64,000 bases of DNA from NCBI GenBank assembly GCA_965112155.1, contig OZ218101.1. The stretch is one strand, 5' to 3'. Shown here piece after piece: positions 1 through 64,000 of this stretch (its first letter is position 1; each line of letters starts with the position of its first letter). A program made the translations under genes and the position numbers. The DNA comes from Podarcis liolepis (lineage: Eukaryota). The notes under the pieces were generated by a model. It saw only the letters and a program-made list of their open reading frames with translations, made no database searches and was not told where the DNA came from.

Positions 1-713
1 TAGCAAAGTGCTTTGAAGTCAACGTGTTTGTGCAGCTTTGCAGGTGGAGATCTAAGCCTGAATCCATTTCCAACCCCCAGAAGATGTATATATAAACAGG
101 ATGGCGTGTTCTGATTTGATCTACAGTGCTTTTAAATGCTCACATTTCTCTGTTAAGTTCCTTTAATCTATCATTTGCAGTGTTTGTTTAGGGATATAAT
201 TGTGTATCCAATACTTCGTGATCATATCTATTTCATTCATACCTTTTTTTTAATAAAAGAAATCACATAAGCATTTTCAAATATTGTCAGTCAGTGTAAT
301 TGCTTCATATGTCTGCTTTACAGAATACTATACTTTACTGCCCTTAAGTTCATTTTTAATTGGGGTGCAGAGCTTTGAACAAGTCAATTATTATTTTTTA
401 TAGTAAACGGTAATTAATGTTTCATTTTATTTTATTAGGCTCATTTCATTCATCCTCATTGGAACTAATCCAGGCTTTTCTAAATATTGTACCTGTATTT
501 GTATACATGTGTGTGAGAGAGGGACAGAGAATATGAATGAATGGAGGCTTTGACTTGAAGCCAGAGAATTGTGTGACTATCTATGCGCACGTTCCATAGG
601 TTTTTAGACTAAACCCAGCCAGGCTTATGTGTCTTTGCCTTTTTATGTTTTTACTTCTTGATTTTACATACACTGTATCACTGAGAAGAATTTCTAAAAT
701 TAACTCAACAGTA

Positions 714-889
714 TAAAGGTAAACGGACCCCTGACCATTAGGTCCAATTGTGGCCGACTCTGGGGTTGCGGTGCTCATCTTGCTTTATTGGCCGAGGGAG
801 CCGGCGTACAGCTTCCGGGTCATGTGGCCAGCATGACTAAGCCACTTCCGGCTAACCAGAGCAGCACACAGAAACACAATTTACCTTCC
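714..889 (-). mobile_element. Sauria (Squam1) SINE, 3' half only
   Basis: Near-identical to the 3' half of the full copy at 25203-25552, with the (ACCTTT)n tail on the minus strand. Confidence 0.85.
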
Positions 890-895
890 AATGTA

Positions 896-941
896 TTAAT
901 AATAATAATAATAATAATGATAATAATAATAATAATAATAA
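896..941. repeat. (AAT)n microsatellite
   Basis: Direct reading. Confidence 0.95.
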
Positions 942-1483
942 AGATGTAGAACCTCCTTGGTGATGATTTGAGAAATGCATGAAACCATATAAAACCTACT
1001 GGTGATATAATGGAGCCTGTAGTATTCTGGCCCACATGATGCAAGGTTGTGTCCAGTTTCTCAACTGAACTAAACACATGAACCAACTTTGTCTTTCAGT
1101 AGTTCATGAAGTAAAGGACATGTTTAGCTGAAATACTTAGAAAATACGAAGGTGACTTGATTGATACGGGGGCGGGGGGAGAGTAGAAGGCACAGATTCT
1201 TGACTGCGAGAGAAATGAAAGAAGACAACGTAAGATAACCTTAAGTGAAGCAGAGACAGCAGGAAGGAGAAATAGAAAAGGAAAGAGAAGAGATTTGGTT
1301 GTGAGCAGGAAAAGCAAAGTCCTTCAGTATAAAGACTAGGGCTTTCCTTTCCTTTGCTGTTTTGTAGGAACATTTTGTACAAAGATTACCATAATAAAAG
1401 TCAAAAGTGGAAAGGACCTAACAGAAGCAGAAGACATCAAGAAGAGGTGGCAAGAATACACAGAGGAATTATACCAGAAAGAT

Positions 1484-2546
1484 ATGTATGTCTCGTACAC
1501 CCCAGATAGTGTGGTTGCTGACCTTGAGCCAGACATCCTGGAGAGTGAAGTCAAATGGGCCTTAGAAAGCACTGCTAATAACAAGGCCAGTGGAAGTGAT
1601 GATATTCCAGCTGAGCTATTTAAAATTTTAAATGATGATGCTGTTAAGGTGCTACACTCAATATGCCAGCAAATTTGGAAAACTCAGCAGTGGCCAGAGG
1701 ATTGGAGAAGATCAGTCTACATCCCAATCCCAAAGAAGGGCAGTGCCAAAGAATGCTCCAACTACCGCACAATTGCACTCATTTCACACGCTAGCAAGGT
1801 TATGCTTAAAATTCTACAAGGCAGGCTTAAGCAGTATGTGGACCGAGAACTCCCAGAAGTGCAAGCTGGATTTCGAAGGGGCAGAGAAACCAGAGACCAA
1901 ATTGCAAACATGCGCTGGATTATGGAGAAAGCTAGAGAGTTCCAGAAAGACATCTACTTCTGCTTCATTGACTATGCAAAAGCCTTTGACTGTGTCGACC
2001 ACAGCAAACTATGGCAAGTTCTTAAAGAAATGGGAGTGCCTGATCACCTCATCTGTCTCCTGAGAAATCTCTATGTGGGACAAGAAGCTACAGTTAGAAC
2101 TGGATATGGAACAACTGATTGGTTCAAAATTGGGAAAGGAGTACGGCAAGGCTGTATATTGTCTCCCGGCTTATTTAACTTATATGCAGAATTCATCATG
2201 CGAAAGGCTGGGCTGGATGAATCCCAAGCTGGAATTAAGATCGCCGGAAGAAATATCAACAACCTCAGATATGCAGATGACACAACCTTGATGGCAGAAA
2301 GTGAGGAGGAATTAAAGAACCTTTTAATGAGGGTGAAAGAGGAGAGCGCAAAATATGGTCTGAAGCTCAACATCAAAAAAACGAAGATCATGGCCACTGG
2401 TCCCATCACCTCCTGGCAAATAGAAGGGGAAGAATTGGAGGCAGTGAGAGATTTTACTTTCTTGGGCTCCATGATCAATGCAGATAGTGACAGTCACGAA
2501 ATTAAAAGACGCCTGCTCCTTGGGAGAAAGGCGTTGGCAAACTTAG
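1484..2546 (+). pseudogene. BovB reverse transcriptase remnant (open frame up to the SINE insertion)
   Basis: ORF 1484-2587 contains QAGFR, FIDYAKAFD, GVRQGCILSP, LRYADD and GLKLN motifs. The endonuclease domain is missing and the C-terminus is disrupted. Confidence 0.92.
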
Positions 2547-2911
2547 GTAAAGTTAAAGGTACCCCTGCCCGTACGGGCCAGTCTTGACAGACTCTAGGGT
2601 TGTGCGCTAATCTCACTCTAGAGGCCGGGAGCCGGCGCCGTCCGCAGACGCTTCCGGGTCACATGGCCAGTGTGACATTTCTGCTCTGGTGAGCCTGCAC
2701 CAGCGCAGCACACGGAACGCCGTTTACCTTCCCGCTATAAAGCGGTACCTATTTATCTACTTGCACTTTAAGCGTGCTTTCGAACTGCTAGGTGGGCAGG
2801 AGCAGGGACCGAACGACGGGAGCTCACCCCGCCGCGGGGATTCGAACCGCCGACCATACGATCGGCAAGTCCTAGGCACTGTGGTTTTACCCACAGCGCC
2901 ACCCGCGTCCC
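2547..2911 (-). mobile_element. Full-length Sauria SINE nested in BovB
   Basis: Head GGGACGCGGGTGGCGCTGTGG on the minus strand. 13-bp TSD ttggcaaac(t/c)tag at 2534-2546 and 2912-2924. Confidence 0.93.
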
Positions 2912-3489
2912 TTGGCAAACCTAGACAGCATATTAAAAAGCAGAGACGTCACCTTGCCAACAAAGGTCCGTATAGTTAAAGCCATGGTTTTCCCAGTAGT
3001 AATGTATGGAAGTGAGAGCTGGACCATAAAGAAGGCTGATTGATGCTTTTGAATTATGGTGCTGGAGGAGACTCTTGAGAGTCCCATGGGCTGCAAGAAG
3101 ATCAAACGCATCCATTCTTAAGGAAATTAGCCCTGGCTGCTCACTGGAAGGACAGATCCTGAAGCTGAGGCTCCAATACTTTGGCCACCTTATGAGAAGA
3201 GAAGACTCCCTGGAAAAGACCCTGATGTTGGGAAAGATGGAGGGCACAAGGAGAAGGGGACGACAGAGGACAAGATGGTTGGACAGTGTTCTTGAAGCGA
3301 CAAACATGAGTCTGACCAAGCTGCGGGAGGCAGTGGAAGACAGGAGTGCCTGGCGTGCTCTGGTCCATGGGGTCACGAAGAGTCGGACACAACTAAACAA
3401 CAACAACAACAACAGGATGGGGTAGGAGAAGGATGTGCTTTTTTTAAAAAAAAAATACTGCCCCATTTTCACGGGCATGTCTCTGATTA

Positions 3490-4358
3490 TGTGCATCTAC
3501 AGAGAATGACCGCTCCCCACATCAAATGGGGGGCGCCTTTTGTGTGGTTGCGCGCAGCCCCCCGGATCCCAGTGCGGCTCCTGGTAGTTCAGGTCATCTT
3601 CCCCCGGCTGGATACCTGGAGGTCTCTGCCTACCTCCGCCAATCGCCCAATCCTGCCTGGGGAGGCGTTGCCAGGGGATCGGCCAGGTAAGGGGAGGGAC
3701 CATCCTGCCCACACAACAGAAGGTGAATCCTACCTGCGAAGTGTCAGTTGGCTCCAGAGCTTCTCCCACCCTGCCCTCCCTCAGTTAAGTCTTCTTTTGC
3801 AGCTTAACCTCTTCTCCACAGGTACGCAGGCACTACTACATCAGGGCCAGAAAGGAATTTTCCTGCATCAACAGGTTTTGCCTTTTCTGTAGCAAAACGT
3901 CACAGCTTTGGTGGTTTCAGGCCTTGGGCGGAATCCTTTAGTCTATCTTCCTAAATGGGGACGGGGTGAAGCGGTGACATCCCCCCCCTTGTGGCAGTGA
4001 TCCCAGAGTTCCCCGTTAAAGGGGTATTGAGGGGAGGCATTGGCCATACGCCGAGAGCTTGTCATTGCTCTCCCCTCCGGCAGCGAAACGGGGAGTGGGC
4101 TCTCTGCTTGAACATATGTTCTCCAGAGCCAGCCCAATCCACACACACTCTGGATAACCCTGATGTCTCCCAGATCCTCGGCTGAGGACTGGGAAGGATA
4201 AATGCCCAATGCCTGAGCCAAGGTCTCCCTACATCTGAAATTTAATAAAATTGTGGCCAATTTTAATCCCATAGCATGCCCATAGCATGTTGTCTTGAGT
4301 CATTATTCCACTCGGGTGTCGCCTGGGGTTGGGGGGGGGGACTCTGCCTGTCCACGCA
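3490..4358 (+). mobile_element. GC-rich terminal-repeat-like element (solo LTR or DIRS-like), boundaries approximate
   Basis: Abrupt GC/CpG-rich block, AATAAA near 4244 followed by a GT-rich stretch, and TG...CA candidate ends. No TSD found. Confidence 0.4.
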
Positions 4359-5240
4359 GCTAAATTTGGCAGTTGTATAGGAGGCACATTTCACTAAAAA
4401 CATGAGGTCTGGCTTAAAAAAAAAACAAAAAAACTTTTGACTGAAAGCTGTTTATAATTATTTTAAGAGTCTTCAGGGTACCAGACAATTATTATTTTTC
4501 TACTTTAAAATGTCTCAATTGCGTCCCATGATCGTTAAGACTTAATTTTTTGTATCTATAGCAAAAACTACTAATCATTCACTGATCTCCACTGAGCAGT
4601 AGTAGAAAAAGAAATGCTATTTTCGTATTCTGCACATCATGACTCTCATTAAAATCTCATAGAAATGATGCATTCTACTTGGGATACACCGATTATAAAA
4701 TAAATATGTCTGAGTTTGTGTTTTTGGGCTTGTGCCCTGGCTCCCAGTGGTAAACTTAGTCTATTAATGTCTGGTGCTTTAAAGAAACACAAAAGCCCTC
4801 AGGCTAGTTTTGTATTGCAATATCTCAGAATAGTGGCTGCATGTATTAATCAGAGCTTTCAAACGAAAGTAGTAGATTGTCCTTGATCTTCAGTAACTCG
4901 GGGCCAATGCATATAGCCACAAATGGGGCTTCTTATAAAAATCCATGCACACTTAAAAAACCCAATATGCCTGGATTAAATGTGCATGTAGAGGTAAAAC
5001 CCGCTGTGTAAAGTGCGAGTATGGTATACTGTCTGTTTCACAATCATGTAATAACTAAGTGAAGCACCATTATGGAATGCATCATTCTAATGTTAATGCT
5101 CATGCTATAGTTGTGAGAACATCACAGTGAAAGACCTAAAAGAAACAGAAATAGGACTGGTCTGCACAGCTTATTGTCTCACTGCCAGTGACCGACTGGG
5201 ACTAAAAATCAGCCCCAGCGTATGAAGCCCAGTGTGGCCC

Positions 5241-5376
5241 ACATGGAAGAGGGAACGTGCTTGGTTTATTCTGCTCTGCAGGGTAGGACTTGAACCAATG
5301 GCTTCAAGTTACAAGAAAGGAGATTCCGACTAAACACACGTAAAAACTTTCTGACAGTAAGAGCTGTTTGACAATG
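5241..5376 (+). mobile_element. CR1 LINE 3' ORF2 fragment
   Basis: aatggcttcaagttacaagaaaggagattccgactaaac...aactttctgacagtaagagc resembles the CR1 ORF2 C-terminal region. Confidence 0.7.
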
Positions 5377-5836
5377 CGCTAGCTAGCATAGCACCAGTTC
5401 TTTGAAAAGCTCATCTCTTCCCATTTAATCTAGTTCACCAGGGGGAATAAATATTTTACTGTTTGTAAAAAAATTTAGTCTGCTTTGCATCTTCTGTGTA
5501 AAATGATTTTTATTTATACACTGGGCATTTAAAAACAACAACAACCACCTGTAAGCTTGGAGAAATATCTCTATTCTCTTTTGAAACTACTCATCTGTAT
5601 CCTGATAAACATGTCATGTTGAAGCATGAACAGGATCTTGCTGGTATGATAGATCCTCGCCCGTCCCATCCCCATGGGCCATGTTAACAGGTGGGCGACT
5701 CTATGCACTTTGGTACTTTTCTTTCTTCTTTTGCAACCCAACTTGAAGGCAAGGCTTTAGGCAAGGGGTTGTCTGCACTATGGAGAACTCCTGTGGGAGG
5801 CCTTCCAGAGTTTAGGAACTCCCTAGTGAGGCTGAA

Positions 5837-6204
5837 GGGACGCGGGTGGCGCTGTGGGTAAAACCTCAGTGCCTAGACTTGCCGATCGTATGGTCAGCGG
5901 TTCGAATCCCCGCGGCGGGTTGAGCTCTCGTCTTTCGGTCCCAGCTCCTGCCCACCTAGCAGTTCGAAAGCACCCTTAAGTGCAAGTAGATAAATAGGTA
6001 CCGCTTTATAGCGGGAAGGTAAACGGCGTTTCCGTGTGCTGCGCTGGTGCTGGCTCGCCAGAGCAGCTTTATCACGCTGGCCACGTGACCCGGAAGTGTC
6101 TCCGGACAGCACTGGCCCCCGGCCTCTTAAGTGAGATGGGCGCATAACCCTAGAGTCGGACACGACAGGCCCGTACGGGCAGGGGTACCTTTACCTTTAC
6201 CTTT
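5837..6204 (+). mobile_element. Full-length Sauria SINE (same subfamily as 2547-2911)
   Basis: tRNA-like head with GGTTCGAATCC B box, BovB-like tail GAGTCGGACACGAC and (ACCTTT)n. 12-bp TSD tagtgaggctga at 5824-5835 and 6205-6216. Confidence 0.95.
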
Positions 6205-6999
6205 TAGTGAGGCTGATCCTAGTGTAGGGTTGCCACCTGTCCCTTATAATAAGGGATTGCCCCTTATTTCAAGGAAAAATGCTGCAACCTTTAAGGGACA
6301 CAGTTTGTCCCTTATTTCTGCCTTGTTTTCTTCTCCTTCCCTCCTCTGCTGAGGTGAGTGCTGAGCTCAGTTTCTCCTTCCCTACATCTCTACCAGCGCT
6401 ATTGCCTCCTTCCTGCCTGTCCGCATTCTCTGTCTCTGTCTGTCTGTCTCTCCTTTCCCTACCTCCCCCCCCCCATTATACTAAATCCAGTGAGTGACAC
6501 AGTTGCGGCCCAATGGATGGCCGCAGAGGACGGTGAGCGTTTGGGGATGGGATGTAGGGGCAGGGCTGAGAAAGAATGGAGTGACTTTGGAGGAGTCAGG
6601 GGGAGGGATTGCTTTGAAGTCATTTCTGCACGTAAGTGTCCAGCTGTATCAGACCACACTCTGGTCCATTATGCTGAGTCCCACAGCAGCCAGCCGCAGC
6701 CAAAATCTTCCAAGTACCCAGAAAATAGGATCTTGTTGCCAGGACACCATAGTCCCACCGTTTTAGATCTGCAGCTTGGCTCAAACTAGCCCTGCTCCAA
6801 ATCCCACCCCCTAGTTTTCGTTTCCATGAAAGAGGTGTTGTTTCTGTCTCTTTAGTGGAGAGCCGAAGAACTTCGAAGAAATTTTGTGGATTGGGTTGTG
6901 TGTGTGGTTCTGCTGCTGAGGTGGCCAAGCTGTCTTTTTTAATGGATGCACTTGTTTTTGTTTTAAATACTCTAAGGAGTATATTTAAATGCTCTAAGG

Positions 7000-7264
7000 C
7001 AGGGGTCGGCAACGTTTACCTCGCCTGGGCCGGTTCACTCCAGCGGAGATCCTTCCATGGGCCAGATTGCGCACCCGCCCGCGACTTCCGGTGTCTGTGC
7101 AGACACAATTTTCAGCGCCACGGAAGCAAGTCCCTGCACTGCGCTGGTTTAGCGCAGTGCACGATGACTCAAGCGGGTGGCTCGGTTTGGGGGCGGCTCG
7201 GAGGCCGGTTAAACAACCCCCATAGGCCCCTTGTGGTCCATGGGCTTTAGGTTGCCGACCCCTG
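7000..7264. mobile_element. Non-autonomous hAT MITE
   Basis: Perfect 14-bp TIR caggggtcggcaac and 8-bp TSD ctctaa(g/t)g. Same family as 33216-33495. Confidence 0.9.
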
Positions 7265-8544
7265 CTCTAATGATTGTAAGCCTAAAAATACATGTCAATG
7301 CATAGAGTTGTGTGTGTGCCTCAGAATCTCTTATGTGCTGAGTTTGTAAATTGTGCCATCATTTCATTTAAAAACTAGACACTCTGAAAATAATGCCCTG
7401 GGTTTAAAAAACCCCAAAAGTCTTCTGAAAATATATATATATATATATATTTGTATGCAACAAATGTGAGTGGAAGGCACTGTATGAAAGTGTATTAGGG
7501 CAATCCATAACAAATGTTAAATATAAAGGGAGAGGAATATAGCACTTGTGACAATTAATGTCAATACAGTTTGCAGATTGCTTGAAAGGACATTATAGTG
7601 TTGCACATACTTATGCAGCACAGCTCTTTGAAACAAAGCCATTTTTCTGCTTTCTAATGAATGCTGTATTGTTGGTCTACCTGATCAACAGAAAACCACT
7701 GTAAATAGGATTCCTCAAAATTTTATCTGTTTTTACCCAGTGGAGGAAATCCTGTCTAATATAATTAGATACCTGCAGGCATGTCAAAAATAATTGAAAC
7801 GTTTACGCTGAAGATCAATACATTCAAAATTTTGGCAGGAGAGTCTGCCACCTATATGACCCGAATATATTTTATATTTAAGACATTCAATTATATTTAG
7901 AAAGGTGCTGGGGGTTTTTAATTGATTGTGTATCACCCCACTGTATCACCCCACTGTATGTTTTAAAAGGCTCGTGCAAGACACAGAGATGTCTGACGAA
8001 TAGTATTTAAATGGTGGAAGGGAAAATACGATTGAAAGTGTATGTGTCTTATTGTCTATCCAGGTAGGGCTGCTGACAGCATCTCAAATAGCTTTCCTGT
8101 CGCCATGTGGGAGGTGATGGTAGTAGAGGTGGTAATAATGATGATGATGTGAGAAAATGTGTGCGTAAACAGATTTAATGACAAGTGACAGGGCTGCTGC
8201 TTTCACTGAGACACAGATGTAAAAATGAACAGCACCTAACCATCAACACCCCCACCTTTCCACTGGTCAGAGATATCCTTTTGGGGAAAGATAGCCAGCG
8301 AGGATTTCATAGTGCCCTAAGTGTATTGAAAGCATCCATTATTTTGTCAATTGCAAAGTTAAAATTGGCCAGCTTAGTTACTTTACCTAACCTCACTCCA
8401 ACATTGTAACCTCCTTTTTTTTAAAATTTCACATCCGAGTTCAAAAATATTTCAAGATGAAATGAAATCATTAATTTGGATTTAAACGGAAAAACTCAGG
8501 CAGAACTGGCTTCAACCAAGCAAAGAAAACAACAACATGGAGTT

Positions 8545-8597
<53 letters not shown>

Positions 8598-8648
8598 GGT
8601 TTTGGTGTCTTCGGGTGTCTTCCCGTGTAAGAGTTGGGGTGTCTAGGC

Positions 8649-8682
8649 GACGTTTCGACGAGGTCTCACTCGTCATCTTCAG
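8649..8682 (-). ncRNA. Minimal type I hammerhead ribozyme motif (inverted copy)
   Basis: Exact reverse complement of 8734-8767. Confidence 0.75.
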
Positions 8683-8733
8683 GCTGGTGCTTTCGGCTTC
8701 TTGTTACTGAAACAAGAAGCCGAAAGCACCAGC

Positions 8734-8767
8734 CTGAAGATGACGAGTGAGACCTCGTCGAAACGTC
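8734..8767 (+). ncRNA. Minimal type I hammerhead ribozyme motif
   Basis: CTGAAGA-T-GACGAG-tgagac-CTCGTC-GAAA-C-GTC: CUGANGA core, 6-bp stem II, GAAA, palindromic ACGT stem III and GUC triplet. Stem I is weak. Confidence 0.78.
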
Positions 8768-9391
8768 GCCTAGACACCCCAACTCTTACACGGGAAGACA
8801 CCCGAAGACACCAAAACCTGCATTCCTGTACCCGTGAAAATCTACGAAAGCATATAAAAAACCGACACCAGAACCAGAGGCACACAGAACGCCATCACCA
8901 ATCAACCACACCAGACCCAAACCCAGACCCTCTCCACAGATAAATTACAGACACCATCCAGTAGCCAAACCATAGTGGCACCTCCGGATGCTGCACCCCC
9001 CTGCTATCCCTACACAGATCTGGCTGGCACAGGGCACAAAACCACAGCTCGCCCCTATACACGAAGCCAAGCCAGAGCACAACTAAGTGCAGTACAGCCA
9101 TCTTCTCAGAAAAACTCTTCACAAGCTCAAGAGGTCAAGACACGAAAGCTTTAGCAACTAATCCACACTTAATGACCCACCTAAGTGGTACTCAGAATAT
9201 CACTCAAGAAATCACTCAAGATATCCCTCAAGTAATTAAGGAACAAAAGAAGAAAAGGCACACTAACCTGGGAACTTCCTCTCCGCCCAGAACGTTGGAG
9301 GCTATACACCACACCCCCTCAACAGTATTTATAGGAACTCAAACACTGAGATCCTGCTCTGTTCCAGTAACAAGAAGCCGAAAGCACCAGC

Positions 9392-9425
9392 CTGAAGATG
9401 ACGAGTGAGACCTCGTCGAAACGTC
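9392..9425 (+). ncRNA. Minimal type I hammerhead ribozyme motif (second direct copy)
   Basis: Identical to 8734-8767. A TATA-like TATTTATA lies upstream at 9326-9333. Confidence 0.78.
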
Positions 9426-9476
9426 GCCTAGACACCCCAACTCTTACACGGGAAGACACCCGAAGACACCAAAACC

Positions 9477-9523
<47 letters not shown>

Positions 9524-9846
9524 GCGCCTTGCGTAAAGGCACCATTTTTGTTGAGAAATATGTGATATTGGAAACAAGTGGTGGGATTTCTCAGTTCATC
9601 ATTAGTGTTTAAGTAGAAAGAGGCATGTGATTTTTCCACATAGGGGACACAATAGAAACAAAACAAAATCCATACAATTAAATATAGTACACTGATCTCG
9701 ATAGCCTAGCTTTCTCCAGAATACACCCATTGTTTATATGAGTCCTTCAGTATTTCCTAAATACATTGGGGGATTTTTCCATATGACTAATCAGATCTAT
9801 TAATTCCAGTAGGTTTACTTGAGTACAACTTAGTTGAGCCAAACTT

Positions 9847-10331
9847 AGTACCTTGATTCTCAAACGCCTTGGTACTCAAACAACTTGGAACCCAAACACT
9901 GCAAACCTGGAAGTGTTCCGGTTTGCGAACTTTTTTCGGAAGCTGAATATTGTTATGTTTCCGATTTGAGTGCCACACTTCCGTTTTGAGTGTCACATTG
10001 AGGTCTGTCTATTTATTTTGTGCTTTTGTTTTTGCGGCTCTCTTTGTTTTTGTGACTGCGTGGAACCCAGTTCAGCTACTGATTGATTGATTGATTGATT
10101 GATTGTGTGACTGCAGCACATTGTTTATTGCTTTCGTTTTATGGATCAATGGTCTCATTAGATAGTAAAATTCATGTTAAATTGCTGTTTTAGGGGTTGT
10201 TTTTAAAAGTCTGGAACAAATTAATCCATTTTGCATTACTTTCTATGGGAAAGCATGCCTTGGTTTTGGAACACTTTGGTTTTGGAATGGACTTCTGGAA
10301 CGGATTAAGTTTGAGAACCAAGGTACCACTG
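9847..10331 (-). mobile_element. Tc1/mariner (Tigger-like) MITE, left end eroded
   Basis: Right TIR ...aaccaaggtaccactg followed by TA, with internal (GATT)n. Reverse-complement match to 40143-40921. Confidence 0.82.
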
Positions 10332-10403
10332 TAAGTTCACAGTAGTGAGTTAAATGGACCAACTGTATGGCTGGAAGTAAGGCTATAACCTGTATTTGAC
10401 CCA

Positions 10404-10511
10404 ATAAAAAAATTCCTTCCAGTAGCACCTTAAAGACCAACTAAGTTAGTTCTTGGTATGAGCTCTCGTGTGCTTTCATGTGCATGCACACTTCTTCAGA
10501 CCCAGAAGAAG
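10404..10511 (-). mobile_element. Short remnant of a second Penelope-like family with a degenerate hammerhead
   Basis: Minus strand reads CTGAAGA-a-GTGTG-catg-CACAT-GAAA. A 12-bp direct repeat gtatttgaccca flanks it at 10392-10403 and 10512-10523. Confidence 0.7.
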
Positions 10512-12510
10512 GTATTTGACCCAGTCTTCTTCATGAGATGAGTGCTGATTCAAACCTGGATCTTCCCTGTCCTAGTCTGATACTCTAACCACCAAACCAC
10601 GCTGGCTGTATTTTATTATTGTAAGCCACTCGTCATTGTGCTAGTGTTTCCTCCTGTTCCACTTCACTGACTGATGCTTGCAGGAGACGTGAAATGCTAA
10701 CACCACGATGACATAAAAATTATTCCAACTACATGCTACAGGAAAGAGTTGGCAGTTGTGGGCAGTGGCATGGTCAGGGGTATGCATATATGTGTCTCCT
10801 ATAGCATGCTGTTTAGCCTCGTTTTTTCTGTGAAATGAAACATGATATCATGTCAGGCTCCTTCATCTTGTTCCTGATATCCTTGCAAGACCACACATAA
10901 AACAGGCTCAAAATGAATTATATGCATAGATCACAATAGCCAGCCAAGATTCAGTGGCTCACATCCAAATTAATTAGCATTCAGCTTGGGAAAAGCAAAA
11001 CACACACACAAAAGATGGAATAATGTCCTCAAAATATTCTAACAAACAAACTTAGGCTGTGTACACATTGCCGTTTTAGTCTGGCTCCAGTGCTCTCCCA
11101 ACCACTGGCTTTTGAATCTGTTCAGACGCAACGTTACCAATGATGCAGAGCTGACCTGTTTTTTCTTGAAAAATACTGCCGCTTATTGCATTTTCCAGCA
11201 AACCAGTTTCAGTCTGGAAGAAAATCTGAAAGTGCATTCCCTTCACAGTAAAGCAGGGGTTTGAACGTTTGAGACAGCCATTGCTCGTGCGCAGATGGCA
11301 GTGCATGCACAGATGACAGTACTATGAATTGGAGTTTGGGAGGGTTGAAAGGGCAGGTAAACCAAACAGATAATGGTGCATGGGGTGTTGGAAAGGGGTA
11401 GTACCTCTGGTGGGGGACGCATTGTGCGCCTTCTGGAGTGGTTTGTCCGCCATTGGTCCCCAGCCTGCACTCAGCGTTACCACCAAGTACGAGGAAACAG
11501 AAACATGGCAAATTTCAAAATCACTGTAGTTTCCGTGCTTCCAAAATCCGTACTTCCATCTCCGGGCATTTGTTGTTGTTTTTTGAAGTCAAGTAGGAAA
11601 GGGGTGTCATTTTGACTTTTTTCAGGTGTGAAAATGTTAGGCCATTTCTTGTCTTCAAATCCTTTGATTGAACAGATGGATCAGTCTTGAGCATTCTTTG
11701 AAAGTATCCTCTTCATTGCAAGGCCTGAGGCAAAATTGCCTCTTTGTAGAGATGAAGGATGCAGCTATGTGGTGACACTGTATATCAATATAAGATATTG
11801 TGGTGGATAACTTCTAGAAGAAGATGGTGCAAAGAAGTTCTGAGAAATAGCTGAGCAGCGTTCTTTCAAGCATAGGGTTTTTCCAAAGCAAATATGCTTC
11901 CTTTTCTTCTGGCAAGAGGCAGTGTAGGGTGTACAAGGGGGGAGCAACAACAACAACAACTAGTGCTGTTTCTCCTTATTCCTCAGTGTCAGAGACATCC
12001 TCATATTAACATCTTCCCTTGTAAGTGGCTTGTAGCTAGATTCTTAGGAAGAGGATGGAATATTTCTGCAAGAGGCAATGATCAATAATCAACATTTATA
12101 CTACTCAGAGCAAAACATAAGATGCACAAGGCACAAGCTAGAAGGTTAATACTGCCTAACTCATAAAAAATATTAACTTTATAGAGCCAAACATTCAGTA
12201 AGGAACCTACCTAGATGAGACATGAGACATCTGTGATCGGATCTCCCAGTGTTTCTGGGGTTTGTCTTTCTTTCTTAAAAGCAGGGATGGGCTCTCTGAC
12301 ATGGACCAGGAGTGTGGTGCTAGGAGAAAGCCCCTTTAACACTTTTCTCCAATACGTGTTCCTGTTGTACCGTATTTTTCGCTCTATAACACGCACCTGA
12401 CCATAACACGCACATCGTTTTTAGAGGAGGAAAACAAGGGAAAAAATATTCTGAATGAAACAGTGGACGTATCATTTTTGTGATTCATGCTGTGGCCACA
12501 GACATGTGAT

Positions 12511-12900
12511 CTGATGGTGAATTTGGGGTGACCCAATGCAAAAATCCTGAGAATCCCTGTGGATCCATGCTTTGTAACCACGTTTTTGCACCATTGCAGC
12601 CCCAGGCAACAGTGGGTGCGTGATTTTGGGGGGGGGGCAGGCTGTAGCCATGGACATGCTATGTGCTCTGATGGTGAATTTGGGGTGACCCAATGCAAAA
12701 ATCCTGAGAATCCCTGTGGATCCATGCTTTGTAACCACGTTTTTGCACCATTGCAGCCCCAGGCAACAGTGGGTGTGTGATTTTTTTTGGGGGGGACAGG
12801 CTGTAGCCATGGACATGCTGTGTGCTCTGATGGTGAATTTGGGGTGACCCAATGCAAAGATCCTGAGGATCCATGTGGATCCATGCTTTGTAACCACATT
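12511..12900. repeat. ~158-bp tandem repeat, about 2.5 units
   Basis: Unit start ctgatggtgaatttggggtgacc at 12511, 12668 and 12827. Confidence 0.92.
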
Positions 12901-13175
12901 TTAAGTGGGGAGGGAAGGAAAAACACAGAAGGCTAAGAATGCAGGAGAGGGCTATAACGTGAGGAAAGGAAGGCAAAAGTTTTCCCCCACCCACCCACAC
13001 AAGCCAGCCACTGTTTAAGGATTTCATCCTTTTAAATGGAAGAAAGCATATTTGAATGCTGTGTGTCTCCAAAAACAAAAAGCAGGAAGTCAAATCAGAA
13101 TTTTAAGCCGAACCTGTAATCTCTCTTCCCTTCACAAACATTGTTCCCTCCGGAGCAGGGACAGGATAGAGCGAG

Positions 13176-13295
13176 GGACGCTCTGCTTTCCCCTCTACTT
13201 GCCTGGAGGGGAGGGGCTTTCCCTGCTCTTTGTTCGGACGCTCTGCTCTCCTCTCTACTTGCCTGGAGGGGAGGGGCTTTCCCTGCTCTTTGTTC
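13176..13295. repeat. 60-bp tandem duplication
   Basis: ggacgctctgct...ccctgctctttgttc twice (13176, 13236). Confidence 0.92.
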
Positions 13296-15639
13296 CGTTT
13301 GAGCAAACACAGCAACGAAACAGAGCAGGGTGGGCAGAGAGACCCTGAGGCAGAATGCAGGAAAGCAACAGCTTTCTCACGGAGCTCCCTTCTCCCTGAA
13401 GCGCGGTTTGATTTTTGCCTTATTTTTCGGCTACAGGGACCACACATTCGCTGCATAACACGCACAGACATTTCCCCTTCCTTTTTAGGAGAAAAAATCT
13501 GCGTGTTATAGAGCGAAAAATACGGTAAATGTTGAGTCTGGCAGGGTTGATATGGCCCTGGGAACATAAGAGCTTCCAGGCTACTCTAAAGCTTTGATAG
13601 AGCAAATGCTCACAGTTCTCCTAGGTGCTGCCCTCTGGACTTCTATATCTTGCCACAGACAAAAACGAACTTTCTACATGCACTCATTCATGAATTTTTG
13701 CATATCCCCAGTCATGTGTCTTCTACACAATTCATGCAACAGAATGAGCATGTCTATCCACGTTTTGTCTCTGTATACATACAAACTTCAAGGGGCCCAA
13801 TTTAACTAATGAATCACACTAATGGAAGCCAGTGCAAGGTCTTCCACTAATGCGTTGGGACCACCCAGCGCCCCAAAATTTAGTTTAGCCCCCAAATGAA
13901 CTTTTATTATGCTTATGTCACTATTATCATTTGAGAAATAACGCTCACGCCTGCGCGGCTCCAAAAGGAGTTTGTGTGTGTGTGTGTTTTGTTTAAAACC
14001 TGCTTTTCTGAAGAAGACAAAGAACACACTAGGAGTTGGTGTAAAGACTCCACACATGTGCTAGAGGAGCTGGGAGGGCCCTTGCGAGTGTGCGTATACG
14101 AGTTCCTCTTGGGAAGGTTCCGGAGCCTGTGCGCAAGATCAGTTGTGTCAAAGGTGCTGCTGACCCCATTGCCACATAGCAGCTCAATACAATATGCTTA
14201 GGTGGCTTCAGCGGCGGGCGCCTGGCGCCCCCCAGAATTCGGCACCCAGGTGTCCCGCACTTCTTGCACCCCTGGGTAAGACGGCCCTGGTTGGGACTTT
14301 TCATCCCCTCTCCTCCCCTTGTGGGCCCCTGCCCCCCAATTGGCTGTGTGGGGATTGGGGAACTCCCAAAACAGCATGGGCGAAAGATAGGGGAGATCAT
14401 TCTGTCTGACAAGCTGACATCCTTGCCCTGACAGAGCAATATCCTTAGCACTTCATCGAATTCCTCCCGCAATTCTCTGCACAGTTTCTAAAAATGGGAA
14501 TCTATGGCAGATCCTGAACTATCAGGCCCAGTGATATCACTGAATTGTACTGAGTTCCAACACTTTGAAGCAGTGTTCCACTCATTTGATGATGCGTTCT
14601 CCCAGTATGCCCACAAAATGTGCTCCAGATGGTCGCTCAGCCATTTGAAGCAGATTTTGAGGGTCCAGGGGAGGCTGCAGGGGAGAGGCGAAGAGGAGAA
14701 AAATTCCACTGTATAAAGCAGAAGTATTTTGTGTGACTGGGATGGCAATGTTTGATGCACTGTATCTTCTCCCCCAGCTGTAATCAATTATACATCCCCA
14801 ACATTTCTTTGCAAGGCAGATTTTCCAAATGCAAGTTGGTTGTATTATGCAACAAGGTGGAGCAGGTCTGTAATGAAAAGCCAATGTAGAAACTGATCTG
14901 CAAATATGTAATTAGCAAGATATTTCTTAAAATGAAGGCTGTATGTTGTTAGACCTCAAGGCCTGTAACAGAAGACTGTGGGACATGAAGACTCACGCAA
15001 TTGTCATTCCTTATGAAAGCCTTGAGTGAGTGAGTTTCAAGCTGGTACTAAATAAGATTTATGTCTGAAAAGTTGTAAAACACCACCTCACTTATGGCAA
15101 ACAGGTCTCAGGGGGGCTGAAGAGCTTTAGTCTCACTTAAGTATTATATGATTGGAGCTTAATAGTCTCTAGGATCCAAAGAAGGAATGTGTTTGCACAG
15201 GAAAAAACTAAATGCATGGCTGAAATATCACTTAAATGTTTTCTCCATAGTAATTCCCCCTGACAAAGAGGCAAGTTCCTGCAACAGTTTAAAAAGTGAG
15301 GGCTTGAGTATCTCTGAAAACCGTTGCAGAGAAAAATGGGGGGGGGGGATTGCATTCATGATTTCCCCCCAGATTCTCTTATCCTTCCTTTGGATTCTCA
15401 TTATTACATTAGAGTAATGTGCAATTCCATTGTGTTTAATAGAGTAGTGTAAATTAATTCCAGCATTTCTGGAATTTTAATAAGGAGACCACTGTCAGGT
15501 TTTATGCTACTTTAACATTCATTATTCAAAGTTTGAACCGTGGGTGGGATTTATCTGTTCTTTTGTTTTTAGTCTTCACTAGCTCAAAATGCTTTTTTTT
15601 GTAAATATTTTCCTCCAAGCAAGCAAGCATTCTCGACTG

Positions 15640-16090
15640 CACACTCAGGGCGGTTATTTATTATGCTTAATGGCAGCTTATAGTAAGTCGTAAATTAAAG
15701 GAACAACTTATATGGTGTTTTTAGGTGTGCCAAGGGTATGCCATTTTGCTAATAATTTGTACTAATGTAAATTGTAAAGTGACATTTATGAACTGCGTTT
15801 GGCGTCATACATAAAACTCCGGCTAAATGTAGAAACATTGATCTGCTGTTTTATGAGCCAATACTTTTGTACAGGTCAGAGTAGTTTTTGCCCCGAGCCT
15901 TTACTAAGGCCAGAGTGTTAAGTTAATAAATGGAAGGTTTAAATTTTATAGACTAATCACTTGGAGTAATCAAAATTTGCTTTTCAGTAGCCGAGTGTGA
16001 TGTTTACTATCTCCTCGCTTTGTAGAAAACGTTGCGTTACGGCCTTGTAGCAATTGTGCATTTTCTAAAGCCTTTGTGAATTTTTATCCC
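15640..16090. promoter_or_regulatory. Candidate conserved enhancer rich in posterior HOX/CDX/MEIS motifs
   Basis: GTCGTAAA (15687), TGACATTTATGA (15780), CATAAAA, TTTTATGAG (15849), TAATAAA and TTTTATAG. CpGs are retained and no repeat is recognisable. Confidence 0.5.
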
Positions 16091-16432
16091 TACTTCAGCA
16101 AACGAAACACACAAGAGCCTAGGATGACCCTACTAGATCAAGCCAATAGCCCATCTAGTCCAAAATCCTGTTCTCACAGTGCTTATGGAAAGCCTACAAG
16201 TTGAGCAAGACAGCAACAGCACACATAAATTGGTGCTGTATCTCCCTGAAAAGTGAGAAAGTATGCATTATGCTATGCGTTTAATATGTTGGAGTTGCAT
16301 GAAAGGCATATAAACTGCAGATACGTAATATAACTATGGGCAAATGTGAAAAGTATATGATATTTCTAAAGTTTCTCCTGGTTATAGAGGTGAAGTTGGA
16401 GAACAATTAGGTATCCCAAAAAGTTTTGAAAG

Positions 16433-16582
16433 CGGTGCTTTATTTTCTGGGGGTATGCAAGGGTACGCATACCACTAAAGATTTTGTGAATCTAAGTTTG
16501 GCCTCATTGAGAGGCAGTATTTCAATATGAGTAGGAAAATGAGAGTACCCCTAAACATTTTTAAAGGGGGAAAAAAGCACTG
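16433..16582. mobile_element. hAT MITE
   Basis: Ends c(g/a)gtgcttt / aaagcactg with a perfect 8-bp TSD tttgaaag (16425-32, 16583-90). Confidence 0.85.
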
Positions 16583-16744
16583 TTTGAAAGTATAAATCAG
16601 TTTTCTACATTTTCTCTCGTGTGTGTGTGTGTGATCACCTGACCTCATTTCTATTTAATGTACCTTAAACTTAAATAGGGTTGCCATATTTCAAAAAGTA
16701 AAAACCAGGACACCCTCCCGGCAGATGTCAAAGAGTTAATAAAA

Positions 16745-17156
16745 CGGGGGTTTTTTCAGCCGGAACTCTCTGGAACTCAGTTCCAGCACCTCTCAGGTGG
16801 GCGCCATTGAGAACGAGGGAGGTGTTCATGGTAAGTTCTGGCACCTCTTTTTCTAGAAAAATAGAACTGTAAACAGCTATATAAATTTTTGTAGATATCT
16901 GAAGCCTGTCCTGTTTTGGAAAGCTTTTAATGTGTGGTGGGTTTTTTCTTCTTTCCCTCTGTATTTTTGTTGGAAACTGCCCAAAGTAGCTGGGGCAACC
17001 CAGTCGGATGAGCAGGGTATAATAAATTTGTTGTTGTGGTCAGGGATTTTTTTTCCAGTTCCAGCACCTGTCAGGTGGGCACCATTGCCATTGTAAGAGA
17101 ACAAGAGAGGCGTTTATGGTTAGTTTGGCACCTCCTTTTCTAGACAAATATCACTG
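16745..17156 (+). mobile_element. Two copies of a short hAT-like MITE (16745-16869, 17041-17156) separated by an L2-like 3' end
   Basis: Shared cagttccagcacctctcaggtgggcgccattg...ctagaaaaatagcactg. A third copy is at 43978-44103. Confidence 0.65.
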
Positions 17157-19043
17157 AATTGATGATGATGATGCTGAAGAAGAAGAATACATGTGGAGTT
17201 TGGCATGGCATTCCACCTCCGCTGTTCCATCTAGGCAGCAGATTAGTTGATCCCTGAGCAAAGTAGGATTCATCCCCACTCCACAATCCATGTTGTTTGG
17301 GTGAAAGGAGACTTTACTTACTCTACACTGCAGTTTCTGTAGGGTTAACATTTGTGATTGGTTGTCCTAACAAGACCAGCCCTACCGCAACAGTGGTGGT
17401 GGCAGCAGCAGCGGGGGAGTCAGCACAGGCTAAATATCTGAAAAATAAATAAATATAAGGTCTTAACAATATATGGATGCATTGTAAGAGAAGGGGTTAA
17501 TTGAGCCTCTCCAGGGAGGGAGTTTCAGAGTCTGGGTGCCACAACTAAAAAGGCCCAGTCTTTCTTGGTCCCTCCTTCAGTAGTGGTGGAACCCAGAGCA
17601 GCACTGATGGGAGGTTCATGTGAGAGCCAGAGGAGGCTCTTCATATATCCTGGTTCCAAACTGCTTTGTGAAGAATACCCAGCCCTCATTAAATACAGAT
17701 TGTACAAAACATGGAATAGTATGCTTGGTAAAACAGGCTCCTGAAATTGCTCTGGCTGCCACGTTTTGACTCAGCAAATCACGTTTTATATAAAGGTTTG
17801 TTAGCAGAGTCTACTCTTACCTGAAATGAAACATTTTCAAATTCCTGGTGGTTTTTTTTTTTTTTTTTTTTTGTAGCTTTACATCTTTGGTTTTATTCCG
17901 ATGCCAATTTGAACAATCCTGCAGAAGCCAAATATGTACAAGTGTTTATAAACATGCCGTTATAAAATATTAGTGTCTTTTGTCTGTGTAAAGATAGGGA
18001 AACAAACTGAACATTTATTGAGGGACCGGTCTACAAATTATTCTTTGGCAATAGAAATACGTTTTGTGACAAACCCAAATCAACTTAAAAAAAAATATCA
18101 TAGAGGTAAAAACGGCAATGTATAGATGGAGCACATTCAGTATAAGGTGAAGCTTTTTTATGCTATGCATGAATGCCTTTGCTGAAAATGGGAAATCTAA
18201 ACAGCTGCACTATTGTATTCAATTGCTGTCAAAAAATAATGATTTGCTGAGTCTAATAGATCACCATTTGGTCTTGGCAGCTGTTACTGGCAGGTTATAC
18301 AGTACAGAATACATGCTGTGCATGCTATATTTCTGTCTTGCTGGGGTTTCTTACTATAAAGATAGTAAGATATGCAGCCAAATCAAAAGTTAATAGCATC
18401 GGACCAGGAGTTCTTAACCTGTGGGCCAGGAATATGCATAAAGAGGGATCATACGGTCCTTGTTTTTCCTTCATTTCATAGCTTTTAATAAAACATAATA
18501 TGTTTCCAGCTCTTACGCTAGATCGCGAAAATGACCTTGAAAATTGTGAGCTGAATATATCTATGTGTGTGTATTGCAGCCGTGCTTCGTGAGATCGGCA
18601 GATAGCTTGAAAAAAGCTTTAAGCGACACATGCTGCTCCATTAGTTCCAATCAAAGCACTCTGGGCTTTTTTATTCTCTAGCCAAAGATTTTCACATTTC
18701 TCCGAATGAGTTTGCAGACTCTCATTGTGTGCCTCAAGAGGGGTGCAAACATGTGTCATGGGGCTTCTTCCAAATGGAAGAAAGGAGGCATTATTGAGGT
18801 TTTTTAATATTATTATTAATTTATAATGTTTGAAAACATGATGCGTTTTCAAGTACAGTATGGTAGGGGATGGGACACCACACACAGTACAATATTTCTT
18901 TTGTTCCTTGACTATATTTTTCAAATGGCGCTTCAGGGAACTGTGATTCCTCGGAAGCTTATCAGGGGTTCATTGGTGACAAGATCCAAAATGGAAGAAG
19001 AGTGTCCCTGAAAGACACTGCGTGATAGTGACAGGTGGTTCAG

Positions 19044-19058
19044 TCACTAGACGGCACT
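19044..19058 (+). promoter_or_regulatory. CTCF-like motif
   Basis: tcactagacggcact resembles CCACYAGRKGGCRS. It lies in a ~45-bp block shared with 39625-39668. Confidence 0.35.
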
Positions 19059-19567
19059 GGACTTAGTTGTATCTGGATGAATTCAGGAATTTCCTGTTGC
19101 TGTTCTGTTTATGTTGAAGAGGTGCAGTGGGGTGTTCCTAACCTGGCCTTCCTAGTATGCAGGTTACTGCTGGTAGCCAAGTCAAGAGAGAGAGGGGGGA
19201 AGGGAGGCATAGCAGTAAGAACCTTGGATTGACTCAGCTGCTGCACCTGCACCCACCTCCTTCCTTGCCACCTTGCCTTTCTCCCTCTGTTACTGGTAGC
19301 AACCTCCACACTGGGAAGCTTGGTGAGCATGTTACCCCACCCCATGCCATCCTGCCAGCCATTACTGGTTCTGTTCTAGCTCCTTGACCAGGGTGCCCTC
19401 TTAAGCCCTCCACGATGCACAGCTTGCGTCTGTACTAGGATGGGCAATAATGTCTCTGCTAGGTGAAGCTGCAGAGGAGTACTGCTGGCTGGCTGCATTC
19501 TAGGCTGTTCTTTCCATCACACAGAAATCTGAGAGGCTTGGCTAGCACTTTGCAAGAGTATGCAATA

Positions 19568-19804
19568 CAGTGGTACCTCAGGTTACATACGGTATGATTC
19601 GGGTTACGTACGCTTCAGGTTACAGACTGCTAACCCAGAAATAGTACCTTGGGTTAAGAACTTTGCTTCAGGATAAGAACAGAAATCGTGCAGTGGCAGC
19701 AGCAGGAGGCCCCACTAGCTAAAGTGGTGCTTCAGGTTAAGAACAGTTTCAGGTTAAGAACAGACCTCCGGAACGAATTAAGTACATAACCAGAGGTACT
19801 GCTG
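19568..19804 (+). mobile_element. Tc1/mariner (Tigger-like) MITE
   Basis: TA-cagtggtacctc ... gaggtactgctg-TA. Same family as 24138 and 60240. Confidence 0.88.
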
Positions 19805-20049
19805 TAACTGACTTTCCCCAATAACCCTTTAAAAAAATAATTTTAAAAAATCATCGCGACATTCAGCGTTTGTGCTGGATATGAGAGATATTCCCCAGTG
19901 GCTCCCCATAGGGGGGAAAAACCATTTGAAAACCACTCCTTTAAGGCACAAAAATTCATAATATTATTATGAATTTTTCAAGTCGAAATGTACTCGTAAA
20001 AACCCCAGCCGAACTTCCTTCTCGGTTTGCCTTACTCTCAAAGCAGTAT

Positions 20050-20310
20050 TGGATATTGCTGGCATCCGCCTGTCTCAAAAGACAACAGAGAGCACCTCGG
20101 GGGGGGGGGTGAAGTCAAACCGCTGGAGAATCACAGCGCCCGCTGTAGCCGCAGAGACTGGGAACGCGTAACTTGCTGCCTCCTATGTTGTTTTTGCAGT
20201 GTTAGCAGCACCAAAAGTGATCTCTCTGGGGGGCAAGCCTGGGCAGTGTGTATGGGGGATGCTGGGCTTGGCCTCAGTGATGTGCCCCAAAGGAAAGCAG
20301 AGCAATAGGA
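20050..20310 (+). mobile_element. RTE-related 5'-UTR/SINE-like repeat
   Basis: Co-linear with 48171-48420 (ggca..tgtct..gacaa..gggggtgaagtcaaaccgctg...tgatgt..ccaaaggaaagcagagcaata). The RTE assignment is from recall. Confidence 0.5.
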
Positions 20311-23300
20311 GGAGGCATACAAGGCTCTATGCAACCGTCTTAGGGATTTGTGTATGTATTTGTGTATGTACATATGCTGTATGGAATCTTAATGTTTATA
20401 TTATTTTTCTTTTATATTGTACACCCACCCACACACCAATGGAAGTTGATTGGAGATCTGTTTGGTGACAAGCAACTAGCAAGTTTAATTAGGAATAATA
20501 AGGCTAAAGCTATGGGATGCAAATCGACCCAGTTACTTACTTAGCCCAGATCCTTCAGCACATGTATTGCTTTTTAAGGAGTGTGTAATTCTTTTTTTAA
20601 AAAAACACCCTCATCCTTTTGCATCATCGGTGAGGATATCCGCCCCACAATTGTTATTGTTAGTATTTTAATTTGGGAACTCATTGAAGAGTTGCTTATC
20701 TCCTGTCTTTCCAAACTTCAGAATTGCTTGTGTTCCTTTCATGGTAACATTCATCAAAAATTATGCTGCCTTCACCCCTTCTAAAATAACAGTGAAGATA
20801 AATGGATCGATTGACCCCAAGAGCAGTTTATTTATCCCTTTAGTCACACTTCAGTAGTAAAATCAATATTTCTCTGAAATATCTGATATTACAGTGGTTC
20901 CAGTAAATACTGACACTCCTGAACTATGTGTGTGAGAGAACAGAAATTTATTATCAGGTTAGATATTTTAGTATCTATATTGATTTTTCTGCGAATGCTT
21001 GTGAAGTTTTTTATTTATCTGTATCTAAATGAGTGACATCTGCTGCTGTGTGGTGGTGGTGGGAGGGCCCCCCCCCCCCAGTAATCAAAGCCCCGTTGAA
21101 GGAAAAAGAAAACTCATATCTAACAATCTTAGTAAAAAGTACCTTGTCAGGATTGTATGCTTACTTTGAAATGATGCACTGTCTAGTGGACTGTGTTTTC
21201 TCATAGTGCCCCTTTGTTGGACAAATGCGCAGCATGGTAGGGCCCCCCTTTTTTAATACAGATGTTGACACCACTTGATGTATAACTACTAAATTGTTTT
21301 GGAGTGCTGCGTGGCTAATGGATTGCTGTATGGATGGAGCAAAGGGAACAGAACTGATAGAGAAGGTGCTGGAAAAGGGGTCATGTTTCCCTCTATCTGT
21401 TTATGTACGTTTCTTAATTGAACATAATGACAACTGATAGAAAAACATTGTCTCAAATCAAATCTTTCTACTGTAATCCACACATGCTTAAGCTTAAATG
21501 GAAATGGTGTGCATATATAGTGGGGGGAAATTGCAATAAAAGTTCTGCAACAGATTTGAGGTGGAATTGAGGCCCCTAGTGAACCACAGAGAAAAAAGAT
21601 CTGGTGTAGTTGGTAGTGCTGGTGATGGTTCCTTCAGCTTGTTTACTTTCACTCCAGTGGTTGTCTCATGCATGTGGTTATGTGCAGTTGCCTTTGTAGC
21701 TTGAGACAACAATCCTCCAAACGTTTGCATCAGAATAGCTCTATTGAAGTGTTGGATACCAGGTAGGCAGCCTTGCTAGGATTGTAATCTGTTAACAGTG
21801 TGGTTCATAGAACTACCCTCAAGGTTGTAGCTTGATGTTTGATTTTATCTAAAAGAATGGGAGCAGGTTACAAGTGATTTTAAAATACTCATACAGACAG
21901 ACAGACAGGCGGATAGATAGACCAGCTATTAAATATAGAATATATACAATGCTGGTGTGTCTCAAACCCTCGGTGAGTTAGGGACTTCCTCTGCATGCGA
22001 AGACAAGGCTCCGGCAGATTGAGCGTATGAGACCAATTTCAGCTCGGACTTTTCCGACCTACCTAACTGAATCAAATGCACACCCACAGCTGGAGAGGTC
22101 TGAATTGCAGCCTAGATGTCTGTTATTGGCAGTCTGTTGGTGGCAGTAATGACAAATTAGAGATGGTTTTGGCTCTTCCCTATTCTGCTGGAACTTGGTA
22201 TCGCTTCATAGTGGCACGAGTGTTTCAAAATGTTTTATTTTGTGCCCTCTTGCCACAGTTCCTTCCCCCTACAATTGCGCCCCAAGTGACCTTATCCTTG
22301 GTCATCAAAATCAGCCAAACTGTTATTTTTAAAAAATATAGCTCTGGAAGAGGAAGCAGGGACCTGTTTGTGAAGAGCAGCCAGGTGGAAAGAGTAATCC
22401 TAACCTGTGCAGAGAGAAGGTGCATGCTTCCTTGTTTTAGAATCTGCATAGGTGGCAGCAGTGCTATTGGAGCTGAGAGTTTCCTTTCAGCGGCAATGCT
22501 GTTAATTCCTTAGGAAGGAGAAAATCTGTGTAGAGAGGGCACTGCCGGCCGTTGCGGTTTCTTAAGAAACTCTTCCATCACCTATTCATACTGGTATCTC
22601 TTGTGTTCATTTCTTCTGCTGGAGATGGTGTATGGAAGCAGAGCATGACCAAACGATGGAGGTTAGGGAACTGACTTATTATACTACAAAATAACATACG
22701 CCAGGGGTGGCTAACCTTTGTCCCTCCAGATGTTGTTGGACTCCAACTTGGCAATACAATTGAAATATTGCCCACATAATTGTGGAAATTGTTTGATCGT
22801 TTTTATAGCTTTTGTATTTTATCTCCAATCCAAATCTTCATTACTGTCATAGACCAGCATAAGGTAAAAGCACCTCCATACATAAATAAACCATGCTAGA
22901 TAGGCAATAATGCAACTGCAGAAATAGAGGGTACACATAATCATTCTCTCAGTTACAGCAGACCAGCATAAGATAAAAACACATAAAACATGTAAATTAG
23001 ACAGTCAGTTTTAGACCCACTGTGTGGCACATACCCTCCTCCGACGTATGTCAATCATAGCAGCACAATATCTGGCAACTGAATATGTTATATCAGGATT
23101 TATATCTTGGAGCAGTAAAGAGATATAGAATTGCCCTGTGTGTCCTGGAAATTTGTGTATTATTGGAAAGATAAACCTAGCACGTATGTTTGTGAAATAC
23201 TAGCAGTGGAGAACAAAACATGTCCGTTTTTTTCACTTTATCTTATTTTACATTGCTTGAATAAGTTTTGGCTCGTAAGTGGTTTATAGATTGGGTTGTT

Positions 23301-24137
23301 GTTGTTTTTTAAAAAAATAGCAACAACAACAACAAGAACTCCCATCAGTCCTAACCAGCTTGGCCAGTGGGTGATGGGAATTGTAGTCCAACAGCATCTG
23401 GAGCTCCACCCTTACTATACGGCATGTGCTTCTTTTAGACAAAACAATCAGATGAGATATACTTTAACAATACATGATCATAATTGGCTCTGTTTGCTGA
23501 AAACTTATAAGCAATGAAGTGTGCTGCTGCTTCCCTCCTTTCTTCTTGAAAATTGTCGTTAACACAAGGAGTAATGTTTTTAAGAGGTCAAAAGACACAA
23601 TGCAGTGCCATCATTTTTATGACCGTCAAATTAATTTATTTATCCATTGCCTGCACCTAATGGAGATTGACTCTCCTGGTTCCCTGCTGTAATGATGTTC
23701 ACTGAGTTGAAAATGAAGATGTTGGAGGATAAAAGTAGTGCTCTGACTGCTATTGATTAACTGTCTTGTTTGCTTCATTGTTCAGGCTTCATTAGCCTCT
23801 TGGGCAGAGAGGCACCCCAGTATAGCATCCCTGACACCTTGCTGAAAAGACGCAGGCTTTTAAAATGGCAGCTTTACTTAAAATACAGTTTGATGTACAA
23901 TTATTGATGGCATAGACAAAGACAACATCTGATAAGTTAGAACAGAAATACAAACAAACAAAGAACAACTCACTGAACTATACTCATATCAGCCTCATAT
24001 CAACAATAGTCTGGAAAAAATGTTATTAGGTTATAGATATATTAACTGCAATAGTATTTTACAAAACACACACACAGACACAAAACAGCAGAAGAAATAG
24101 TAAAGGAAAATGTAGTATTTTAAGAGCTGGCCCAATA

Positions 24138-24367
24138 CAGTGGTACTTCGGGTTACAGACGCTTCAGGTTGCAGGCGCTTCAGGTTACAGACTCTGCTAA
24201 CCCAGAAATAGTACCTCAGGTTAAGAACTTTGCTTCAGGATGAGAACAGAAATCATGCGGCGGCAGCGGGAGGCCCCATATCTAAAGTGGTGCTTCAGGT
24301 TAAGAACAGTTTCAGGTTAAGAACAGACCTCCGGAACGAATTCAGTACGTAACCAGAGGTACCACTG
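24138..24367 (+). mobile_element. Tc1/mariner (Tigger-like) MITE
   Basis: TA-cagtggtacttc ... gaggtaccactg-TA. Confidence 0.9.
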
Positions 24368-25202
24368 TACTTTTGCTGTGCCTTCCCACCACGAGGGCCA
24401 TCAGCTGAAAAAATATTGTGGTACCATGCAGATACCAGTTCCTGCTCTCATCTATCCCATGCCCCCCCAACATTTTGGGACGGCAGTTCAGGGCACCCAA
24501 CCTTCACCCTGCTGACCCCATCCCTCGCCCGTCTCTGGCTCACCCACTTGCCCTCTCCTTTCTCCTCCCCCATCCCACCTACCTTTCTCCAGTTGTTCGC
24601 CTCTGCAGCACCCGGCCTGCGCCATGTTGGGAGAAGCAGTGTGTGTCAGCCCAACCTTCTGGCAGGCTATGCCTAGCCTGCGCAGCTTCCCATCTTTTGG
24701 TCCCTCACCCTGGCGTGACCAGCACGGGGCACCAACATCGGGACATTCGGGACTGGGGACAGAAGCCTGTCATAATTGTTCATGTTACAATGTTATGAAA
24801 GATGGAATCATCTTTTTTCTTTAACCACCATGTCATCTGGCAGTTCCCCTTTATCACTGACAATTCACTGCAAACCTCATGGTTTTGTGCTACACGTATT
24901 TGTAATCATGAGGTTCTCATGGTCTTCTTTTCATCATGGGCACAATTCAGAAGAAAGTAGGTATTCTTAAGAGCCATTGAAATCAATATGAGGCCCAAGG
25001 AGTGTTCAGTGGTGTGTGTGTGTCCCATTGATTTTATTATGATGTGCCCAGTAGCCTTACCATTATCCAGATTATGTTTGAGAAAGGGCTTTGTACATGG
25101 AATGATACATGCACATAAAGATGGGGAGGGAGGTTCCTGCCCCAATCAGAGTTCACCCGAATGTGAAAAATCTCTATGCACGTAAATTGCTTGTAGATAC
25201 TA

Positions 25203-25552
25203 AAGGTAAAGGGACCCCTGACCATTAGGTCCAGTCGTGGCCAACTCTGGGGTTGCGGTGCTCATCTCGCTTTATTGGCCAAGGGAGCCGGCGTATAGCT
25301 TCCGGGTCATGTGGCCAGCATGACTAAGCCACTTCTGGCGAACCAGAGCAGTGCACGGAAACACTGTTTACCTTCCCGCCAGAGCGGTATCTATTTATCT
25401 ACTTGCACTTTGACGTGCTTACGAACTGCTAGGTTGGCAGGAGCAGGAACTGAGCAACAGGAGCTCACTCCGTCGCGGGTATTCGAACCGCTGACCTTCT
25501 GAACGGCAAGTCCTAGGCTCTGTGGTTTAACCCACAGCGCCACCCGCGTCCC
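25203..25552 (-). mobile_element. Full-length Sauria SINE
   Basis: Head and tail intact. Perfect 13-bp TSD cttgtagatacta (25190-25202, 25553-25565). Confidence 0.95.
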
Positions 25553-26724
25553 CTTGTAGATACTATTCCACCATATTTGTTGGCAGATTCGGGGTGGGTA
25601 GCCTCCACAGCCACCTTCACACATTCCTTGAATGCATGAGTGGGTTCACTTAACCTCCCCAATGAGAGGTAAGCAGGCAGATGAAGCGTTAAGTCCCATG
25701 GATTTTATTGGAACTGAAAAACACAAAAACCTCCTTTGAATGATCATTTTTCTGTATTTTTTCTTAAACATTTTGGAACAGCCATTGCATCTTTCTAACA
25801 CATCCGATCAGAGGTGTACCAAAGCTCCCTTGTTCCATTGGCAAGGAACTGTATTGGTGCCCCAGGAGATGGGAGGGCGGGCAAGCAAGCTCCTAGTCAC
25901 ACCTAGCAAAAACAGAGAGGAGTGATTTTTGCAGTCCCCGGAACTTGGTGGGGGCCAATCTGGACAACCCCTAGGGTTTGCCCCCACATCAGATACGTGA
26001 TAAATGCATTTAATTTAACCCACTCTTCCCAGTCTGCCTCCAGATAAGATATTGTACATGTGTTTGTGTATAAATTCATGCATGCACATTAATTAAAGTT
26101 AAAATATGGAACTTACTTCTGTCCTAGTGATTAGAATGTGTAAATTTCATGGCAGCAGATAGTAAGAAAGCTTGAACTGGATTAATTTTTAATCCTCTCC
26201 CTCCCCCTTTAATAGTGGTATTTGTTTTGTGGATAATCTATGTAGCTAGGTAAAATGGAGAAGCCCGAAACATCTGCTAATCCTTTCACAATCAGAATGG
26301 TTTTGTTTTTTTGTTTTTACCAAAGCAATGCCAGTTAAATGCAAATATGTATTTCAGGTCAAATACAAATTTCTGCGTATCATTATTTTCATTTTATAAT
26401 TGCACTAAAAGCAACTGAGTAAGGCCTGGATTGTAAGCCTCCTTGGGAACAATATGTATGCTACCTTGAGTTCCATTATGAAAGAAAGGTGGGATATAAA
26501 AGTAAGCGCTATTGGCAAAACATTTGCATGGCCTGAACTGGGCCCATAAAATATACAAATGGTGAGGAGTTTGTTCAGCAGATGCAGAAATGGGGGGGAA
26601 ATGCAGAAAAATGATTTAACACATACAAAGATGTTTTTGAATGAATCAGACTTTGCTATTTAATTTACATTTCGAGGGCTCATTAGGATGATGAATGACA
26701 CTGGTGGAGAACAAAACATACTTC

Positions 26725-26888
26725 NNNNNNNNNNNNNNNNNNNNNNNNNNNNNNNNNNNNNNNNNNNNNNNNNNNNNNNNNNNNNNNNNNNNNNNNNNNN
26801 NNNNNNNNNNNNNNNNNNNNNNNNNNNNNNNNNNNNNNNNNNNNNNNNNNNNNNNNNNNNNNNNNNNNNNNNNNNNNNNNNNNNNNNN
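26725..26888. other. Assembly gap (164 N)
   Basis: Run of N. Confidence 1.
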
Positions 26889-27182
26889 TATTAACTTGCC
26901 TGAAGTATGGAGTACAAAGGCTCGTGCTATATAAATAATTCTAACCAGCTATGTTTATATTACTGGCAGCTGTACACAAATTAGCTCAATTTGGATTTAT
27001 TTCATCTCAAAATAAGAAAGCATTCCAGACAGTGTCACCTTTAACTCACTCATACACTACTGAGATGGCAAAGCGCTAATAAATTGCTTAATACCTGGGC
27101 CACGGGCATGTCACTTTCTGGGGAGAGACCTGCAAGAGTGTCTGATTGTCTGATTCTACTTCTCCCTCTCCCCCTCCCTCCC

Positions 27183-27222
<40 letters not shown>

Positions 27223-27804
27223 TGCATACCCTCCAACATTCATCAGATGAAAATAGGGACATTTCTCACCCCCCACAACTGACCCTCTGCAACCCCCCCC
27301 CATTTTTTGTGACTGCAGACCTTTCCCCATCAGAAGAAGGGCGAGAAATAGGACACTGCGCACACGCCCTCCACCATTCATTAGAAAACCCCTTAATCCT
27401 GATTTTATTTTATTCCTTGGCAGATTTGCAAAATAAAAGCATGCACCAATATATATATATATTTTTAGAAAGGGGCAAGTTTAGACGCGGATGCACAAAA
27501 GCATTTTTTAAAATAAAAAAAGACTCGTTGCACTCCGCTTCACTCGGCTTGAAATATGGCAGCCCTAATTAAAACAAATATTGCTGCTCCCCATTGAGTG
27601 TGTTTGAGTGTGTAACATTATATACCACATGATTGTAAGAAAACCTCTCAGTTGTTTACACAAATATAAAGTAACACATTAGTATTATTGATTAATTAAA
27701 AAAACAAACCCAAACCCCTGATTTTTAAAAACGAAAAGCTAAAAAAGCTAAAAGCTAAAAAGACATTAAAACACTTCTACGTGCCTCGATAGGTTTGCCT
27801 AAAC

Positions 27805-28012
27805 CAGGGGTCAGCAACCCGTGGCTCTAGAGCCGCATGTGGCTCTTTTACACCTTTGCCGCGGCTCCGGGGCGGATACTAGCGAGGGGAGGAGGCGCAT
27901 TGTGTGCCCCAACACTCCCCACTGTTTTAAATGTCGCAATGGTTTTGCGGCTCCCAGTTTTTTTTTCTTCGGTCTAAGTGGCTCTTTTTGTCTTAAAGGT
28001 TGCAGACCCCTG
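27805..28012. mobile_element. hAT MITE
   Basis: TIR caggggtc(a/t)gcaacc and perfect 8-bp TSD gcctaaac. Confidence 0.9.
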
Positions 28013-28029
28013 GCCTAAACAAAAATGTC

Positions 28030-28235
28030 TTAAGCAGACAGCAAAAAGAATATAGCAAAAGGAACCTGCCTAAGGTCAATAGGCAAAGTTAGTGCTGCCA
28101 CACTAAGAGATTGAATCCTTACACATGTGGTATGAGTATTATGTGGCAGCTGTAGCAGGGCCAGATCCGCAGATTGAAGCGGCTGAGTGGGTATGTATGG
28201 GGTAAGGTGATCCTGCAAATAAACTGGACCCAAAC
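28030..28235 (-). mobile_element. L2-like LINE fragment
   Basis: Minus-strand peptide MGPVYLQDHLTPYIPTQPLQS...LSVAA resembles the L2 ORF2 C-terminus (GPxYLxxxL..RxLRS..FSVAAP). Confidence 0.6.
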
Positions 28236-29972
28236 TGTTAGGGTTGTGATTACATCTTAGAAAGTCAAAGACACTGCAGAGAGAGTTGATAACCCTTAAC
28301 CCGCTTAGAATTTATCCTACCTAATGTGAAAACTCTTCCCCATCTTGGCTATGTTGGAGAGAGAAGCTGGTTGTGATGAATTACTGGGGAAGAGAAAGAC
28401 AATCTATATGGTCTGCACATACTGGATAAGATTTGGAAACTTGAGTCCATTGTTGTGGATTTATTTTAGTAGTGTTATACCTTTTAAATTCCACATTCAC
28501 CCAACGTTTTCATATTCTGTCCAAAGAGGGTGCCAGGTATTTTACCATTCATGACCCACCATGTCCCCCCAAAAGCTTTGTGCACACTTAAACAAATACA
28601 TATACACTTGTGCATTTGCTTATAAACGCAAAGAGCATTTCACAACGTCATGCGCATTCGAACTGCATCTGAAGATAACATGTTAGTATGTTTGGGTGCA
28701 TTACGCCTCATTATCTAATTGCTTCTTCAGTATTCTGCAAACGACCTGATGTTTCCATACAGTATAGCCACACAGTATAAATGTTGCATGTATACACATT
28801 TGTTTCCTGAGTTTCCTGCTGCCCAAAAATAGTTCTGTAGTTCCATCAGTGCATGAGTCAGAGCTCTGGAGGATGAAAGAAATCAGAAATTGCATTTGCA
28901 TGTGGTAAGGAAATACTTCAGTGTAAGCTTTCCATAGAAGTGTGGAACAGTAAGTGCCACACAGCTTTAGTTTATTCATTATGAAATGATGTGGAAGTGT
29001 TTGATCTTACACTTTTCCTTCCATAGTCAGTCCTGACTTTCTTTAACGAGTTTGGATGACAATACAAACAGCTACAGTGAAACAGCAAGACTGATTTTTC
29101 CCAAGAGCAATTGTACTGCTTATTCGTAATGCAAGTTTGTTTCAATCTCTTTCTGCAGTGGTTGCTCTGACAGAGAGATCACTGGTTTAATTTTCTTTTC
29201 CAAATACATGAACAACCTCACACATGTCAGTGTATATTCCTATTCAATGTGTAAGATAACAATGAACAAATTTTGTGTTTTTCCAGACACACACACACAT
29301 ATTATATCCCCTTTTCAACATGGTGTAGCAATGTTTCTATGATTTATGCAGCTTGATGTGAAATATTTTCTATTAAGGTTAACCAATTAAGGGTCAAAGC
29401 CAGTGCATAAATGAATAAATGTTGCAGTTCTTTTCCAAAAAGGGTTCTGCTTTGCACACTTGTATGCACGTGGAACCAGATATCATTGCATAGGATATTA
29501 GCCTTCATGTCTGTTTTTGTGAATTTCTAAAGGCATTTACATTTTTTTATTATTTTAAAAAACAGCACTCCATATGAATATATTTGCTTTCATTTGTTGC
29601 TCATCTTCATCCCTTCTATTTTCCTTCTTTGCCCCCACGGCCATTTCATCTGGTTGTGGCGAACCATGTGGATTTTATTCAAAGACATCAGGAGGCCACA
29701 TTTGACATGGTGGCAACATAAACGCTCGTAAAGAAAAGCATACGCAGCACCTCAGCCAATCAGATTAAAGAATGTGAGGGCAAAAAGTAAGGCTAGGGAA
29801 ATGAGAGTGAAGGAGGAGGAAAATGGGGTCGAAATGAAGCTGCAGCTGAGGATGTTGAACACCATCAAAACGCATAAGATCATCAAGATTAGCTGAGGTT
29901 TCGTTCTTTGTTTTGCAGTAACTCTTGGACTATGGAGACTAAGCCAATCTCAAAGTAGCTATTCAAATGTTT

Positions 29973-30297
29973 GGGGAAAGGGTCATAGCTCAGTGGTAGA
30001 AGATCTGCTTTGCAGGCAAAAGGTTCCAGGTTCGATCTTCCTGTTCTCCATGAAATCCTGGAGAGCTGCTGTCAGTCTTTGTAGATACTGTAGTACTGAG
30101 CTACATGGACCTATGGCAGGCATAGGCAAACTCCGGCCCTCCAGATGTTTGGGACTACAATTCCCATCATCCCTGACCACTGGTCCTGTTGGCTAGGGAT
30201 GATGGGAATTGTAGTCCCAAACATCTGGAGGGCTGGAGTTTGCCTATGCCTGACCTATGGTCTTACTCTGTATAAGGCAGCAGCATCCTATGTCCCT
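29973..30297 (+). mobile_element. Squam2-like tRNA-derived SINE interrupted by a MITE
   Basis: A box tagctcagtggtaga, B box ggttcgatc and tail tataaggcagc..cctatgtccct. Confidence 0.75.
30117..30252. mobile_element. Palindromic hAT MITE (136 bp)
   Basis: 58-bp inverted arms with one difference and a perfect 8-bp TSD acctatgg. Confidence 0.93.
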
Positions 30298-30970
30298 AGC
30301 GTGAGAAAATATTAAGCAAATATTCACCCCTATAAGTTCTTCCAATTCTCTGAACATATTACTTTTTTATTTATGCTTCTGCTTTGCTATTCCCCCACCG
30401 CACACAAAAGAAACTCAAAGCAGCTAACAACAATACAGTACGCGCAACAGTTAAACCAAACAAAATGCATTAAATAGCCACACCAAGTTTTGATTCCATT
30501 CAACCTAGAATTTGTTTTTTTTTCTTCATTCAGATCCAAGTAGGGTCAAGGCCATTAAGAGGATTTGTGGACTAGCAGACATCAAATTAACACCCCCCCT
30601 CGCCAGAATGTAGAGTGGACCAGATGGATGTATCTACTCCCATTTCCAAGTAATTGGGCACTCGCACTAAGCGTAATTAGTTTTCTTTCTTTAAGCCAAG
30701 GCGTTAAAAGTGAGTCACTACTTCCAGTGATGGCACATTAGTGGACACGCTATGGGCATTCTCTTGGCCTCCCAAAGCCGCAAACTTCCCCATAAGCCCC
30801 CAATAAGACAGGTTCTGGCTAGGTGTCCAGATTCCTCTACTCAAAAGGGTGATTGACTACTTTAACCTGTTCCTGACCGGGCTCAGGAAAAACAACATTT
30901 GGTGCTCAGTTGAAGGGGTCTTCTAATTGATCAAACAACAAAATCCCCTACAGAGTAATGATAATTAGTA

Positions 30971-31229
30971 CAGTGGTACCTCTGGTCGCGAACGGGATCC
31001 GTTCCGGAGGCCTGTTTTCAACATGAAAAGAGCGCAACCTGCAACGGCGTGTCTGTGCACGCACGGGTTGCGATTCGCCGCTTCTGCACATTTGCATGAC
31101 ATCATTTTGCGCTTCTGCGCATATACGAGCGGTGAAACCTGGAAGTAACCCTTTCCGGTACTTCCGGGTCGCTGCGGGACATAAACTGAAAGAACGTAAC
31201 ATGAAGTGGACGTAACATGAGGTATGACT
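30971..31229. mobile_element. Tc1/mariner (Tigger-like) MITE
   Basis: TA-cagtggtacctc ... gaggtatgact-TA with a CpG-rich interior. Confidence 0.8.
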
Positions 31230-33215
31230 TACGGCCTTCTTTCTTTACCTTATGTCTGTACCATTCAGGCAGAACTGCAGGTCCCTGGATGCTTAGGTGA
31301 AAAGCTTTGGTCTCACTATTCACCATCCAGTGCTCAGCATGAGAGGGAAAGGCACTTCTAATTCCATTGTGCAGGCCAGCAGTGACAACTACAGAAACAG
31401 ATCTTTGGGAGCAGGTATCAGAAGGCCTTATCTCCAGCCTCCTTTGTGCAATGCACTCAAGCGCAGATCAGAGGGGTGTCTCTGTGAGAGTGCAAGAGAG
31501 AGAGAGAGCATTGACTTTTTGTTCAGGTGTAAAAGTATTTAAGGTCAGCACCCCAAATAAATCTTATGTAATAGTTTCTTTATTATGAATTTGTGGCCGT
31601 AGCCTAGGTCCATTCTTAATATTTCAAGATGGCTTTGGAAATATCTGTGGTCTTATCCGTGTTGCAGATTATGGACAATATTGATACGATTTCTCAAATG
31701 ATTAGATTTTTCTTTATGTTCAGAGAACTCCATCTATTCAGTGATTTATGATTCATTTAATTAGAAAAGCTCTTAACGCTCAGGCAGAGTACAGGATTCT
31801 CCCCTCCCCCACCGCCATCCAAGCCCAAAGGTGCATTCATCGTAAAATAATAAAATTTGTTCTGTTCACTAAAACCTTTATAATTATTCAGTAATGATAG
31901 AACAAGAGCTGATTAATAGGTTATTAATTGTTATAACCTTTTAAACATATGAAGCGAACACTCTTAGGGGCTTTTTTTATAGCCACGGAGAAATGGGCTG
32001 AGGTCTTTCCCCCATCGTAGTAACTGATAAATGACTATGCTATAATTTCCAGATATCCTTAATAGTGCATGAGCCAGGGTGAAAATTACTCCGAAACAGG
32101 ATAATACTACCTGTGGCTTTTGGGGTTCTCGTTAATGGCAAGTATTCCATCATCAGATAAATGTTCAGTGTTTTTCTAGCTTGGGGGAAAGGGCAACAAC
32201 TTGTCTCCCCTTCCTGGCTTTCCCCGGATGCTCTCCTTCCATTATTCTATGTTCTTTCCCTCTCCTCGCATCCCACGCCCATTCCTCAACCTCCATAGGG
32301 ATGCCACCTCAACCTCCATAGGGACGCCTCCCCCACCCAGGCAGGTATGGTGGAAGCAGTTTCTATGGCCCATGGGAATTTCCCCATATTCAGACTGCAG
32401 TGATACCCACAGATTCTTGAAGTGGGTGATTCTTCAGTCCCCCAGCCTCCTTGCCAACTGAAGAGGAGACCTGCAGAGCTTTTCGGCCTTAGCCTTAACT
32501 CCCTTTTTTTCCTGCTGCATTCGTTCGTATAATTTTCATCTCAGTAGGACTGAATACCAATGATCATTTATAAACAGTTTTTCTCATTATGTTCATAGTT
32601 ATAGCATTATTTTTTATAGCTCGCTAATTACAAACACACGAAACAGCAATGTTTGGTGTTAAATAATGTAAACAGCAATGTAATTCATTTTCACATTACA
32701 TAGCTTTTATTGATTTATTGCTAATTTACTTTTTAAAAAGGGGGGATGGGTTCCTGGAATAAACTATCTATTTCAATATGTTGCGCTGTGTAGTACTAGC
32801 TGGTGTTTAGATTCACATTACAGTGTTGCAGAAAGGTCAATTGTTCCATAATGTCCTCTTTTGTTGTAAGTGTCATTCTGTTACAGAAAAACAACAACTA
32901 TGCAAATAGGTTCTTGGTCTTTTTCTGGAAGAAGAAAAAACAAGCTTGTTGAATATATGCAGTTGCTATCCTATTCAGGCTTACTTTGGAGTAAGTTTCA
33001 TTAAACACTAGACATCAACACACCCCCCCCCGTGCAGTTTTTGAGGGGGTGTGGGAGACTTCATATGGGAAGAGTGCAATATGAAGTCCTGTTGTACAAG
33101 TGGAAATCTGTCCCACTTGTACACAGACACCCCTGGAGACAACCCTTTGGGACTTACTTCTGACTAAGCATTCATAGGACCGCTGTTTCAGTGGCTTAAG
33201 GCTGTTGGTTTACAC

Positions 33216-33495
33216 CAGAGGTCAGCAACCTAAGGCCCATGGGCCGGAAGTGGCCTACAGAGGTCATTGGACCGGCCCATGAGCCACCCTGAACTGAAGT
33301 GCCCGCTCGTGCCCTGCACTAAACCAGCACAGCGTGGTGCGGGGACTTGCTTCCACGGTGCTGGAAATCGGGTCTGCGCATGCACAGACGCTGGAAATTG
33401 CGCATGTGCACTCATGCACACACACAAATCCAGCCCACAGAGGTATCTCCTCGGGACCAATCCGGCCCAGGCAAGATAAACCTTGCCAACCCTTG
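33216..33495. mobile_element. hAT MITE (7000-7264 family, opposite orientation)
   Basis: Degenerate TIRs and a perfect 8-bp TSD gtttacac. Confidence 0.88.
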
Positions 33496-35639
33496 GTTTA
33501 CACTCTGTCTTCCATTTGTGTGGAATTTTTAGAAGGTTTTTATTGGTTGTGTTTGTTGTGATTGGTTTTAGTGTTCATATTGTCTTTGTAAATAGCTTTG
33601 GGAACCTTTTATGAGGATAGCCACTAATCTGCATTTGCCCCACATTTGTAATAACACCATTGTTTAGTGTTGCAACCCCTACACTTTGGAACTCCCAGCT
33701 TATTGAGATCAAGCAAGCCCATTCACTCTTGTTGGCGCCTTCTAAAATCATTCTCGTTTAGTCAAGCCTATGTAGCTGCTTAGGAAATTGAGATCATTTT
33801 AATCTGTTTCAGTATTTTAAATTTCGTATGGTTGCGATTTTTAAAATTGATGTTACTGTTTTATATTTTGAAAACCGCTTTGGCTTTTTTTTTTTAACAA
33901 TCAAGCAGTTTATAAATTTTATTAAATAAATAAGCAAGTCCCACTGAAGTAACTAAGAATTGCACTGGAAATCTCATTGGCCCTTTACAATGAGATGTCT
34001 GCATCATACTCTGTTACACAAACATGTGCACAATGTGCTTCTGTTCTGAACAGCTGCATCTTTGCAGGTTTTCCAGGAAAAAGTAAAACTTACTGGAAAT
34101 TGAATTTTCTTTTAAGGGAGCTGTTCTGGGTTAACAAGGTGCATATGGTTGTTCTTTTTTGACAGTTTGCATTCAGAGGCGAATCTATCAAATCCATGCT
34201 TTCTGAAACAACATGAGAACCAAAACACATTTATCATTCATAATTCACACTTACCTGAACTTTTAAGTGCAGTTTTTCAACCACTGTTTGCAAAAATGCA
34301 TATATTTGGTAAAAGTGTGCATTAAAATGAATATATTTGAGAAAATACAAAAATGCACTGTATAACGAGAAATTGCCTGCAGAAATGTATACATTAGTCA
34401 ACGCTGCATACAAGTATGTGTTGAGAAATGCGCATTAAAGTGCTGAAGAATTTTCATGAGGATTTTTTAAATTTCTGAGTAACCACAAGCACTGTATATG
34501 CTTAATGCTGACTTTTAAAATAAAGCATTAAAAACTGAAAGCTTCTGTTAAAAAGTGGGGCATAAATATTTCAAATTAAATAGAAAAAATAAAATTGGTG
34601 TGAAAATGCAAAGCATTAGTGGACCTTGGTTTTTATTAAGGCTGGGCACTAATATGCTGTGCAAATAGGTTTATCTGCTACAAGGAGAAAAAGATCCAAT
34701 TTCCTCTATGGAAACTTTCCAGAAAAAAATAGGTATCTATTTCAAACAATTATTCATACATTAATGCACTAATAAACATGTTGCAGCAGATAATGTACTA
34801 TGCAAAATACATTTTCAAAGAAGCCCAGCTGGCTCTTCTGGAAAGACAGTGTCTTTAGAGGCAAGTAACTAAGCCCTAGGTACTTTTGAGAATATCCTGT
34901 TTTTGCTGAGTGCAAGGAGTGCTGATAGGAATCCAACAGCATCTAGCAGGATGAGCTCTGCAGTCTGCAGTAGCAGTTTTAATTATGACCATTTTCCAGC
35001 AGCGTGGCAAGAGAATATGTTCAGCTCAACATCCATTTTAATAAATAAGAAAAGCATTAATATACTGTGACAAAGTATTGATTTTCTGCAATCAATCTTT
35101 CACAATAACAATAAAAGCCTTATATTTTATTAATAGAACTATACAGTTCCAGTCCATTACATCTCCTCTTATTGTTTCTGGACTGCAGTGTGTGTTTTTT
35201 ATACGAGCAAAATGTTAAAGAGTTATGAGGATGCCTGGCTAGAATGTCTAAAAAACATTTCACTGGAGGTGCCCCAGCATCTTTTATAAAGTGAAATATT
35301 ATCAGTGCAGCTGTTTATAATTGATTACTCCAATGTTGCTGGAAAACTAGAGAGGGTTGAAGAGGTTTCATTTCCCCCGCTCCTAACCTTAAGAGGTTTC
35401 AATCACAGTGTAAAAATCCCAGGCCTTAGTAACAAGAAACAGTCTGCACTCCAGAATCATCTCAGCGCTTGCATACTAACCCGTTTTCCTGTGGACATAT
35501 TGAACACATGGACCATTGACAATTATTCTTCTACAATATCATGTTCAACTCTCTGAAGAGCTATTGTCTATATGTTAAATAAAACCTATGCACCTTTACC
35601 AGTGAGTAACAGTACAATCCTATCCAGTATAATGGATGT

Positions 35640-36446
35640 TGGGAGAAAAAATTCCCATACTTTCATATATTCTCTAATGGGGACTGAAGTGGCAGTGATT
35701 AACCAGGAATGAGACCTTGGGATCATAGTGGGTAGCTCAGTGAAGATGTTCACACAATGCTCAGCAGCTGCAAAACAGGCAAATTTCATGTTAGGGATCA
35801 TTAGAAAATGGACTGAGAATAACAACATGGCCATTATCATCATGCCACTATACGAAACGATGCTGAGAGCACACTTGCAATAAATATTGTATACAGTTCT
35901 GGTCGCTGTTGTAGAGCTGGAAAGGTTTCACAAACGGGCAACCAAATGACCAACAGATTGGAGTCACTCCACCATGAATAAAGGTTACAACATTTAGAAT
36001 TTTTAGTTTAATGAAACAGGCAAGTAGAGGATGACAAGACAGAGGTGTGCAAGATTATGCATGCAGTAGAACTTGAAACCATCCAATGAAACTGAATGTT
36101 GGAAGATTCAGGACACACAGCAGAAAGTACTGCATCAAATAATTAAACTATAGAAGCGACACTCACAAGACATTGTGATGACCACCAACTTTGATGGCTT
36201 TAAAAGATGATTAGACAAGTTCATGGAATATAAGCCTCTGCATAGCTACTAGCCACAATGGCTATGTTCTACTGCTGGAGGCAGTATTCCTCCAAATTTT
36301 AGTTGCTGGTCACCAAACCATGGGTGAGGGCTATTGCATTCCATCTTACTTGTGGGCACCCCATAAGCATCTGCTTGGCCATTGTGTAAACAGGAAGCTG
36401 GAAGATGGTTTTGGCTTCATTTAATAGGGCTCTTCTTATGTTCTTA
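35640..36446 (+). mobile_element. Decayed CR1 LINE 3' end
   Basis: Recognisable ORF2 remnants (gaccttgggatcatagtg; gcaaatttcatgttagggatcattagaaa; cagttctggtcgc) and a 3' UTR ending ctcttcttatgttctta. Confidence 0.8.
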
Positions 36447-36643
36447 GATCTGCTCAGAAGTCTCTTTGGGTCTGGGTTGAAGTCCAATCCTATGCACACT
36501 TAGTTGTAAGTCCCATCAAACTATGTAGGACTTACTTCTGACTAGACAGATGTCAGACCCACTGCTTTCAATATATCTTATTCTCTGGTAAATGCATAAT
36601 TTCATTCTTAGTGGGATGTATCAGTGTGTAGTCACTGTGCATC

Positions 36644-36938
36644 TGTTATGTACTGAGTTGAATAGGATCCAAAATGCAGCAGTCTGATTGGTCCTAGAAC
36701 AATAGGATCCAGAATGCAGCAGTCTGATTGGTCCAGAGGAGCCACCCAACCCAACTCTGGGTGGAAGTGAATCCACAACCTGATTGGCCTATAGGAGAAT
36801 CCCAGAATTAGCCAATCACGTGGGGCCCATTGTGTAAATAATGTATATAAAGCAGACATTTTGGGGGAACTTCCATTCCTCACTACTCTGAGCTGAATAA
36901 AGAGCATGAAATCCACACTCGACTCCGAATATATTTCA
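36644..36938 (+). mobile_element. Solo LTR (295 bp)
   Basis: TG...CA ends, perfect 5-bp TSD gcatc (36639-43, 36939-43), CCAAT boxes, TATATAAA at 36844 and AATAAA at 36896. Confidence 0.9.
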
Positions 36939-37574
36939 GCATCCTTCAGCATTATATAACATTTTTAGTCATATTTGTGAACACACAAATATGGGGTGAA
37001 TTTGTACCACCTGAAAGCACTTTCTTTCCACGCCAGCATGCTATAGCAGAAGCTTTTATTTTATTTTTCAAGAGGAAGAAATCACAGGAACGGAAAAAAA
37101 TGTGCTTGCTGGCATTTTCCATCCACAAAGCAGTAAAAGCCATTTTCCTCTGAGATTTCAGACAGTTTAGTATCTCTGAACATTCTGAACCTAGCTGAGA
37201 GAGCAGAACCTCTGCACTGATAAGCTTTTGAATGAATCTTATCTTGAGGTTCAGAGCAAAACTGCTGGGCAATAAATGGTCAGGGCTTGTGGGACTTGAG
37301 AGCAGCCCCCTCCCCTCCAATAAAACCAGGAGCACTCTCCTGCAAGCTCTGTAAAAGGCTGGCCAGGTAAAGGTCAATTAGAGGGGAAGACAGGAGCTCT
37401 CAGAAAACTGGGTCATTTTAGAAGCCAGACTGTTTTGTGATGCAGGACTTTTTGAAGCAAGAAGCCTTTCTTTAAAAAGTGAATGTCTTCCCCAGATGAG
37501 GAGGGGGTGGGGAGAAGGAAGACTTACAGTACTGGTAGAACAAATGGAAGGCAAGTGAATTTTATTTTGAAGAA

Positions 37575-37880
37575 GGAAGATATTACTAGAAACATTAAGA
37601 CAAACAACAACAATGTCTTTAAATACAGAAGAAGGAAGAAACCAGCCAAGAAGATGGTTGGACCATTAGCCAACAAATGTGTGAAAACATTACTGAAGGC
37701 TGCAGAGTAACTGGATTTTTTTGCAGCAGTCTTCGTTATGAAAGATATTTCACAGATATTCCTGCCTGAACTGCTTTTCCTGGATCTAATTGACAAATTA
37801 AAAATTAACAAGTTGCTGCTGGGTCTTGATGACATCCACCCCGGGGTTGTTTAAGAACTCAGATGTGAAGCTGTTGATCT
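37575..37880 (+). mobile_element. Decayed CR1 ORF2 internal fragment
   Basis: Peptide ITRNIKTNNNNVFKYRRRKKPAKKMVGPL and gggtcttgatgacatccaccccggggt (GPDxIHPRV-like). Confidence 0.65.
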
Positions 37881-39030
37881 AAAGTTATCAGCTGTTGTTG
37901 TTTCTCACATCTGGGCACCCAAAGACTTTTGGCTTAGGAAATATCCCAATACAGCAGTTGGAAAGTCCATGTAAATATGCAGTACATCAGAAAAGTGACA
38001 ATATACAGTTCAGCAGCAAAATTCAAACGACCTGGGGTCATTGTCCTTCTGACTCAGGCAACATCTGAAAAGCAGTGGCCCCAGCTCTAAAACACAATCC
38101 ACCAAGATCCCACCAGAGATGGATGAGCATTATGTTACGTATAGTAATTTAAATCACTGAAATTGTAAATGCTTGTATTCACTACTATGTGTTTAAATTT
38201 GATTGGCTGGTAACTGAATTCTAGAGTGTTCTCTGGTAGTTCTCATGTGATTGGCTAATGTTGGTCACATGGGAGCTATCTAGCGAAGGAGAGACTCCGT
38301 TTTATACGAAGCAAGATGACTGTGTTTTAGAATCCACTGTGAACACTGCTAAGTTGAGTAGAGTGTTGGAGTGCTTCTTCTCTGCTCAAAAGAAAGAGAA
38401 CAAAGCTGTAGGAGAAGGTAAAAGTGGAGATCTCATAGGAGCTGCAAAGCACGGCCTGAGATACAGAAGGCTGAGTGCTGAGCTTTGGAAAGAGAGGGAA
38501 ATAGTTGTTTGGAAGTTAGAAGAAGAAACTGTAAGCCCATGCCTGGGTAAGCACTTGACTATAAATATTATGTTATAATTCATCTATAGCTATTAGTTTC
38601 TGCAAGTAAAGTTTTTGAATGTTAAAGTCTGGACATTGGTTTAATTTCCAGAGAAGAGTGTCAGTCCTATATCTGATTTGAGCTTCTTAGCTGTGATTAT
38701 GCTATCCTTACTTCAACAGAATACACCCTTAATACAGTGTAATTTGAAACTGTATCTTACTCAGCTGTGTTGTACAATGTGTTTCCTCTTGGTGCAAGGT
38801 GATGTTGATGAACATTTAGGAAGAGGTGTAAAATAGGTAAAATTATGTTTACAATTTAACATTTTCTGTTTAGTAAAAGTTGTTCTGGCCTTTAATTCCA
38901 CCTTCATTTTATTTTGTGATGAAAGGGACAATTTATTGAGAACTTCTGTGCAACTGAAGTAAAGCATAGCAACAGTCACTTCATTTCAACAGGGCTTATA
39001 CAGAAAAGGCTTCTGATGGATTATGGCCTT

Positions 39031-39260
39031 AGAGTCAGTGTGGTGTAGTGGTTAAGAGCAGTGGACTCGTAATCTGGTGAACCGGGTTTGATTCCCCGCT
39101 CCTCCACATGAAGCTGCTAGGTGACCTTGGGCCAGTCAAACTTCTCTGAAGTCTCTCAGCCTCACTCACCTCACAGAGTGGTTGTTAGGGGGAAGGAGAT
39201 TGTTGGCCGCTTTGAGACTCCTTAGGGTAGTGATAAAGCGGGATATCAAATCCAAACTCT
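39031..39260 (+). mobile_element. Squam3-like tRNA/CORE SINE
   Basis: agagtcagtgtggtgtagtggttaag head and atatcaaatccaaactct tail. Matches 62294-62537. Confidence 0.85.
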
Positions 39261-39429
39261 TAGAGTTAAACTGCAGTTTTGGTTTTTTTAACTGCATCAA
39301 GTACATTAAGCAATGTTTCTAACTTACTGAAATGGGGACAAAATTAACATCTTTTAAAAAATTACTTAATTTACATTTTTGCAGACTCATCATTTCTCAC
39401 CGTATATCTGTGTTACTCCTTGTTTACAG

Positions 39430-39474
39430 GACAATGGAGGAGGAGATGACAGCTGCGTTGAAGAAATTTTACGG
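39430..39474 (+). CDS. AFF3: Internal coding exon (45 nt, phase 0/0) of an AF4/FMR2-family gene: DNGGGDDSCVEEILR
   Basis: Acceptor ctccttgtttacAG (39428-29) and donor GTagga (39475). The peptide ends in SCVEEILR, the AFF-family motif (recalled: AFF2 SCVEEILR, AFF3 SCVEEIIR, AFF4 SCVDEILK). It joins in frame to the exon at 58112. Confidence 0.88.
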
Positions 39475-39632
39475 GTAGGACTCTATCCTTCTATTATTTA
39501 TTAATGCTTGATCTGACTTGGTGCTTTCCAGGCATTCTATAACAAACACCAACAGTTTGAAATATAAAGACCAGAGAAAAGAGAAATCTATATGTTGCAT
39601 GGGCAATATGATTAGTGTCATGATGTGGTTAG

Positions 39633-39647
39633 TCACTAGATGGCACT
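39633..39647 (+). promoter_or_regulatory. CTCF-like motif ~160 bp downstream of the 45-nt exon
   Basis: tcactagatggcact is a close match to the CTCF core consensus. Confidence 0.5.
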
Positions 39648-40142
39648 GGATTTAGTTGTATCTGCATGGTATCTGTTGTCATTGGAGAGAGAATAATGTT
39701 CTCCTATAGCATCCTGGAGAGTCTTCCTTAACAATGATGTCACTGTAGGCTAGTCAAACGAAAACAAGGCCCTAACATTGTTGTTTCATTTTCCTTTAAA
39801 GGAATGTGGGGAATTTATGGTATGTTCATTAACCTGAGGAAATGATTTATGTCTGTTGCTGCTCTAACCTCCTTCCACCAAATATCTTAAATCCAATTGT
39901 TACTGACAGGAATTGAAGACACGCGAGGTTTCTATGAAAACCTTACACTTATAGGAGAATTATGGAAAGCTCACATTTTAATTATTATTTTCTTGTATAA
40001 GTTGCAAGCAAGATGCTTTCATTTCTCTCCAGTGCGTTATAATTGTTTGGCATTTATTGAATTCATATTGTTGTGGTACTCCCTTGCTTCCCCATCCCTC
40101 TTAGGTAATGAAGCAAAATATTAATAAATGGGAAAGTGAATA

Positions 40143-40478
40143 CAGTGGTACCTTGGTTCCTAAACTTATTCCGTTCTGGAAGTCTGTTCCAAAACCAAAG
40201 CGTTCTAAAACCAAGACGTGCTTTCCCATAGAAAGTAATGCAAAATGGATTAATCCATTCCAGACTTTTAAAAACAACCCCTAAAACAGCAATTTAACAT
40301 GAATTTTACTACCTAACGAGACCATTGATCCATAAAATGAAAGCAATAATCAATATACTGTAGTATAAAATAAATAAGACAGCATTGTAGATGATAATTT
40401 ATTTATTTTTTAATTCCTTACGTGCACTGATGATAGTCATTGTTTGGAAGGGGGGCTTTTATCCATTTCTACAGTCAC

Positions 40479-40509
<31 letters not shown>

Positions 40510-40921
40510 GTAGCTGAACTGGGTTCCACATAGTCACAAAAACAAGTCACAAAAACAAATTCACAAGCCACAGTCACAAGTCATAAAATGAAGAACAAGT
40601 CCCATAAAATGAAGAACAAGTCACAGTCAAACACCCGAAAAAGCCACAAAACAAAAATGCAAAAAAATAGCAAAAACAAAAGCTCCAAATATCACCTCTG
40701 TGTTACATGGGTGCTTGGGATTCAACAGCCGACAGCTCAACAGGAAGCCTCTGATTAGCAGTTGGGGACTCAATTTACAAATGGAACACACTCAACAAGA
40801 AGCGGAACATGTTCAGCTTTCAAGTCAAAGCTCACAAACTGGAACACCTACTTCCGGGTTTGCAGTGTTCTATTTCCAAGTTGTTCATAAACTAAGCTGT
40901 TCTAAAACCAAGGTACCACTG
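40143..40921 (+). mobile_element. Tc1/mariner (Tigger-like) MITE
   Basis: TIR cagtggtaccttggtt at both ends, TA on the left and internal (AATC)n. Confidence 0.88.
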
Positions 40922-41983
40922 TGAGACGTTTGGGAGGAATAAGTAAGGGAAGAGCAAGTGAGGACACGAAAATACAAGCATAAAGTCAAAATGCAAATAA
41001 GTAAGAAAATAAGCGAATTAGAATGAAAGACTTAATCAAGTACAAGGCACCATCATTTTGGGGCCAAATACAAAGTTGTAGTGTAGGCCCCCTGCCACAC
41101 ACATTTGACAATCTTATGCCAGACATACAATTTCATTAGATTTGGGGAAAAGTTAATCTTAGTTCTGAAATTACATTGTGACATACACTGGAACTTTTCT
41201 ACCATAGCCCATCGCGCCTCACCCATCTTGCTGTCTTTCTTGGAGAATAGTCCTACAAATCTTGCATATTACTTTCTAAGTTTTTGGTTGGTAAAGGCAT
41301 TGGGTGCAGGGTTGGCCTGTGCATGAGGCAGATTGAGGCAGCTGCCTCAGGCAGCAGAATCCAAGGGGCACCTCTGCAGGGGGACACCACTGCCACCAAT
41401 GGAGGAGAGGTGGTTTCTAGGTTCTGGTGAGATCTCACTTACTGGGGTCCTGGGAATGTTGTGTGAGGCCTCCACACAATCCAGAACCCTGAAGCCACAG
41501 CTGTGTGACCCCAGTAAGTGATGCTTAGACAGGAGCAAAGCATGGGGAGCTACAAGGAAGGAGAGGTGGAATGGGAATTCTGCCATGTCCAGTGGCATGA
41601 CATTATCATGATCCTGTTCATGTTTTGATTTTTTAAAAAATTCTAATTAACATAGCATTACCGCAAACATTTTATAAATGGAACCATTTACGTTATTTTC
41701 CCTGACCTTTTCATTGCAAAATCATGAATTACATCTTCAAATTCAAGTTCATACTCACCAGACTGAGGTAGATTAGCTATTCTTGCCCTATAGCTGAACT
41801 GGAGGACTGATTGATGCCCTTTAGCATTATTTAGTTCTCTTTGTTTAACCTCCTTATGTTTCTTGTCAGATGCAGTCATATGAGAGGGGTGTGGGTGTGG
41901 GTGTGGGTGTGAACTAAGACAGTATGTAAAAAGTCAGGACCATATTTTTTAAAACCCAGCATATTTTACCAACATGTAATTAC

Positions 41984-42265
41984 TGTATTGGCCTGAATAT
42001 AAGCCTCGCCTTTCCCCCAAATTCCGACCATGAAAAGCTAAAGTGCAGCTTATATTGGTGACCTTACGGTGCGGGGCAAACAGCACCAGGGGCGCAGCAA
42101 AGCTGTGCCCGCCCCACGCATAGTCCCCTGCCCTCTCCCCCAAGGCTGGGAACACAGTGGCCCCCCACCCCCAGTATGCAGCCATGAGCAGCGAGGGATG
42201 GAGTGGCTTATATTCGGGTATTTTTCCTTTTTTCTTCCCCTCCCCCTCCAATTTTAAAGGTGCGG
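41984..42265. mobile_element. pogo/Tc2-like MITE remnant
   Basis: ctgtattggcctgaatataagcc left end and an internal inverted ggcttatattcgggt. Right TIR is missing. Confidence 0.55.
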
Positions 42266-45200
42266 AATATAGAAATAAAAAATAATATAGAAATAAAAAA
42301 TAACAATAAGATAAAATCTCTTCTGAGCAGTATGGTGAAATATAATGCTGAAAGACATATGAATAAAGCCAGCAAATACAAATAAACAGAACTTTCAGCT
42401 TCTAAACAATAAGATTAAGCAGCTTCTAGAAGCAATGGTAGAATACAATGTCTACTGAAAGACAGGAGAATCTGGTAAGTTGAGCAGTTTCTGACATCCA
42501 AATGACCTGTTTACAATATTAAGTCCCAATGTGGAAGCTCCTTTGGACACACATTCCATTTACACCTGCAATTCCTGGTCTAGCAAGTGATATACACAAA
42601 GAATTTGGTTTCCACATGTGGATCTCCTTAGTTACATTAGGTTGCGTGTCTGGGAAAGCCTTGCAGCCAAATACAGCAATCCTACTTCATTATATTTTTG
42701 AATCAAAAATTAAAAGTGAGACAAGGTCAGACATCTGAGAGCAGATGTTGAGTTAGTCAAAAGAATTTACAAATATATTTCCTGAAACAGGAAGCAAGAG
42801 TGCAGTGTGGGCTAAACAAGATAGACTTCTAAAAATAGTTCTGAAATAATATAGCTAGAAGTTGCAAGAAAACATGATCTTTTCCATTTTTCTTCCTCTT
42901 TACAATATGGAAGATCTGTCAGGTCAGGATTCTTTCCATGTAGCTTGGTAAAAACTTGTTCTGCTTGAAAAGCACAAATATGTTATTCTGCCCCTCTCAG
43001 TTTGTTCTTCTTCATTCCCTTAAAATTCCATTAAAGAAGTCTATTAAAATCAAAAAATGTGCTCCTTGGAGACTTCATTTTTATTCTAGAAAATTGGAAT
43101 CCTACTGAAGTATAAATAAAGCCTGTGAGTGAATTCTGAGCATATTTTAAACTACCTAAGAGAAGATTAAGATGGCTGAAGTTCATTGACTCAGATTGTC
43201 AACAGTATGCTGCTAGCTGAAATGATTAATCGCTTTGATAGAAAACAGAAGTAAATTTATCAAAAGGGAAGAAAAATAAGCAGGAGGGACAGTGCTGACT
43301 ATAGGGGCAAGTTGATTGGTTGTTTAATAATGCATAACAAAGTGTATGTCAGATTATAAGGAAATCACATGTAGCTGAAAGAAAATGAAATAGCATCATG
43401 GTAAGAAATATTTGTCTTATTTAAGCTAACCAGTGAAAGCTTTAAATCTGTTGAAATCAATGAAATTTCCTGACAAGTAAGGCCTTTTTTTAAAAAAGTC
43501 ACATGGGGCATAAAATGTCCCAAGAAGAAATCTATCTATCTGATCAGTAGGGGGCTTCTTTTCCTAGTATTGCAGTAAAATGCGGCCCCATGATAGTTGT
43601 TTTTAAATGAGACTTGCTTCCCTGGAGTTTTTAAGTGCTACACTTCTGACATCACACTCATGGGTTTGTTCTGGGACAGTTAACTATCACAACATGCAGT
43701 GGAATTTGGCTAGGGTAGTAAAATGTCCTACCACCACCACCAATGTTGGTTCAAGGTTTCCTTGTGTTGGATGAGAACTGAAGTGCCAGGAAGTTGAATA
43801 TTGAAAATGCTGTCCATCAGTGTTAATTACCTAGATCAACTTCCCTGAGCTGGTTTTGAACAGCATATCCCTATATCCCAGGACAATCTTCTTTCAAAAC
43901 TGAGTGATATGGTAGAGGGAACATTAGAGGGAATGTTTGTGATATGGTAGAGGGAAAAGGTCAAAAGACTCACAGGGCAAGGCTTTTTTCCAGCCCAAAC
44001 TCAGTTCCGGCACTTCTCAGGTGGGCGCCATTGCCATTATAAGAGAACAAGGGATGCGTTGATGCTGAGTTCTGCCGCCTCTTTTCCCAGAAAAATAGCA
44101 CTGCTCACTGGAAATACCAAAAGCAGGGTCTGAATCCCAACCAGGTATTTTGTTATGGAAGTTCCATAAGCAAAAATAGCAGTGGAATTCGGTAACTTTC
44201 TGCTGCAGTTCTAATGTTTTGTTGTTATGCCGTAAGGGCTGTTTTAAAATGTTAATTTATTGCTTTCTTAGTTAGCCACTTCCTTAAAATCAAAAGCTGA
44301 GTGCAAATGTTTGAAATATATAAACACATTACAAAGTATAGTACACACATGCTCTGTGGAATTATCCACTTTGTTCTATATTACAAGCCTTAGGTAGCGG
44401 TGTTTATGTACTACAGTTCTTTTTGACTTGAAAATGTGTATATTTTGGGAGGGGGGAACTCATAGAAATCAGCACTTACTGTGTGTCAATTGGTCCTTTA
44501 ATATTTTCTTAAATGATGTTTGACTTGCACTGTAATTTCCTAAGAAGATGGTATGTCTTGATGGAGTATTGAGCACTTAAGAAAACCTAGACCTTTTGTA
44601 TCTGCCACTTATTTCCTGATTATCTTTCTGGAGGTCAGGCCCTTCATTTTGACACTTAATGAATAAAATGTCTACGTTGCAGGAAATGGGATAATGAATT
44701 GTGAAAAGACATAATCAGCAATGACTAAATAATTAAGGGAATTGAAATGTAGAGTCATCAGGGAATGCATTAATAATAACATGATTTTTCCATATGCTAA
44801 AAATGCTGCCTTAAAAAAAAAAAATCAGTCATCACACATGCTCTGTGGCAAGAAGAAAGAAATTTAATAGGAACTGTAATTAGATGTTCTGTTTTTAACT
44901 GACTGAATAAAAGATGAAATCATATAGAAAGTATATTTAGATACAAGCCAGAAAGTAAACTGATTATTATTCATAGTCCTGCTAATAGGAGCTCTAATTT
45001 ATGCATCTAGTGGGAATCATGTTAAGCAATTAGGAAGCTGTGTCACACTTCACTTGCCTTTATGCATTTACATATTTATATATTTTTCAATAACATGGTA
45101 ACATTTCCCATCGTTTAGTCTGCAATCCTATAACCACTTACCTGGCAGCAAGCCCCATTGAACTCAATGGAACTTACGTCTGAGAATGGGCTGTTAGTTG

Positions 45201-48170
45201 CCTTTATTGCAAGTACCTGCCTAGAATATTACTCTGACATTCTGTCTAATAAATATAGCTGCTGCAGTTCCAAAGCTGTCTGATGTTCATGGGAAATAGC
45301 ATCAAACATGCTTCTGGTTTGTTCTGTTTTTTCAAAGCCAACCTACCGCATTCCACTACACTTATGGAATGGGCACTGCACTCAACACATGCTCAGCCTG
45401 GAACAGCAGGAGGGAAACACAACCAGAAAAGACACAAATGGTGGGCACACCCTCAGTGCCCCTGGCAACACTTGTCAAAACCCACCAGTCAAGGACTGCT
45501 GGCAAGCATGTCCACATGTCACCTTCATGTGGAGGGAGTCAGTGATCTTACAATGGGCAGAATGACTTAACATACACCCCAGCATTATGCAGCATGCAAA
45601 ACAATGCCACACTGATCCCTGCCTGCTAGCTCCAATAGCACAGCCAGCAATGATCCCACTACTGCCGGGCTGAAGCTATCCCTACGGGCAGGTCATACTC
45701 CTCACAGCCACCATTTTTAAGCACATAGAGCAAAGGGAAGAAAGGAGAGTCCATTCAACACATCACCCACATATCTCTCTGGGCAGAACCCCTGAAGAAG
45801 CCGCACATTAGCCTTCCTGGGACAACTGTTAAGGACTATTGACAAATAGCCAAAGGAAGGGACCAGAATGAGCAGTGAGAGCAGTCATAGACACAGATGG
45901 AGAGCAGCAACCTGCAGTGGCTCACCAAACAGGACATGAGGTTGGGGAGCAGCAGAAAGGAGTTCAAGCCTCTCCAGAAGAAAAAAGGGGGCAGGATTTT
46001 TTATGAGTAGTGTTCCCTCTTTGTTTAGCACGAATTTTCTCCCTGTTTCTGACCCTTTAAGCTTTAAATATGAACAATATGACGCCAAAGTGTCACAGCC
46101 CCATGCAGGGCATTCTTATAATTTGAGTTACAGTTTCCCAGTGTGGAGTTTATATACTGGTGTTTGTATGCTGAAAGTGGGTCCTGAATTCTATCATATG
46201 CTTATGCTCTGTCCTGGTGACGTGAGCAGAGTAGTCTCTAACCCATGATCAGCTTATATTTAATGTTTCCCCTTCCGCTGAAGACAATGGATGGGGAATT
46301 ATTTGTGCCATGTCTGAGGTGTTGTGCTAGCAACACAGACATGATCATGGATTGAAGGAGTGTAAGATACGGTTAAGGGCCAAGTCCAAGTATTGAAGAT
46401 CTCTCGGTATGGCATGTGTGTAACCTGCTTCTATTCCTGCAAAACAGAATAATTCCAGAAAGTTAAAAAGTTTACTTTAGGTCTTTCTCCTGCCTCGCAA
46501 GCCACAGAAATCAGGTTCATGATTTCTTGGCCCCCTCACTATCTCTTGGCTCCAGGCTTGACGTTTTGGCTGCAGAGCATCTTTTATAATTAGGCTGGCA
46601 AAAATTTCTATTACCTTTCTCTGCTCACTCCAAGGTCTAATTGACAGCTGTTCCAGTCCCGCTCCCAGATGGCCAAGCCAACACCTTGAAGTTGAGCTGC
46701 CTCTGATATAATTTACTTCCACCTGTCACGTTAGGGAGCTTTCAGGCTAAAACAGAATTTATTCCCAGGAGCAGCACTTCTGACTTCCTTATATTAGTTA
46801 CTCTGTAGACCCACTTATTTTCCTCCCTCTCTCTATTCATTCAACTGTTGTCCTATAACATGTTGACCATTATGTTAAGTTGTCTTTGCATATATATTTT
46901 TAACAACCGGATTTTGAGGGCAAATGTGAGAGAAAAATTATTGTTTCAAACTTTTACTTATCAAGTCTGGAGACCTGATACTCATTACAGAATTTATTTT
47001 AGAAATGCTGGTGCTTCATTTATGGCTGTCTCTGTTGTCTCTGCACAACCCTTGTCTAATCATTAAATAAAACCGGTGTATTACTATATTAGCAAAACAA
47101 CAACACAACCCACATGATTGTTTAATAGGGTATGTTGCAGAAAATGGAGTGTTAAATGGTCTCACTAGATTTTTATTTTGTAAGAGTGCATAAGGACGCT
47201 GCTTTGGTAGGGTGCTGCTTTCATATGTGGAAGAAATCACTTGTACTGTACATCATTTTTATATCTTGTTGCTAAGCAACATATCATGGTGCGAGTATTG
47301 CAAAGGTGTCTGCTTTCTCATTAAAAATGTTCATGTTGCTCTTTAATCTTGCTAAATTAGTACTGTTATTTGTATTATGTTGCCTCCTTTTGTGTCTATT
47401 GATTGAGGTTTCCAGCCAATGGATTTTGAAGAAACCTATCAGGGTTTTATTAAGTTGCATTTGCATTTGTAACTTAGACCATATGTGTCCATGATACTCC
47501 CTTGTTTCTCAGTTCATCAGCACTTGTTTTCAGACAGGGAATTGAACATTTGTGCTCACAGTCATAAAGGTAATTGGAATCATGGTCTAGGCTGTCATCT
47601 GGATCTCATTACATGTCATGGCAAGACTCCTACTGGCTTGGATCCAAAACAACAACAACAATAGCCATGCAAAACCCTGAGTGGAAATAATATAGCCACT
47701 AGCTCTGGTCTGCAAAGCACTAACAGAAGAGTTTAACCAATGTCACAGTGAGTCAAGAGTTACACAGCAGTGTGCAAAATATGGATGGCAAGCAAATATA
47801 GATGGGAAAAATGGAAACAGAGAAGTGTGGCTCAGCTGAAAAAATAAAGGGCTTGAAAAAGATCCTTGGGTGATCCTCTGTGGAGTGGGGGGGGGGGAGG
47901 AAATGGGGTCTAGAGTTTATATGGTTTATATGGACCTGTGCAGAGACATTTAAGAACAGCCTGGTTGCATCATGAACATTCCAATAGGGATGCCACTTAT
48001 ATGTGTTTTTGTTAATGCTCCTGTTTCCCAAGAGCTAACCAAGTCTTTGCGCAATATGGTTTTAGTATAAATCGGCACCTTGTGACATTTTGTGAGAGCT
48101 TGTGCAGTAAACTGTGTAATGCCTTGCGGTAGTATGTATCTTGAGACATTGTGCTAACAGGAGCTTCTTG

Positions 48171-48420
48171 TGGTTGGCACCTGGCTGTCTTGAGACACAA
48201 TGGAGTGTGCCGCTGGGGGTGAAGTCAAACCGCTGTGTTAGCAGCACCGACTGACCTCCCCAGGGTGCAAAAGCCTGGGCAGTGTGTATAGATGTCCTGG
48301 GCTGCCCAGACAACAAGATCCCACTCTTGGCCTCACTGATGTGGTCCAAAGGAAAGCAGAGCAATACATTTGGCACCAGCTTGGCTGCAGGAGTTGCTGG
48401 AAGGAGGTGTACAAGGTGAC
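48171..48420 (+). mobile_element. RTE-related 5'-UTR/SINE-like repeat
   Basis: Second copy of the 20050-20310 repeat. Confidence 0.5.
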
Positions 48421-51400
48421 CTCCATCCATCTTAGCAGGAGCACACAGCCAGATTTCAGCTCTTTTCCCCTGCAAGGTTATTGTGCAAATTTGCAGGCAA
48501 CCTTTCCATTTGCAGAACGGTCTTTTGATTGGTAGAGGGGCACAGTTGGATTCAACCCACAGGTTTTTCCTGAGACATCTTTAGGAAGTAGCATTCTACT
48601 CTCTCCTAATTTGATATTGCTACAGTTCCTATTATTTTACAAAGCATCCTAATCCATAGGACCAATTTTACTATGGATTATTCTAAGCACATATATATTA
48701 TATGTCGTTTCTGCGAATTAAGCAGTTGAATTTACTTTATATTTATGGTCTTCCATGTGCACACTGCAGCAGTATAACATCTTATATTGTGTGCAAATGA
48801 TTAAAAGGATAAAATCTTTTACAAGATGCGTAACTGCTTGAATTACTACTCTCTTTTATATATTTTCACATGAAAATGTAAAGGCCAAAGGCATTTCCCC
48901 ACATTTAGTACCATTAAATCCATCATTAAACCTCTTGGTAAACACAGAATAAATTTAATAGAGCACCTCAAGTACAGATGCTGATGCCATGGTGTTAATA
49001 TTGTTGCAGATAAAAACGTAATAAATATTGCATTGCCAAGATAGCATTAGTCATACTATTGATTATATAGACAAAACGAACAATATTATTGAGATTAATG
49101 ACCACCGTATATTTATGTTAATGTGTTGATCTAGTCATTAGGATTGATACAAGGATGCTAAAACATTGCAATATTTTCAAACAGCAGAATGCTTATTCAT
49201 TCTTTAAATAAATACATCATAACGTTTTCTTATTTATTTATCTGTAAAAAACAGCACAAGGACATCGCCTTTCACTGCTGGTTGTTCTGAAAAAGGTTGC
49301 ATCATGTAGTATTGGGTATTGGTACAAGTTTTTAAAAACGTACTGAAATAAAAATACAACTTGATTATGAAACTACCTGTTTTAGTCCATTTGATTTCAT
49401 TTCTTTTTTAATTGCAATAATTAAATTCCTGTTTTCTTACCACCACACCTTAATTTAGCCACATTTGTCTACATTGCAGCAACCATGAATACTGATTGGA
49501 TGATAATTGTTCTTGTATGCTTTTTGATTTACAAACAGAATTTCGGTATGTTAGCCACTTAATTGCATTTTCATTGCATTTGTAGGTCCATGCCATTTTA
49601 CCTTACACATTATTTGAAAAATGCCAGCAAGAATTTTCTCATCCTCTGAAATGGTCATTGCGTTTGTAGATGCACTCACTGCCTTTTCTTTCTGCCTGAG
49701 GAGTATCCAAGTGGCTCCGGTTGACAAGGAGATGTACTTCGATTAATGCTGTTGTCATCTGAATAGTTTCAATATCTATTTTATAGTCGCCCTAGTGGCA
49801 CTTTACATAGATTAAATGTGAATTTCTTCTAGTGTCTGTCTAAGATAATCATGCACAGTAAGCATTATGAACCCTTCTTCAATCAGTAGAATGTTGTGGT
49901 TGCTATGCCAACAATTTGAGATCCAGCATTTACAACAGAGTGTAGAAAAAGTGGACGTCTGCCTAAGCCATAGCTTCCAGATCTTCTAATGTGGCCCTCC
50001 AGATGTTGCTTAACTCCCATACCCCCCAGCTGTTTGGTGTAATGGTAAGGGTTGAATGGAGCTATAGCCCAGCAACCTGTGAAATGCCACAGGTTAGCCA
50101 ACTCTAACGTTCTAATGTTCACCCTACCGGGGATGATGCCATCTGGGTCCACATTCTCCAGTGCTTCCTGAGATGGTCAGAGCCAGCACTCGGGAGATGG
50201 TTCAGAACACAAGAAGAGCCCTGATGAACCAGAACAAAGGCCCATCTAGTCCAGCATTCTGTTTCCTCCCAAAAGCATGCAAGCATACCTATGACTCCTA
50301 GCAACGGGTATTCAGAAGCATACTGGTGGTATAACATAGCTATCGGGGCTAGTTGTCTCTTCCTCTCACCTGTCAGCACTTAAGAGGATTCCGCAGATCA
50401 TTTAGGAGAGAGATTGTCAGCCTAGACCAGACAGTCCCTGTCAGAATGATGAGCTAGGCACCATGGTGGGGAGATAACTCTCGGCCAGTTAAATCATGCT
50501 GGCTAGGCTGTGATGGAGAGGAACGCAGTGATGGGGTGAGGGTGCAATTTCCCTGCCCATCACAGTACTGAGCTAGGCTGTATTGCAAAGGGAACTAGCT
50601 GGAGGAGAGCTTATAACAAGGCACTGCAAGGGGACTTAGCATGGGGAAGATCATAGGAAGGGGTGATTTTTGTGTGCGCACACTGTATGTGTAGTGCTCT
50701 GAGATAGGGTGCATTTACATGCTCGTGTGTGTTGACCATGCTCACTTTTTGGCTGCACCCATTGTGCCATGCAACCTCCAGATTAGGGTTTGCTGGCCCA
50801 ATCTTCTTAATACAAGAAAGGTTAAGAACCATTGAGTCACCAGCCAGCCATTCTCTATGTGGCCAATGCTGAGATCAAGACTGATATCCCATTTGGGACT
50901 AAGCCCTGATGAACTCATTGGGACTCACTTTTCAATAACATGCAAATAAGTGTTTATGTAGGAATTGTCCAGATATTCTCAGCAAAGTATAGGAAGCAGG
51001 ATTAAGAAAGAAATTAAGCTGAGGCTTTATAAAAGCCAAGCCATTTCCCCCCAAAATAAAATAAAATTCCCTGCTTTCTGGTATTTTATTATTACCAGCA
51101 CATGTCTTGAAATATTTCTTCTAAGCATCCACTGCATGCATGGCGGAGGAGGACACTATGCATACAAAATGCATCTCTGGAGTCTGGCATGGTACCAAGA
51201 TGTCAGTGAATCGTCTTCACACAAAGATCTGGGGTTAAGGAGGGGCATGTGTTGTCAGGGGAAGGGGAAATAATCCAAACTGGGCTTCCTGAGGATAAAA
51301 AGTAATCCATAAGACGGGAGAGGGGAGGAGAGAGAGAAATTGAAAAGGGACGAGAAGCCCAACTTGATGGGATTTCAAAGTGAGGTTAATTATAGAAAAT

Positions 51401-51506
51401 AAAACTGATTGGAAAGAATCTGTACATTCTTTTAGGGTCAGCTGAAGGTTATAGCAGGCAGTTCCAGAACCCTGAAGTGGATGTTCTCCAATCCATGGTC
51501 AATGTG

Positions 51507-51747
51507 CAGTGGAACCTCTGTTTTTGAACGTAATCCGTTCCAGAAGTCTGTTTGACTTCCAAAATGTTCGAAAACCGAAAATCAAAGGGCTGTCAACAAA
51601 GTGAATGGTGAAAATGGAAAAATGCACCGCGGAAACCGTTCGACTTCCAAGGTGTGTTCAAAAACAGAAGTGTTCACTTCTTGGTTTTCAGCGTTCAGCT
51701 TCTGAAATGTTTGGCAGCCGAGATGTTTGAAAACCGAGGTTCCACTG
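51507..51747. mobile_element. Tc1/mariner (Tigger-like) MITE
   Basis: TIR cagtggaacctc / gaggttccactg-TA. Confidence 0.82.
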
Positions 51748-51869
51748 TATAAGGAGTCTGCAAGACAGCAAGCAAATGATTTTCTTGGTTTATTGGGCAA
51801 GGTGGTCCGGTTTATTTGTGCAGGTCCATATCCTACAACATTCCTCTGGTGAAAATGGGAATGTCCTAT

Positions 51870-51964
51870 ATATTATATTATATTATATTATATTATATTA
51901 TATTATATTATATTATATTATATTATATTATATTATATTATATTATATTATATTATATTATATT
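51870..51964. repeat. (ATATT)n microsatellite
   Basis: Direct reading. Confidence 0.95.
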
Positions 51965-54900
51965 TACTGTTGTGGAGGTGGGGGGATGATTAACAAAATC
52001 AGTCCTCCTGGCAAACTTGGAATATCCCCTCACTCACCCAAGTTTAGGATATTCCACCATTCTTCAGCAGAGTTTCTTTTTCTTTGAGAAAAATAAGTGG
52101 CTCACATAAATGTAAACTAAGTTTTAATAATAAAGAAAACTGTAAGAAAATAACATAATGTCTGAGAGAAAGTGAAACAACATCATGAGGCAAGCCTGAG
52201 GCAAGAAACAAGAAGAGGCAGTTGGTCCCTCTTAACTGAAGTTCTTAACTGAACACACACGGGAGGGGCTGATTCCGGAGCAAGACACACAAGCCCCGCC
52301 CACCAGATACCACGCACTCTACTATCCAAATTAGGCCCCAGGGTTTTTCTTACATATACCCCGCCCATCTAACTGGGTCGCCCCCGCCACTCTAGGAGGC
52401 TTCCAACATATATAAAAGCATAATAAAACATTAAAAAGCTTCCCTATACAGGGTTGCCTTCAGGTGTCTTCTAAAAGTTGTATAGTTACATGTCTCCTTG
52501 GCTGGGGGGTCGCATAACTCCATATGCTCCGATGAAAATAAGGATGTCCTACCATACCCTTTCCCATTTCTCTGATGAAAATAGTGACGTTCTAAGGAAA
52601 AGTGGGACAATCTGGGATCAAATCAGGAACCGGGATGGCTTCTGTAAATCTAGGACTATCTCTGGAACACAGGGACACTTGAAGGATCTGCAGGTCTGGA
52701 CAAACATGGGACATGGGCATAGCCAGGATTTTTGTTGGGGGGGGGGCAGGACTTTGTTAGGGAGGGGCAAGACTTTTGTTAGGGGGGGGCAGATCCGATG
52801 TGATTGCTTAGTTACATATTTCTATTGCTCAGTTAAGTATTTCTATTCTATTGTTTTACTTGATCGTGGGAGGGCAGCTGCTCAATGCACCTAGTTGTAT
52901 GTATGCTTTGAATAGTGTATATATGTAATTTGACTGAAGAATATTTCAAACTTTATTTCAAGTTAAACCACTTTGCCCAGGAGAGGTGGTATAGTGCTTA
53001 GAAACCTCAATAGTATGTTGAGGCTTTATTCATGATTGTAAAATGCTTTGAAATTGACAGATAAAAGACAACTCATGCTGTTAGTGCTAAGTATTATTGC
53101 TTTAAAGGATGAAACAAAAGAGAGAGGGGGGCAATTACAGGTTTAATACTCACTATGAACACAAGCACTGTAGCATAACAATTGCATAACATTTTAAAAA
53201 TAAATATTTATCTTCAAACATAAGCATAATTTAAAATAACCTGGTACTCTGTTTAAAAATGTTCAGTTTCCTGCAAACATATAGCAGCATAGAAACGAAG
53301 AAGCCATGTGACGAAGCATAGGGAATACTGTGTTGCTGTCACTCTGGAGACAATTTGCTGATGTGTAGCTATACTTGGAAACACATGGAGTTGCTCCATT
53401 TCTAGCTCAGAAAACAGTTTCATTCCAAAGGAAGTTGTTTGTTGTGAGAGTAAATGAAGAGCAAGCCTTTTGTGTCATTGTAACGTGCCATCTGCTCCCC
53501 TTTGAGTCCCAAGTGGAAGGACCCAGTTTAAGAAATTAGCAGCAACTCTACTTTCACGTCTTATCCAAGTCAAGACTACCTAGCTGGCCTAAATGATCAG
53601 TCAAGTATTTAAAAGCGCCTAGTTTGCAAGGGTTACTAAACAATTTCTAATTACAGGATCAGATACATAAATTGAAGACTAGTTGATTGCACTAGTACCG
53701 CTTATTCTGTAGGCAGAAAGACAACACAGGCTTAATTCACACTCTGTTACTGTGTGCAAAACCTTTATGTATCAGCGAAGAAGAATGTGTGAGAAGGAAA
53801 GTGTTTTTCCACACATTAATAGTCCAAGATGAGTTTACCATCTGGCACAGTGGATTTCAAGTCACCGAGAAGTCTTAAACACGAACACTCATAAAGATAC
53901 TTTTATTTTCTGGTGTGTACTTTAAGTTCCATCAGTTTGATTCTGATCTTCTCCTTTTGTGCCCTTGCCATCTCTCTGTAACAACCCCCCCCCCTCCTTC
54001 TCACACTGGCCAAATTGATTGTTTTATTGTTACAGCAGGATGAAAATAATTTTAAGGAAGGAGTTTTCATACAGTGTTTTGAATTCTCTACAGATAACTA
54101 AACTGAAAAGGTCCTGGCGATACCTTAGTAGCAAATATAATCTGCTTTGTTCTATTATTTTAATGTAGGTATGTTAAATGCCTTGATAAAAAATTGTATG
54201 AAGCTTGTACGTAGCTGTACCAAATGTTACAGCCAAGCCTGTAACACATAGCATCAAGCTAAGAACAAATGGTGTAATAGAGAAGGAAAAACTATGTTTC
54301 ACTTCTGTACATGACTATTGTGATGAACATGACCACTGTTTACTCCAAACTTCTGTTGTGGTTTTTTTTTCCCATTTAACTAAGAAATTGCTATTAAGAC
54401 TGAAAAACTTGTAGCCCATGGTTACAATTTTGGCAGTTCCAACATTTTTGGGTAATGATACTAATCACATAACAGAATAATGGAAGCTAAATTTCGTGTG
54501 GATATCCTATTTGTGATAATTAATATGCATTCTTCAAAAGTCTTCATCTAAACCACACGTAAAACCTCATTCCAAATTGTAAGAGGTGATGAAATGGGCA
54601 CATTTAGATGTGACAGCAAACCATGGTTTCCTGTCTTGTGCACAAGCAGCCATGAACCTTGGTTGTGTGCAGCCTTTCATTTCCTCTTCCTCCTCCACAT
54701 GTAAAGGGAAGAGACAACCATCCATCTGTCACTGTGTTCAAATGTGCTTTGCCCTTCAAACCAGAATCTGAACCATAGTTTGATCTTGATTCATAAATGG
54801 CATCTTGTGCTTTAGTTGATGTGGCAAATGCTAATAACCTATTCTTTCACCTTTTGTTGTTGTTGTTAACCCAACTCCTTCATATTTCATCTGGTGGAGA

Positions 54901-55554
54901 CTAAATGTTGCAATTTTATTTTAACGCTAATAACCATATATTGAACTCTGCTCTGTACTTCTTATTTCAGCACTAAATGCATGCATGTGGCCCAGATCTA
55001 GAATGAAATTAATCCCAATATGACCTTCTTCAAATATTTTAGCACCAAAAATGTAAAGGCTACTGCAGATGCCTTATTTGCTGTTACACATGTAATGGTT
55101 CAACTTATTTAAAATTGTTTTTGCTTTATGGGCAACAGGTTGTGCTTTCATTTTATTGTACCTTTCAACCTAAAAAAACTATACCAAAAGACATCTCTGT
55201 TGCAGATATAAACTATGTCATATAAAATTTCTTCATTGTTACTAGATTCCCCCATTAATGTATGTTTTTAACTGCCTGCCAACCTGGAAACATTTTCTTG
55301 GCAACTCTGGCTGATTTGGAAACACTGAACATTTTTTCCATTCCTCTTCTGTCTGCATATATTCTGCCATCTGTCATGTTCTGGAAAACAGACAGTCTCA
55401 TATCATGTTCTTTACGGTTTTTCACATTCTCTTTTATATTTGTTACTTGAAATTGGTCCAAGGTAATCTTCAGTCTATAGCAACTGCTTAGTTAGCAAAG
55501 TTTAAAAATAGCATTCATGTTAGTATGCACTACATGTACTATTGTAGCTGCTGC

Positions 55555-55555
<1 letters not shown>

Positions 55556-55601
<46 letters not shown>
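55556..55601. repeat. (ATT)n microsatellite
   Basis: Direct reading. Confidence 0.95.
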
Positions 55602-55605
<4 letters not shown>

Positions 55606-56724
55606 AACAGAGACCTGGACCTGAATTATCTTAGCTCTTTTCTGCATAGTCTCTTTCCTCGTTCCCAAGAGTCATCCATTTATCTTCATTAGCCACTTGT
55701 TCCAGTCTGCTGCTAGTTTTAACCAGGAAACAAGCTGTATTAGCTTTGCATAGCAATTCAGGAATTAGAATCCACAGTTCTTGGAGGAATAAGGCCAATG
55801 CACCAATAAAGATTGTACCTTGATTAATCAAATAATCTCAGTTTGCCTGAGCTGGACCACTGTTCAGACAATTGTCTCATCACATAGCCCACTGCATTTG
55901 TTTAAGCACTTAGTTTCTAAATAGATACTGAGATGCAACGGAGGAACACGATCAATTCTTTCCCTTCTAATCTGTTTTAGGGGCAGGAGGAGATGGATTT
56001 ATTATAAAAGTACCCTGCATTCTAAACCGCCCTGTGATCTTCGGATGAAGAGTGGTATATAAATTAAATAAAATAAATATGTAATTATTCTAGAAGGTAG
56101 TTTAACCCAGTTACTGAGCTCTTGGAAAACAGCTGTTTACATCAGGGGTGGGAAGAAGACAGATTGGCATCTACTAGTAGACCTCTGGGTGATTTGCAAC
56201 TAAAAGACTATTTTCTTCCTTGAAATTAGGCTAAATTCTAATTAAGAAAGCTTAGGGGAGAAAACCAGCAGGGGGATTTCTTTTGTAAAAACGAGCTGCA
56301 AACACATTCCTGGTACTTAAAGCAATTCCTGCACTGGTTAGGCTTGTGCTCAGAGGGACTATGCTCCTTCATTCACTTCAGTGTGACTTTGCCCCAAAGC
56401 AGCTGTATGGTACCTGCTGGCGTAAGTTGGTGGATATTGGGGTTCTAATAAAAAGCAAAGCAGATTTTGGATGTGCTGTTCTTCATGAAAGTACTGCATG
56501 ACTGACCCAGGAAGGTTAAGTCCTCTTGGAAATGAATGGGTCACATCCAGATTTTGTTGGATTACATCCCACAGCCAGCATGGTCAGTAATCAAGAACTG
56601 ATGGCACGTGGTCCAGCAACTTATGGAGGTTTGCAAGTTCCCCAGCCCTACTCTAGAAAGATTTCCAAGGGCCAGGGGGATGTTGAGTGTAGCACGTCCT
56701 GATTTACTTCTTATTACAATTAGA

Positions 56725-57108
56725 GGGACGTGGGTGGTGCTGTGGTCTAAACCACTGAGCCTTGGGCTTGCCGATCGAAAGGTTGGCGGTTCGAATCCCC
56801 GCGATGGGGGGATCTCCTGTTGCTCGGTTCCAGCTCCTGCCAACCCAGCAGTTCAAAAGCATGCCAAAAAGTGCAAGTAGATTAATAGGTTCCTCTCCGA
56901 CGGGAAGGTAAACGGCGTTTCCGTGCGCTGCTCTGGTGTCGGGGTTCCGTTGCGCCAGAAGCGGCTTAGTCATGCTGCCCACATGACCCAGAAAAACTGT
57001 CTGCAGAACAAACAAACGCCAGCCCCCTCGGCCAATAAAGCGAGATGAGCACCACAACCCCAGAGTTGTTCACGACTGGACTTAACTGTCTGTGGTCCCT
57101 TTACCTTT
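56725..57108 (+). mobile_element. Full-length Sauria SINE
   Basis: Head, B box and tail present. 11-bp TSD ttacaattaga (56714-24, 57109-19). Confidence 0.93.
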
Positions 57109-57602
57109 TTACAATTAGAGGATTGCCGGTAAATTAATAAATCTTAGGTCGAATCAGATCTCTCCCTGGGCAAAATCCTGGGGAAAAACAGAATCTGAAC
57201 AAGGCCTGTGTTGAAAGCCTTTTACTGTGTGATTTTAGAAATACCTGAAGATTACTTGCATCTTATTCTTTATCAGATGAGAGTTATAAGAAGAATTAGA
57301 AGAAGAAGAATTTTACTAGAGATAAGTGAATGAGAAAACAGTTTAGATTGCAACCTAAATGATTTTCTGATTTAAAGGCACCCACAGAGGTGACATGTGG
57401 CTAATAAACTGTTTAACATTTGTAGCCCCCAATAAAATAAAAGGCTGCGTCTTTTATTAGAAAATAAACTTTTTATCAAAGAGGGATTAAAGGTAACCAT
57501 CATAACTCACAAACAATCTTTAAATATTTTTTCCTGTTTATTATTTCAAGATTGTGTATCAGGCTAATCAACTGACAAAATGCTGTTACATATTTTACTG
57601 GA

Positions 57603-57960
57603 AATAATAATAATAATAATAATAGTAGTAGTAGTAGTAGTAAAATTTATATTCCCCCTATACCCACAGGTCTCAGGGCAGTTCACAGGATAAAATTACA
57701 ATATAAAACCACAAAATACATAACTGAAATAAAACCAGAAACAGCCGAATAACACCCCGCCCCCCCCCAAAAAAACACATTTTAGAAGGGCATTGGATGG
57801 CAGTCACCCAAAGGCCTGGTTAAAGAGGAACATTTTTGCCTGGTGCCTAAAGATGTATAATGAAGGCGCCAAGTGAACCTCCCTGGGGAGAGGATTCCAC
57901 AAGTGGGGAGCCACTGCAAAAAAAGGCCTGTTCTCATGTTGCCATGCCTCCTCAAACTCC
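57603..57960 (-). mobile_element. L2-like LINE 3' end with (AAT)/(AGT) tail
   Basis: ttccacaagtggggagccactgcaaaaaaaggcc is the reverse complement of an L2-like AFxxxAPxLWN coding stretch. A microsatellite tail lies at 57603-57642. Confidence 0.65.
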
Positions 57961-58111
57961 ACAGGAGTGTGAGATTCGAGGGGTCAAGGCGTTTACCCAG
58001 GGTTTGTGTTTCCTTTGGAAATGAGGCACAGTGGAGACTGTGGTGTCTTTATTATATATGGTTTATTAAATTATATTAAATATAATTTTGAAATCTCTTC
58101 TTCTTTTTAAG

Positions 58112-58198
58112 GAAATGACCCATTCATGGCCTCCGCCCCTTTCTGCTATTCACACACCTGGCAAATTGGAACAAAACAAGTTTCCTTTCACCAACAAG
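58112..58198 (+). CDS. AFF3: Internal coding exon (87 nt, phase 0/0) of an AF4/FMR2-family gene: [29 protein letters not shown]
   Basis: Acceptor tctcttcttctttttaAG (58110-11) and donor AAG|GTaaat (58199). Carries the AFF motif [16 protein letters not shown]...KFPF. The residues PLSAI, PGK and terminal NK fit AFF3 best among paralogues, as do the very long introns. The paralogue call is from recall. Confidence 0.88.
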
Positions 58199-58454
58199 GT
58201 AAATAGCTTTATCTTTAACCTTTACCACCCTCCATTCTAATGAGGAACCTGAACTACATGGGCCATATCCTGTTGGGGGAACCATGAGAACAGATTTGGG
58301 GGACATGTGAGGGGAGGAAAGAACGGAAGTCTTATTGTGCCATTGGTATTACACATGCAGAGCATTGGACACAACCCTGTGTCGTAACTGTTTATATACC
58401 ATCCGTGTTTCATCTCCTTTGGAGTTGAAGATTGAAAATATAACTAGAGAGTTG

Positions 58455-58601
58455 CAGTGCCGTAGCGTGGGTTGTCAGCACCAGGGGCAAGGCAAGTAAT
58501 TTGCGCCCCCTAACCCGTGGATTTGCGCCCCCTAATCCTAACCCCCAGATGTTGCGCCTGGTGCGGCCGGCCCCCCCTGCACCCCCCACGCTACGCCACT
58601 G
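58455..58601. mobile_element. hAT MITE
   Basis: 17-bp TIR cagtg(c/g)cgtagcgtggg and perfect 8-bp TSD gagagttg. Confidence 0.9.
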
Positions 58602-59911
58602 GAGAGTTGACCTGAATGTAGTATTTTGCATAGCTTTGCAACTTCAGATCTGCAGATAAAGCCTTTGGAACATTTCAAACCTAGTTGTCGTGTGCGCATT
58701 TTCCTCCCCTCCTAACTTTAACTTGCATAAGGCAATCTGCTTTTTATCAACATTCATTTAAAAATTACCCTCATGGCTGGTTACCAAACCTATACCATCA
58801 TCTGCTGCCTCTACTCCACTCTTTATAAATCTTCTGTCAGACCTCTGCCCTTTTCCTTTACTTCTGCTTTCTGTGTTATTGACTACTGCTACAGGCCAAT
58901 GATTGTATCAGCTCTTGTGATTTGTAAAATATCAGCAGCACACTGTTGATTATAAATAAATGTGTGTTGTTGTTGTTTTTTAAAAAAAGTTGTGTTGTGA
59001 AGTTGTTGCGATTCCAAAGTCATGTATCTGAAGTACAGGAAGAGAGGCAATGCCAGAAACCCCAGCAGCCTCATACACTGGGATAGCCAACCACATTGGT
59101 TCATAAAGGGGAATAGCAAGGTAGAGAGAGAAGTAGGATAAGCAGTTGTAACAATTAATTAGAAAGGAGATAGGAGCATTAAAGTGTTTCCTATATTTGT
59201 ATTGATGTGGTAAATTAACCACACATCTCGAGAAAGCGGTAGTTTTTGCTCATTTGTGTTTAAAAATATAATCTTGATTATGTTAGCCCTCAGGCATTTT
59301 GAACTACTTTTAACCTGTACTTCAGCTAATTGCTAGTCTGACAGCTTGAAATTTACACTGTATTAAATAGGCAATTAAAATTCCACAGGCTGTCATGGCT
59401 GCAGCCAAGCTTATTTGATATCAGTCTAGAAATCAAAGCTAAATAACTGTCTGTAAAAATTTCATTTTATTCCTATGGAATATGCTGTATAACAATAAAG
59501 GAAATTTAATGTCAAGTAGACTTATTGGCTTCAATTCAGCTGGGGACTCAGTGGTATGCCAGACATACCATTTGCACAGCTGCTTTTGTCTTCCAGTTCG
59601 TTCTTCAGCCACCCCTTTGCTGAATTGCTTTTTTAAACTTAGGGGTTGGTGGCAAATATAGTCCAACCCAGTGATTCGGTAAAAGAGAACACAGAAATAG
59701 GAAGCAGCAGAAACAGCAGTCCACAAAGCCTTGAAGATCAAGGCAACTGAATACAGGAGTTTGCATCCTCTAATCTCAGTGCGATTGGCAAACTGAACAT
59801 TTCCAGTATTACTCAATTGGGGGCATAAAGTTTCAATTTGTGGTCATTGTTATAATACTGGAAAAGAGAGCTCTATTCCATGTTGCTTTGCTTTCTATGT
59901 TCAAAACTATA

Positions 59912-60197
59912 CCATGGTACCTCTGTTCTCAAACTTAATCCATTTCGGAAGTCTGTTTCAAAACCAAAGCGTTCCAAAACCAAGGCACGCTTTCCCATAG
60001 AAAGTGATGCAAAATAGATTAATCCATTCCAGACTTTTAAAAACAACCCCTAAAACAGCAATTTAACATGAATTTTACTATCTAATGAGATCATTGATCC
60101 ATAAAATGAAAGCAATAATCAATGTACAATGTACTGTACTATAAAATAAATAAGACAGTATTGTAGATGATAATTTTTTTTCTTACGTGCACTGATA
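59912..60197 (+). mobile_element. Truncated Tigger-like MITE (40143 family)
   Basis: Co-linear with 40143-40430. Confidence 0.8.
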
Positions 60198-60239
60198 CCT
60201 GCATACAGGATGTTTCCTTACACACACATTTTTTGTGTA

Positions 60240-60452
60240 CAGTGGTACCTCGGGTTATAGACGCTTCAGGTTACAGACTCCGCTAACCCAGAAATAGTAC
60301 CTCGGGTTAAAAACTTTGCTTCAGGATGAGAACAGAAATCACACGGTGGTGGGGAGGCCCCATTAGCTAAAGTGGTGCTTCAGGTTAAGAACAGTTTCAG
60401 GTTAAGAACGGACCTCCAGAACTAATTAAGTTCTTAACCTGAGGTACCACTG
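60240..60452 (+). mobile_element. Tc1/mariner (Tigger-like) MITE
   Basis: TA-cagtggtacctc ... gaggtaccactg-TA. Confidence 0.9.
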
Positions 60453-60597
60453 TATATGTTTTATTTTTAATGGCTTTCTGTAGCTATGTGGTATTATTTC
60501 ATAATAAACATAATGAGCACAACTTTGCAGCGTAGTTACATTATTTCATTTATTTATTTAGACTTAGGCTCCATCTTTCCTTTGCTATGGAACCTAA

Positions 60598-60887
60598 GGC
60601 TGGATCTACACTGACCTTTTTAACATTATTAGAACGATATGAGCTATATCATTCTAAAATGTCACAGGGCATACCACTAAAAAAAAAATGTTCATTACCT
60701 TAACGTTGTTCCTCCATAACAGCAGTTTCCTTTACTGCCTGGTTCTTGGTTGCTCTGCAGCGCCCTCTGGTGCCACATTTTAATAATGCATTATTAACGT
60801 TCTTAGCAAAACGTAATGTGACCCTTACATTTTGAAAATTATTCTTTAACTCTTTATTAATGTTATAAACCATGAGTGTAGATCCTC
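60598..60887. mobile_element. Imperfectly palindromic MITE (PIF/Harbinger-like) carrying a CTCF-like motif
   Basis: Inverted ends ggatctacact / agtgtagatcc and central gcagcgccctctggtgcc (60757-60774). Confidence 0.55.
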
Positions 60888-62293
60888 TTCAAGGCTTCTA
60901 AAACTCCAAACAAACATGTTTTTGTGTATGTGTGTGTGAAATACGAAAAAGAAATACTAATAATACCACTATAAGATTACATAAGTGATTCAGCAAACAA
61001 CAGGACAGCAGATCAGCAAAACAGAAGAGTAAAAAAACAACAACCACCCTCTTCAGCCAAATGCCTGGTGGGGAAAAAGTATCCTTGTTTCCTCTAACTA
61101 TCTCTTTGAGAGTTTATTTACAAAGGGAGATTGCTTTTTTAGGGTGCCACAACTTTAAGGAAATGTCCTCTGCACATAAACTTTGCCCTTCTATTTGAGG
61201 GACTTATTTTTGTTACTGCTTCAGTTGCTATTGCACAGCAAACACCACAAGGGGCAACCCTGCCATGTCCCTCTACATGTTATCAGTCATTATTATATCC
61301 AATCCATTTGCCCGATAACTGCTATAGATTGTGTAAATTTGTGTATTTCAGCTCACTAGCCTTTTGCCATGTTCTGACTACAGTAATACAGTTGTACCAG
61401 ACATCCGCACGCCAATCTATCCAAGGCTTTAGAAACGTCTCAGGAGGGTAAAGCTGCCAGTTTTGCTAATTTTCCTCCCACGGCTAATGATGTTTATTGC
61501 TGTCCACACTGACTCCCCTAGCTGGGGACATGGGGACATTACTGTAACTATCTTGACATTGACTTCTACATTTTAGTTGTCTACCTCTACGTTTCTGTTC
61601 TCCCTCTCTGATGTTTTCGTCTGAGTCTCCTTTTGACATCTGAATTTGTACATGGCAAAAGCGGCAAGCCCTTTGAGCTCCTGTCTAGTTAACTTGGGAA
61701 CCCAAATGTGTGTGGTTGGTATGAGTGGTACTGTTCTCTGGAAAACCTGAAGAGAACTGAAGTCTAGAGTGGCAGCCATTTTTAGTTTCGTTGTAGTAAG
61801 AAGTTTATCTGTGTCATTGCTTTGCAAAGTTTGCAGCAAAGATTACATGGTGTTAGAAGAGAAATTGAAAGCAAAGCAGCAAATGATAAAAAAGAAAAAA
61901 TACCCAGCTAAACACTCCTGCAAAATGTTTGAAGAAAAGGCAGCAGAGAACTGGATAAGGTGGAGACTAGAGTTTGAATTGCACTCTCTTGTAAGTGGAG
62001 CAGATAAGGAAGATAAGAGAGACTTCAGTGAGTGCTTGTTCTTCATGTGGCAGGTAAAGAAGCAGCAGCAGTATTTGATCCCTTTCAGTTTGATGATGAC
62101 AATGCAGATAAGAGAAGCATTCAGGTTTTGATTAATAAATGTGAAACATACTGCACGCAAAGAAGGAGGATTGCATATGAAAGGCACATATTTTTCACAG
62201 GACTGGAAGTGAATTATAGAGTGAAATCCACAAGTCCACTTAAACAGCGCTAAATTAGTCCAACCCAAACCAGATTTACTGCTTGTTAGCTAC

Positions 62294-62537
62294 AGAGCCA
62301 GTGTGGTGTAGTGGTTAAGGGCAGTGGACTTGTAATCTGGTGAAATGGGTTCGCATCTCTGCTCCTCCACATGCAGCTGCTGGGTGACCTTGGGCTAGTC
62401 ACACTTCTCTGAAGTCTCTCAGCCTCACTCACCTCACAGAGTGTTTGTTGTGTGGGAGGAAGGGAAAGGAGATTGTTAGCCACTTTGAGACTCCTAAGGG
62501 TAGTGATAAAGCGGGATATCAAATCCAAACTCCTCCT
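62294..62537 (+). mobile_element. Squam3-like tRNA/CORE SINE
   Basis: Full-length match to 39031-39260. Confidence 0.85.
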
Positions 62538-62560
62538 ACCGGAAATCAGGATATTTACAT

Positions 62561-63262
62561 TGATATAGGAAAATAGGGGTGGTTGGCTTTTGCTGCTCAA
62601 CTCCCCAAGGGACTGAGTCCCCTAAGTCCTTGATCGGTCAGAGATGAATGGATGGAAACAGGATGCAGTGAAAGCAAGGCAGATCTTTATTTTTCTGTTG
62701 CAACAGAGATCCCCCCCACTTCTAGCAAGGAGGCAAGAGAGACCCAGAACCAAGAAGAAACATCTCTTTTAAGGATTTGCATTTTGGCATGGAGAAGAAG
62801 GACATCACCTCTACAGACAGTCAGAAATTACATCACACATAAGGTGGGGTTACTGTGGCTCAGGCAGGCCAAGGTGTGGTATTCCTGAGGATTTAGCAAG
62901 TTTTACATAGTTCCAGACACAGTTTACACACAAAAATAGCATTTGTAAGACAATCAGGATGCCAGTCAGACATCCCTCAATGCAGAGCATCTGACCAAAC
63001 AATGGCAATTAATACAAAGGAGGTTCATAGATATAGGAGAGGAATCCCTTCAGGAACTTCCCCTGATTGCTATCTGCCTACATGTTCTCAGGCAAGGCGG
63101 ATTAAGGAGGCAGAGGAAATAAGTCTTCAGGAGAGCAAAGAGGGTTTTTGGATTGCTCTCTTGTACTGTTTTAGACGTGGTTTATATATTTCTGTATATG
63201 TGTTTACCTTGTGCAATTATCAACATTTATTCTCTATTTGAGACCTTAGAATTCCTATAACA
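62561..63262 (-). mobile_element. Solo LTR (~700 bp, ERV-like)
   Basis: Inverted termini tgatatagga / tcctataaca, near-TSD acat/atat and a minus-strand AATAAA at 62686-62691. Confidence 0.65.
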
Positions 63263-64000
63263 ATATACTCAATATATTGTCAATAAAAACAATAAAATAG
63301 ATACATACAAAATATGTTATACTATACATTAATATAATTAAAATTATGCTACTGCAGAAACTCTTTGACATATACCAATATATATTATCTAAAACTGTAA
63401 ACAAGTTCCATAAAGGCAATTTAACAAATCTGGCAGCTTTTGTACATCACATAATATGAATAGCCAATATGAATCTTATTTTACTTAAAGGAGAGTTATT
63501 TCTAATCCCAACAATAAGGGGCTTGAAATATTGGATGCTCAGATCTAAATACAAAGGGCGTTCCAGTAAAAAAGAAAAGAAAAGTGTATCGTGTCTTCTA
63601 CCTTCGAACATCTGGCTGGGCAATGTCTGGCTACCCCATGCTGAACACGACAGCATCCCTCAACCTCTGTCAACTGTCAGGCATTCAGTCTGCATTGAGT
63701 CAAAAGCCATGCCAACTCACATGAGCAACTAAAAGGCAAATATGGAGGCAATTTCCCACGAAGGACTGCAAATGTTTGATAAATGTAATTGAAATTATGA
63801 GGGCGCTCAGTTGGAATTTCAGTTAGTAGGTTTTGATGTCAGGCCGTATTGAATCTAAGAGCCACGATTAATTTAAATTTGCTACAAGGAGTTGATGTAA
63901 TAGAAATAGGATCAGTGGGATGCTCATACATATTACAAAGTTGTGTCTCCGGGAGTTTCTTGCTTATAAAGAAAATATTCCATAAAAGGAAAACCCTACA

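Follow-up and report, generated by a model that had tools for sequence, protein, structure and literature searches.

A perfect 113-bp hairpin in a Penelope/Poseidon-like insertion of a lizard genome is probably an ordinary by-product of integration

The window, a 64,000-nucleotide stretch of Podarcis liolepis contig OZ218101.1, contains an insertion of 889 bp that is 5'-truncated, ORF-less and Penelope/Poseidon-like, and that lies within a (TA)n tract. It carries a perfect 113-bp hairpin, which we consider, with a probability of about 85%, to be an ordinary by-product of Penelope integration, whose predicted trapping of the neighbouring hammerhead ribozymes bears no sign of having been selected for. 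The insertion adds one more example to a layout that is already in the literature, and its family is present in very many copies.

Structure of the insertion

The insertion and its flanks comprise the following features:

8547..8594, strand not applicable: left (TA)n target tract, 24 units
8593..8709, minus strand: inverted 5'-truncated pLTR copy (arm A), starting at the ORF+84 end point
8682, minus strand: third minimal hammerhead core, in arm A
8702..8714: fold-back junction with a 4-bp stem and a 5-nt loop, the antisense register of the mini-hairpin at 9360-9372
8711..8823, plus strand: direct pLTR copy on the proximal side (arm B), with the same sequence as 9369-9481
8734..8767, plus strand: minimal type-I hammerhead 1, predicted cut after 8767 (descriptor from PMC4209133)
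8740..8856, plus strand: beginning (39 codons) of an RT-endonuclease ORF of Penelope/Poseidon-like type, with the start codon inside the hammerhead
8824..8856, plus strand: PLE tail of 33 nt, between ORF+84 and ORF+117, with (TA)n loose ends after 8856
8857..9364, plus strand: non-coding body, likely 3' UTR, 5'-truncated at 8857
9365..9481, plus strand: pLTR copy on the distal side (C), containing minimal hammerhead 2
9392, plus strand: core of hammerhead 2, predicted cut after 9425
9480..9522, strand not applicable: right (TA)n target tract, 21.5 units

Comparison of the window sequence with itself shows that 8593-8705 and 8711-8823 are perfectly complementary in inverted orientation (113 of 113 positions), with a loop of 5 nt (ACTGA), and that 9365-9481 is the reverse complement of 8593-8709 (117 of 117). 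The match between arm A and the distal copy reaches 8714/9360 with one mismatch, at 8710, and the pairing extends to 163 nt at 99% when the (TA)n tracts are included; both the hairpin and its (TA)n-extended distal match, as described in a first-pass annotation, are thus confirmed. Among the longest 25 of the 48 inverted repeats listed in the window, 8593-8823 is the only one to exceed 53 nt at 100% identity, which is far beyond chance expectation. The computed energy of the hairpin as DNA is -159 kcal/mol. In the loop, the base at 8710 agrees with the family sequence in neither orientation, sense or antisense; it may be untemplated or have arisen through a later C-to-T change.

The arrangement of partial-tandem direct pLTRs plus an adjacent inverted 5' copy is that of EN+ Penelope-like elements, as is the presence of a tail of ~30 nt, here the 33 nt between the two end points. 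The peptide encoded by the pLTR is 67% identical to the N-terminus of protein P0001 and 56% to P0122. All ten long relatives (about 770-850 aa) that were picked among the best 150 matches of P0122 contain an RVT_1 domain, and eight of them show a GIY-YIG-like C-terminal motif by motif matching; by Pfam, GIY-YIG appears in one of the ten only, at an E of 0.002 that is below the cut-off. By this two-step homology, through P0001 and P0122, the pLTR encodes the start of an ORF with an RT and, at its C terminus, a GIY-YIG endonuclease. The present copy retains just the first ~40 codons, and is therefore not autonomous, its RT and endonuclease not being intact: none of four ORFs matches a Pfam domain, and no match was found between the body (8857-9364) and 151 PLE-like proteins. 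The body also includes a 12-nt tandem repeat at 9190-9236 (3.9 copies, 83%).

Concerning the type of element, the CX2-5CxxC pattern is absent between RT and endonuclease in all ten picked relatives, which are distant ones and not the parent ORF, and the two matches to the pattern that they do contain both lie outside this inter-domain stretch. The absence of such a linker, read from distant relatives and not from a tree, would point to a parent element of Penelope/Poseidon rather than Neptune type. Neptune had first been suggested by the target, a (TA)n microsatellite, a bias that the literature ties more to Neptune and Naiad; this assignment was dropped for a Poseidon-like one after comparison with the Poseidon of the anole (see below) and examination of the linker pattern.

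Copies of the family in sequencing runs

We used the unit 8824-9481 (658 nt) as a query against four runs, two contig sets (X1 and X6) and two raw RNA runs (X21 and X23), the latter chosen by species label and possibly from a species other than that of the window. The family is very abundant, with 5440 and 8824 contig records matched to the unit. A switch to (TA)n after 8856 marks the end of the copy in 64 contigs of X1, 63 of X6 and 28 RNA reads; a different shared sequence continues upstream of 8857 in 19 and 27 contigs and in 28 and 57 reads. Position 8857 is therefore the truncation point of this particular copy. The bases at 9005 and 9284 are unlike 99% and 100% of the X1 family contigs, and are private to this copy or to its source.

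We also considered, and rejected, a tandem retrozyme family with a 658-nt unit: the joint from 9481 to 8824 is merely the pLTR running into its tail, and the family reads mostly break at 8856/8857. No contig among those listed spans the whole unit. Non-LTR retrozymes are likewise pLTR-derived and ORF-less, with two sense hammerheads, according to a preprint (bioRxiv 10.64898/2026.07.22.740005); unlike these, the insertion is not a tandem array of whole units, and its 8856/8857 joint looks copy-specific.

Formation of the insertion

Three pieces make up the insertion, the first running from 9481 back to 8857, the second from 8856 back to 8711, and the third, inverted, from 8593 to 8709. Each of them starts at one of the two family RT end points (ORF+84 and ORF+117), and both outer pieces directly join (TA)n. 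The distal copy contains a native mini-hairpin with a 4-bp stem and a 5-nt loop (9360-9372), and the palindrome loop on the plus strand is the loop of this mini-hairpin in antisense register, with one base changed. However, about 9 distinct mini-hairpins of at least 4 bp exist within the 658-nt unit, so a fold-back on the native one is suggestive but not decisive.

Such an arrangement likely arose through reverse transcription primed from the two ends of the cut target. The left target end would have primed a cDNA running about 120 nt, which may then have annealed through a 4-nt microhomology to the cDNA of the right end or, alternatively, have snapped back on itself and switched template, and the inverted 5' pLTR copy would have been left behind as a by-product of integration. 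The same layout has been published, with two direct pLTRs, an adjacent overlapping inverted pLTR and an optional tail of 30-40 nt, and palindromes are known to occur at inverted PLE junctions (PMC8557442, PMC3846280); this bears out the annotated Penelope origin and the interpretation of the inverted copy as an integration by-product. Moreover, the Poseidon protein of a lizard was reported to cut and extend both strands of AT-rich DNA, and to begin reverse transcription 111-118 nt into the ORF, at two sites that flank the tail (PMC11167929).

Pen2a_Av of Adineta vaga (PMC3846280; scheme in PMC8557442) has, as here, two direct pLTRs with an adjacent, shorter and overlapping inverted pLTR, a tail of about 30 nt, a pLTR that encodes the start of the ORF, and a 5' truncation. 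Unlike these, the insertion lacks RT/endonuclease coding, its target duplication is unreadable in (TA)n, and its tail is internal, at the tandem joint, instead of at the outer end. As for PAc, the Poseidon of Anolis carolinensis described in PMC11167929, the likeness is one of positions: the start codon lies at the start of helix II in both, the distance from cut site to start codon is 28 nt here and 26 in PAc, RT starts at ORF+117 here and at 111-118 in PAc, and the target is AT-rich in both, although here it is a (TA)n microsatellite. The double-ended priming step of PLE integration is still listed as unresolved (PMC8557442, PMC11167929). With its three pieces, two RT start sites and a joint on a native mini-hairpin, the insertion provides a clean example that fits such priming.

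All three pLTR copies are identical over 113 nt. If gene conversion is ignored and the yearly rate is taken as 3 to 1 x 1e-9, this puts the age below about 3-9 Myr. As expected for a young insertion, the identity of the three copies indicates that the perfect match of the arms reflects youth and not conservation. The insertion seems to be too recent for selection to have left a mark on it.

Position relative to AFF3

Two coding exons of AFF3 were identified downstream of the insertion:

39430..39474, plus strand: AFF3 coding exon, the nearest one found downstream of the element, 87.5% to residues 330-345 of protein P0007
58112..58198, plus strand: AFF3 coding exon, PF05110 (E 4.7e-15), residues 343-374, 87.5%

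Both exons have AG/GT borders on the plus strand, and their best named matches are to AFF3, with a lacertid protein among the closest; lizard AFF2 matches exon 58112-58198 at 72.7%, against 87.5% for AFF3. The insertion lies about 30-31 kb upstream of the first exon and 50 kb upstream of the second, and both direct ribozymes are in the sense orientation to the gene, as had been annotated. No AFF3 exon was found upstream of the insertion within the window, and a run of N occupies 26725-26888, between the insertion and the exons. For these two reasons we can only infer that the insertion sits in a long AFF3 intron, and hence in the pre-mRNA.

Predicted trapping of the ribozymes

Besides the core boxes, the hammerhead has a single additional nucleotide after position 9 and a helix II of 6 bp, and its helix III strand is a 4-nt palindrome that lacks a loop. 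This combination corresponds to the minimal type-I motif of PLEs. It shares with the motifs described in PMC4209133 the core, the extra nucleotide, the G10.1-C11.1 pair, a long helix II and a palindromic helix III, and departs from them in helix I, which has 2 contiguous pairs as compared with the typical 4-5 bp, although 2 are also reported for D. virilis. No high-frequency family difference falls in helix I among the best 40 of 79 difference rows. Rfam hammerhead families gave 0 matches at the gathering score, and none appeared among the 55 matches at E up to 10. Since helix III has no loop, the hammerhead needs a dimer partner, in agreement with the first-pass annotation and with the description of the PLE minimal motif as folding only as a dimer (PMC4209133). 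Motifs placed back to back on the two strands, at a distance of 100-700 bp, are already noted in that source.

When the transcript is folded at successive stages of its growth, the pairing between arms A and B has a probability of 1.0, and for helix II of ribozyme 1 the value is 0.0 from its emergence until the distal copy is complete; in equilibrium folding, arm A favours copy 2 over copy 1 by about 15 kcal/mol. It is therefore physically credible, as the annotation had proposed and as these models predict, that ribozyme 1 is sequestered by the arm while the RNA is being transcribed, or ribozyme 2 at equilibrium, one partner being lost either way.

Whether this trapping would explain how a sense-oriented ribozyme is tolerated in AFF3, as had also been claimed, is another matter. 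One may imagine a selected antisense lock, with sense copies persisting in introns such as that of AFF3 only if the arm disables the dimeric hammerhead. The predicted pairing of the arms and the dependence on a partner are compatible with it, as is the reported depletion of retrozymes from Xenopus introns (bioRxiv 10.64898/2026.07.22.740005). Intronic ribozymes can matter, given that blocking the CPEB3 intronic ribozyme with an antisense oligonucleotide raised expression (PMC10274809), and that splicing can be aborted by a fast intronic ribozyme, that of HDV, a result given second-hand in PMC2995048. In the CPEB3 case antisense pairing blocks an intronic self-cleaving RNA, as is predicted here, but that ribozyme is HDV-like, conserved and monomeric, and its effect on expression was shown (PMC10274809), whereas the blocking proposed here is a prediction.

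However, PLE minimal hammerheads cleave poorly even as dimers (PMC4209133), the PLE ribozyme of the anole required its protein for cleavage and gave no cut-site reads (PMC11167929), and slower intronic hammerheads were found to be compatible with splicing (PMC2995048, again second-hand). A model that takes no account of magnesium or proteins puts the active cis-dimer fold, even without the arm, at 14.9 kcal/mol over the MFE. Neither of the two RNA runs shows a read-end pile-up at 9425/9426, although this is a weak negative. Furthermore, the minus strand is predicted to form the duplex too, and an inverted arm is routine in PLEs. With a weak class of ribozyme, a helix I of 2 bp, an unfavourable dimer fold and slow hammerheads that allow splicing, the need for a lock is doubtful; considering also the youth of the insertion, the lock is not supported as an explanation of tolerance in AFF3. 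We see no support for it at this locus beyond the predicted folding, and consider it distinctly unlikely.

Among the titles and openings of abstracts covered by our literature search, mostly outside subscription papers, none proposes that an inverted pLTR locks a ribozyme, an idea that may thus be unpublished. It is unlikely, if worth stating, that the inverted pLTR is a built-in safety catch, which would zip a dimer-only hammerhead and draw ADAR, arm-bearing copies being preferentially kept in introns; if true, such a catch would account as well for the exceptional degree of Penelope hyper-editing in lizards. Should arm-bearing copies prove to be enriched in sense introns, a by-product of integration would be filtering the places in which elements with ribozymes can persist. 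The likelier gain would be a connection between inverted pLTRs and lizard Penelope hyper-editing.

RNA editing and double-stranded RNA

The 113-bp duplex is predicted to form in the pre-mRNA during transcription, where it would probably be A-to-I edited and then discarded with the intron. Among the best 40 of the 79 difference rows, we retained the 15 sites that have 6 or more variant reads in X23 and do not exceed about 3% in X6. Five T>C sites in X23, at 9362-9444 in the arm region, occur nearly all on one read strand (11/24 vs 0/30, 13/29 vs 0/36, 15/39 vs 0/59, 16/35 vs 1/60 and 12/32 vs 1/62; none with a Fisher p above 2.6e-5), and are found at no more than 1.4% in the DNA run X6, which has the same species label. 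An A>G change at 9446 leans to the opposite strand in X23 (p 0.21). Under the usual convention for stranded libraries these strand patterns are A-to-I-like, fitting the report of Penelope as the massively edited LINE-class repeat in lizards, with over 40,000 sites (PMC5625713).

It could be argued from these data that the hairpin matters as a double-stranded RNA signal, that is, as a sink for ADAR or a Dicer source of small RNAs, and not as a lock. However, the T>C pattern belongs to the family and not to the locus, X6 is not from the same individual, and one transcribed paralog could yield the same pattern. In X21 it is not reproduced, with 4 of 50 reads at one T>C site and 0 at the other four; in addition, T>C at 9237 leans the wrong way, and two types of change unrelated to editing are strand-biased too. 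The excess of A>G plus T>C is not significant (39/61 in X23 vs 6/16 in DNA, or 12/29 pooled; p 0.09 and 0.07). As for microRNA precursors, the best Rfam match reached 67.7 bits against a gathering score of 74, and was a generic hairpin match on both strands. Editing would moreover be a consequence rather than a function. We consider this alternative very unlikely. The annotated role as an ADAR substrate thus holds at the level of the family, in X23 and in the published lizard data (PMC5625713), and does not extend to the other of the two RNA runs.

Finally, a fold-back artefact of assembly or library preparation is hardly credible as the source of the palindrome: assemblies are known to struggle with tandem and inverted PLE structures, and the window does contain an N gap, but arm A begins precisely at a family RT end point, where it abuts (TA)n, in a layout that is as published, the arms lead into different, non-mirrored unique sequence, and the four bases 8706-8709 of arm A are present elsewhere in the distal copy only, the last two of these observations making an assembly fold-back unlikely as judged from the sequence itself. 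Other copies of the family have fold-back ends too, in keeping with a by-product of integration: such loose ends occur at 9356, about 10 nt from the palindrome junction, in at least 1 contig of X1 and at least 2 of X6, although these few could be library fold-back chimeras.

Neighbouring features

The surroundings of the insertion contain several further elements. An unrelated minimal hammerhead-like core lies about 1 kb away on the minus strand (10455-10499, core at 10499), with the extra nucleotide and a 6-bp helix II, and is probably a relic of another Penelope family. On the plus strand, 1340-2584 is a frame of 415 codons with an RVT_1 domain (E 1.7e-40), which we take to resemble an RTE/Bov-B LINE. 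An imperfect hairpin at 30112-30257, with arms of 68 nt that are 93% complementary and a loop of 10 nt, looks like a palindromic miniature DNA transposon; owing to its presence, the intron already holds another long RNA duplex. Lastly, copies of a dispersed repeat at 10110-10333, 40141-40364 and 59910-60125 occur in opposite orientation and are 91% complementary over more than 200 nt, and may represent further duplex partners in the pre-mRNA.
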